This document shows positions 1 through 64,000 of a DNA stretch of 64,000 bases, piece after piece. Source of the DNA: Ostrea edulis (taxonomy: Eukaryota); contig NC_079165.1 in NCBI RefSeq assembly GCF_947568905.1, positions 3,720,001-3,784,000 on the forward strand, in the 5' to 3' direction. Below the pieces are notes generated by a model, which worked only from the letters and a program-made list of their open reading frames with translations, was not told where the DNA came from and did no database searches. Numbering within the stretch: the stretch's first letter is position 1; each line of letters starts with the position of its first letter. Made by a program: the position numbers and the translations under genes.

Positions 1-29
1 TGGAACATATTTCCTGTGCCTTTGAATGT

Positions 30-100
30 TCAATGTTTTGGGTTGGTTGTATATATATTGTTTAACGTCTTCAGAATATTTCCCTCATGTGGAGACGTAA
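30..100 (-). mobile_element. 3' end of a tRNA-derived SINE (same tail family as 4111-4381 and 9525-10711)
   Basis: Reverse complement resembles the tail acgtctccacatgag..gaaaattct..gacgttaaacaatata..caatc of the other copies. Confidence 0.55.
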
Positions 101-440
101 ATGCTTAGGATATTTAGCGTGTATTTTCCCCACAAACTGAACAACATTGTTATGTTTTTAACAATATTTTTATTTCAATGGAATACACAAATATCGCATA
201 AAAACCGTTTTGATAAATGTTATCACTAATTCTAATAGATAAGCAAGGTTAAAACAATTCCTATGTGAGATTTCTATATTCTATTCAAATGAAAATACTC
301 TTAAGTTACTTTAAACACCCAAGGCATTGAATATGAACTTATTCAGAAGAGGGGTAGCGGAAAACCTGTCCACAAATGCCCATACGCCCATGTTTATTTT
401 TGGTTCTGCATTCATTGTGACTATAATACACCTTTTGCAG

Positions 441-3400
441 GTGTGACGTTGTATGCACTTCGATTGTGGGTAGCTGGTGGAAAATGTTATAGCAAGGTTC
501 GCCTAGACAAGAAGACGGTGATTATAACGGGAGCAAACACAGGCATAGGAAAAGAGACCGCGATAGACCTGGCAGGAAGAGGTAAGTAAGGCTCGCCTGT
601 ACAGGAAGACTATTTATAACATACATGTCCAAGATCTAATCCGATTTCAATGTCCTCGATATCGACAATATCAAATTGATATTGATTTGATATCGTCGTG
701 TCTGCTTACGATATCGTCTATATCGACATTCAACAACGATATCGTATCGATATCGACAATTTCTATTGTAAATGTGTTTGAATTAATAGTCTTAGTCTAC
801 ACCGCATAATGTTAATACTACGTTAAGCAAAACGATCGTGACTCGATATTGACAGGAAGAGAAAGCAAACATATAACCGTTACAAAAACGATCAAGATTC
901 GATATCGACACAATGTCGTTGATATCGACGATATCGACAGAAAGAGATAACATTTCTATTTCAGTTCTAACGCTATGTTTAAAACAATCATGATTCCATA
1001 TCGACAGGATATCGACAAGAAGATCAATGCTATATTCGTCCTCATACAACCATTCAACAATGATCATGATTCGATATCGACACGATATGGTCAGTAAAGG
1101 TATATGATTATTAGAGTGGTACTTATCGATATCGGTACGATATCATATTTGGATTGTCGATATCGTCGGTATCGAATCTACATCATGTCATGGACATGAC
1201 TCCCAGTTAGGGTGGGTGGGGGGCAAACACTGACATAGGGAAGAGGACCGCTATATATTTCGCAGGAAGAAGTACGTAAGGCTCACCTGAACATTGTACA
1301 CAACTGGTGGATGGATTGTTTTCTATTCGAGGTCAAAGCCCCAAAAGCTGTCAAAGTCTTTCAGAACAATCTATTCTAAATTAATCTCTTTATATCCGTT
1401 CTAGGAGCCAAAGTCATCCTGGCCTGTCGCGACAGGTGTCGTGGAGAGAGAGCGTTATCTGACGTCATCAGGAAATCGGGGAGTAAGCAGGTAGTCCTAA
1501 AGATGCTTGACCTGGCCTCACTGGAATCCGTCCGAAAATTCGCACAGGACATCAACGAAAACGAACCCAGACTAGACATTCTAATAAACAACGCCGGTAA
1601 GGCATTCTACACTGAATAGGTTACACTAATTCTAATGAAGGTTCCACTTAACTTTATCAAAACGATATTCTTACATTCAAATCACGGTTCATGTCAGATT
1701 GATTGTTTGTCTTGCGATACATCTCCATAAAATCATAGTTGAGATGAGAATTTCTTTAAGGATGACTATTATTCTATAAAAGCATTTTACCAAGTCATGA
1801 TGAAAATGATCGTACTTGGAATACCAAATTTTTATTAATTTTTATTAATTGGACAATACCAGTGTATGCAAATAAGTGACAGTACAACATATTCTATAAT
1901 ACATCCATATAGTGGTAGTGATTAAAACAAAAAGTTTAAATACGAAAAACTACTACACATTTCAGTCAAGACTTAGCTCATTTTTGGTTTCAATTTCACT
2001 TTCATATATTGTTCGTATTAAGGGGTATAAAAACAAAGGGAGCACGTGGGTAATTTGCATAATCACCCATGCGTTCATTGTTTATATTTATATCTCCAAT
2101 GATTTTGCCTTTGACTTTTTTTTCAATTTTATTTATCTTTAATTTATCTTTTTGATAGCAATTTTCTCATGAATACGAGTATTATTCAGATATGAACCAT
2201 ATGCCCATGTATCTTGATAATCATAATTCATGTATCCTAACAGCTGGGAGGTCCAAGAAAAATTAAAGTAGAATGTAAATAAATGTCATTTTTGAAAATC
2301 TATAATGGTATGAACCGCTATGCTTCACGCCAGTATACTATATTTTTAACTATCCCTATGATGCAAACAATCTCGACGTCAGTACATGTATCAAATCTTC
2401 GTTCTGTGTCCGCCATTTTGCGGTGAAAAAATCATTTTTCCCTACAATGGCATTTCTAATTTTCTGATATGTAGCTTTGAGATTTGTTGTTTTTTATGAA
2501 TAGCCCCAGGGTGAAGCAATTCATAAACGTGTAAGAAAAACTTAATAATTACCTTGTAACCTCTTACCTCTTACATTAGGATAGATAAAAAAGGAAAGCT
2601 TCACTATTCACCTATTGTCCTTTTGTAAAGGGGGGTAATTCAAATTACCGGTTTCATAGGTTTACTCAGTGAATCTTTCATAGATGTTAAGATGAAATGT
2701 TACAGTCCAAATGGGTTTTTTATGATTGCAAACAATAAAAGTTCAAAGGAGTATCATAAAACAACGTTAGTAAATGGAAAACTATAACAAACATATAAAC
2801 TACACATGCATACCATTGATTTACAGGTGTAATGATGTGTCCCCTCGGTAGAACTGCTGAGGGATTTGAAATGCAATTGGGAACAAATCATCTGGGTCAT
2901 TTTCTTTTAACCAATCTGTTGTTGGATAAGATGAAGAAATCCGCCCCTGCCAGAATCGTCAACGTTTCCTCTTATTCCCATACGTGTAAGTTAGGTCATG
3001 AGTCATTTTAACAATTGTTCAATATACTCGATCATTGCATACTATCGATTCACGATATCTAATTATTCAAAATCTTCTACGTGTTGCCTTGAACTCGAAC
3101 TTTCATTTCAATCTTATTATTTTAGTGTTAAATATGATTTAATGTACGACTTATCTTATCGGGCTCACGGTGTGTGTGACCGGTCAACGGGACAGGCTCA
3201 CCCTTCTGCAGGACACCTGATCCAACCAATGGTGCGTCAAGGGGTCCGTCTTTGCCCGACCCTTTATCATTTTTATCAGTAACACTGTTTCGTTTGTCCT
3301 GAGGAACGGATCGCTCATCCCTTGGATCTATCCAATTGTTCCAGTCATCGATCATATTAGTGCTTTGTGCAACGTCGTTCATGTCGTTGGTGAATTTAAT

Positions 3401-6400
3401 GTTGTTATACTCACTACTCATTAATAAATTAAGATACCCATACATAGAGTTTGACGAAATCATCAATGAAAATAGTTACAGTAATATATATATATATATA
3501 TAAAATATCAATTTTACAGATACCAATAAAATTAATTTTGACGACATCAACAGTGAAAAGAGCTACAGTAGAACGCAGGCTTATGCACAGAGCAAATTAG
3601 CCAACATCCTGTTTACAAGGGAGCTGAGTAAAAGACTCAAAGGTAAAAAGGAAGAAAATACAAATAGAAAACGAAACACAATTCATGCAGCTGGTTTGGA
3701 TAAGCTGATGACAGATGTTCTGAATTTGCATTTGTTCATTTCCCCCACTTTTTGTGTCTTACGATTATCAATAATTTCCACTTTATTGTAGTAACTAGGC
3801 AGAGTGCAACGTATATTATATAGTGTATAATTCTGGATTATAATCCATCAAACAATTTCACTGATGACTGCATATCTTAATGTTTGTTGTCCTCTCCTGT
3901 CGTCGACTTGAAGCTGTTTGTGTAGTTCGATCTTTGAGTGACCGACACTGGTGCAGGGGGTGTGGGGAACTGTCCTGGGTTGTCAGAAGGAGCGGTTGAG
4001 GATTTCTTTTTTCTTTCCTTTGTATCTCTTACATCAGCTCTCTATGCACCTTCAGGATGTCTACATCTGTCAAGTGAGTGCATGTCAGTGTGTCTATTCA
4101 AACGTGTTTTGTTACTCCAGTGGGGATCCAGGCTAGAATAGGTCCTCAGTACCCCTTGTCATAAGAGGTGCCAAAGTGGGGTGGTCCTTCGGATGATAAC
4201 GCAAAAACCGAGATCCCATGTTACAGCAGGTGTGATACAATAAAGATCCCTCCCTACTCAAAGGCAGCAAGCGCCGAGCATAGGGCTAAATTTTGAAGCC
4301 CTTCAGCGGCAATTGTGACGTCTCCATGTGAGTGAAAATTTCTCCAAAGGGGTGTTAAACAATATACAATCAACCAATCAAACCATTTAGTTTTCGTTGC
4401 TTGGGTGGATACCAAATTGACGAATGTAAGACTCCACGCAGTCGTTGAATCTCTCCGTCTGCCTTACATGAATCACTTGATCAACCGGTGGTCACCCATC
4501 TGGACCACACGACTCATTCAACGAATCTGTTGTTTCATGGTCATCATTTGAATGCTGGTTACCTAGGCTTTACCGAGGGATTTAATTTTTGCGACCAAGT
4601 CTTGCAGTGAATGTGCATGATTAATCTTGGGCTTGGCATCTGGATTTTTCCAGTTGTTAACGTGCCTTTTGTATAGGGATTATGCTTCACATCCGTAGAG
4701 GAGACCGGTAAGAGTAACTGAGCTTCGTGAACTACATAATGATTATCCAGCTCTGTACGCGACCTTGGAGATGACATCGTGCTTGACTGGTTTTCTACAT
4801 CCTGGCGTTTAACATTTTATTCAGGCTGTCATCGTCCCTGATCGTGCTGCTGATATGTACTGAAAGACATCCACTGCCTTAAGCTGTGAACCGATGATGC
4901 AAATGTTAGTTGCAACGGTATTTTTGTTTTGTCAAGGTTAATAATGAGATTAAAGAGGCTGGAGAAATTGTTTATCAACAGCTGTGAGTCGGACTTTTTG
5001 TGAACCATGAGGACAGAGTCATCAACGAACATCGGCTCAATGACGATCAAGAGCATCGAACCTTTGGAATTTAGTATTTCTGTGCTTGTTCTGATTCTGA
5101 AATAGAAATCGCAAAACAGGACGAGTTTGTCACTGGAAGGAGTGCCCTTCACCCATACACTAAGGTTTTGTGGAAGGTTTCTTTTCGTTCATCGTCACTG
5201 GTCAGTGGTCGTGTTTGCACTGACGATGGTGATATGCCGGATACGATTAAAGGGATAACGAATATCCATCAGCCGTTCATTAACACGCATTGGTAAGTCA
5301 AGTAACTGTTTGAAGAGTAATGTCTAATGGCCAATCCTATTCCATTGTTTTCCCGGGGTCAGAAGGACTGTTTACATGCAGGGTTCAATCTACAACTACC
5401 AGTTGTTATTTCCATGTGTTGTTTCGCCCGTTTCCCATCTCTTCAGGACTTCGTTGGCAATAAGACTGACACGCGAGGAAAACTAGTGAGGGAAGTTTAC
5501 ACAGGAGCAATCCTACTTTCTCGGTCTCAGAAGTGGTACTGACATTCCATCAATATCAGGGACTTTCCCGACTGCAGTGGATGCCATCGACATGCGTAGT
5601 GCCTTGTAATGCTCTTCTCCCCTTTCACAGTCTGTTAGCCAGGACGATGCTGATAGCGAGAGTGATAGTTTAGAGTCACACTGTACACATCACATAGATA
5701 TTTGGTTGACTCGTTGTGTATGATTGTTTATTCTGTAAAGAATCCGATGCGTCGTACATTCTGTTTTATTTGCAGGAACCGGCGTGACCGCTAACTCACT
5801 TCATCCAGGCGTAGTGATCACAGAGCTGGCGAGATATATACCGGGATATAACATCGCATGGCCACTATTTATCTTCATCATGAAATTCCCAAGAGAAGGC
5901 GCACAGACGAGTATTCAGTGTGCTGTTGAAGAGACCTTAGAAAGCGTTTCCGGGAAGTATTTCAGGTATTTCAGTAATTTTCGTAAAGTTTTAATCCTAG
6001 ATCTAAAGGTGTTCCTATGTTCTAATTCGACAACTATCAAACGAATATTGACAATCATATCTAAATATCAAAACAACACCATGTATGGGTAACTGCTCCA
6101 AGACTTTTGCATTTAATCATTTATATGATACAAAATTAATTGTTAATGACCCCCTTAGCGCCAACATCTGTGTATAAAAGGGGAAATAAGCTTTCGAACT
6201 TTCACCGAGTAGAGAAAACTGTTAGGCACAAATTATCATCAGAGGCTTTCGTATCATATCTACAACGAAAATCACATATTGAGACAAGGTGGGAAGACGT
6301 TCTATATATGTCCTAGAAAAAGAAATCTGTTAAATGATGTCGGCATGGGTCTTTAAATATCTGAAACCTCAAGCCCCAAGCCTCGAATCCTTGGGAAATT

Positions 6401-7304
6401 TCTATCTATGGGTGTATAACATATAAAGGACATAAAAATAAAGCCTGTATGAATAGAAAACAGAATAAAGAAGTAGGTACGGTACCTACTTGGTTCAAAA
6501 TGTCACATGAATCATAGATTAGAGGAGTAAGCATTCCCTGCCGACCTATCACACTTGCCGCAAGCACTATTTTAATAGGGTAAACGGGGTAATCCGTATT
6601 AAAACTAACAATTGGTATGAAATACGTCAGACAGCATTTGTCCCATTGACAGGTTGTAGAGGCAAACTAGATCGTTATAACGACCATAAAATTTGCGAAA
6701 TGCTGACTTTAAGGAAGACTGTTAAATCCCCCGTAACAACTTATTTGTCAGTAGACTGTCTCGATTTAAAAAGTTATCATACGCAGAACAAGCTCTTGTG
6801 TATAGAATCAGTTGAGAAACAAACACTATATCCAGGTGATAATGGAATATTGCTATATGAGTACCTGAAGTCATCCCATTTGTCATAAAGTTTGTCGTTA
6901 ACATCTATGTTAAAAAAAATCCGTAGTCAAATCAGTCTGTGAAGGACGTTCTAATAATTCGTATGAAGAAATCAAAAAGCAACATATCATATTTCATCGA
7001 TAATCCTTATACAAATTTCAAATTTACAAAGTCAAGAAACGAGAATTATTTGGTTAATGTAAGGGCCTTATCAATGTAAAAGGAATAGAGAAAGTGATCC
7101 AAGTTACAAATTGTTCTTATTCTAACTCAATGTAGGGTTTAGATACTTATTTTCTGTACTGACTCAGCATCGTTATAATCTGGTGTCTGTAATCTTTATT
7201 CCAGTGACTGTGCTGTAAGTAAAGAATCTAAAGCAGCGCAGGACAACGAGGCGGCAAAGAGACTTTGGGACGTGTCTGTCAAAATGGTGGGGCTGGAGGA
7301 ATAA
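441..7304 (+). CDS. Retinol dehydrogenase 11/12/13-like short-chain dehydrogenase/reductase, 5'-partial; exons 441-581, 1405-1596, 2827-2985, 3520-3642, 5776-5965, 7205-7304
   Basis: Six exons with AG/GT borders join in frame (about 300 aa). SDR motifs [22 protein letters not shown], catalytic YAQSK, LHPGVV and C-terminal [22 protein letters not shown] at 7657-7662. Paralog number cannot be assigned without a search. Confidence 0.93.
624..1198. mobile_element. MITE-like insertion packed with GATATC/TCGA palindromes
   Basis: Termini catgtccaaga / tcatggacatg form an 11-bp inverted repeat with 1 mismatch; interior has many cgatatcga motifs; no clear TSD. Confidence 0.6.
3165..3290 (+). mobile_element. 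Penelope-like element 3' terminal fragment (diverged)
   Basis: gtgaccggtcaac..cacctgatcc..ggggtccgt..tgccc motif shared with copies at 7765, 11180, 11700, 15220 and 31065; the 11180 copy directly follows Penelope RT codons. Confidence 0.65.
4111..4381 (+). mobile_element. SINE (core and tail shared with 9525-10711 and 61550-61660)
   Basis: Shared blocks tgttacagcaggtgtg, aagcgccgagca, tttgaagcccttc, gtgacgtctccatgtgagtgaaaattctc and a (caat)n tail. Confidence 0.75.
4400..5750 (-). mobile_element. Old degenerate non-LTR retrotransposon (RTE-like) RT fragment
   Basis: Minus-strand translation gives GKVPDIDGM (cf. GKAPGxDGI) and [29 protein letters not shown] (cf. LFADD..FGLTINLxKT), with frameshifts and stops. 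Confidence 0.6.
6620..6910 (-). mobile_element. Penelope-like RT C-terminal fragment
   Basis: ORF 6722-6904 contains [28 protein letters not shown], matching the ISQLIRYARACS..QFL region also seen at 10800-11000. Confidence 0.75.
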
Positions 7305-7764
7305 GTATAAAATGAACAAGGACCTTAGATTGTAGTGTTAACTCATTTATCAATATTGATGCATGTGTGCTTTCATTTTATATTTCATAGCTACATACAT
7401 ACATTGTATGTATATTTGTTACAGAACAAATTACGTGTATATTTGTATATCGACACTGCTGAATATTTTAACGTGTGTACATATGTATCTAGTGTATATT
7501 TAGAGAATTGGCGCAGCATTAGTAAATATACTGTATGACCGGTTTTGGGTGAATGTAAAATTTGACGGATTTCAGAAACAAACGTATGTGAATAATTTTG
7601 ATTGTTGTTAATCTGGCGATTTTATTTATGACTACTATATAGAGACATAAAATTGGAATAAAATTGGTGTTTTATTCCTTTTGATAACTGGAAAATACCG
7701 CCAAAAGCAATGCACCGCTAAAATAACCCTCTATACAGTGTCCCCTTAGACATGTGTTAATCAT

Positions 7765-7935
7765 AGAATATGTTTGCAAGGTGAAGATAACGAACAGTGA
7801 GCAATCTCATAACTCCTACAAGCAATACAAAATAGATAGTTGGGCAAACACGGACCCCTGGACACACCAGAGGTGGGATCAGGTGCCTAGGAGGAGTAAG
7901 CATCCCCTGTTGACCGGTCACACCCGCCGTGAGCC
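7765..7935 (-). mobile_element. Penelope-like 3' terminal fragment
   Basis: Close reverse complement of ggtgtgaccggtcaacaggggatgcttactcctcctaggcacctgatcccacctctggtgtgtccaggggtccgtgtttgccc. Confidence 0.8.
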
Positions 7936-8265
7936 GTATTTGAATTCTTATGCTATTAGATTGTAATATTTGTGACTTGGAGATGAAATCCGCTGATAAT
8001 ATATTCTGGTATGAACTTTAACCAGCAACTCACTTCTACGTCATTTTATGTTTAGTTTTGACTTTGAAGAAAGTGCTATGAGGACACTGAAAAATGAATA
8101 CGAAATATATTTCAAACTGTGTATATCACTGGCATGAAGATATAACATATTACACCCGTTGTTGGATTATCTTTATGATGTGGTGATGCCAATGCCACTA
8201 CTATTATTCATTACATTTTGTATTTTTCACAGTACCGAATTCCTATGGGAGGGGATCGTTGGAAA

Positions 8266-8413
8266 CGCTTTACGATTACCTACCATGGGTCACAAGGCCG
8301 ATATTTTCATTGGTTGAATATCGCAATAAGGAATGGTAAAGCGACCAATCGCATATAGAAGTCTTCCAGCGAAAATACTGGCCTTGTGACCCACGGTAGG
8401 TAATCGTAGAGCG
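8266..8413. mobile_element. 148-bp MITE with about 43-bp terminal inverted repeats
   Basis: cgctttacgattacctaccatgggtcacaaggccgatattttc versus gaaaatactggccttgtgacccacggtaggtaatcgtagagcg. Confidence 0.8.
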
Positions 8414-8547
8414 ACTGAACGTGGGTTTTCGACGGTGTGGGAGAGGGAGAATTAAATTTCTTTTTCAAAACATCACCTGATACTTTTTTCCCTAAAAGTT
8501 GCCCACCACCAATTAGGATAACTTTTCGATTTTATGTTTATGCTTAT

Positions 8548-9300
8548 CAAATGCAAGACAAAACATCTCTCCTAGCAGCAACATCAGTTAAACTAGGATT
8601 GAAACCTAATGAAAGGAAGACAAAAATTATGAAAATTAATGCAAAGAGTAAACAGCCTATCAAAATAAGGGATACCATCTTGGAAGAAGTTGAGGAGTTT
8701 ACTTACCTAGGAATTATTGTGAGTGTGAATGGAGGTACCGATGCTGATGTTAAGACCAGAATAAACAGGGCTAGGGTCATCTTCAACATTCTGGGGAAAG
8801 TATGGAATGCAAAGAACATCTCGAGAAACACTAAAATCAAGATTTTTAATTCAAATGTAAAGTCTGTGCTTCTGTATGGGGCAGAAACATGGAGAACAAC
8901 AAATGCCACGATTTCAAAAATTCAAAGATTCATCAATTACTGCCTGCGCAGAATAATGAACATCAGATGGTTTGATAAAGTAAGAAACGAGGATCTTTGG
9001 AAAAGAGCAAATCAAGCCCCCATAGATATCCAAATCAAAAAAAGCAAATGGTCATGGATTGGACACACACTGCGAAAACCACCAAGCAGCATCACAAAAC
9101 AAGCCCTCAAATGGAACCCCCAAGGAAAAAGAAACAGAGGAAGACCAAGGAGCAGCTGGCGCAGAGTTACGGAGACAGAATTAAAAGAGCAAGGCTACAC
9201 CTGGAACTCAGCAGAAAGATTAGCGCCAAACAGAGTCAGATGGAGGGAGTTCGTCAATGGCCTATGCTCCCTAGAGTAGCAAAGGGCTAAGTAAGTAAGT
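8548..9300 (+). mobile_element. 5'-truncated RTE-clade LINE: RT C-terminus, short 3' UTR and (TAAG)n tail
   Basis: About 244 uninterrupted codons: KLGLKPNERKTKIM..EEVEEFTYLG..DVKTRINRAR..SVLLYGAETW..WIGHTLRK..QGKRNRGRPRSSW. Stop at 9279, taagtaagtaagt at 9288-9300. The first ~37 aa of the track ORF are flanking DNA. Confidence 0.92.
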
Positions 9301-9843
9301 TATCTTGGGTGATTAAATCTTCCAAAGGTATGTTGGAATTCCTATGGGCACGAATTTTGCTCCTTTGTTGGCCGGTCTGTTTATATATTCTTATAAAGGA
9401 GAGTTTATTCAAAAGCTTCTACTTGAGAAGAAAAAATCCCTTGCTGTGGCCTTCAACTCAAGACATAGATATATTGACAACGGTTTATCTATAAACAATA
9501 ATCATTTTCATTTATATGTTGATTCCACCGTGTTGGTCTAGAAGTAGAGCGTTCGCCCAGAATGCGGAAGGTCGGGGTTCGAATCCCGGCCGCAACAGAC
9601 ATAAGTCGTTAAAACAGGTAGAGACAGTTCTATCGCTGAACGCTCGCCATCAGGTGTGAATGTCAAAGGTCCTCGGAGATGATCTTAAAAACGGAGATAT
9701 CGTGTTACAGTAGGTGTGGCACGCTAAAGCACCCCCATTACTCAATGATCGTAAGCGCCGAGCAAAGGCCTACATTTGAAGCTCTTCATCGGTATTTGTG
9801 ACGTCCTCATATGAGTGAAAAATTCTCAAGAAAGAGACGTTAA

Positions 9844-10687
9844 AGGGGAAGGCAACCCAATTTTTTTTTACATGATAAATGATAGAATTAATTATATGTT
9901 AAAAATTTGCCATACTATTCTGCTGATATACGGCCTAGATAACCTTCAGTGCTAATTTGAAAACGTTAAAGATTGCAATTCCCGCCATCTATAGAGGCTG
10001 CCATGATGTGGAACTCTTTTGTATTCAAGACCACAAAAATCAATAATTTTTACGTCACACCGTCTGTTCCGGTTTTGTTGAGATTCTAAGATCATCAAAG
10101 ATATGCATGTGGTAGGTTTTACAAATAAATTGTGTGATGCCTTGTTGTAAAGCAGTTAATTACACAAATGCGAAGGGTGTGAAAAAAAGGTGTTTTTTTT
10201 TTCGAAATTCCTGACCCAACTAAGTCATCTGAAAAGAAAAGACAATGTAAACTCATTCTCTCACCAGAGGGCGCGCTACGCAAGCTTCACTTTGTTGTGG
10301 AGCGTAGCGTAACGCCTTCTGGTGAAAGATTGATGTAAACTATGGATCCATCATTTGCGTAATGACAAGTTGAGGTTCGAGACATTTGTATGAAGAAAAG
10401 TGTACCGTCTGCCTGGTCTGCGACTCGACTTAACGTCTTCTTTTCTTTATTTCTTCTTGCGAAAGAATGGGCTATACGGCTCCAAACATAAGTGTTCGTG
10501 ACTTGTCATATTTACAGTGCTGCAGTCATAAATTAAACCTCAATGGCCGCTCTCTTAGCGGCGGGTAATTTAAAATATATGATAGATTAATATTAATTTG
10601 ATTGTCAAGCAAGGACTGTCATCTACGATATAAGTAAGTAGTACTCTATTCATAAAAGCAACAATGTGGTTAGGGTTGTCTTTCCCT
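9844..10687 (+). mobile_element. Non-autonomous DNA transposon with TTAA TSD and AG..CT termini (Kolobok-like)
   Basis: ttaa|aggggaaggcaaccc ... gggttgtctttccct|ttaa; second copy in reverse at about 56740-57461. Superfamily inferred from TSD and termini only. Confidence 0.75.
10253..10333. mobile_element. 81-bp hairpin MITE with 7-bp TSD tgtaaac
   Basis: TIR tcattctctcaccaga / tctggtgaaagattga; tgtaaac at 10246-10252 and 10334-10340; absent from the paralogous host copy near 57030. Confidence 0.85.
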
Positions 10688-11364
10688 TTAAACAAGATAC
10701 AATCAATCAATCGATTCGATCTTCCTCTGTAAACTCGAAATAAAAGACACCACAGATTCTCCACATCTGCTTCGTACTTAGATATTTTATAGAGGATAGA
10801 TATTGATGGCAAGCTGGCAACTCAACTTTAGCATAAACGGGGTAATTTCAGCTTCTCCATCGCCAACTTCCCATATTTATATAACCATATTCCATTATCA
10901 CCTACATATGGTGTTTATATCTCTCAACTGATTCGATACGCAAAAGCTTCTTCTGCGTATGGTCAGTTTTTAAAACGAGACAGAGAATTTGAAGTTACAG
11001 GGATTTCAACAGTATCGTTTCGCAACAGTCAGCATTTCGCAAATTGTGTGGTCGTTATAACGATAGTTTGTCAATGCAACCTATCAGAGGGTCAACTGCT
11101 GTCTGACGTGTTACATACCGATTATTAGACTGTCCTTGACACATTAATTCTTACTTACTACATTTACCTGATCAAGTTATAGGGCTCACTTCGGGATGCT
11201 TACTCCTCCTAGGCACCTGATCCCACCTCTGGTGTATCCAGGGTTCGTGTCTGCCCAATTCTCTATTTTGTATTGCTTATAGGAGTTATGAGATTGATCA
11301 CTGTTCGTTATCTTCACCTTTCATTCATCGTTGATTAATTTGCTACAATTGAAAAAAAATCATA

Positions 11365-11840
11365 ACTCCTATAAGTAATACAAACTTAAGAGTAGAGGAA
11401 ACACGGACCCTAGACACACCAGAGGAGGAGTAAACATTCCCTGTTCACCGGTCACGTGGGAGGAGTAAGCATCCCCTGTTCACCGGTCACGTAGCATGCT
11501 TTGTCTTACCGCTCCTCTACTCGAACACAATGAGGTTGTCACTGAAAACACATTGATCTTTCGTAAACCCATTCTTTTTCAATCGTTCAATGGGTTAAAT
11601 GCTGTCTAACGTGTTTCATACCGATTGTTAGGCCGTTCTTGGCACATTGATTTTGACTACAGATTCTTCCGTTTACCTGATCAAGCTATAGAGCTCACAA
11701 CGATGGATGTGACCGGTCGACAGGGAATGCTTAGTCTTCCTAGGCACCCGATCCCACCTCTGATGTGTCCAGGGTCCGTGTTCCCCCTACTCACTTATAG
11801 GAGTTCTAAGATTGATTACTGTTCGTTATTTTCACTTTTT
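11365..11840. mobile_element. Two more Penelope terminal fragments (11365-11500 minus, 11590-11840 plus)
   Basis: Same terminal repeat as 11180-11330, in alternating orientation. Confidence 0.75.
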
Positions 11841-12477
11841 TCATGTACGATTAAATGGGTATTTGTAAGGATGCGCTCTTGAGGGAGTTAGCTCCTCAGC
11901 TTTTGAGCACAACTGCCCAGGATGTTGTAACTGTATATAATGGTTCAATATACTTATAAAACTATTCTATTGGTCCAAATATGTTATATATTTATATTTA
12001 CTATTTAAATGTATCCAACTGAAAATGTTTATGTCGATTCAATTTGGAAAGCACTACAAGCGTCGAAAAGATTCTTTGGGCCAAAGATCTAAACCTACAC
12101 AATTTGACAGTTTTTGTTTTATCGTGAATAAATATACCCCTAGGTGTGTATTTCAAATTTGTAATTTGTGATTTATGTAGTAGATACTTTGAACTAGTTC
12201 AAATGGTGTGAATTCGTTAATTTGGTTGCTGTTTTTGTAAACAGAACACCGATTCTTACAAACAACTATATTGTTTCACCAGAAATTTTGTATGAAAATC
12301 AGCATTTTGGCCCATAATTCAATTTTTTTAAATATCTATAACCCCTATTTAGTTCCATCTAAAATTTTAAGGCAATACTTTGTAATTTAAGTGCAATTTA
12401 AAAAATTGATAATACTTTCAATATGTTCTGTTGAACTCTCAAATTCCATATTACTTCCGATCAACTGGGATTAAAAC

Positions 12478-12890
12478 TTTTAATGCCCCCGCCACAAAGT
12501 GGTCGGGACATATAATTTTACCCTTGTCCGTCCTTCTGTCCTTCCCTCCTTCCGCGACACCCAGGTTTCCGTACTTTGTTTCTAACGCTTTGAGATAGAT
12601 TGAATTGATTTTTTGTGTACAGCTGTATATTGATGATTTACAGATCGAGTTTCAGTTATTTTCCAATTCGTTGACTTTTGATGGAGTTGTGCCCCTTTAA
12701 GGTAGAAATATTATCAACGCCTTGAGACATTGAACTGAGTTTTTGTATGCATGTGTATATTGATGAGTTACAGATCGAGGTTGAGTTTTGTTCAGGTTCG
12801 TTAATCTGAATACCCTATGCAATGCTGTAATTCGATGGATTTCCTACATTTGACTTTACTGACATTCGCGTCCTACCGACACATCTAGTT
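12478..12890 (+). mobile_element. Helentron-type non-autonomous element (HINE/DINE-like)
   Basis: Starts ttttaatgccccgcc..gggacat followed by (tcc/gtcc)n; two internal ~120-bp repeats; ends gacattcgcgtcctaccgacacatctagtt; T-rich insertion site. Confidence 0.6.
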
Positions 12891-13644
12891 TATAACTACA
12901 TTTGTATATTATTTGAAGACATAAGTGCGTATTCATTTGATGTAATGATTGATTTGTGTTGCTTATGATGTGTTGACACAAAACAAACAACTCTAGTTGA
13001 TGTGAATAAATCGTGTGCAAATTCTAAATGCAAAAGGACCAAGTTTAATACACTATAGCTCAATTCCAAGCATTATAAACCCAGCTTTTCTTTTTGATTT
13101 CATAATTTTCCTTCAGTGTAGAAACCAATGATATACAATACCACAAAACTCAGGTGCGAACCTCTTTAAAGACCAATATTAACCACGTTTTTCTGTAAAT
13201 CTGATTTGCTGTTAATCTTTTCATTGAAAACGTATTTGTTTTGCCGAGGTGTGCAGATTATTGACACAAAAATACATTCCATCAAAGATGATGAATTTCA
13301 TTTCATTTATTTTCCTACAACTGCATGCAAGATAAATTGACCAGCAGACGTCGATGATATCTAAATCAACTGAATGGTCATTGCGACTTGTTTACTTCGC
13401 TATTTCATAGTTTAATTTCTTGCGATAATGTTAACGACAAACAAACGTCATCACTATGGTAATCATTTTTTATTTCTAAGGTTGAATATATCAAACTCAA
13501 ATATAGACTCGTTTAAGCATATACAGTTGTAGTTCCTACCCATTAAATGCACGTACTTGTGAAATGTCTGCTTAATTTTACCCAATATTTCTTGAATGAC
13601 TGAATATCACCTTATTTTTGCTGCAGTTTTATTTTACCCTAGAT

Positions 13645-14005
13645 GAAAAACCGTGAAATTAAATTACTGTAAACATAAACTGATTGTAACATTTATATAG
13701 AAAAAAAAAAGGGGATTGGTGAAATTAAATTGCTGTAAATATAACATGACTGTATCATTTTTATAGAAAGGAAATGAGAACCGTGAAATTAAATTACTGT
13801 AAACATAAACTGATTGTAACATTTATATAGAAAAAAATGAGAATCGTGAAATTAAATTGCTGTAAATATAACATGACTGTGTCATTTTTATAGAAAGAAA
13901 ATGAGAACCGTGAAATTAAATTACTGTAAACATAAACTGATTGTAACATTTATATAGAAAAAAATGAGAATCGTGAAATTAAATTGCTGTAAATATAACA
14001 TGACT
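13645..14005. repeat. Tandem repeat of alternating A/B ~61-bp monomers, about 3 dimers
   Basis: gtgaaattaaattactgtaaacataaac.. alternates with gtgaaattaaattgctgtaaatataacatg.. Confidence 0.85.
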
Positions 14006-14597
14006 AATATTAAACACGTGTTTCTTCGTCATGTGTATGTATCTTGCCAACCCGACTTGCTGTTTATGTTTTCATGTTTTGCTGAGATGGGCAGATTATT
14101 GACGCTAAATAAATTATAACAAAGATGATGAATTTCAGGTTTCTTTTACTGCAAAAACATATAAAACATAGAGAAAAATCTATTATGTGCGAAACTTCAT
14201 TTGAAATTGGAATTCAATATAATTTGGTGTACGTTGAAGCTATGGTAAATAAGAAAAGAACTAATTGAGAACTCGCTGTAAAACATTTTACTGTACGTGT
14301 CAAAGTGTTTAACCAAGATACATAAATATGTGATACAAAGAATTCATATATTACATTTATTTTTCCCATATCTCATGCAATATAATATCTCTGCTAAAAA
14401 CAAAATACGCAATTACACGCAAGTTCATGTTACTGTCAAAGGCTGCTAAACGACTTACAATAACGCATGACGTCTCTTTAATTTCAGGCATACCTGTCTT
14501 TGATTTCTAATCGAAAAACTTAACCTACGCTTTAATCATGGCAATCGCGCTGAATTGAAATGAAAGCTGGTTCATTATGCGGAGGTAAATACATATT

Positions 14598-15080
14598 TTA
14601 GTTAATATCTTCTTGCTTCACATGATTGATGTCCCGACCAAACCGCCCGCCGCCAAATGAGTAATCAAACCGTTTGCCAAACCGCCCACCACCTAGCCCA
14701 TAATCATAATCCCAAGCTCCTTGACGTTTTTCCACTTCCTGTTCTGCGTCATCAAAATCAATGTCCCATCCACGATTACTCAGGTCTGTCTGTTTGTCCT
14801 CCAAAACTTTCTCTTCACCCAATGTCTCCATATTCACTGGGGCACCGAGAGCAAGAATGACACCGATTTCACCTCTTTGTTTCCTGGTGTCTGATCGTAT
14901 TTGATCTTTGCTGCTCTCGGCTTGGCTCTGTTTTGTGTCTTGGATATCGTGTAGTTTACTGAAGAGTTTTGATAACTGTACAATGCTGTTTTGTGTTTGT
15001 GAGATTCCATTTGTGAATGCACACGATAGGCAGAGAACTAGCACTGAGGACGCTAACAGGTGCTCCAAAGAATTCTTCAT
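14598..15080 (-). CDS. CCK: Cholecystokinin/sulfakinin-type neuropeptide precursor, 160 aa, single coding exon
   Basis: Acceptor tttcag directly precedes the ATG at 15080. Signal peptide MKNSLEHLLASSVLVLCLSCAFTNG; KR-QGAWDYDYGLGGGRF-G-KR-FDYSFGGGRF-G-R. The first peptide matches my recollection of Crassostrea gigas CCK1 (pQGAWDYDYGLGGGRFamide). AATAAA on the minus strand at 14356-14361. Confidence 0.93.
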   Translation of the reverse strand: MKNSLEHLLASSVLVLCLSCAFTNGISQTQNSIVQLSKLFSKLHDIQDTKQSQAESSKDQIRSDTRKQRGEIGVILALGAPVNMETLGEEKVLEDKQTDLSNRGWDIDFDDAEQEVEKRQGAWDYDYGLGGGRFGKRFDYSFGGGRFGRDINHVKQEDIN

Positions 15081-15214
15081 CTGAAATGAGACAGTAATGA
15101 AAATGTAAAAAAGTTGGTTTAGTGAGAAAATCAGCCAATAGTGTCCATCCATAGCACACTAAAAGTATTCAGTATATATATGTAAAAGTATAATCGACAG
15201 GATAAGATAAATAA

Positions 15215-15340
15215 GGTTGGCAGGGGATGTTTACTCCTCCTAGGCACCTGATCCCACCTCTGGTATATCCAGGGGTCCGTTTTTGCCCAATAAACTTAAT
15301 TATGCTTTCTTTATAGGAGTTGTGAGATTGATCACTGTTA
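15215..15340 (+). mobile_element. Penelope-like terminal fragment
   Basis: caggggatgtttactcctcctaggcacctgatcccacctctgg..ttataggagttgtgagattgatcactg. Confidence 0.8.
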
Positions 15341-15794
15341 TCTATCTATCTATCTATTTATCTATACCATTAGTTGTCAAGGGGTGATGATTAGATGAGC
15401 TCCTCTGATATCATTTGATAGATTCAGTATGAATTCAGGGATATGGTCAATAGTTTTGTCACGTTACATTTCTCATAACCTATTACATATACTTTGAAAA
15501 GAAAATTGATTTATTTTCCATTATTGATGGAGTGGTGGCTAGTTTTGACATGCGCTAAGTATTGCCATTTTCACAATACTAGCCAAGTGTTCGAACTCGC
15601 ACGAGTCTTTTGCTCAAATGAACTTTCGAATTCTGCGTCAATTTCAATTCAGCGTCGATTTCAGCCGTAACTTTGCATTCATTTTAAAAGGTAGTCATTG
15701 GCAAATCATCACAATGCTCCCAGTAATTGGATTTTTATTGCACTATCGTCGTCAAACGTTTAAGTGTTAATGATCGAATCTTCACTTTATTTAA

Positions 15795-15877
15795 CATTCT
15801 CTCACCAGAGGGCGCTTTAGACAAGCTTCCCTTACTGTACGCGAATCTTGTGTAACGCGCCGTCTGGTGAGAGAATG
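15795..15877. mobile_element. ~83-bp hairpin MITE, same family as 10253-10333
   Basis: cattctctcaccagagggcg ... tctggtgagagaatg. Confidence 0.8.
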
Positions 15878-18275
15878 GATATTCAATAGTTGAACATATA
15901 CACAAGCCAGGTATACTGCCAATAGACCACATATACTGAAGTGTCTGAAATATCTGTATTATTTTTACAGCCGTTATAGTAAGGGGAAAGGTTGAATGCA
16001 ATATCAAATTGGTAAATTTCATTCATTTCCCGCAGACTCCATGTGTTCCAGGTGAAAACACGTAAACATAATATTCCTTATGTAAGGGAAAATGTATTTA
16101 CAAAGACATTTTGCAAAACTTAAGTAGCAAATCGCAGTATTAGAGACAGCACCCGGAGTCTTTTATTAATTCAAGTGAATTGATTACCTTGACAATTTGA
16201 TCTTACAAACAATATGGGTCAAACTTTTGTGATGGAGACTTTCTGCTAAAGCGTTTGCTTCGTAATCAGGAGGTCATGTATTCGAAACAACACCCCCCCC
16301 CCCCCATGTACCCTGGCCACGTTTCACCTAAGACGTAAAACTTTGTCTAGGCCAATGATGGTAGACAAAGCAGTCAAGTAGAACATTCTTCAGCTCTATT
16401 TTTAAAGACATTTTATCATAAGTTACAATATATATGAATTGATTATTTAGCGTTCTTGAAAATGATATAATATCTGTTGATTGAGTCAAGAGGAGGTTGG
16501 TGTGTTGGACTCCAAGTTCAGACTGTTTGTAATTCGGTCATTTTGCATTGTGCCAAGCTTAAGTTTATTGCGAGGATTCCGATTCTCGCAGTGATTGGAA
16601 ATGACAAAACATTTAGAGATCTCGGGACAATTGTTGAATGATGATGTTCGCAGAGTGTACGGAGTAAAACCGGCGTGGCGCAATTTAGTTTTAATACTCT
16701 AACCTCCATTACACTCATAATGACGTCAGCGACAACGTAAGTCTCGTTCTGAGTAACGGGGTTGCAATAACAATCAAACTGTTCAGGATGAGAAGGCATC
16801 TGATCAGGATAGACCATCATTTGATTGATAAGACTATCACATAATCAACACATCACTCTAAATTGTCCTCGGAGGTCCAACAATTTTTTACGTCTGTTCC
16901 GGACAGAATCTTCATCATTGCATGCCATACCGTCATCACTACAAATCTCCGTCACGGCTTCCGAATACACGGTGCCAGAGTCATTACGTTTCTATATGCA
17001 TTTCACAAACGTATTCGTTACCACCATAATTGAAGCTCAAAACATGTACAAAATTGGCATGTTCATAACCGGAAGCGCGATTAAGGTAACCAATCGGAGC
17101 TTAATTATATTTCATCAATGGAAATAGTCGATTAATTATATGCACGCTTTTAAGTTTTTCAATCAAACCATATTTTATTTCATAGAGAACTGGATTGGAC
17201 AACAAGTTCTGCACAAATAAGCACTCTATATAACGTGAAGACATTTTAGAAAAATTACCAGAATCTACACAACAAACGGAGGCAGGATGCCTGCTCCCCC
17301 ACCCCTTTCCACTGTTTTGACAACGTTCATTTTGCGTTATATTTACACAAAAAGTTAGTTGTATTCACATGCAGAGTAAGATATATCAAGTGACTGAACC
17401 CAAACATTTTATAGTAGTATTGAATGGTAAGAAATGTATGATGACTTAAACCCACGTGGTGAAGGACGCATTTAATATTTTTGAAGTTTGGACCCAAAGT
17501 TTTGTCTTACTTTTCTTTTTTTCTTTTTTTAATTTATCTTATTTATTTTTTCAAGAAATTTAGACCATTCATGATTGTGAAGTTAGCTTGCCCTTCGGTT
17601 GGCTATTTCGATTCCCTTTGTACAACGATGCTACATGCACGTGTCTGCAGGCCAATTAGCAATTCTAGTATAAAGTGGGAATGGAAGCAGGTCATATACT
17701 CTTAGACAATTTTTCCTCTCTTTTTCCTAAGTGGATTTTAAGAAATGTCCTAAAACCAGAGTCTTTTCCCCATTGTTTTGTGTGGGTGGAACATTTCGTG
17801 CGCTATCACTTGTAGCCACAGTTTAGAGTCTTTAGTTCATGTTACTAACCATTAGACGTGGGATGAGCGGTGGGTCCCTCCGATATATTTATAGACCTAC
17901 ATTAAATTCGTGAACTTCCAATGATTTTCCTGTCTTTTCACGGATTATCTACACCCTTATTTCTTTGACCTCCTGTAAGCATTACTTCCATCAAGGAGAA
18001 GATCGCATTAAGATGTACTAATTAAACGAAAACGGCCAACGCTGTCACTTGTCTCTCCATTATGTCCGAGCAATTACTCTTCGTGTATTCCCACCGTCCG
18101 CGTTGATCTCGCTTCGAATTTCAATATTGATGGCATCCGACTACTCGCTGGACCGAGAAATCAGTTGAAAAGTAGTTATTCTGACAAATCTTAAACAGCA
18201 TGTAATTGTTTGATATAGAAAGAAACTGGGTTCCTGAAGGTCAAGCAAATATGCATATTATTATTTATATACGTG

Positions 18276-18276
<1 letters not shown>

Positions 18277-18324
<48 letters not shown>
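18277..18324. repeat. (CT)n microsatellite
   Basis: Direct observation. Confidence 0.95.
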
Positions 18325-18327
<3 letters not shown>

Positions 18328-18570
18328 GCCTTCATCAAGAGACATATCACATACTATATACACAACACACTACATATAATATTGTACCAAGAAAAATAAA
18401 CCGACAATATTGATAATCTACATCGTTTACAAAAATGACTAAATAAGGAATAAACAATCTCGGACTGTAAAGGTGTACTGGAATGTTAATTTACTGCTTC
18501 GTTACCAGCATATCTATTGCCTACTCAGTGCTTCTATCAATGTTTTACTGGCCTTGTATCTTTTTAGATC

Positions 18571-18574
<4 letters not shown>

Positions 18575-18630
<56 letters not shown>
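18575..18630. repeat. (AT)n microsatellite
   Basis: Direct observation. Confidence 0.95.
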
Positions 18631-18633
<3 letters not shown>

Positions 18634-20329
18634 TATGAAAATAAGTCGTTGGTCTGACCTCATTTCAGAAAACATCAAACTCGCAGTACAGATTTCTTTT
18701 AATGACAGATCTTAATAACAGCGCGGACTTATTTCTCTGCACGGACTTATTTCTCTGGCGGTTCATTTCGCAGCAGAAGATTTGTAGCTTTTGTTGTTCT
18801 AATAATTCTTCTAAATCACTTCTAATCGATTTCATTTTTCTCCCTTTTTTGGTATCCTTTGCAAATACCGTGAGCTTTATGTAGAATTAAAGTTCTGTTT
18901 ATCTGAAAATGAAACTTAAGAAACGTATTGATTCTAGGCCCCTCAAAACAGAAAATGACGATAATGTATGGTTGTGGTTTGTGATCTTCAGGACAAATAT
19001 ACAGTTGCATCCGCCTTGGCTCCAAATTACTCCCTTGCACTACTCTTTGAAGACCTTGTTAATTGCAAGATACAATTTCCAAAAGGACCCGGACTTTGAC
19101 ATTGGCCATCGCCTGCTGTTGGGGACCAAACGCAAACTCCTAAACACGTCCCAATCACAGAGTAGAATTCTTCATTTCAAGTGAAAAAATAAATAATTGT
19201 AAACTTTGAAATGAAACAAAAGGTAACGCCTTCTACTTTACACTGCGGAGGAGGGGAGGTCACGTGTTCAGAGGTTATGCATCTCTAAAATGAGCGACAA
19301 CGCAGTTTTCTACATTTATTTTGATAATTTTGGCGCGAATGAGAAAAGGACATCATTTAATATATCCAGGAGATTTTCAAAGATTTGACTATCATGGTCT
19401 AAACCGTGTCCAGTAATATTTTCCATTCAATGCTGGGAATTGAATCCACAATGCATTTATTTATTGAGTAACCCCGTGGTTCTTATGTTAGTATTTGCTA
19501 TTTAGCTGTAAAGCTTCATAACATTAGTGAATTCATACTGGTATACTATTTATCATTATATGATAATGACAATAATATCCTTTATTTATACAAGATTGCA
19601 CAATTAGTTTTACAAAATAGTTTACATTGTGGTCCAGTCTTTAACATATATATATAACTACCAATTACAAGTTTAATTATTTTTTGTTGTTGAACATGGA
19701 GGGTGGACGTAAACTGAACGCTTAAATAAAAAGGGGAAGGGGATCATTTAGTGAAATGTTACACAATAATCATACAGGTAAAAAAAAAACTGGTTTGTAT
19801 GGGGGGAAACCGTTGGTACTCCATCAACCTGACAAGCGATGACGAAGACAATTTGTCGTTATCGAATTTGCTGCCCTTGCACCCTATTCAAATAACCAGG
19901 GGGCCGAACAACTCAACGGAACACGTTGGTAGAAGAGAAATTACCGCTATATTAATTGCCCCTATGAAGCCAAATTAATCTCTTAAACAAACTCAATTAT
20001 GTCGTATTAGTTACAATAATCGATTCAAACAATGGTTTAATTTTACTCTCAGAATATGGAGGATGCGCACTTTTCATTTCGCAGGGGCCCCCAACATTCA
20101 TGGAGGTATAACTAGAAGACCAACGTCATTTCAAAGACTGCAATAAAAAAAAAAAACGTGCCTGGATATATAGGGTTATAGCCTGTGTTAATACTCATCA
20201 ACTCTCTTTCACGTTACAAAGAATTTTTTCATTAAACGACTATTCATTCATGTGCGATTACCTCTTTCATCAGACACTCGATATAAATGAGACTTTTACT
20301 TCTAAGGATGCTAATGTCAATGCACGAGG

Positions 20330-20332
<3 letters not shown>

Positions 20333-20372
<40 letters not shown>
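20333..20372. repeat. (TA)n microsatellite
   Basis: Direct observation. Confidence 0.95.
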
Positions 20373-20376
<4 letters not shown>

Positions 20377-20787
20377 ATGAAACAATATCTTACCCAACAA
20401 CAATAAAAAAAAGCACCACAAAGTAGAAAATTCAATTCAGATTGGCATAAATCAACAGTGAGATACAAAACTGAAACAGCACATTTATCTTTAGATCTCT
20501 CTATTTACTTACACAAAAGTTCTAGATCGTACGATCCTCGTTAATAGAACCACATTTTATGTGCCGTCTTTTATCCTTTTTGATTCTCACTAGAATTGCC
20601 TAATGCGGATCCAGAAAATTATAGGGTGTGCGTTTTGCTACCTTAGATGTCAAATTTTCTGCTTGGAGAGGAGGCTTGCATCACCCAAAATAACTTGTTG
20701 GTCAAATTGTACGATCAAAATAGACATACAGTTTGTACCTATAACCTAAATATCAACCCCTTTATAGTCCGTAATTAACACTTACGG

Positions 20788-20908
20788 CAGACTGTCGACT
20801 CTATTACAATCTGTAATGTACCCTGACGTCAGACTATCGACTCTATAACAATCTGTAATGTACCCTGACGTCAGACTATCGACTCTATAACGCTATGTAC
20901 CCTGACGC
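20788..20908. repeat. 42-bp tandem repeat, about 3 copies, carrying TGACGTCA
   Basis: TGACGTCA at 20824-20831 and 20866-20873; degenerate third copy at 20903. Confidence 0.85.
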
Positions 20909-21254
20909 TTTTAGGATATCATTTGTAGCTGAATGGCGAGACAGATTAGACCCTGACTGTGGTTTAATTGGTGGGGGGGGGGGGGGTCATTTGCAGAATA
21001 CTAACGGTACTGCATTGCTATTTTGAATTGTTTTTTCGTTTTCCTTGTGCTTTATGAATATTTCAGAAACAATATATCTTGTAGAAAAGCACTTAGATTC
21101 TCAAATCTGACCCGTAATGTTACTGTATATGCCCACCATTCCGATTTATAAATGCGTTTAGAAAATAAGTGAAATTTTGTCCAAGTGTATTTTGTGGTCC
21201 TAAATTTTCGCTCCCCTTTAAATATTCTTCCGGGCTTGATCCCCACTTCTAACA

Positions 21255-21745
21255 GGCCTGATTTCTTACTAGTCTGAATTCTTTCTACGGACCTGAGTTC
21301 TTTCTACGGGCCAGAATTCTTCATAAGGACCAGAATTCTTCTTACCAGCTTAAATTCCTACGGGCCTGAATTCTTCCTACGGATCTGAATACCTATCAGT
21401 TTGAATTCCTGAGTTCTGCCTAGGAGCCTGATTTCTTCCTACAGGCCTGATTTCTTTTACGGTTCTGAATTCTTCTTACCAGCCTAAGTGCGTTATACTT
21501 CGTGCACGTTTAAGTTCTCCTACAGCTTTTTTATCAACCGATTGATGAAATGGGATATGACTTTGATACGATATCGTTCATCTCATCATGCTATTTATGT
21601 ATGAAAGTAATATCTCATTTCATCAATCAGTTGATAAAAAAAGCTGTATAGGAGAACTTAAAAATGTACTAATGCACACGAATTCTGATCTGTAGGGAGA
21701 ATTTAGGCCCGTAGAGAGAAATCAGGCCCGTAGAGAGAATTAAGT
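21255..21745. mobile_element. Foldback-like element: ~21-bp subrepeats in inverted orientation around a TTAA-flanked MITE (21510-21661)
   Basis: Left arm gaattctttctacgggcct repeats; right arm aggcccgtagagagaatt. Inner TIR ttaagttctcctacagcttttttatcaaccgattgatgaaatg / catttcatcaatcagttgataaaaaaagctgtataggagaacttaa. Confidence 0.65.
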
Positions 21746-23217
21746 GGCCCTTGTTACAAATATTCTTACGACTAAGATGGAAATTTCCTTTCTGCCTATC
21801 AATTAGGAACACACAGGGTCATTCATAAGCATGCAATTCAATTAATCATGGATACACTATGTTAGCGGCGGGATGGTGCAACACCCCCCCCCCCCTCCGT
21901 TTTAGTTGTAGAAAATTTCACCCCAAACGGCTATTTATCGCCTTTTGGGACTGTAATCCCCTTTCTGAACAAAATGAGTACCATTAATGGTATTTATTAC
22001 AATCGCACACCCGTTCACAAATAAACTATACGACAGATTTATTCATTTACTGTAAAAGGGGTGAAAACTTTAGCAATCAAATCCCCACCATTACTGAATG
22101 ATAATGCTTAAAAGTCAAACCAAATATAACCAAGCGAGACGCTTTATGCAGAGAATTTTTACAAAGCAAATCACTTTATTTTTTTTGGTTTCCAACAAAA
22201 AAGAGAGAATTAAAAGTAGTCACCGGAACAGATTTCAGATGCAATCTCAAATATCTGTCACATGTTTTTGAGCATTGGACGATTAATCGCTATCTTGAGC
22301 ATCACTTCAGTGGTCCTACTTCTGTAGAAACGGCAGTGCTGCGTCAAAAGTGGACATAAAATCAGAAACTTATTTAATAACAATTGATGGAGAGCGAATC
22401 TACAGCAGAAACAGGCGGTATGACTTTGTTTAGTGTCCAAAAACGGGGATAGGAAGCGGAGGATCTATAGAAATTTTACATAATTTTAAAGTTTTTTGCT
22501 TGTTTGTTCATTAAAGTTAACCCCATCCTAGACACTGCCTTAGATTAGAAAGGCATTTTAGAGCTATAAAAATAGAAAATTTATTTTTAGACAATTTTGT
22601 TTTCTTCTCAAAGGTACACGCATTTCAAAAACAATACATGAAAAGATTATTGATGCGATGCTATCGTTTTCATATAACTTCATGAGTGTTTGATATGTCG
22701 AAACGAAAATTAACATTTACTTTTCCCATTTCACTTTGTTAATTTTTTCCGCTTTAAGATTTGATACAATGCATATGCTGTTACAAATTTTCTCATTGAC
22801 GAGCATGAAAGTGTTAATAGAATTCTACAGGCAGCTTTTCAAAGAAAAAAATATTGGCAAAAATGCACATCATGATTTATTTATAAAAGGAAGGAAATTA
22901 CCGAAACGCCGCGTCCGCTCTTTGATTTATTCTTCTAGATCCTTTTCAAGTAATTACAATGATTTCAAAATAGTAAAAATTTCAAAATCATCTAAAAAAA
23001 TTATGCATGCTAGTAGTAAAGTAAATTCAAATTTCTTGCTTTCTTTAATTTCTTATTATTTGCAACAGGCTTCTTTCTTCTAGGATGAATGCATAAATGA
23101 TTTAAAATGAAACAACGAAGTTTAGAATTCAAACTTGTTTTTCCATATGTAAAATTCGAACCTCTGAAAAAGAAGTTATTTTTAAAATCATCAGTTAAAA
23201 CACAGAGGCACACTTAC

Positions 23218-23272
23218 CTTTTAACTATCTACCTTCTGAGTATTGTTCTTTGGACTAAAGTTCTTTTATATA
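23218..23272 (-). promoter_or_regulatory. Candidate CCK core promoter and short non-coding exon 1
   Basis: Minus strand: TATATAAAAG (23263-23272), Inr-like TCAGAA about 30 nt downstream, then a strong donor AAG|GTAAGT at 23217. It would splice to the acceptor before the CCK ATG (~8.1-kb intron). Inference only. Confidence 0.5.
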
Positions 23273-23834
23273 CATAGACAACACCCAATTCTCACGCGCA
23301 CATGCAGTTATTTTTCTTCAGAATCACTCCCACAGTAAACTATTTAGTTCGCACGACAATTCGGAAACTTATACGTCAACCGTTCGCGATTTTCGTTATC
23401 CATCGATCGTGTTTGAAGTGTACCAATGGGTTTAGCGTTAAAATTAGTTTGAATATTCAATTTTATCGCGCATTTAGTACCATCAATCATAGAAACAAAT
23501 TGACGATTTTGTTGTTGAACATTATTACTAGCTGGGATTATCGTATCAAATGTTGTTCAACAAAGGAAAATATCCATGAATCTCTAAGATTTTGATAATT
23601 CATATCAAACGTGTCTTTTCTGTAGCGGTCTTAATTACCAACAATAAATAGTAAAAGATATAAAACCTTAGAACGTGCATGTCAGTAAAAAAAATATATC
23701 TGTGTTCAATTTTTTTCTTCTAATTAACAGAAATGATTATACTAGCACAATCAGTATACTTTGTACAAATGAATGCAAGGACAGAAAGGAAGCTCTCAAA
23801 CAGACAATTTCTTGTGATTTTTCGGCACGATTTT

Positions 23835-23836
<2 letters not shown>

Positions 23837-23900
<64 letters not shown>
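23837..23900. repeat. (GT)n microsatellite
   Basis: Direct observation. Confidence 0.95.
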
Positions 23901-23903
<3 letters not shown>

Positions 23904-25325
23904 CGTCTGTAGAAAAAAAATGCATAAAAACTAATGCTTCGATTTCACTCAGATTTTTTACAAGATAGGTTTTAATGGTTGACAGGAGACAACAAAGTTT
24001 TAAGAACGAGCTGTGGGTAAAATGTGATGTCGGGGAGTCTTGGTGAAGAACTGGGAGGGGTGGGGCTTCATGGAGGTCAGGGGTTTGTGGGAACTGGAAA
24101 GCTTGGTGGATGATGGAGGTTTTGACATTGAGGACAAAGGGCAGCGAATCTTTATAAAAGTCATGGTCTCTGATCCCTTTAGTTAAAGAGTAAATCATAA
24201 GCATTTTCAAGGTGTTTCCAGGCGTCTATATCTTATTAAGGAGGCTAGGTACACTGCACACCGGAAATGCATAAGAGTTTTTAAGCAATTGAGTAATATC
24301 TCCCGATTCACATTTTATTGTGTATAGGTGTTTTTTGTTTTTGTTTTTGCAGTGCCTAGTATGTATATTCACCGGGAGTCAAGGAGAAATCTCAACAGAG
24401 AGATTAATATGTTGACAGTCAATGTTCGCTCAGTTGTCAGAGTGGGTTAGAATCCTTTGGGGGACTTTAAAATTCTTTTTTATCTTCTTAGCAAAATCTG
24501 AATTTTCCAAAATTCTTTTTCACTCGAAAATGAGCATGGATGGCACATCTTTGGTTTGGTTCCACTACTTCATTATTACCCGAGTGACATCTCAGGCTTG
24601 AGTTAAATGTAAAAGTCCTCATGTGTGATTGTTGTATCATTCCTCCTTAATACACACAATTTTCTCATATTGATAATTTAGATGGACATATTAGTTTTCA
24701 GTGCATTTCTAACTAGAAGTTTAATTTATTTGCGAATTATGTAGTTTGGACATTAAACAGTTGGAATCCATACAAACTTTAATAATTTATATGAAACATG
24801 AACATCAAATATACATGTGCGCTTTTAAATGAAATAATCAATGACACCTTCAGCAGAGGTTCGTTATTTTCATTTTTCGTGTAGCGATTTTTTTTAATAT
24901 CGAATTTGTTATAATCTTTTTGCTTAATTAAATCCTTCACACCTGGGTGTGGACAACACATACACAGAGAGAGGCTCAGGTATGATTGCTCTTCGTCCAA
25001 ATTATTTTTTTCACGTGGACAGGTAATATGTTACAGTCACGTGGACAGGTATTAGGTTACCGTCACGTGGACAGGTATTAGGTTACAGTTACGTCTTAAT
25101 ATCTCCAATGTCGTTGTGATCATACATCTTTTAAATTGTTTTTGCAGGTACACCTGCTGATGTCTGCCGTCTGTCAAGAATATGATTTGCTGACCTAGAG
25201 TATTTCGAAAGAACACTGGCATAGTAATAAAGAATGTTATAGTTACTATATTTTAAAAGGCTATAATGTGTGACAGACAGATAAAGAGGAAAATGCTTTG
25301 CTCTGCATGCAATCTGTGTAGTCGT

Positions 25326-25465
25326 CACCTATCGCCTGGATAGCTATATCGGAACTCCTCTGACACGAGACTGTCCAGCACGTGTAGGCGCCACCTATCG
25401 CCTAGATAGCTATATCGGAACTCCTCTGACACGAGACAGTCCAGCACGGTTATCCAGCACGGTTA
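25326..25465. repeat. 66-bp direct duplication
   Basis: cacctatcgcct(g/a)gatagctatatcggaactcctctgacacgagac(t/a)gtccagcacg at 25326 and 25392. Confidence 0.85.
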
Positions 25466-26077
25466 TTTGAATTCTAATCATGATATTATAGATAGATAAC
25501 AAATATTTGCAATGGACTATGTGTAAAGAAAACAATGTCATTACGAAAATGTGGTCCTGTCGAATGTTCTGTAAAATCCGACAAATGATTACCAAAAGTC
25601 AAAGATCTAGGAGAGGCTCATCGAATGTAAACGACCCAAATCTAAACATGAATAATAATCAAACATGTGAAATTATATCTGAAGTACCGAAAGACATGTC
25701 AAAATTGAAATGTTTTGGATCAGATTGAGAAAGAGCAGCTGAGGTTGTGCTATTGGTGACGTCATTCTTCACAGGATCAATAAGTAATTGACCGGAAACA
25801 TATTTTGCTTCCACCATTCCAATGGTCTCATCTTCCATGATGTACCGTATAGAGAACTTGCCCCTCATTTTTTATATACCCGAGGTTATACATGTATTCT
25901 GTATGGGAAACATATATGTACATGCTTTTCTAATGATGGTTGCATGCCAATATTATCTTTCAATTTCTTTCATTATTTAAAAAAAAACCTCGATAAAGGA
26001 GATTTTTCTGAAAGTCGTTTTACCGATAAGTTTCTGTGTAATTATCTAAAACTTTTACAAATCTATTATCAAGAACA

Positions 26078-26582
26078 TCATGTGTAAACCTCCGCGTGGT
26101 TTATTTTGACATGACATGTGTAAACCTCCGTGTGGTTTATTTTGACATGACATGTGTAAACCTCCGCGTGGTTTATTTTGACATGACATGTGTAAACCTC
26201 CGCGTGGTTTATTTTGACATGACATGTGTAAACCTCCGTGTGGTTTATTTTGACATGACATGTGTAAACCTCCGTGTGGTTTATTTTGACATGACATGTG
26301 TAAACCTCTGTGTGGTTTATTTTGACATGACATGTGTAAACCTCCGCGTGGTTTATTTTGACATGACATGTGTAAACCTCTGTGTGGTTTATTTTGATAT
26401 GACATGTGTAAACCTCTGTGTGGTTTATTTTGACATGACATGTGTAAACCTCCGCGTGGTTTATTTTGACATGACATGTGTAAACCTCCGCGTGGTTTAT
26501 TTTGACATGACATGTGTAAACCCCCGCGTGGTTTATTTTGACATGACATGTGTAAACCTCCGCGTGGTTTATTTTGACATGT
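26078..26582. repeat. 36-bp minisatellite, about 14 copies
   Basis: Unit tgtgtaaacctccgcgtggtttattttgacatgaca; variants are mostly CpG-to-TpG. Confidence 0.95.
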
Positions 26583-26699
26583 GTACGGATCAATGACATC
26601 TGTCTCATTCATTTGAAGACAGATACATTGTATGATCAACTTTTTTTTAAAAAAAAAAAGGCCACTCGATCAAAACAGAACCCGCTTTTATGGAACATC

Positions 26700-27092
26700 T
26701 ATGGTGTCCGGATAGGACCATTTGCAAAAGCGTGACTGCGCGTTAGTCACAACACGCCGTCACGCCAACAAGCAACGCGCCTTCGCGCAGACAAGCAACG
26801 CGCCTTCGCGCTCTCACGACAACAAGCAACGCGCCTTCGCGCTCTCACGACAACAGGTAACGCGCCTTCGCGCAGACAAGCAACGCGCCATCACACCGTC
26901 ACGCCAACAAGCAACATGGCGCGAAGGCGTATTGCTTGTTGGCGTGACGGTGCGAAGGCGCGTTGCTTGTCTGCGCGAAGGCGCGTTGCTTGTTGGCGTG
27001 AGAGTGCGGCGGTGCGTTGCTTGTTGGCGTGATGGCGTGTTGTGACTGACGCGCAGTCACACTTTTGCAAATGGCCCTATCCGGACACCGTA
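26700..27092. mobile_element. GC-rich foldback element with long TIRs and internal short repeats, TA-flanked
   Basis: ta-tggtgtccggataggaccatttgcaaaagcgtgactgcgcg.. mirrors ..cgcgcagtcacacttttgcaaatggccctatccggacaccg-ta; arms are built of acaagcaacgcgccttcgc units. Confidence 0.85.
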
Positions 27093-27221
27093 CACATCGT
27101 ATTGATACATTCAATATTTGTTTTGGCTGTACCTATTTTTAAATCTTTGAACCCATCTTTAATTTTATCAAAGAAAGATGAAAATGAATTGAAGGCAGAA
27201 GGTGCCCAGAACCCACTACTA

Positions 27222-27385
27222 TACAAGGGTGGATCCAGAAAAAAATAAAAAAGGTGTGCGACCTAAGTTTGTACCTAGGAGGGAGAGTTACACAGACAAA
27301 AACTGACCATTTTTGTGAAGAACGTCCAACCAAATTGGGGGGGGGGGGGTGCATCCCCCGTAACGCCACTCTGGATCCGCCCCTG
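27222..27385. mobile_element. Short MITE with agggtggatccag / ctggatccgcccctg termini
   Basis: Inverted termini visible; related degraded ends near 20605 and 22455. Confidence 0.55.
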
Positions 27386-27719
27386 CATTGAAACAGTCGC
27401 GGACTGATACAGTAGGACCTTAGGAAAATACACTTACCCTTACCTGTAATTCTGGAAACCTGTCTGTCAGACAATTTGTATACCTATCATAATTCTGTTC
27501 TAAAATACATGACTCTTTCCTGTGCGATGCACCGATGTTTTAAACTTTGAAAGCATATAACATAATTCCCCAACTCACAATCCATCGTGTATATATTTAT
27601 CACTACATACATGTATAAGCCACGGAAAATAAAGCATTAATTCTTATGTATAATACACCTCACAGTCACTCTATATTGTATATAACACAATTTCCGATTG
27701 TCTGTGTAACACCGATCCC

Positions 27720-30525
27720 TGTAGCATAAATTTAATAACCACTCCCTATCATATGAATGTAATAACCGCTCCCTATTATACAAGTTTAAAAACCACTCCC
27801 TACTATATCAGTATTGAATATGATAAACACTCCCTATTGTATAAATATAATAACCACTCCCTATTGTATAAATATAACACCACTCCCTATTGAATAAATA
27901 TAACCACTCCCTATTGTATAGATATGATAAACACTCCCTACTGTATAAATAGAATACCCCTCCCTATTGTATAAGTATAAACCACTCCCTATTGTAAAAA
28001 TATAGCACCACTCCTTTTTGTATAAATATAGCACCATTCCCATTGTATAAATATAGCAACATCCATATTGTATAAATATAACACCACACCCTATTGTATA
28101 AATATACCACTCCCTATTGTACAAATATACCACTTCCAACTGTATAAATATAATATCACTCTCTATTGTATAATTATAGCAGTACTCCATATTGAATGAA
28201 TATAATAACCATTCTCTATTGTATAAATATAATATCACTCTCTATTGTATAATTATAGCAGCACTCCCTATTGAATGAATATAATAACCATTCTCTATTG
28301 CATACATATAATAACCACTCCCTGTTATGTATATATAACATTACTCCCCATTGTATGTATAACATCACTCCCTATTGTAAATATAACATCACTCCCTATT
28401 GTATATATAACATCATCCCCTATTGTATGTATATATATAACATCACTCTCTATTGTAAATAGAACATCACTCCCTATTGTATATATATAAAACATCACTC
28501 CCTATTGTAAATATAACATTACTCCCTATTGTATATATAACATCACTCCTTATTGTATATAACATCACTCCCTATTGTATATATAACATCACTCCCTATT
28601 GTATATATAACATTACTCCCTATTGTGTATATATAACATCACTCCCTATTGCAGATATAACACCACTCCCTATTGTATATATAACACCATTCCCTATTGT
28701 ATATATAACATCACTCCCTATTGTATATATAACACCACTCCCTATTGTATATATATAACATAACTCCCTATTGTATATATAACATCACTCCCTATTGTAT
28801 ATATATAACACCACTTCCTATTGTATACATAACACCACTCCCTATTGTATATATAACATCACTCCCTATTATATATATAACACCACTCCCTATTGTATAT
28901 ATAACATTACTCCCCATTGTATATATAACACCACTCCCTATTGTATACATAACACCACTCCCTATTGTATATATAACATCACTCCCTATTGTATATATAA
29001 CACCACTCCCTATTGTATATATAACATCACCCTCTATTGTATATATATAACTTAACTCCCTATTGTGTATATATAACATCACTCCTTATTGTATATAACA
29101 TCACTCCCTATTGTATATATAACATCACTCCCTATTGTATATATAACATTACTCCCTATTGTGTATATATAACATCACTCCCTATTGCAGATATAACACC
29201 ACTCCCTATTGTATATATAACACCATTCCCTATTGTATATATAACACCACTCCCTATTGTATATATAACATAACTCCCTATTGTATATATAACACCACTC
29301 CCTATTGTATATATAACATTACTCCCTATTGTATATATAACATCACCCTCTATTGTATATATATAACTTAACTCCCTATTGTGTATATATAACATCACTC
29401 CCTATTGTATATATAACACCACTCCCTATTGTATATATAACATGACTCCCTATTGTATCTATAACATCACCCTCTATTGTATATATAACATCACTCCCTA
29501 TTGGATATATAACATCACCCTCTATTGTATATATATAACAAAACTCCCTATTGTGTATATAACATCACCCTCTATTGTATATAAAACATCACTCGCTATT
29601 GTATATATAACACAACTCCCTATTGTATATATAACATCACTCCCTATTGTATATATAACATCACTTCCTACTGTATATATAACATCACTCCCTATTGTAA
29701 ATATACCATCACTCCCTATTGTATATATAACATCATCCCCTATTGTATATATAACATCACTCCCTATTGTATATATAACATCACTCCCTATTGTATATAT
29801 AACACCACTCCATATTGTAAATATAACATCACTCCCTATTGTATATATAACATCATCCCCTATTGTATATATAACATCACTCCCTATTGTATATATAACA
29901 TCACTCCCTATTGTATATATAACACAACTCCCTATTGTATATAACATCACTCCCTATTGTATATATAACATTACTCCCTATTGTATATATAACATCACTC
30001 CCTATTGTATATATAACACCACTCCCTATTGTATATATATATAACATAACTCCCTATTGTATATATAACATAACTCCCTATTGTATATATAACATCACTC
30101 CCTATTGTATATATAACATCACTCCGTATTGTATATATAACATCACTCCCTATTGTATATATAACATCATCCCCTATTGTATATATAACATCACTCCCTA
30201 TTGTATATATAACATCACTCCCTATTGTATATATAACATCACTCCCTATTGTATATATAACATTACTCCTTATTGTATATATAACATAACTCCCTATTGT
30301 ATATATAACATCACTCCCTATTGTATATATAATATCACTCTCTATTGTATATATAACATCACTCCCTATTGTATATATAACATCACCCTCTATTGTATAT
30401 ATAACATCACTCCCTATTGTATATATAACACCACTCTCTATTGTATATATAACATCACTTCCTATTGTATATATATAACATCACTTCCTATTGTATATAT
30501 AACATTACTCCCTATTGTATATGAC
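27720..30525. repeat. ~24-bp minisatellite, about 2.8 kb
   Basis: Unit atatataacatcactccctattgt; degenerate at the 5' end, homogeneous at the 3' end. Confidence 0.95.
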
Positions 30526-31059
30526 ATAACACCTCATGTCGTACATTTTCTACCCGTGCCTAACTTTTGTATCACTTCTTTGTGTGGTCTAACGAAGTCT
30601 TTGTCAAACTGATTTCTCTTCAATTGTTTGTAAAAAGAAAACAAGTGGCACCTGCTTGATTTGATTCCTTGTAACAAAAATATTGATCCGAATCATTCAA
30701 ACTCGGTGAAGAAATGACTGTAGTGCGATACGCTAGATGCTTTCATCGGAAACCTTTGATCTCTGACACTGTAAAAGTTGGTCACCGTCCGTCTTTTCAT
30801 ACATCGATTGGTCAAGATATCAATCAGAGTCGACAAATATTGGACTTGACATAAAATAATAAATGATCACCAGATCTCCGTTCATTATACACGTTGACTC
30901 AATCAATGCCATGGATTGATGGAATTTCCGGAGGGAGTTTGTATAATTTCACTCCGTCCGTGACGAATAGGGTTTTAGGACTGGGATATCAAAGCATGGG
31001 GGCGGAGTTAATAGCTCGTGAAATATTGAAAACCAATAATCTTTCAGTAGTGATACTCA

Positions 31060-31185
31060 CTCCTCCTAGGCATCTGATCCCACCTCTGGTATGTCCAGGG
31101 ATCCGTTTTTGCCCAACTCTTTATTTTGTATTCCTTATATAGGAGTTATGAAATTAATCAATGTTCATTATCTTCACCTTTCATA
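31060..31185 (+). mobile_element. Penelope-like terminal fragment
   Basis: actcctcctaggcatctgatcccacctctggtatgtccaggg..ataggagttatgaaatt..tatcttcacctttcat. Confidence 0.75.
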
Positions 31186-31301
31186 CAACAATTAGATCGC
31201 ATATCAATTTTCCAAGAAATGGTTTGATTGCATTTTTCTGTATCAGTTTTTATACAGCAGATTACAATAAATATATTACGCATCTAAATTGATAATCATT
31301 G

Positions 31302-31564
31302 TTTTTATGCCCCCGGAATCAAAGATTCGGGGGTATATAGCTTTTGTGTGTCCTTCTGTCTATCTGTGACAGAAATATTTAACCAAAAATTTTAACCTTG
31401 GTCATATCTTTTACACCATAACAGGTAGAGAATTCATATTTGGTGAGTGTATTTCTTGCAAGACCTTTCCATCAGCACCAAAATATTTGACCTTAAAAAA
31501 TTAAACTTAACCTTTGACCTGCTTCCACGTTGTTGTAATCAGTGTTTCACAAGCACACCTTGTT
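31302..31564 (+). mobile_element. Short Helentron-type element
   Basis: tttttatgcccccgg..cggggg 5' hairpin, (tctg)-like microsatellite, 3' gtgtttcacaagcacaccttgt; same ends as 53107-54488. Confidence 0.75.
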
Positions 31565-31941
31565 TTGTATTCAGTGGTTTTACAATAAAAAAAAAAAATT
31601 GATATTTGGTGTATGTATGGTCCCAGAACTACGGCACATCACAGAAGATGGACAGAGACAAGAAAAATGGGTTTTGCTATCTAATTACGTCATATAAGTG
31701 TTTTAAATCTAAATGTGAGACAAGCCTTTGGATACACATGTAAACAGTTTATGTGAGACAGTCTTTATTAAATCTAAAAGGCGAAGAAACAGTCACAATC
31801 TACCGATATATGTTAAACGTCCTGGGCTTGCCGCTATGATCGAGAATCGAACCCGAAACCTCCCACTTGCGAGGCGAGCGTCCTAATCAGATCAAATGTA
31901 ACCCTTTAAAGCATATATCATATGAAATAAACATGGGCATA

Positions 31942-34900
31942 ACTATACCACGTACTATATCACGTAACTATATCACGTACTATATCACGTAACTATATCA
32001 CGTACTATATCATGTAACTATATCACGTAACTATATCACGTAACTATATCACGTACTATATCACGTAACTATATCACGTACTATATCACGTAACTATATC
32101 ACGTACTATATCACGTAACTATATCACGTAACTATATCACGTAACTATATCACGTACTATATCACGTAAATATATCACGTACTATATCATGTAACTATAT
32201 CACGTACTATATCACATAACTATATCACGTAACTATATCACGTACTATATCACGTAACTATATCATGTAACTATATCACGTACTATATCACGTACTATAT
32301 CACGTACTATACCACATAACTATATCACGTACTATATCACGTAACTATATCACGTACTATATCAAATAACTATATCATGTAACTATATCACGAACTATAT
32401 CACGTAACTATATCACGTAACTATATCACGTAACTATATCACGTACTATATCACATAACTATATCACGTACTATATCACATAACTATATCACGTACTATA
32501 TCACATAACTATATCACGTACTATATCACGTAACTATATCATGTAACTATATCACGTACTATATCACATAACTATATCACGTAACTATATCACGTAACTA
32601 TATCACGTAACTATATCACGTACTATATCACGTAACTATATCACGTAACTATATCACGTAACTATATCACGTACTATATCACGTAACTATATCACGTACT
32701 ATATCATGTAACTATATCACGTACTATATCACATAACTATATCACGTACTATATCACATAACTATATCACGTACTATATCACGTAACTATATCATGTAAC
32801 TATATCACGTACTATATCACATAACTATATCACGTAACTATATCACGTAACTATATCACGTACTATATCACGTAACTATATCACGTAACTATATCACGTA
32901 ACTATATCACGTACTATATCATGTAACTATATCACGTAACTATATCATGTAACTATATCACGTAAGTATATCACGTAACTATATCACGTAACTATATCAC
33001 GTAACTATATCATGTACTATATCACGTAACTATATCACGTAACTATATCACGTACTATATCACGTAAATATATCACGTACTATATCACGTAACTATATCA
33101 CGTAACTATATCACGTAACTATATCACGTACTATATCACATAACTATATCACGTACTATATCACGTAACTATATCACGTACTATATCACGTAAATATATC
33201 ACGTACTATATCATGTAACTATATCACGTACTATATCACATAACTATATCACGTAACTATATCACGTAACTATATCACGTAACTATATCACGTACTATAT
33301 CACGTAACTATATCACGTAACTATATCACGTAACTATATCACGTACTATATCACGTAACTATATCACGTAACTATATCACGTAACTATATCACGTACTAT
33401 ATCATGTAACTATATCACGTAACTATATCATGTAACTATATCACGTAAGTATATCACGTAACTATATCACGTAACTATATCACGTAACTATATCATGTAC
33501 TATATCACGTAACTATATCACGTACTATATCATGTAACTATATCACGTACTATATCATGTAACTATATCACGTACTATGTCACGTAACTATATCACGTTA
33601 ACTATATCATGCACTATATCACGTAACTATATCACGTAACTATATCACGTACTATATCACGTAACTATATCACGTAACTATATCACGTACTATACCACAT
33701 AACTATATCACGTAACTATATCACGTAACTATACCACGTACTATATCACGTAACTATATCACATAACTATATCACGTAACTATATCACGTACTATACCAC
33801 ATAACTATATCACGTAACTATATCACGTAACTATACCACGTACTATATCACGTAACTATATCACATAACTATATCACGTAACTATATCACGTACAATACC
33901 ACGTAACTATATCACGTAACTATATCATGTAACTATATCACATAACTATATCACGTACTATATCATGTAACTATATCATGTAACTATATCACATAACTAT
34001 ATCACGTAACTATATCATGTACTATATCATGTAACTATATCATGTAACTATATCACATAACTATATCACGTACTATATCACGTAACTATATCACGTAACT
34101 ATATCACGTAACTATATCACGTAACTATATCACGTAACTATATCATGTAACTATATCATGTACTATATCACGTAACTATATCACGTACTATACCACGTAA
34201 CTATATCACGTACTATATCACGTAACTATATCACGTACTATATCACGTACTATATCACGTACTATATCACGTAACTATATCATGTAACTATATCACGTAA
34301 CTATATCATGTAACTATATCACGTACTATATCACGTACTATATCACGTAACTATATCACGTAACTATATCACGTAACTATATCACGTACTATATCACGTA
34401 ACTATATCATGCACTATATCACGTACTATATCATGTAACTATATCACGTACTATATCACATAACTATATCACGTACTATATCACGTAACTATATCACGTA
34501 ACTATATCACGTAACTATATCACGTACTATATCACGTAACTATATCACGTACTATATCACGTAACAATATCACGTACTATATCACGTAGCTATATCACGT
34601 AACTATATCACGTAACTATATCACGTAACTATATCACGTAACTATATCACGTAACTATATCACGTACTATATCACGTAACTATATCACGTACTATATCAC
34701 GTACTATACCACATAACTATATCACGTACTATATCACATAACTATATCACGTAACTATATCACGTACTATATCACGCAACTATATCACGTAACTATATCA
34801 CGTAACTATATCACGTACTATATCACGTAACTATATCATGCACTATATCATGTAACTATATCACGTAACTATATCACGTAACTATATCACGTAACTATAT

Positions 34901-35260
34901 CACGTAACTATATCACGTAACTATATCACGTAACTATATCACGTAACTATATCACGTAACTATATCACGTACTATATCACGTAACTATATCATGCACTAT
35001 ATCATGCACTATATCACGTAACTATATCACGTACTATATCACATAACTATATCACGTAACTATATCACGTACTATATCACGCAACTATATCACGTAACTA
35101 TATCACGTAACTATATTACGTAACTATATCATGCACTATATCACGTAACTATATCACGTACTATATCACTTAACTATATCACGTACTATATCACGTAACT
35201 ATATCACGTACTATATCACGTACTATACCACGTAACTATATCATGCACTATATCACGTAC
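31942..35260. repeat. 13/12-bp satellite, about 3.3 kb
   Basis: Units tatatcacgtaac and tatatcacgtac interspersed; variants catgt and cacat. Confidence 0.97.
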
Positions 35261-38086
35261 TAATGGTTGATCAAGGCTCACTGTTAACTTCAATTTTGCT
35301 TTCTCTAGTTTTACAAGTTAAGATAAATAAGTGATTTAAGTACAATTATTAGTTTTTGTTTTACAAACAAAACAAGTTTTATTGTTAAAGATTCTTGCAA
35401 GTTTCTTGCAAACAATTTTTATTGTAAAAGGTTCCTGCAAACATTTTGAAATGGTTAAAGATTCTTGCAAACATTTCTTATTCTTGGAAATTGAGGCAGG
35501 GTTTCCTGCAGTCTTCCTGCAAATAAACAAGTTTTTGCAAATTTGAAGCAAGCCTGCGGCAAAAAAGCTGCAATTATGTTTACAGAAAGATTGTAGCTAG
35601 CTGCGAACACTTGGGAACATGGATTCTTTTCTTTTTTTCTGCAAACAAATTTGTTTGCTGCAGGTTTGCAGCAAGTCTGCTGCAACCGCAGCAGTTCTGT
35701 AAAGGTAGGTACTATTGTATGTACATCTACATGTAATTGTAAAACGATTGGGTGAATCTGATCTTTAGTGAAACAAATCTTTGTAAGAAATCATTTTATT
35801 TGAGACAAATATTTGGGAAACAATTTTTATATACCGATTGTTAGACCATTCTTGGCACACTGATTTTGACTACGGATAACACCGTTTACTGTTCGTAATT
35901 TTCGCCTTTCATATGAGATAACTATTTTCCCGAGACTGTTTTTTTTAGTACAATCATTTAACCTGATATGGGTCTACAGTAAAACAGGTAACCATATCGT
36001 GTGAGGTAGGTCTAATTCGTGTTCAGTTAATTATGACTTTGGATGCACCATTTTCTTTTGATTTTACCATTGCACCAGATACATAGCTTTGGATTTAACC
36101 ATTGCAGATACCACGTGTCTTTGGGTGTAATCGTTTTACAAGATAGATGTTTGGGTCACTGGAGTTACCATTTGGAATTTAGCATACAAGGTCAAAAAAT
36201 TAATCTAATGGTGTACTTTTTGGGAATTAGGTACGAGAAAAGATTTGCAAAAATAATGGAATTCTAAAATTAATTTGCTTTGTCAAAATGAATTCTAAGA
36301 CCAAGCCATACACAGACTTTTCTTAAATTGTCAGCTCTGTAATGGAAAGACGAAAGAAATTAAAACTCGCAATTAAAACCAAGATATGTTATTAATAAAC
36401 AGTGCGAGATGAAACACTACCAATGAAGTGGGTGTAGATAAAGGCCAATGGAGATAAATAAAAGCATTTTTGTGGGTCATGACTATATATACCATGAATA
36501 AGGTACAACTGTCTTCACCAATATATATATATACAAACTACGACCTGCTTTGGTCCCCATCATACAATTATAATCACATGATGCAAACAACCTAGATATT
36601 TATCTCCGAAATATTAATAAAGAAATGTTGGATTTTCTTCACTGATAAAAATGTAAATATAAGAGTTGATTACATTGAAAAAATACCCAAGTGATGTGCA
36701 TACAAATAGTTGTTCTCAGCACATTGTAAGTGTGTGAATCACATTTCCTTCAATATGTAGCTAATCCCAATGTACAAATAATGCTATAAAATTCTTCCTT
36801 TGCCTTTTGTTTCTTATTTTGTGCATTTTACGATAAAACCCTAGGCTTCCCCTCTCGGTTTGCAGGCTGGCTTAACTCAATGTTTATCAGGGTTCACATA
36901 CCCCTCCCCTAGCTCATATTTCAAAACATTCTGGATCTAAAGAAGAGAGCTGCAGTACATGTTGTAGTGACTACAGTGCTAGTTATAGTACATGAAGTTG
37001 TAATGGTAAGAGTACTCATTGTCCTGGGAGAAGTACTAGTTGTAGTTGTGGTAGTAGTATTAGTATTAGAGTCATTACAATGACTGCTGCCATTTCTACC
37101 ACCACTACAACTAGAATGACTTGATTGCTGCAAATTGCCTTTTTGCCAAATTTTAAGCAATTTTGTCATGGCAGTTTCTAAAAAATTTCCTAATAGTTTT
37201 CATTCCAACTGCAAATAATCTACAAATGTTCAGTATTTTTATTGTAAAACTTCATATCAATGGTTGACATAAAAGAACAAAATAACTATTCCATGAAAAC
37301 AGATACAACCTTGATCTATAAAACATTTTCTTTCAGTCTACTTAAAATTACTGCTGAAAAAATTAATATACTACTAAAGCTTTAAATTTTACATAGTAAT
37401 TATATAAAGAGGTTACAATATCTTTAGACAATATTGTTAATTGTGAAGAATATTGATTCCTTTATTAATATATTTTAACATTTTGGGGGTCATAAATAAT
37501 GAGTCAAAGTTAATCACATGATTTTTGCCACCACAATAGGTTCCTCTCACTCCTCTGACTATACTGTTTAATATATGTAATGTACATGTATGCCCATGAC
37601 TGATTGGTAATGGCTAAAAATAAACAAAAGTTGCCTATAAAATCATGTTAATATTACATGCATATGATGCACATGAGTATCAATGCTTGCGAGTGAAACT
37701 GTGTATACATATATCATATGTATTATGTCAGCCTTGAAACATTGTCACAAACCATGCCTATTGTCTCCCTTCGTGCTACGAGGTAGGGTAGGTACCCAGA
37801 CTCAGTAACCGTTGCTAGCAATTAGAAGTACAGTTCTATATCTCTTCTAATTACCACAATACATTTATGCATATAAAGGATTTATCATATACTGGTAGAT
37901 TAAATGAATGAAATGTCAAAACAATTTAATTGCCTGCAAATATTTTGTCATTGGTTACATGAATTTAATCATGATAATGCTATACAATAAAAATTACTGG
38001 TACCAACTGTAAATGCCATGTAATCATGTTCATAATTAAAAACTGAAAGCATGTTTAAGATAAGCAAAGTTTAATCAATGCAGTAT

Positions 38087-38794
38087 TCACAGGCCATCTA
38101 ATGGTGGTCCCTTATACTCCGATGTGTCGCACCAAAAGTTCCCAGGTTCATCAATTTCACACAGCCACTCGATGGAGGAATCATTCGATATCTCATTTTC
38201 CTCCAAAAGCACATAATACTGACATGTTCTGGTCATCGTTTCGTAGTCATATGGTGGGGCCAAAATGTCCAAAAAGGCTGCCAGATCGCCCACGGCACTG
38301 ATTTCGTGAAAGTTCCCCGACTCTGGAGTCAGAACACAACATTCATCTTCCTCCGACAAGCATATGCTGTCCTTTCTACGAACCGGGAGTAAATTTTCTT
38401 TGGATGCAGACAGTGTGCTCTTTTTCCTCAGTATATCTTCCTCCGACATAGCCGCTCGACTGTAGCTGTTCACTTTCATTTCTCCATAAATAGGTTTACA
38501 CAAACCATACATCCCGGGGTGGTCATGGAGGGGCAACTTAGCACCCCTCCTCATCACGAATATTCCAACACTCATTACTCTGTCTTCGTATAACTTGACG
38601 TATGAAACAGGCGCTTGAAAGGGAGTGACTCCTCTCCGAAACACGGAAGGCTCAAAGTTGACGTCAGCCATTCGTATTTGATTTAACAATGATTTGATTG
38701 GCAACAGTGATTCTGTGTCGAAAGTCACACCCTTAGATAACTTAGAAAATATCGAATGCGCAGTTTTTAAAACTTTCTGTATTGGGAATGTCAT
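38087..38794 (-). CDS. ADO: 2-aminoethanethiol (cysteamine) dioxygenase, 235 aa, intronless CDS
   Basis: Cupin metal-binding LPLHDHPGMYG, then FHEISA, FLDILAPPYD and C-terminal FWCDTSEYKGP, typical of the ADO/plant cysteine oxidase family. Confidence 0.93.
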   Translation of the reverse strand: MTFPIQKVLKTAHSIFSKLSKGVTFDTESLLPIKSLLNQIRMADVNFEPSVFRRGVTPFQAPVSYVKLYEDRVMSVGIFVMRRGAKLPLHDHPGMYGLCKPIYGEMKVNSYSRAAMSEEDILRKKSTLSASKENLLPVRRKDSICLSEEDECCVLTPESGNFHEISAVGDLAAFLDILAPPYDYETMTRTCQYYVLLEENEISNDSSIEWLCEIDEPGNFWCDTSEYKGPPLDGL

Positions 38795-39331
38795 GATGAC
38801 GCCGCGCTGGATATCAACTTATCAAGTTCCCACACGGAGTCTGGAAAGACACGAGAAGGAAACCAAACCGAAACTACAACACAATAAATATTAAACCGTA
38901 CTTAAATATTTCTTTCAGACCATCTCCTTTATTCAACGTTGAAAAGGCTCTAAAGTGTCGTTTTTAAAGGTCTTTATATAAACACAATACATGCTTATGA
39001 TTATGATATATCTCAAAACATAGTTTTACTCTAATATGAAAAATATAAAAGAAGTTGAAACAGTTAAGGGTTGAATTAACAAATACTATAGTCTGTTAAA
39101 CGTTTGAAAATATACATTTTACCCTTGCACTTTCAAGAAATGATTTACATTGAGTGTATACAATACGTTGTGCAATATAACATGAGAAGTACATAGAACT
39201 ATAATTCTGGTGATAAATTGTGTAGGAGGAAGTTTCGGCAACAGAGACTGCTGACATTTGACCCGAAATTGTTAGTCCGTTGTCGGAAGAAGTTTCGATA
39301 ACGGTTCAACTGTTGAAGTTCCTTGCAGAAA
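38795..39331. promoter_or_regulatory. Putative bidirectional promoter between ADO and FBXL6
   Basis: Divergent ATGs 537 bp apart; several GGAAG(T) ETS-like motifs at 39225-39300. Function inferred. Confidence 0.55.
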
Positions 39332-42300
39332 ATGAAAAGATGCCGCAAAGGGATTCTTGGTGTAAAGAAAGACCCAAAGAACCAAATCCTATTTTCGTTT
39401 TCTGCAAGGGAAGGCGAAGAATGGCCTTCAGATGATTCAGACTCGGATTTCGTACCGTCAGATGAGGATGATAAACCGTATGTGATTTAGCATGTTTAAA
39501 ATGGAATTTAATTTTAACATGTTTAACAGGTTGGGAACACTTCCCCTATAGCGAGATATTCTCGCTAAAACGCGATTATCCCTCTCTAGCGAGAATAAAT
39601 ATATCCCGTACAACAGAGAAAAACACCCGCGGAGTACATCTTTTTGTCATTCATGTGAAAAGAAGAAAAAGTGCTAAAATGTCTGATACTTCTGCAAATA
39701 TATGAATCAAAACAAAAACACTCACGATGTGTATTGGATTTCAGACTGCTCCCCTCTTACGCAGCAACTTTGATATGCAATTTCATGACTATGTTGTCAA
39801 TTTCATATAAACAATTCGCATCATGTTGAGTGCGTGTCGCACTTATTCAGCGTTGCACGGGATTTGCCATTATTTTCAATAAAGACGCCAAAACTCCTGT
39901 TTATGGTATTGTTTATTTCTCGCTAAAGAGGGATAATCGTGTTTTAGCGAGAATATTTCGCTATAGGGGAAGTGTTCCCAACCTGTTTAATTCCAGCCAA
40001 GGTCTAAACTTAGATCACTGTACATATACAATGATTTGTAATATGTCTTGCGGCAGGACCGTGTTTGAGGGCGAAGCAAAAAGTACAATATTGGTATTAG
40101 TATTTATATTGCAGAATAAAAAAAATACAGGGATTAAAAAAAATCAAAAGTTATCCGGACGTGTACAGACAGCTGTGAAAGAATCTTATCTTGTTACACG
40201 ATTTTAGACATTTGCTTTGTCAATTCATTGAAAGCAGGAAATATACCGCAACTAATGTACAAAATGCATTGCAGCATCATATTTAATGTTGGTGTTTAGT
40301 AAATTTACAAACATAGGAGACCTGGTACAATCGAGGAGTGATTATATAATTGAGTAAATATGGTTTACATACTTTTACAGATTTTATGTAACATCTCAGA
40401 ATGACGTGAACTTAGGTAGACAGGATGGCAAAATACATGTTCTCGCGCTTGCATTCGAATGCCATTTTTACCAAAATTCTTAAGTTCCATTGTTGTGGTT
40501 TCATTTTTCATAAGTTTTTTATATTTTCCTTTTAAACATGTATATATATGTGTTACCTATATATAACTAGATACCAAACCTTTTAACTAGACAGATGAAT
40601 TCAATAACTAAATTTTTTAGTTGTTGTTGGTCATTAAAGTGTGGAGCATTTTACATCTATAGAGGGAATGAGACTGATTGGTGATGCTCAGCATGTGACA
40701 ATCTAATTAATATTAGATCAATTGATACTTAGATTGTTTTTGTAATTCTAGTTAGTAAACATTTGGATTTAATTATGATTCAGATTTAGTGTGTGAAATG
40801 TGTGATGGGGATCACCATCTTCGCTAGCCAAGGGTTTATGATCTGCTTTTCGCTTCTCTACAACCCTTGGCTACGTTAGCACGATTTATGTAGCTTTGAG
40901 TGGCGTCCTCTAGCGTATGGAAAAAATATTCTCTGTTTGGATTACATCATTTTTAACCAATTAAAATGCGTTTTAAGTACACTTTGTGTGTTGTTAAAAT
41001 AAAAATGGCTGCACCCAGTGAGTTGTACGATGTTATACGCAAACCCTCATGGCATAGTCTACACACCGCCATGTTGTATGGAGACTCTTTAGAAATCTGA
41101 TTAAATGGAAGTGTTTTGAAGATGAGGACTAATTGTTTACACATTCCATCGTCTTGCACGTGGTGTAACGTAACACGCTATCTGATTAGATGCAGGGAAC
41201 TTGGCCTGCATCCAATCATATGCAGGAAATTGTTGACACAGAAATCGTGCTAACTCAGCCAAGGGTTGTAGAGAAGCGGAGCAGTTCGTAATGGAGTAAA
41301 CCGTAGTGGAGTAAATTGATGAATAAAACTTTAAACTTGAAAATGCCTGTTAGGTCAAGATGTATAAGTATAAAATTGGGACAAATAAAGCCAGGTTTTT
41401 GTCACTTTTCATCTTATCATGACAATAGAACCTGCTTTCTATTTATGTTAAATTGATTATTTTGGGGTTTTTAATAGGAAAAAGAAGAGGCAAGCCAAAT
41501 CAGGTGTCAAATCAAGGACAGAGTCACCTGCGAAGCTAAATAATGCTCAGGAGAAAGGAGTCATTTGTGCCAGTCTGCCAGAGGAAATCTGGATTTACAT
41601 TTTTGGATTTGTTGTAAAAGAGACTGGTCCATTGCCTTTTCTATGCAGGTTACTCTTTGACAAAGAACATGTACATATCTAGGTATTTGTCTTAGAAATG
41701 GGACATGGCTACATCACATAAGGATTATTTTGAGAAGTACATTTATTTAAACATTACTTGAATTGATTTGTGATTAATTCATATTTCAATCTTTTCAGAG
41801 CAGCAAAAGTGTGCCAGTTATGGCGTAATATTGCAAGTCATCCGTCATTGTGGAGGAAAGTGGACTTGTCTTTTGGATGGATTCGTACCAAACGGGATAC
41901 GCTCCGTTGGTTAGTCCAGGAAAGGCTCACTCAGTGTGCAGAGATCAACCTCACAAATTGGGCCATAACAAACGATCAGCTCAAGGTCACATATTTATTG
42001 TCACTCACCAAAGAAAGGATGTTTCTGAATCTCATATGCATAATTCATTATATATACAGGGATCGAAATTAACTTTTTTCACTACTAGCAAATTTTAGCT
42101 TGTGGATTATTTTCCAACTAGCAAAATTGAGCTTTTACTAGCATTTTTCAATCGATTGCTGTTTTACAGGAATTTAAGAAAACAAGCATGTATCTATATC
42201 AAAATATAGGGAAAATCTTTTAAAATCTCCTTTAAAGTGCAATAATAAAAATAATATTGAGAATTCTTTCATTTAAATTTTAATGAATTATCAGACAACA

Positions 42301-45300
42301 TACATGTATCATTGGTGCATGATGAGGGTCATAGGGTACACTTGTGTGGCGAACTTGCTGTCCAGAGATCTACCACCTATTTACAACATCATGTGGTTTG
42401 AAATCTTGAAGACTGTTTGCGTCAATTCAAACTATATCTTCAAAACTTTTGGAAATTTCATCTAAAAAATTCTAGTTGAAAAATAACCGCGAACTCTTAA
42501 GTGTTTGACTATAGACTACAGAAGGACACTGCGTGAAGCGATGACACTGACACTTTCATGTGTTGTTTCATGTAAACACGGACAAGATCAACATGCTTGC
42601 TATTTAAATCAGACGTCTCCGAGACGCCCAAAGTGTGCATGAAGTAGGCCATCTTCGACATCACTGACTGAGATGACCTTGGCCTTAATTATTTATTCGA
42701 TTAAAGTTTACTTTTTCAATACTTGTACCTTCATTCTGTAAAGCATTTCTATGCACAAGACAAAATTGTTGTAAACTTCAAAGTACAGTCAATAAACCAA
42801 GGAAATCCAGAAAAAAGATGGGGTTTTTTTTTCACTTGTAAAAAGTTGCGATCACTTGTGATTTTTCACTCGCTATATCAATTTTTAACTCGCATTTAGC
42901 GAGTATTTCCCCTTAATTTCGTTGCCTGATATATATATACTTGTCTAAGAGTTGCTAGTACTGGTATATTGAAGAAGTAGATTTTTATCCTCCCTGCACA
43001 TCAAGTGAGCGATGCCCCACCAATTACTTTGCAGTTATTCTAAATACAAATCAATTTTGCAGATGGTTCTACAGAATTGTCACGAATTGAAGTCTATAAA
43101 TCTTTCACACTGTAAAAAGATATCTCAAGATGGATTCACAGCTTTGGTAGACAACTGCACAAATCTGCAGGGAGTGGATGTTTCATTTACCTCCGTATGT
43201 ATCTCTAAAAGTAGAAATCAACAAAATAATTGAATACTGGTTATTACAGAAATTTTGATAATACAGTCACACTTCATTATCTTGAACTTGATCACGCTTG
43301 GAAATTTTTTTAAGATATTAAGTTCATGATATTGAGGTTAAAATACAAAAAATAATGTAGTAAGGACTTCCCACTCACTTTGATATATCCATGGTATTCA
43401 AGATATCAATGTTTGATATACTAAAGTTAGAGGACTGTTGTTCAACCATTGTAAATTTACCTGTATGTAAGACACACAGTTTGAAGTCATATTTGCCTCA
43501 GATATCCAACACATTTTATTTATTTGCATGTATTAAAAGATTAGTGTTGGCACCCTGAAGGACATCACATTGAAACATGGGCTGCTCCAACTGAAAGAAT
43601 TACACTTAGGTGGGAATTACTACCTGAACTTTCCAGCTCTGGCAAACAGCATATTTGTAAGTAGACACATGTCCAGTGTTTTTGCCTTTGATATCTTTAC
43701 CAATTGTAATGATAACCATTTCGTCATGAATGTGTTGCAGTTGTGAACAATGCGTGTATGAATCTTGATGAATGTAGTATGTCTGTTTTAACAGCTGAGA
43801 TTTCCGACAGAAATGAAAGTAGAATGTAAATAAAAAGAATGAATTTCATTTTTGAAAATACATGAGGGTATGAACTGCAACGACACCAACATGAGCTGTT
43901 CATAAAGCACTAACGCTTTTAATCTAACAATTTATTTCATAATCTATCTGTCTACACAGCAATGTTAAAGCGTTTAGTGGTAAAGTTGTCTCCCTTGAGG
44001 TAGATGTAAAGGAACTTGCTGCTTTTTTTTTCTCCAGGAAAATTGTCCACAGCTTGAGGTTTTAGATGCATCCAACTGTCGATTTTCAGGAGACTATGTA
44101 AGCATGGATGTTCAGAAGTTTCAGACGGGCTGCCCAAAGTTGAGGGTACTTCGAATGGGGAGTTCCCAATTCAGGTTAAAGGTAACCCTTTCGGATTAAT
44201 GATTCTTCTAGAAACAACATCATTATTAGTCATTTTATACTCAGAGGAGCAGAATGGGGGAAATCACTGACTATACAGCAGGGTTAATTTTATGAATGAA
44301 CAAGTATAATTCCTTTTGGTATGTTGCACAGAAAACAAGTGGATCCCTGCCTGGGTTTGAAGAACTGAGAGAGCTGAGTTTGGGGTGCATAGATCTGAGT
44401 AAAAGTTGTGGAATCAGTACAGCTTTTGTTTATGAGTATGTCATATCATCAGTATTGCTTTTCTCTTGAAATATTTTGATTAATTGGCAAGGGTCACTTT
44501 AATTTAAACTGGAAAACAATTTTGACAAGAACTTTAGATGTGCTGTCATGGCAGTGAAGCTTGTGTCTTTCTATCTTCTGGTACACATAATGTAGTCATT
44601 ATATGCTTGAATTTTAGTATTCTAGTGAAATCTTCCAAGCTGAAGTTGTTGGATCTTGGAGGTTGCTGGAACATGGAGGACATGACCCCTCTTCTTGGCC
44701 TCCCTTTCACAGAGCTTGAACAGCTGTATCTGAGCAACTCCCCTATACGTCTCAATTACCTACTCGGACCTCTGCTTCAAAAGGTAAAAGGTTTTAAGAT
44801 TTTGTGTATATCAAGATGTTAACATTGCTTCTACAAGTGAAAATAATTTACGCTAAGATTTAGTGAATATATTGTGCACCCTGTATACCAGCACCTTATA
44901 TCAACCTATTCACATCTTATACCTTACACAAACCTATTCACATCTTTTACTTCACACAAACCTATTCATATCTTATACCTCACACAAACCTATTCACATC
45001 TTATACCTTACACAAACCTATTCACATCTTGTACCTCACATGAACCTATTCACATCTTATACCTCACACAAACCTATTCATATTTTATACCTCACACAAA
45101 CCTATTCACATCTTATACCTTACACGAACCTATTCACATCTTATACTTCACACAAACCTATTCACATTTTATACTTCACACGAACCTATTCACATCTTGT
45201 ACTTCACACAAACCTATTCACATCTTGTACCTCACACAAATCTATGCACATCTTGTACCTCACACAAACTTATTCACATCTTATACTTCACACAAATCTA

Positions 45301-46100
45301 TTCACATCTTGTACCTCACACAAACCTATTCACATCTTGTACCTCACACGAACCTATTCACATCTTATACTTCACACAAACCTATTCACATCTTGTACCT
45401 CACACAAACCTATTCACATCTTGTACCTCACACAAACCTATTCACATCTTATACTTCACACAAACCTATTCACATCTTATACCTCACACAAATCTATTCA
45501 CATCTTATACCTCACACAAATCTATGCACATCTTGTACCTCACACAAACCTATTCACATCTTATACTTCACACAAACCTATTCACATCTTGTACATCACA
45601 CAAACCTATTCACATCTTTTACCTCACACAAACCTATTCACATCTTGTACATCACACAAACTTATTCACATCTTATACTTCACACAAACCTATTCACATC
45701 TTATACCTCACACAAACCTATTCACGTCTTATACTTCACACAAACCTATTCACATCTTATACTTCACACAAACCTATTCACATGTTATACTTCACGCAAA
45801 CCTATTCACATCTTATACTTCACACAAACCTATTCACATCTTATACCGCACACAAATCTATGCACATCTTGTACCTCACACAAACCTATTCACATCTTGT
45901 ACCTCACATGAACCTATTCACATCTTATACCTCACGCAAACCTATTCACATCTTTTACTTCACACAAATCTATGCACGTCTTATACCTTACATCAACCTT
46001 CATACATCTTATATTAACCTATGCACTTCATACACCTTATATTAACCTATGCACTACATAACCTTATATTAACCTATGCACTACATACACCTTATTATAC

Positions 46101-46149
<49 letters not shown>

Positions 46150-47891
46150 GTGTCCGGGCCATAACTTCTTTGTTCTTTGACTTAGGCATACCATATTTGG
46201 CACACAGGTGGATCACCATGAGATGATGTGTTGAGTACCTTCATGACCTTGACCCTTGACCTCAAGGTCAAAATTAAAGGTTTTTTTTACAATGGATTCG
46301 TGTCCGGGCCATAACTTCTTTGTTCTTTGACATAGGCATACCATATTTGACACATGAGTGTATCACCATGAGATGATGTGTCATGTACCTTCATGACCTC
46401 TTTATGACCTTGACCTTTGATCTCAAGGTCAAAATTATAGGTTTATGCCATGGATTTGTGTTCAGACAAAGGCATAATATATTTTTACACTCAGGAAAGA
46501 GGTAATTTATACCTATTAACAACACCCTTTGGGAGATTGGGGTAAGTGGGGGTATTCTTGGTGAGCATTGCTCACAGTACCTCTTGTATTAACCTCATCT
46601 GAACCTGATGATATGCACCTCATACACCTATCTGAATCAGGATTATCTTGGTATGCTAATCTATGTATTTTGGAAATTTTTTTAATGTTTGTAAATTTTA
46701 CCTGTAAGATGTTTTTTAATGTTTGGAAATTTTACCTGTAAGATGTGTTTTACCTGTCGTTCCCAGTGTAACCACAGCCTTCGGATCCTCCACATTGACA
46801 AAAACATCTTCAAGGAAGACTCTCTAGATTCAGCATTACAGGAGCTCTTCCCTCAGTTCGGCAGTAGCCCCCTAGAAATGATCAGCGCTGCGGAAACCAA
46901 CATCAGCGAGTCCAGTGTTGAGTGAGTTTAGTGTATGGACAGTCTAGTGTTGAGTGAGTTTAGTGTATGGACAGTCTAGTGTTGAGTGAGTTTAGTGTAT
47001 GGACAGTCTAGTGTTGAGTGAGTTTAGTGTATGGATAATCTAGTGTTGAGTGAGTTTAGTGTATGGACAGTCTAGTGTTGAGTGAGTTTAGTGTATGGAT
47101 AATCTAGTGTTGAGTGAGTTTAGTGTGTGGACAGTGCAGTGTTGAGTGAGTTTAGTGTATGGACAGTCTAGTGTTGAGTGAGTTTAGTGTATGGACAGTG
47201 CAGTGTTGAGTGAGTTTAGTGTATGGATAATCTAGTGTTGAGTGAGTTTAGTGTGTGGACAGTGCAGTGTTGAGTGAGTTTAGTGTATGGACAGTCTAGT
47301 GTTGAGTGAGTTTAGTGTATGGACAGTGCAGTGCAGTGTTGAATGAGTTTAGTGCATGGATAATCTAGTGTTGAGTGAGTTTAGTGTATGGACAGTGCAG
47401 TGTTGAGTGAGTTTAGTGTATGGACAGTCTAGTGTTAAGTGAGTTTAGTGTATGGACAGTGCAGTGTTGAGTGAGTTTAGTGTATGGACAGTGCAGTGTT
47501 GAGTGAGTTTAGTGTATGGACAGTGCAGTGTTGAGTGAATTTAGTGTATGGACAGTCTAGTGTTGAGTGAGTTTAATGTATGGACAGTGAAGTGTTGAGT
47601 GAGTTTAGTGTATGGACAGTGCAGTGTTGAGTGAGTTTAGTGTATGGACAGTCTAGTGTTGAGTGTACTGTTTATACACTAAACTCACTCAACCATTAGA
47701 TTTTCCTAAATTATAATGAAAATAAGAGTAATAATAATTATTATGTAAAATCTTTCAGGATTATTCTGAGGCACTGTGGAAACCTGCAGTACATCAATCT
47801 GTCATCGTGCCGTGCTCTTCCTAGAGGGATCAAACGCGAGTACAGAAATGCAGAGATCAAAACACTAAAGTCATTCTGTGGAATCAAATGA
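39332..47891 (+). CDS. FBXL6: F-box/LRR-repeat protein 6-like; exons 39332-39477, 41478-41648, 41799-41985, 43063-43194, 43540-43656, 44038-44181, 44332-44435, 44618-44783, 46767-46921, 47759-47891
   Basis: Ten exons join in frame. F-box LPEEIWIYIFGFVVKETGPLPFLCRAAKVCQLWRNIASHPSLWRKVDLS; LRRs (CPQLEVLDASN, LQTGCPKLRVL); C-terminal INLSSCRALPRGIKREY, characteristic of FBXL6. Confidence 0.88.
39526..39987. mobile_element. MITE with ~80-bp TIRs (family A) in FBXL6 intron 1
   Basis: aacaggttgggaacacttcccctatagcgagatattctcgctaaaac.. mirrors ..gttttagcgagaatatttcgctataggggaagtgttcccaacctgtt. Confidence 0.85.
40851..41278. mobile_element. MITE with 37-bp TIRs
   Basis: cgcttctctacaacccttggctacgttagcacgattt / aaatcgtgctaactcagccaagggttgtagagaagcg. 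Confidence 0.8.
42057..42928. mobile_element. Non-autonomous TIR element (hAT-like CAGG termini) in a TA-rich site
   Basis: cagggatcgaaatta / taatttcgttgcctg; subterminal ctagc/ctcgc repeats. Confidence 0.55.
44900..46085. repeat. 28-bp minisatellite, about 42 copies, FBXL6 intron 8
   Basis: Unit cacacaaacctattcacatcttatacct. Confidence 0.95.
46090..46587 (+). mobile_element. Helentron-type element at the end of the 28-bp array
   Basis: (tctg)n, two ~150-bp internal repeats, 3' ggggtattcttggtgagcattgctcacagtacctcttgt shared with 49618-50065. Confidence 0.8.
46909..47665 (+). repeat. 32-bp minisatellite, about 23 copies, each containing the exon-9 donor GA|GTGAGT
   Basis: Unit agtctagtgttgagtgagtttagtgtatggac; the first unit overlaps the exon end at 46921. 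Confidence 0.95.
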
Positions 47892-49023
47892 GCATCACAC
47901 TACTGATCGAGGCTTCTCCAAGAGAATGTAACAGATTTTTAATCATGCATCAAGCCATAACTCAGCTAATCCATGAGTGTAGCGAGGTCCAAAAATATGC
48001 TGTTCCCTTCTATTCACAAATCGAGTTCAATGTATTAGGACTGCATTTCCTGTTTATATGAATCAGCTGAATGAACTTACTCAGGACTCCAAAGTATCCA
48101 TGTATAAACCTCGGGGATTTAAATTTTGTATGAAGACTTTTTAGCAAAAATATTTTGTATTTTTGGATAAAAATTATGTACAATATATATGTTAATGTAC
48201 ATTGATTTACAAACAGTATATGTTGCAAAATTTACCATATGAAATGTACATATTTCATTATATTAGTCAACAATACATTCTCACTGACATTTATTTAATA
48301 AATCAGTTCTTTGAACCATGTGTTTCATTTATGTTATATGACTCAATCTGTCATAATTATCTACCAATACTTTTATTATGGCTTTCTCAAGGTCATGCAC
48401 AGATCTCCATGGTCACAGAATGCTGTATATTTCAATATGGATCATCGTTCCATGTTTGCTTTGAACTTAATAGGTCATTAAGTTATCAAGTGCAATATTA
48501 GAAGGCTTGATAGTCTGGTACTTTTTGTGCAATCGTAATTGCACCAATTTATGACAAATGGCAAAATGCAATTATATTATATTGCCAAATGGTACCTTTC
48601 ATATGACTGCAAATTTTTAAAATAAAAATAATGGATACTGGAAATGTTTACCCCCATTTTATTTTCACTCGTCCAAAATGGGCAATTTTCAAAACTGAGT
48701 GAATTCAAATTTACTCATCTGTGAAAAGAAATAAATGGTTTATTGGAAGTTTAAAATGGGATGAAATCCAGATTAAATGCATGTGAAGGAAAATAACTCA
48801 AGAGTGAAAATTTCCCATTATACAACAAGTACATACACAGTCCCTTTCATTCAAGCTCATGCCACAATGTTCAGGACATTTTGAATTGTGAATTGAAAAT
48901 TATTGTTATCTTCTCAACCTGTGTATTCATATGAATCGCAATTTCTGTAGCCAATTATGACTCTACATCAAAATGCAAGAGTCTTGTAGTAATCGACATC
49001 CATTTTCCTTGAGCGAAAATCAA

Positions 49024-49135
49024 TGTGGCGACGAGACCTGCTTGCTCACTGGTGGCCAGATACCTCAGTTGGTAGAGTACATGACTGAAGATTCAGGGGG
49101 CCCGGGTTCGAATCCCTGTCTGGTCAATTGCATTT
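49024..49135 (+). mobile_element. tRNA-containing LTR (solo, diverged), cut in its tail by a Helentron-type element
   Basis: tgtggcg..gtggccagatacctcagttggtagagtac..ggttcgaatccctgtctggtc..gcatttt, resuming as ctccc after 50587. Confidence 0.7.
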
Positions 49136-50122
49136 TTAGGTCACCTGAATTCATTCAGGTGACCTATTGCTATCTGTTTTTGTCCGTCGTCGTTCGTCGT
49201 GCGTTAACATTTGAACATTTTCAGCTTCTTCTCTGAAACCCCTGAACCAATTTCAACCAATTTTGGCATATAGCATCTGTGGGTGGAGGGGAACAAAAAT
49301 TGTGAAATTCGTGGTCCCTGCCCCCCTGGGGCCTGAGGGGTGGGGCAAAAACCATCCAAATGAGTGTAATTTTAAAAAATCTTCTTCTTTACTCCTGGAC
49401 ATCAAGAAGCCAAACTGTGGGCATAATTATAATGAGCGTTGAGCCCTCTACCAAAATTGTGAAATTCATGGCCCCTGGGGCAGGGGTTCTTGTGTTAGGG
49501 TGGGGCTCTATTGGTCATATAGTGAAAGTGTAGAAATTCTTTGAAAATCTTCTTCTCTGTCTCTGGGTATTAAGTAGACAAACTAATAGCATGGTAATGA
49601 TGAGCATGGATGCCTCTTTATACCCCCCGCAACAAGTTGTGGGGGGGTATACTGGAATCGGGTTGTCCGTCTGTAGACGCAATGGTTTCCGGGCTCTAAA
49701 GCATTATCCTTTCCACCTACCGTCACCATATCATATATATGGACTACCCATGGGATGAAGATGTTCCCTATCGATTTTGGGGTCAAAAGGTCAAGCGCAC
49801 TGGACATTGAAGTAGCAATATGGTTTCCGGGCTCTAAAGCGTTATCCTTTCCACCTACAGTCACCATATCATATATATGGACTACCCATGGGATGAAGAT
49901 GTTCCCTATCGATTTTGGGGTCAAAAGGTCAAAGGTCATGCGCACTGGACATCGAAGTAGCAACACTCAGAAAAGAGGTAGTTTATACCTATTACCAACA
50001 CCATTTGGGAGATTGGGGTAAGCGGGGGGTATTCTTAGTGAGCATTGCTTACAGTACCTCTTGTTAAAAATTGTGAAATTCATGGCCCCTGGATCAGGGG
50101 TTCTGGTGCTAGGGTGGGGCTC

Positions 50123-50172
<50 letters not shown>

Positions 50173-50587
50173 GTCCTTGGGTATTAAGTAGACAAACCAA
50201 TAGTATGATTATGATGAGCAAGGATGCCTCTTTCAAAATTGTGAAATTTATGGCCCCTGGGTCAGGGGTTCTGGTATTAGGGTGGGGCCCTATTGATCAT
50301 ATAGTGAAAATGCATTTTATTTCTTTGAAAATCTTCTCCTCTGCTGCTGGGTATTAAGTAGACAAACTAATAGTATGATAATGATGATCAAGGATGCTTC
50401 TTTCAAAACTGAAATTTATGGCCCCTGGGTCAGGGGTTCTGGTGCAAAGGCGGGGCTGACCACATAGCTATTCAATGTTTCTTCCATCCAAAAGTAAAAT
50501 TCTTATATTTAAACACAAACCTAATTCAAACATTGGAAGGTTGTTACATGATATTCAGGTGACCTATAAGGCCCCTGGGCCTCTTGT
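49136..50587 (+). mobile_element. Helentron-type element with a second one nested at 49618-50065
   Basis: Outer: tttttaggtcacctga..tcaggtgacc hairpin, ~155-bp internal repeats, end caggtgacctataaggcccctgggcctcttgt. Inner: tttataccccccgc..gggggggtata to cctcttgtt, inserted at TT. Confidence 0.85.
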
Positions 50588-50622
50588 CTCCCTATTAATT
50601 CATTGCAATGACCAGTATGAAA

Positions 50623-50754
50623 TGCAATATAAGGAAAGAAGAAAATATAAGGCTGGACCAGGAATCAAACACTGGACCTGTGCATTACGAGCCAGGTGCG
50701 CTAACCACTGAGCTGTCCAGGTCAATATCTACGGTCCATGTAGGCGTAACTACA
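50623..50754 (-). mobile_element. tRNA-containing solo LTR of a second subfamily
   Basis: Reverse complement tgtagttacgcc..cctggacagctcagtggttagcgcacctggctcgtaatgcacaggtccagtgtttgattcctggtccagcc..attgca; about 132 bp, TG..CA. Confidence 0.6.
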
Positions 50755-50758
50755 ATAC

Positions 50759-50950
50759 TGGTGCCGTAGACAGAACTGTCGGGGATTAAAGATTCTGGGT
50801 AGACAATAAAGGAGGAAGGAATGTGGTGGTTTGACAGGTTCGATCACCGGTAGCTAGATAGCTCAGTTGGTAGAGCACCTGACTAGAGATTCAGGAGGCC
50901 AGGGTTCCAATCCCAGTCTAGTCCATTGCAATTTCTCCCTTCCTGTTACA
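50759..50950 (+). mobile_element. Partial tRNA-LTR TRIM: PBS, deleted interior, PPT and 3' LTR (50822-50950)
   Basis: tggtgccgtagac ... aaaggaggaaggaa|tgtggtgg..tagctcagttggtagagcacctgactagagattcagg..cctgttaca. Confidence 0.8.
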
Positions 50951-51188
50951 GATTAAATAACACAACCATGTAAAAATATTATAATCCTACCAACAAACAT
51001 GAATGTAAAACTGTAGTATTGTGACAGTCGGTCAAATTTGATTTCAGGTTTCATATAGCTCAGTAGCCCGAGCACCTGACAAGAGATTCTGGGGGGCCTG
51101 ATTTGAGTCCCAGAATTTCCAAACATTTTTCTTGTTCGAGTCGAGGAAAACAAATATGTAACTATAGAAAGATGAATGAACTATCTCT

Positions 51189-53101
51189 TTATTGCAGTGC
51201 ATACATGTAGACATCGTACAGCCCTTTGGGAAATCCTTTCTGTTTTTCACACTTGATAATTTCGAGTCCTGACTGGAGAATCACTTTGTCCAATTCCTCA
51301 CGTGTTCTGGTGTAGCTGCTGTCTAATTCGTCAAACTCCCTCTCCTCCCCTGAAATGTTTTCTTTCAAAATGATTATCCCATTTGTGGTCAATCCTGACT
51401 GACACCGCTTTAAAAAGTTGAGCAAGTGTTCATCAGTCAGGTGTCCTAGCACCCACTGGCACCAGATTACATCGTATGTACCAGCTTTCGCAATAAAATC
51501 CTGGAGACCTGAGCAGAACAGATTGTCAACACGAGATTCTTCTTCTCCGATAAAGGACCTGGCTTCATCCAGAAATTTCTGATTGAGTTCCACCATGTCA
51601 ACAGTTTTGAAAATTGGTAAAAGCAGTCTCTTTGTGATTCTCCCTATTCCAGCTCCACAGTCTAAAGCCCGGGTCATTTCAGTTTTTCCACCTCCAACCT
51701 TCAAAAGACAGAATCTTATTATTGATGTGCTTTATTGACAAATCATTGTCAAGTTTAAAATGCCAAGAGTAAAGAGACTCCCCCCCCCCCCCCCTCCCTG
51801 CAAAATGCAGTTTTATCTTAGTTCATCGACTATGAACAGGTTGGAAACTTTTCCCCTATAGCGAGATCTTCTCACTAATACGTTATTATCCCTCTTTAGC
51901 GAGAATATATATATATATATATGACCATAAACAGCTGTTTTATTGTTTCAATTAAAAATAATGACAAATATCGTGTGGCGGTCAGCCGGGTTTGATCGCC
52001 AGTGGCCGGATAGCTCAGTTGGTAGAGCACCTGACTAGAGATTCAGGGGGCCCGGGTTCGAATCCTGGTCTGGTCCGTTGCATTTTCTCCTTTCCTGATA
52101 CATTTGGTACCGTAGACCAGCCCCTGGAACTGATAGGTGAAAATGCCTGCCAGGGGATAAAGATCCTGGGTTGATGTCTTCAGGTGAGAAGACATTTAAG
52201 GAGGGAAGAATGTAGCGGTCAGCCGGGTTTGATCGCCAGTGGCCAGATAGCTCAGTTGGTAGAGCACATGACTAGAGATTCAGGAGGCCCCGGTTCAAAT
52301 CCCAGTCTGGTCCGTTGCATTTTCTCCCTTCCTGTTACACATGCAATGCTGAATTCAGAAAAAGTGTGACACGCACTCAAGACAACATGGCATGAAATCC
52401 CTCTATAGAATTGATAACACAGTAAAGAAATTTCACATTAATTTTGAGTACTTTTGTTTTGGTTTATATATTTGCAGAAGTATTATGGACATCTTAGCAC
52501 TTTTACTTGGCGTCAGGTCGATCCGTCTCACGGTCGGTTCGTTCCAAGATGGTCTGTCCCCTGGTCGATTCGGCCCATTTTGCTTAGTCGATCCGGACCT
52601 CCAAATTTTTTTTTATTAAAGATATAATAAATTATTAGGGGTCATCCATAATTGTCAACCATTTTCCAAAGTGTGCAAAAAGCACACTTTTTGAGACCCC
52701 CCCCCCCCCCCCCCCCCCCCTCAAAAAGTGTACATCAACCATTTTCAAATTCCCAACAAGAAGATCGACAATCAAATTTATGAGCAATTTAGTTCAAACA
52801 ATGAGTTCTTTAATATTGGTACCCCTATTTCTTGTTATATATGAATGATATAATGTTTTATAAACGTGCAAATCTTGTGTACGTAATAGATTGTTTTTAT
52901 AGAAAAAAATAAAGATGTCTCTGTCGTATCTTGTCGTCTTTTCAAGATAAAAAAAAAAACGAACTCCGCGGATACGAAATAAATCCGGAAGAGAAAAAAG
53001 AGCGTACGGTAAAATTGTCGATTTTTAATCCCCCTCCCCCCGAGCGTGCTTTTTGCACACTTTGGAAAATGGTTGACAATTATGGATGACCCCTTAATTA
53101 C

Positions 53102-53155
<54 letters not shown>

Positions 53156-53343
53156 TGAAGATGGCCAAGGTCACAAGGGCAAATATCTTGGTACCAGTAG
53201 AAAGATCTTGTCAAAAGAAATGCTAATGTACAATATGAAAGCTCTAATATTTACAATTTAGAAGTTATGACCAATGTAAAAAAAAATTTAAGTAGGTCAA
53301 ATGTCAAGGTCAAAAGGTTCAATACCAACGGAAAGATCTTGTA

Positions 53344-53377
<34 letters not shown>

Positions 53378-53383
53378 TCTCTT

Positions 53384-53423
<40 letters not shown>

Positions 53424-53627
53424 GTAGGTAAAATTCCAAGGTCAATGTGTCAAAAATCTTGGTACCCACGGAAAGGTCTTGTCACAGGGAATACTCATGT
53501 GAAATATCAAAGCTCTATCTCTTACTGTTCAAAAGGTATTTGCAAGGTTAAAGTTTTCAAAAAGTAGGTCAAATTCCAAGGTCAAGGTCACGGGGTCAAA
53601 AATGTTGGTACCCACGGAAAGGTCTTG

Positions 53628-53663
<36 letters not shown>

Positions 53664-53671
53664 TCTCTTCT

Positions 53672-53737
<66 letters not shown>

Positions 53738-53957
53738 GGGGTCAAAAATGTTGGTACCCACGGAAAGGTCTTGTCACAGGGAATACTCATGTGAAATATC
53801 AAAGCTCTATCACAAACTGTTCAAAAGTTATTAGCAAAGTTAAAGTTTTCAAAACGTAGGTCAAACTCCAAGGTCAAGGGGTCAAAAATGTTGGTACCCA
53901 CGGAAAGGTCTTGTCACAGGGAATACTCATGTGAAATATCAAAGCTCTATCTCTTAT

Positions 53958-53995
<38 letters not shown>

Positions 53996-54243
53996 GTAGG
54001 TCAATCTCAAAGGTCAAGGTCACGGGGTCAAAAATGTTGGTACCCACGGAAAGGTCTTGTCACAGGGAATACTCATGTGAAATATCAAAGCTCTATCACA
54101 AACTGTTCAAAAGTTATTAGCAAAGTTAAAGTTTTCAAAACGTAGGTCAAACTCCAAGGTCAAGGGGTCAAAAATGTTGGTACCCACGGAAAGGTCTTGT
54201 CACAGGGAATACTCATGTGAAATATCAAAGCTCTATCTCTTAT

Positions 54244-54281
<38 letters not shown>

Positions 54282-54345
54282 GTAGGTCAATCTCAAAGGT
54301 CAAGGTCACGGGGTCAAAAATGTTGGTACCCACGGAAAGGTCTTG

Positions 54346-54381
<36 letters not shown>

Positions 54382-54422
54382 TCACTTACTGTTCAAAAGT
54401 TATTGGCAAGGTTAAAGTTTCA

Positions 54423-54453
<31 letters not shown>

Positions 54454-55851
54454 TGCCCCCCTGCTCTTCGATCTCGGGGGCATAAAAAGGGAAGTTTTTG
54501 CATATATATTGCTGTTAGTTATCAAAATTAAATAACTGTCGGAGTTAGGTATGTAAATACAATTGTTTGTACAACCCTTAGGCTTTATAATTTTTGTTTG
54601 AAGTGGGATGATCAGTAAAATTGGTTATGAAAATATGAGCTCATTAATTATTGTAAAAACATCGTTATTTAAGTTTGTTCAACAATCAATGTGAAAGTGT
54701 GTCCATTAATCATTGTAAAAACATCTTGGTGAAAACACTAGAGTTTTTATAACTGCATTGTTGTGCAATCTTTGATCATTAATTGAGAGCTTACAGTAAT
54801 CTTACTATTAGATTTTTATAAACTCCAGAAGTTCAAAGAATTGCTCAGAGTTTAGGAATATTTTTTTATCTTCCGAAACCAAGGATATATAAGCCAATCT
54901 TTAAAATGGCCCATCATTCTGACAATGGAGTTTCCATGCCTGTACTGTCGTCAGGAGGTCCTTCCCCGACAGCAAACATTAGAGTGTGAAAGGTGCAAAA
55001 AATATGGCAGCATCATACATGCAACAAAGGTTTACCATTTTATTCATATTTTGTTGCTTAATGGTTGTTTCATCACGAAGTATGTTATGTTAGTCTACAG
55101 TCTAGCCACAAATACCAGAGAGCATAATAAAGGATTACTACCGGATGTCAGAGGCACATACAGAGGAAATACGCAGCTGAATTAAACCAATTCAGTACTG
55201 TAACCAACACTTGGAAAAAGTTCAAAAACGTGGTAATCATTTTTCCTGGGCCGGATCGACTACGGGTCATATTAACTAGGAGACGGATAGTTTAGAGACG
55301 GATCAGTAATGGGACGGACCGTCTAGAAATCTTTTACTTCTGTTTCATGTGAAACACGGATAGATGTATACCTCGGGTCGGGTGTTTTTCTTGGTTGTAC
55401 TTGATATATTTACTCTAGCTAAAGAGGCGTAATCGCATTTTCGCAAGAATATCTTGCCTATAATCTAGGGGAAGTGTTCCCAAAAATGATGAATACTACT
55501 CAGAGAAGCAATGTGCTTGTTTAACTTAATTAAATTCATGGGATATTTTTCAGGTAAATCACTTTGACGACCATAACAATTTCTACGATATCCGGTAGGC
55601 TGTGATAAATGACTGCACGGACGTCTACTCGCAGAGTCAGAGATATATACGGACACTAGGCTAGATTTATCGTAGATTGTATCATGATGGAAGCTTACCA
55701 CCAGTAAAGGGCGGAGGAACGCGTGTGACCCATTGATATCTGTGGGTGAAATTTTGGCGAAACCTCCCAACATTCCGTCTACAGTTGGAGTAATTCCTTC
55801 CCAATATGTTTTAGCATCGCCGTAAAACTTTTCATCATCCTCGATGGACAT
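51189..55851 (-). CDS. NTMT1: N-terminal Xaa-Pro-Lys N-methyltransferase 1, 220 aa; exons 55851-55699 and 51698-51189
   Basis: FYGDAKTYWE..TVDGMLGGF..DINGS, ALDCGAGIGRITKRLL, YDVIWCQWVLGHLTD, LKEN..FDELDSS; phase-0 intron GTG|gtaagc..ttgaag|GTT. The true ATG is at 55851; the track start at 55857 is a TTG, with an in-frame stop just upstream. Confidence 0.95.
51974..52339 (+). mobile_element. Complete 366-bp TRIM with tRNA-containing LTRs (LTR1 51974-52102, interior 52103-52210, LTR2 52211-52339)
   Basis: Two 129-bp TG..CA direct repeats; PBS tttggtaccgtagacc directly after LTR1; PPT aaggagggaagaa (52198-52210) directly before LTR2; TSD not clean. Confidence 0.88.
52004..52076 (+). ncRNA. tRNA-like cloverleaf inside LTR1 (Pol III A and B boxes intact, 8-nt anticodon loop); not a canonical tRNA gene
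   Basis: Acceptor ggccgga/tctggtc, D stem gctc/gagc, anticodon stem cctga/tcagg with loop ctagagat, T stem ccggg/cctgg with loop ttcgaat. Counterpart in LTR2 at about 52241-52313. Confidence 0.7.
52638..53093. mobile_element. MITE with perfect 48-bp TIRs
   Basis: ggggtcatccataattgtcaaccattttccaaagtgtgcaaaaagcac and its exact reverse complement. Confidence 0.9.
53107..54488 (-). mobile_element. Helentron-type element carrying a 146/140-bp satellite array
   Basis: Minus-strand 5' tttttatgcccccgagatcgaag.., (gtct)n, about 8 monomers (cacggaaagg at 53467, 53613, 53759, 53899, 54045, 54185, 54331), 3' palindrome gtgtttgtgaaacac. Confidence 0.9.
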
Positions 55852-56117
55852 CTTCAAACCGGGTATGGTCGGTTATAGATAACTCGATTCTTGGTTAGTC
55901 TTGTTCAAAATGTTTACACAAATTAACTGAAACACCCATTGTTTTTGCTATCTTTTGGACTCTTGGTAACTTTTTACTTTTGCATTTGCAAGTTTTCTTT
56001 CATGTTATATTTTCAGTAGATTAACAGTTAAAGTAAATGTGTGGTCAAAGTCGAAACATTTCATGAGTAAGCTGACAAATTGTAAATCAACGAGGACGTT
56101 CGAAAAATCTCTGCAAT
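55852..56117. promoter_or_regulatory. Putative bidirectional promoter between NTMT1 and EXOSC2
   Basis: Divergent ATGs only 266 bp apart. Confidence 0.6.
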
Positions 56118-59100
56118 ATGGATATTAGAGTGAGTGCCGGTGAAGATAACAGAAAGAAACGAACACAAGTCGAAGAAATAGACAATCTTGTTTCCCCAGG
56201 AGATATCATTACTTCTGATACAGGTTTTATGCGGTACGTACACTGAACATGATGAAAACGGACTTTGAAATTGACAACTTGCACACACAACTGCACTAGG
56301 GCCTAGTCATTATTTACGCACTATTTATTTTAACTATCGTTCCTATACTCTAACTACGAGGATATTCATATCTACTGGTTAAATGAAAGTGGGTTTTGTT
56401 TTTTGTTTTGTCTAGAAACTAAAGAGATAGTTGTTTTGTGACAGGGTGCTGAAGGGTTTTCAAGAATTCTTTCATGACATGAAATCATTTAATATTTTGT
56501 GTTTAATCAACAGTGGACATGGGACCTACAATTCAGAAGATGACAGATTGCAAGCCTCGGTGGCTGGAGTAGTGGAGCGTGTCAATAAACTGATATGTGT
56601 GAAACCTCTCAAAACAAGGTAACTGTCCACTTGCATGTGAATTCTGCAAACATGGGTACATTTACATGATTTAGTGTACTGGACTCTCTAGTGTTTGGTT
56701 TAGCAGTTCAATATTATATTCTGACAAGGGCAGTAATCAAATGCCAACTATATATTTCAAATTACCCGCCACTAAGAGAGCGGCCATAAAGTTTAATTTT
56801 TGATGTCACACTGTCAGTTCCGGTTTATTTCATCAGCAACACTGTAAACATGACAAGTCACGAACACTGAGTTAAGTTTGGAACCGTATAGATTTGAGCC
56901 TGTTCTTTCACAAGAAGAAATTAAGAAAAGAAGACGTTCAGTCGAGTCGCAGACCAGGCAGACGGTACTTGTTTCTTCACACAGATGTCTCGAACCTCAA
57001 CTTGTCATTATGCAAATGATGGATCCACAGTTTACACATAGTGTTTTCTTTTCAGATGACTTGGTTGGGTCAGGAATTTTGAAAAAAAAAAAACTTCTTT
57101 TCACATCTCCCTTATGCATTAATGTAATTAACTGCTGGACAAGAAGGCATCCAGTGGACCACCTATTTACAATATATTCGTAAAATCTACCACATGCACA
57201 TCATTGATGATCTTACTAGAATCTCATCAAAACCGGAACAGAGGGTGTGACGTCAAAATCATTGATTTTTGTGGACTTGAATACAAAAGAGTTCCGCATC
57301 ATGGCAGCCTCTATAGATAGCGGGAATTTAAATTTTTAACGTTTTAAAATTAGTACTGAAGCTTATCTAGGCGGTATATCAACAGAATAGTATGACAAAT
57401 CTTTATCATATAATTAATCCTATCATTTATCATGTTAAAAATGTTTGGGTTGCCTTTTCCTTTAAAAGAGTGAAAACGTCCAGGGACATGTATGTGTGAA
57501 ATGCAGAAATGATTGATTTTCATTGTCTACTGTTCATTTTATGTTGTAAACATATAAGAGTGGAATATTATTGTGAATTATTTATAGGTACAATGGAGAG
57601 ATAGGAGACGTGGTGATAGGAAGAATCCTAGAAGTTCAGCAACGTAGGTGGAAGGTGGAAACGCACTCCAAGTTAGACTCTGCACTATTGTTGTCATCTG
57701 TCAATCTGCCAGGAGGAGAACTGGTAAGTTAATTCTGAGGTGAAGAGATCATCAGTAGAACTGGTAAGTTAATTCTGAGGTGAAGAGATCATCAGTAGAA
57801 CTGGTAAGTTAATTCTGAGGTGAAGATATCATCAGTAGAACTGGTAAGTTAATTCTGAGGTGAAGATATCATCAGTAGAACTGGTAAGTTAATTCTGAGG
57901 TGAAGAGATCATCAGTAGAACTGGTAAGTTAATTCTGAGGTGAAGATATCAGTAGAACTGATAAGTTAATTCTGAGGTGAAGAGATCATCATGATGTGAG
58001 ATTTAGGAATGACTAGTAAGGTTGATAATGGGAGATTTGGGAATGACTAGTAGGTTTGATTGATGGAAGGTTTGGGAATGACTAGTAAGGTTAATTGATG
58101 GGAGATTTGGGAATGACTAGTAAGGTTGAATGATGGAAGATTTGGGAATGACTAGTAAGGTTAATTGATGGAAGATTTGGGAATGACTAGTAAGGTTAAT
58201 TGATGGAAGATTTGGGATTGACTAGTAAGGTTGATTGATGGGAGATTTGCCAACATTGAAACTGGTAAGGCTAAGTGAGTGATGAACTGCCAGAGTTAAA
58301 AGTAACTAAAGTTAACATGGTTAAGTCATTTGAGAACTAGCTACTGGGGTTAAGCTTGGTAAGGTTAAGTTATTTAAGAACTGACAGAGTTAACTATAGT
58401 AAGAACTGCCAGGGTTAAAATGGTAATGTTTTGTCAGTATAGGAGATATGACCAGATCTTAAAAGTTTAATGAAACACTTCTAGAGTCATAACTAGTGAG
58501 ACTAAAGCTGACAATGTTACGTTAGTGGAGGAGAACATTTGAGGTTAACTTAGTGGACAAATCAATGCTAGTAAAGAAATGGAAAGGTCTGGCCAATGAA
58601 AAACAAGTTCTGAAGCTGAGTAAAGTTAAGTAATTTGTGACAATGGTAAGGTTAAGTCTATACAAATGTTAAGTTCACTCTCCAGTGATCAGCATTCCGA
58701 ATTAGTCTATTAGTCTTAGTAATTTGATTGGATTAATGAAAAAACATTCTGTGAATTCATAATACGTACTCTCGATTATTTTACTGTGCAACAACAAATA
58801 ATACATGTTTGATGATTTTAAAATGCTCCTTTAGCATATTTAGGAGCTCAGAAAAAGAAAACAATTATACATCACGGCATTGCAACACTTGATTTGTTTT
58901 GTAACACTAGATTTGTTTTGTGTAACACTAGATTTGTTTTGTGTAACACTTGATTTGTTTTGTAACACAAGATTTGTTTTGTGTAACACTTGTCATTGAT
59001 TTGTTTTGTGTAACACTAGATTTGTTTTGTAACACTAGATTTGTTGTGTAACACTTGATTTGTTTTGTGTAACACTTGATTTGTTTTGTAACACTAGATT

Positions 59101-62100
59101 TGTTTTGTAACACAAGATTTGTTTTGTGTAACACTTGTCATTGATTTGTTTTGTGTAACACTTGATTTGTTTTGTAACACTAGATTTGTTGTGTAACACT
59201 TGATTTGTTTTGTGTAACATTTGATTCATTTTGTAACACTTGATTTGTTTTGTGTAACACTTGATTTGTTTTGTAACACAAGATTTGTTTTGTGTAACAC
59301 TTGTCATTGATTTGTTTTGTGTAACACTTGATTTGTTTTGTAACACTAGATTTGTTGTGTAACACTTGATTTGTTTTGTGTAACATTTGATTCATTTTGT
59401 AACACTTGATTTGTTTTGTGTAACACTTGATTTGTTTTGTAACACTAGATTTGTTTTGTAACACTAGATTTGTTTTGTGTAACACTTGTCAATGATTTGT
59501 TTTGTGTAACACTTGATTTGTTTTGTAACACTAGATTTGTTTTGTAACACTAGATTTGTTTTGTAACACTTGATTTGTTTTGTGTAACACTTGATTTGTT
59601 TTGTAACACAAGATTTGTTTTGTGTAACACTTGTCATTGATTTGTTTTGTGTAACACTAGATTTGTTTTGTAACACTAGATTTGTTGTGTAACACTTGAT
59701 TTGTTTTGTGTAACACTTGATTTGTTTTGTAACACTAGATTTGTTTTGTAACACAAGATTTGTTTTGTGTAACACTTGTCATTGATTTGTTTTGTGTAAC
59801 ACTTGATTTGTTTTGTAACACTAGATTTGTTGTGTAACACTTGATTTGTTTTGTGTAACATTTGATTCATTTTGTAACACTTGATTTGTTTTGTGTAACA
59901 CTTGATTTGTTTTGTAACACTAGATTTGTTTTGTAACACTAGATTTGTTTTGTGTAACACTTGTCAATGATTTGTTTTGTGTAACACTTGATTTGTTTTG
60001 TAACACTAGATTTGTTTTGTAACACTAGATTTGTTTTGTAACACTTGATTTGTTTTGTGTAACACTTGATTTGTTTTGTGTAACATTTGATTCGTTTTGT
60101 AACACTAGATTTGTTTTGTGTAACACTTGATTTGTTTTCTGTAACACTTGATTCGTTTTGTGTAACACTTGATTTGTTTTGTGTAACATTTGATTCGTTT
60201 TGTAACACTAGATTTGTTTTGTAACACTTGATTTGTTTTGTGTAACACTTGATTTGTTTTGTGTAACATTTGATTCGTTTTGTAACACTTGATTCGTTTT
60301 GTGTAACACTTGATTTGTTTTGTAACACTAGATTTCTTTTGACAGAGAAGACGATCGGAGGAGGATGAGAAAATGATGAGGCAGTACCTCCAGGAAGGGG
60401 ACCTAATCAGCGTATCCTTCTGTTGTCTAAGTTTATGTTAGCGTTGAATTTTGTAAATTTGTCAGTATATCCTTCTGTTGTCTTAAAGTTTATGTTAGCA
60501 CTGAATTTTGAGAATTTGTCAAAAGTATCTCCCTACCAAGCAATTTCCTTGAATGGTACTCTGTGCATGAAAATCATTACTGATTTTGTCATCTGGCACG
60601 AAAACTAATGAATTTTGGGATTTAATGAAAAAAAAACTGGAAAAGAACACAAGAAAATGCAATTTTATTTCGAGAGCTGTGTTGATACAATATGACCCAA
60701 AAATTTAGCTTTTACATATTCAGCGATGGAATATAGTGCTTACTAACATGTGCTTACAACATTCATGAGCATTTGTTTCTCTCAAATAAATGTATAGATT
60801 ATAAAGTGTACAGCGAACTTTTCACCAACATTTAATTTTTGCCCTATTTGCTCCTATTCTAAATGAGTGAATTTAGAAATACACAAATTGAAAGTTTACT
60901 GACTACCAGTAAAACCACTACTAGCAATAAAAATGGCTCTTGTTGAATTGAAAGTGGAATGAATCATGTTTCAAAGCATCTTAGTGACATTGACGTGGTT
61001 CAAAACTTCCCCTTGAACAGTATATGTTGGCTCATTTGCAAATATTTGAATTTCCAATTTTGCCTTAGATGTTTTACCTATTGAAATGATTGCCATTTCT
61101 TCAAGAATGTGAAAAATGTGCATATGAATCTTGATAAATATTGCACCACTATTTCAACACTTTTGAAAATACACGAGGGTGTGAACAGTAACACTTTACA
61201 CCGGCATACTTTTCATGAAGTGCTAACGTGCTTCACAAAGTATGGAGGCGTAAAGTGTCGTGCCCTCATGCATTTTCAAAAATGACATTTATTTACTAAA
61301 TACTATTCATCGTGAATGCTTCCCTATTGGCGATTCACTAATGCTGGTTTACTATATTTTGGTATATCTGTAGCCTTCTTTCAGTATAGAGAGGGCAGAT
61401 GTTTTATATTTAAACAGGACTTTCCTTGACACGTTTTCAGGCTGAAGTTCAGTCTGTGTTTTCAGACGGCTCGTTATCGCTGCACACCAGGAGTCTAAAG
61501 TATGGAAAGGTAGGTCAATAACAAACACATCAAAACAGTAATAACCATTGTAACTAGACCCCAATCCCGGTTAGAATAGGTTCTCAGTATCCCTTGCTTG
61601 TCGTAAGAGGCGACTAAATGGGGAGGTCCTTCGGATGAGACCGCAAAAACCAATGTCCCGTTTTTAATTTTTAATTTCTTCTTGATAACTACCATTCAAA
61701 TTTGGTACGAAGCATCTTTGGGACAAGGGGGACATAATTGTAAATTTCAGGTCTCCTGCACCTCTGGGGCCTTAGGGGCAGGGCAAAAATTGACCAATTA
61801 AAAAAAAAATATTCTCTAGGACCTCACATGTGTAAGAAAAACTAAATGCATCATGATGTAGACCAGGGAATTTCATGATCCCCCCAGGGTGGGGCCAAAC
61901 TTGGTATATAGTCTTTATGTGTAAAACACTTAGATAACATATTCTTCAGTGCTATTGATACTAAATGGATATTTAAAAAGAACAGGTAGTCCTTTACCAA
62001 AATTGTAAATTTGATGATCCCAGGGGTAGGGGTTGTAGTATCAGGGTGGGGCCAAAATGGTCAGGTAATAAATGTGTGAACAATGGAACTTTTTTAACTT

Positions 62101-63518
62101 CTTGATAACTACTATTCCAATTCCTTTCAAATTTGGTATGAAGCATCTTTGGGACAAGGACATAAATTGTAAATTTCAGGACTCCAGGGGCCTTAAGGGC
62201 ATGGCAAAATCTGCCAAAAATTGACAAATTTATAAAAGTCTTCGCTACAACTGCATATCTTTAAGAAAAACTAAATGCATAATGATATAGAACAGAAAGC
62301 TAAGGCCTCTACCAAAATTGTAAATTTCATGATCTTCAGGGTAGAGGCTCTGACTCCAGGGCAGGATCAAACTTTGTATATATATATAGTGTATATGTGT
62401 AAAACATGTAAAAGATATTTGCTTTAATGCTTTTGATACAAAATTTAAACTAAATGGATGTTTGAAAGGAATTTTACCAGTGATCTTAGGGGGTAAGCTA
62501 AATTAAAGGGTTTTGTTCCAGGGTGGAGCCAAAATTATTATCGTGATTATTGTCTTTATCATTTGAAGGACTTCTTTAAGTTTACTGATATAGCAACTCC
62601 AGGGTTTTGACTTTGGGGTGGGTCCAAATTAGTGATATCGTTTAATTATAATACAGACATCATATTATGTAAATCCTTTCATCAGTATATACACTTTTGA
62701 GGGCATTGAAGTTTTAAGAACACATCTTGTTATATGCTATTGCTGAATATTAGAATTTAGCTTAGATATTCAGAACAGGAATTTTTTTCTCTAGATCTTT
62801 AGCCCTTGGGTTTAGCGATACTTTTAACTAGTACTCAGGTGACCAATAAGGCCTGTGGGCCTCTTATCTATACGCTAAGCTGACATGGCTTAGAGGACAT
62901 TGGTCTGTTACACGTAGTGAGTGAACACCTGTTTATATGATCAGCAGATGTAGAAGATGCAAATTAATTTTTATCTAAAATTTGTAACATACATATTCAT
63001 GACACCAGACAGAAAATAAAATCTAAGGCAGTTTAGTGCCAACACATTGGCAGTAAACCGGGCATGCTATCTGGAACACATACATAAAGGAGGGATAAAT
63101 CTTGTCAAATTTGTATAGAGTATCTCCATGTGTCAGACTGTCTACTATTGAAGGTCAAGGGCATATTTTTGGTCTGTCTATTCACAACTTTAACTTTGAT
63201 TATAATAGATAGACTTTTCACTTAGAAATTTAAAAGGTCAAGGACAGATAAGTATCACAAAGGTGCCACATTTGCATGCTCAGGAACCTGATGGTACACA
63301 ACTAGATCTGTGCTAGTCATATTACTCTTTTGTTACCACAGCTGGGACAAGGAACTTTGATCCGGGTCTCGCCCTCCCTAATTAAGCGGCGGAAGACACA
63401 CTTCCATCATCTTCCGTGTGGTGCCACCATTATTCTAGGGAACAACGGATACGTGTGGATCTGTCCCACAGAAAATGAAGAGACGGACCAGACTGGAGGC
63501 TACCAGCTCAGTATGGAG
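56118..63518 (+). CDS. EXOSC2: Exosome complex component RRP4, 3'-partial; exons 56118-56233, 56514-56618, 57588-57723, 60346-60411, 61441-61509, 63342-63518
   Basis: [118 protein letters not shown]; all junctions in frame. Confidence 0.96.
56740..57461 (-). mobile_element. Second copy of the TTAA (Kolobok-like) element, one end truncated
   Basis: Reverse complement aligns with 9844-10575; ends gggttgccttttcct|ttaa. Confidence 0.8.
57717..57990 (+). repeat. 40-bp minisatellite, about 7 copies, each with the exon-3 donor CTG|GTAAGT
   Basis: Intact donors at 57724, 57764, 57804, 57844, 57884 and 57924; the seventh is mutated to ATAAGT. Confidence 0.95.
58000..58245. repeat. ~35-bp minisatellite, about 7 copies
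   Basis: Unit tgggaatgactagtaaggttgattgatggaagatt. Confidence 0.9.
58880..60335. repeat. 19/21-bp satellite ending at the exon-4 acceptor
   Basis: Unit tgtaacacttgatttgttt(gt); 475-bp block duplication (marker ttgtca at 59301/59776 and 59486/59961). Confidence 0.95.
60412..61440 (+). other. U12-type (minor spliceosome) GT-AG intron of EXOSC2
   Basis: 5' splice site GTATCCTT; branch site TTTCCTTGAC at 61421-61430 about 11 nt before the AG; no polypyrimidine tract. Confidence 0.88.
61161..61282. mobile_element. Short inverted-repeat element (family also near 2285 and 43850)
   Basis: ttttgaaaatacacgagggt / gccctcatgcattttcaaaa. Confidence 0.55.
61550..62867 (+). mobile_element. SINE 5' half (61550-61660) followed by a 5'-deleted Helentron-type element (about 61665-62867)
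   Basis: The SINE matches 4111-4215. The Helentron-type element shares internal repeats and the 3' end caggtgaccaataaggcctgtgggcctctt with 49136-50587. Confidence 0.7.
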
Positions 63519-64000
63519 GTAAGGCCAGCTCAATATGGAGGTATCACCAGCTCAGTATGGAGGTATCACCAGCTCAGTATGGAGGTAACATCAGCTCAGT
63601 ATGGAGGTAACATCAGCTCAATATGGAGGTAACATCAGCTCAATATGGAGGTAACATCAGCTTGGTATGGAGGTATCACCAGCTCAATATGGAGGTAACA
63701 CCAGCTCAGTATGGAAGTACCATCAGCTCAGTATGGAGGTAACATCAGCTCAGTATGGAGGTAACACCAGCTCAGTATGGAGGTAACATCAGCTCATTAT
63801 AGAGGTAAAACCAGCTCAATATGGAGGTAACATCAGCTCAGTATGGAGGTATCATCAGCTCAGTATGGAGGTAAGGCCAGCTCAGTATGGAGGTAACACC
63901 AGCTCAGTATGGAGTTAAGGCCAGCTCAGTATGGGAGGTAGCACCAGCTCAGTATGGAGGTAACACCAGCTCAGTATGGAGGTAAGGTCAGCTCAGTATG
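63503..64000 (+). repeat. 22-bp minisatellite, at least 22 copies, each with the exon-6 donor GAG|GTA; runs off the window
   Basis: Unit ccagctcagtatggaggtaaca; the first unit overlaps the exon end at 63518. Confidence 0.95.

What the first reader, a model, noticed from the sequence alone, without database searches (positions are those of the whole stretch)
51974..52339. Complete miniature LTR retrotransposon with a tRNA gene inside each LTR
Seen: 129-bp TG..CA LTRs, a 108-bp non-coding interior with two hairpins (cccctgg..ccagggg and atgtcttc..gaagacat), a PBS matching TGGTGCCGT (complementary to the 3' end of tRNA-His) and a 13-nt PPT. LTR1 holds a full cloverleaf with intact A and B boxes, and LTR2 a slightly diverged counterpart. 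Established: plant Cassandra TRIMs use 5S sequence in their LTRs as a Pol III promoter; from memory, tRNA-bearing animal equivalents have been named Ajax, so the class may not be new although this family may be. Inference: a Pol III-driven, SINE/LTR hybrid parasite of an autonomous His-primed LTR element; annotation pipelines would miscall it as tRNA pseudogenes.
Basis: partly seen in the sequence, partly recalled or inferred. Interest (0 to 1): 0.78.

Follow-up and report, generated by a model that had tools for sequence, protein, structure and literature searches.

The report
Old oyster Helenus tRNA-LTR mini-retrotransposon
This is a real but old and decayed copy of Helenus, a 366-bp non-coding LTR retrotransposon with a tRNA-like unit in each terminal repeat; the kind was described in oysters in 2024, so the find is ordinary, not new.

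Summary
Window 51974-52339 is LTR(129)-internal(108)-LTR(129). It has TG..CA ends, a tRNA-like unit in each LTR, a tRNA-His-type PBS (one mismatch in this copy), two hairpins and a 13-nt polypurine tract.

The host genome looks like an oyster (10 large contigs, runs labelled "oyster metagenome"). The same unit is dispersed there at least hundreds of times. Ends are sharp and flanks unrelated. Of 26 insertions examined, 18 have a perfect 4-bp target-site duplication. Solo LTRs also carry them, and tandem arrays start and end with an LTR.

So it is a TRIM, not a satellite or a SINE dimer. The class is published: Kojima 2024 (PMC10886601) named tRNA-LTR TRIMs "Helenus". The window's 5' LTR is 91.5% identical, by eye, to Helenus-1_SaGl of Saccostrea glomerata.

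I added three things:
- Many copies carry the host tRNA-His 3' end copied exactly into the PBS.
- A coding His-primed Ty3/Gypsy family shares the LTR tips and polypurine tract.
- Two Helenus/Gypsy hybrid junctions tie that family to Helenus.

Pol III drive remains untested, and a TTTT run in each LTR complicates it. This scan already reported the same family on other DNA of this genome.

The parts
51974..52102 (+). 5' LTR, 129 bp, TGT...ACA
   Evidence: Direct repeat D1. Aligns end to end with the LTRs of dispersed copies, with unrelated flanks. 118 of 129 positions match the published Helenus-1_SaGl LTR, compared by eye.
52004..52076 (+). tRNA-like unit of the 5' LTR. Box A 52011-52022, box B 52055-52065, 8-nt anticodon loop.
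   Evidence: Rfam tRNA 55.2 bits, E 2.9e-10. ARAGORN gives tRNA-??? with a 4-base 'anticodon'.
52083..52086 (+). TTTT run, a possible Pol III terminator, 7 nt after the tRNA-like unit. Its twin is at 52320-52323.
   Evidence: Read. Present in all 48 LTRs of 24 copies. Absent from the published C. gigas relative Helenus-2C_CGi.
52103..52210 (+). Non-coding internal domain, 108 bp
   Evidence: Copies are on average 97% alike in pairwise comparison.
52105..52120 (+). Primer-binding site for tRNA-His. It starts 2 nt after the LTR and carries a G-to-A change in this copy.
   Evidence: Most copies read TGGTGCCGT then AGACCAG. The host tRNA-His-GTG genes end in the complementary sequence.
52121..52156 (+). 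Hairpin 1 (outer stem CCCCTGG/CCAGGGG, inner 5-bp stem)
   Evidence: Fold. Pairs are kept in 79-98% of 52 distinct copies.
52165..52173 (+). 9-nt box CCTGGGTTG, complementary to the variable loop and 5' T-stem of the host tRNA-His
   Evidence: It is the only 9-mer of the internal domain that matches the tRNA-His complement, at offset 23. A matching 12-mer is visible in published scallop and oyster His-primed families.
52174..52195 (+). Hairpin 2 (ATGTCTTC / GAAGACAT, 6-nt loop)
   Evidence: Fold. Pairs are kept in 86-98% of copies. The stem letters differ but stay complementary in the published related families (by eye).
52198..52210 (+). Polypurine tract, 13 nt, abutting the 3' LTR
   Evidence: Read. 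21 of 24 copies share one 15-nt PPT word. It is 15 of 16 identical to the PPT region of the coding Gypsy family.
52211..52339 (+). 3' LTR, 129 bp, 92.2% identical to the 5' LTR
52241..52313 (+). tRNA-like unit of the 3' LTR, more decayed
   Evidence: Rfam tRNA 39.9 bits; ARAGORN.

Best explanation
Window 51974-52339 is a dead copy of a Helenus-type TRIM. This is a non-coding LTR retrotransposon whose 129-bp LTRs consist of a ~30-nt leader, a tRNA-like unit with box A and box B, and a ~50-nt tail.

Shown here:
- The 366-bp unit is the mobile unit. It has sharp TG..CA ends, unrelated flanks and 4-bp target-site duplications.
- It leaves solo LTRs.
- It forms LTR-(internal-LTR)n arrays, which later grow by unequal exchange.
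- Reverse transcription is primed by host tRNA-His. Many copies carry the tRNA's exact 18-nt 3' end in place of the family's inherited, slightly different PBS. Some carry 32 nt of it.
- A coding His-primed Ty3/Gypsy family in the same genome has near-identical LTR tips and polypurine tract. It forms hybrid molecules with Helenus joined exactly at the PBS, so this family (or a close relative) supplies the reverse transcriptase and integrase.

Inferred, not shown:
- The box A/B unit acts as an internal Pol III promoter that makes the genomic RNA.
- If so, transcription would start near LTR position 27-31.
- It would have to read through the TTTT at LTR positions 110-113 of the 5' LTR and stop at the same run in the 3' LTR.
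- That gives U3 of about 30 nt, R of about 83 nt and U5 of 16 nt.

The window copy is older than the sampled family average and lacks a matching duplication. It has either lost a flank or arose by exchange between two copies.
For: Structure.

Family: 3165 first-look candidates in the genome, and the best 49 matches are nearly all full-length at 92-95% identity. Copies are LTR-INT-LTR with flank identity of 29%, which is random.

Target-site duplications: 16 of 26 independent insertions have a perfect 4-bp duplication at the BLAST-defined ends. This becomes 18 after correcting two ends where the alignment stopped 5 nt short. Five more match at 3 of 4. Chance expectation for a perfect match is 1 in 256.

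Solo LTRs: 6 of 20 randomly sampled LTR-end hits are full solo LTRs, 4 of them with perfect duplications.

Counts: genome-wide matches with at most 1 mismatch are 2177 for an LTR-end 23-mer and 413 for an internal 23-mer.

Arrays: they are flanked by one duplication (L014, tatg/tatg). In the 7-LTR array L017, five inner LTRs are 99-100% alike and the two outermost 96-99%.

Primer: host tRNA-His-GTG genes were found. Of 79 genomic sites with the perfect His PBS word, 29 directly follow a Helenus LTR.

Partner: a 1243-bp-LTR element with gag, protease, RT, RNase H and integrase in Ty3/Gypsy order. Its LTR start is 8 of 10 identical to Helenus, its LTR end 8 of 9, its PPT region 15 of 16, and its His PBS is perfect.

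Hybrids: L112 and L102.

Literature: Helenus definition, 4-bp duplications in animals, His-primed bivalve families, Gypsy partners proposed (PMC10886601). The Helenus-1_SaGl LTR is 129 bp and 91.5% identical by eye.
Against: - No transcript data for the host. The only RNA data are contigs from other oysters. They match just the tRNA-like core and belong to a different family.
- TTTT in the LTR should stop much of any Pol III transcription before the PBS.
- The window copy itself lacks a target-site duplication, has a mutated PBS, and has the lowest LTR identity of the 24 copies sampled (92.2% against a mean of 95.8%).
- The comparison with published consensus sequences was made by eye, not by a tool.
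Confidence: 0.9

Rival explanations
1. It is a Helenus TRIM, but the tRNA-like unit does not make the genomic RNA. Pol III stops at the TTTT in the 5' LTR and yields only a short tRNA-like RNA. The template for reverse transcription comes from Pol II read-through of host genes or from a weak LTR promoter.
For: TTTT lies 7 nt after the tRNA-like unit in all 48 LTRs sampled. In other oysters, related Helenus LTRs lie inside longer RNA contigs (up to 2.1 kb) in both orientations, as expected for passive co-transcription.
Against: Box A and box B are kept across families that otherwise diverged (PMC10886601). Four Ts is a leaky stop in many animals (my own knowledge). The C. gigas sister family lacks the T4 run. 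A 30-nt U3 leaves little room for a Pol II promoter.
Confidence: 0.3
2. The unit is a 237-bp tandem satellite derived from a tRNA-SINE, and the window holds 1.5 repeats of it.
For: Arrays with 237-bp spacing exist, on C8, C4 and C9.
Against: Most of the copies examined are exactly LTR-INT-LTR with unrelated flanks and 4-bp duplications. Arrays begin and end with an LTR (one sampled array, L021, begins with a different, truncated LTR) and share one duplication. Solo LTRs carry duplications. Inner array units are younger than outer ones.
Confidence: 0.02
3. It is two copies of a tRNA-derived SINE, mobilised by a LINE, that landed side by side.
For: The LTR contains a SINE-like tRNA head. Kojima proposes that Helenus arose when a SINE inserted into a TRIM LTR.
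Against: There is no A-rich or LINE-like tail. The duplication is a fixed 4 bp rather than variable in length. The ends are TG..CA. A PBS and PPT sit at the exact junctions. The same 108-bp spacer is present in every copy.
Confidence: 0.02
4. It is a pair of genuine tRNA genes or recent tRNA pseudogenes.
For: Rfam scores are above gathering and the cloverleaf is complete.
Against: The anticodon loop has 8 nt and no anticodon can be assigned. There are at least hundreds, probably thousands, of copies embedded in LTRs.
Confidence: 0.01

Closest known systems
Helenus-1_SaGl (Saccostrea glomerata) and Helenus-2C_CGi (Crassostrea gigas), Kojima 2024, PMC10886601
   Same: LTR length (129 and 128 bp), internal length (103 and 101 bp), 4-bp duplication, and the order tRNA-His PBS, hairpin 1, CCTGGGTTG-type box, hairpin 2, PPT. 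The window's 5' LTR matches Helenus-1_SaGl at 118 of 129 positions by eye. The tRNA-like core is identical to Helenus-2C_CGi over about 58 nt.
   Different: The host is a third oyster. The family-specific hairpin-2 words of both published families are absent from this genome at up to 2 mismatches. The internal domain is 108 bp. The PBS has an extra A after the ninth base. The hairpin-2 stem letters differ. Helenus-2C_CGi lacks the T4 run.
Cassandra (plant TRIM with 5S rRNA in the LTRs)
   Same: A TRIM with a small-RNA gene and internal Pol III promoter in each LTR. It forms long tandem arrays (PMC7215508).
   Different: 5S rather than tRNA, plants, longer (565-860 bp). Pol III transcription has been shown for Cassandra but not for Helenus.
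Ajax (nemertean TRIM)
   Same: An animal TRIM grouped with Helenus under 'TRIMp3'.
   Different: Ajax carries a 5S rRNA promoter fragment, makes 5-bp duplications, uses a tRNA-Leu PBS, and is known from two nemerteans only.
biv-TRIM (Satovic et al. 2019, PMC6934838)
   Same: A bivalve TRIM with solo repeats and tandem arrays.
   Different: biv-TRIM has no recognisable PBS and has a conserved TGATCCCAAAGGAC inner segment. That segment is absent from the whole window at up to 2 mismatches.
Ty3 bipartite primer-binding site (my own knowledge, not checked here)
   Same: A Ty3/Gypsy-type system in which a second stretch near the 3' end of the RNA pairs with the T arm of the primer tRNA. The Helenus box at 52165-52173 would pair with the variable loop and T-stem of tRNA-His.
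   Different: No functional evidence here. The box is no better conserved than the rest of the internal domain among diverged copies, and the candidate Gypsy partner lacks it.

Membership tests
Helenus (TRIM with tRNA-derived LTR sequence) | Short (<1 kb or so) non-coding element with two direct LTRs | tested here: met
   366 bp, with 129-bp LTRs 92% alike. The 108-bp interior is too short to encode a protein.
Helenus (TRIM with tRNA-derived LTR sequence) | tRNA-like sequence in the LTR, with box A (TRGCY..YGG) and box B (GGTTC) | tested here: met
   Rfam tRNA 55.2 and 39.9 bits. TAGCT..TGG at 52011-52022 and GGTTC at 52055-52059. Kept in most copies.
Helenus (TRIM with tRNA-derived LTR sequence) | PBS just downstream of the 5' LTR, complementary to a tRNA 3' end | tested here: met
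   The family PBS is complementary to the host tRNA-His 3' end for 9 nt, then for 6 more after a 1-nt bulge. The window copy has one mismatch. Perfect tRNA-templated PBS variants exist.
Helenus (TRIM with tRNA-derived LTR sequence) | Polypurine tract just upstream of the 3' LTR | tested here: met
   13 purines at 52198-52210. Conserved in 21 of 24 copies.
Helenus (TRIM with tRNA-derived LTR sequence) | 4-bp target-site duplication (animal Helenus) | tested here: met
   Met for the family: 18 of 26 perfect, and 4 of 6 solo LTRs. Not met for the window copy itself (atcg / catg).
Helenus (TRIM with tRNA-derived LTR sequence) | Sequence homology to a named family | tested here: met
   118 of 129 LTR positions match Helenus-1_SaGl, and the internal architecture is the same. 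Compared by eye against Data S1 of PMC10886601; no tool alignment was possible.
Helenus (TRIM with tRNA-derived LTR sequence) | Transcription by RNA polymerase III from the LTR (the proposed TRIMp3 property) | not testable with these tools
   No RNA run of the host held the stretch. Contigs of other oysters carry no start or end information.
Ajax | 5S rRNA-derived promoter in the LTR, with 5-bp duplication | tested here: not met
   Rfam finds tRNA and no 5S in the window. Duplications are 4 bp.
biv-TRIM | Conserved TGATCCCAAAGGAC inner segment and no canonical PBS | tested here: not met
   The segment is absent at up to 2 mismatches. A canonical PBS is present.
Tandem satellite | Copies occur only in head-to-tail arrays, without insertion signatures | tested here: not met
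   Dispersed single units with duplications, and solo LTRs.

The most novel reading that the evidence does not exclude
The internal domain of His-primed bivalve Helenus carries a second stretch complementary to tRNA-His (window 52165-52173, pairing with the variable loop and 5' T-stem).

Two readings are open. The whole internal domain may have been born from a 32-nt read-through copy of the primer placed next to a PPT; locus L102 shows such a structure forming today. Alternatively, the box may act as a Ty3-like second primer contact.

Either reading would give a concrete origin or mechanism for this TRIM lineage that the 2024 description does not mention in the sections I read or searched.
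Probability: 0.3. Interest if true: 0.45.

Novelty: new member of a known kind. Interest (0 to 1): 0.2.

Why it matters
It matters little for biology at large. The class (Helenus, 'TRIMp3') and its oyster lineage were published in 2024, and this scan had already met the family elsewhere in this genome.

It has practical value for annotation. Every tRNA call in this 64-kb window is a Helenus LTR, so tRNA counts in oyster genomes will be inflated unless these elements are masked.

For transposon specialists, three additions are modestly useful:
- tRNA-templated PBS copies, as direct evidence of His priming.
- Matching LTR tips and PPT with one coding Gypsy family.
- Two hybrid junctions.

Which autonomous element moves a TRIM is rarely known, and the 2024 paper offered only PBS similarity.

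Tried and rejected
- **Satellite, SINE-dimer and true-tRNA readings.** Rejected on junction structure, duplications and the 8-nt anticodon loop.
- **RNA evidence.** No RNA run of the host held the stretch. Four RNA runs of other oysters gave contigs that match only the tRNA-like core. Their unaligned ends read as the C. gigas family Helenus-2C_CGi. This says nothing about Pol III or about this family.
- **Covariation in the two hairpins among 52 copies in this genome.** Almost all change is decay, with only one pair showing a double change in 3 copies. There is no within-genome support for or against the structure.
- **Extra conservation of the CCTGGGTTG box among 22 diverged copies.** None found (0.83 against 0.82 overall).
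- **Second His-primed coding family (L043/L088).** Its reverse transcriptase region is split into separate frames. It was not compared further.

Full report
**1. What is in the window**

Bases 51974-52102 and 52211-52339 are a 129-nt direct repeat, 92% identical, 237 bp start to start. Each copy starts TGT and ends ACA.

Each repeat holds a 73-nt tRNA-like unit, at 52004-52076 and 52241-52313. Rfam's tRNA model scores them 55.2 and 39.9 bits against a gathering score of 29. ARAGORN also calls them, but with an 8-nt anticodon loop and no assignable anticodon.

Between the repeats lie 108 bases:
- a TT spacer;
- a PBS-like word at 52105-52120;
- a hairpin at 52121-52156;
- a 9-nt box at 52165-52173;
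- a second hairpin at 52174-52195;
- 13 purines at 52198-52210 that abut the second repeat.

MFE is -36.2 kcal/mol, z = -2.97, and no shuffle out of 200 folds as well. This copy reads TGGTACCGT, not TGGTGCCGT.

**2. Is it a mobile unit or a satellite?**

A search of the host genome (895 Mb, ten large contigs) gave 3165 first-look candidates. The best 49 matches were nearly all full-length, at 92-95% identity.

In 30 loci with 1.5-kb flanks, most copies are exactly LTR-internal-LTR. Flank identity between copies is 29%, which is random, so the ends are sharp.

Of 26 independent insertions, 16 show a perfect 4-bp target-site duplication at the BLAST-defined ends. Two more do once ends that BLAST cut 5 nt short are read through. 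Five match at 3 of 4. Chance would give a perfect match 1 time in 256.

Arrays such as L014 (4 LTRs) and L017 (7 LTRs) begin and end with an LTR and carry a single duplication (L014 perfect, L017 3 of 4). In L017, five inner LTRs are 99-100% alike while the two outermost are 96-99% alike to the rest. The array therefore grew by unequal exchange after one insertion.

I took a sample of 20 exact LTR-end hits on contig 1. Six were full solo LTRs: four with perfect duplications and two at 3 of 4. Two were arrays, and the rest were complete or partial elements.

Genome-wide, an LTR-end 23-mer matches 2177 times and an internal 23-mer 413 times, at up to 1 mismatch. All of this is the signature of an LTR retrotransposon. 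It contradicts the satellite and SINE-dimer readings.

**3. Age of this copy**

Across 24 canonical copies, the two LTRs of one element are on average 95.8% alike. LTRs of different elements are 95.1% alike. The sampled copies therefore date from an old burst.

The window copy is the most decayed of the 24:
- its LTRs are 92.2% alike;
- its PBS is mutated;
- box B of the 3' LTR is altered;
- its flanks (atcg / catg) do not match.

It has lost a flank, or it arose by exchange between two copies.

**4. What is known**

Kojima 2024 (PMC10886601) named TRIMs with a tRNA-derived sequence in the LTR "Helenus".

Animal Helenus makes 4-bp duplications. Fifty-one families were found in pteriomorph bivalves, including three oysters. 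Some use tRNA-His, and Gypsy elements were proposed as partners on the basis of PBS similarity.

Data S1 of that paper gives Helenus-1_SaGl from Saccostrea glomerata, with an LTR of 129 bp, an interior of 103 bp and a 4-bp duplication. Read by eye in blocks of ten, its LTR differs from window 51974-52102 at 11 of 129 positions without gaps (91.5%). Its interior has the same order of parts.

Helenus-2C_CGi from C. gigas is the same lineage. The family-specific hairpin-2 words of both published families are absent from this genome at up to 2 mismatches. The host is therefore a third oyster and this family an unlisted orthologue. Public runs holding the stretch are labelled with a coded organism or "oyster metagenome".

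biv-TRIM (PMC6934838) is a different element. Its conserved inner word is absent from the window.

**5. Primer**

The genome has tRNA-His-GTG genes. One is L064:1446-1517. The family PBS pairs with the tRNA's 3' end for 9 nt and, after a 1-nt bulge, for 6 more.

Stronger evidence comes from the exact 16-nt word expected if the PBS were copied from the tRNA itself. It occurs 79 times in the genome and 0 times in the reversed control. I fetched all 79 sites.
- 29 follow a Helenus LTR directly.
- 7 of those run on into a Helenus interior.
- 20 run into unrelated DNA.

Since plus-strand strong-stop DNA copies the first 18 nt of the primer (established retroviral mechanism), these copies are direct footprints of tRNA-His priming. 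Several sites extend to about 32 nt of tRNA complement (L036, L057, L102, L103, L132).

**6. Autonomous partner**

I observed only. I built no consensus and propose no repair.

Among the same 79 sites, five follow the LTR of one coding family. One copy has 1243-bp LTRs and open frames with protease, RT, RNase H and integrase domains in Ty3/Gypsy order.

Compared with the Helenus family, its LTR begins with 8 of 10 identical bases and ends with 8 of 9. Its PPT region is 15 of 16 identical, and its PBS is the perfect His word.

Two hybrid loci join the two elements:
- **L112:** a full Helenus LTR, the TT spacer and the perfect PBS run straight into this Gypsy's interior, at 100% identity over 269 nt.
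- **L102:** the Gypsy LTR end is followed by a 32-nt copy of the tRNA-His 3' end, then the Gypsy PPT, then a Helenus LTR and interior.

Joins exactly at the PBS are what a strand transfer between two cDNAs in one particle would give. That is inference. The far ends could not be fetched.

An earlier report of this scan on another piece of the genome (s1-311832) also mentions two hybrid insertions. I looked for hybrids after reading it, and found these through the PBS word.

**7. Pol III**

Box A and box B are intact in most copies. However, a TTTT run lies 7 nt after the tRNA-like unit in all 48 LTRs sampled.

A Pol III genomic RNA would have to read through it in the 5' LTR and stop at it in the 3' LTR. 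That would give U3 of about 30 nt, R of about 83 nt and U5 of 16 nt. This is possible if four Ts are leaky. The C. gigas sister family lacks the run.

No data here test this. The only RNA material was contigs from other oysters. They match the tRNA-like core only, belong to Helenus-2C_CGi, and lie in both orientations inside longer contigs. I put Pol III drive of the genomic RNA at roughly even odds, and the TRIM/Helenus identity at 0.9.

**8. A side observation**

The box CCTGGGTTG at 52165-52173 is the only 9-mer of the interior, outside this copy's mutated PBS, that matches the complement of the host tRNA-His. It matches at the variable loop and 5' T-stem.

Published His-primed scallop and oyster families read GAACCTGGGTTG or near it at the same place (by eye). 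L102 shows how a 32-nt primer copy can come to sit next to a PPT. That suggests the interior began this way, or that the box is a second primer contact as in Ty3 (my own knowledge).

Among 22 diverged copies in this genome the box is no better kept than the rest of the interior, and the Gypsy partner lacks it. It remains a lead.

**9. Verdict**

This is a real feature, correctly read as a tRNA-bearing TRIM. The class and lineage are already published, and this copy is dead. Low interest.

Noticed in passing
window 50758-50950: A second, older Helenus remnant: an interior lacking its first bases, then a PPT and a 3' LTR about 84% like the studied LTR. Its tRNA-like unit is at 50852-50924 (Rfam 47 bits).
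   Followed up: partly
window ~50625-50757 (minus strand): Read in reverse, this is an LTR of another Helenus type, resembling the published Helenus-2_CGi LTR by eye. It abuts the remnant above head to head.
   Followed up: no
window 49025-49137: The first ~113 nt of a Helenus-1-like LTR (tRNA call 49054-49126, 42.7 bits). It is cut off by another insertion that starts with a 10-nt palindromic end and carries tandem units of about 180 bp (about 49140-50560).
   Followed up: no
window 51040-51120: A degenerate tRNA-like fragment, 76% like the LTR core (repeat family D2).
   Followed up: no
window 52637-53094: A 52-nt inverted repeat, 98% complementary, with 354 nt between the arms. It looks like a MITE. 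Long C-runs lie near it and at 51777-51795.
   Followed up: no
L051 (G000:C2, around 48372730): Two Helenus LTRs separated only by TT, the 18-nt tRNA-His copy and AA. This is an element with almost no interior.
   Followed up: partly
L031 (G000:C1, around 3536577): A Helenus LTR plus an 18-nt primer copy plus 13 nt, flanked by a 10-bp direct repeat (gtattctttg). This looks like capture of a strong-stop DNA rather than an integrase event.
   Followed up: no
Published Data S1 of PMC10886601: Hairpin 2, just before the PPT, has different stem letters in different bivalve Helenus families but stays complementary, with a purine-rich loop. Seen by eye only. It is not mentioned in the sections of the paper that I read or searched.
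   Followed up: partly
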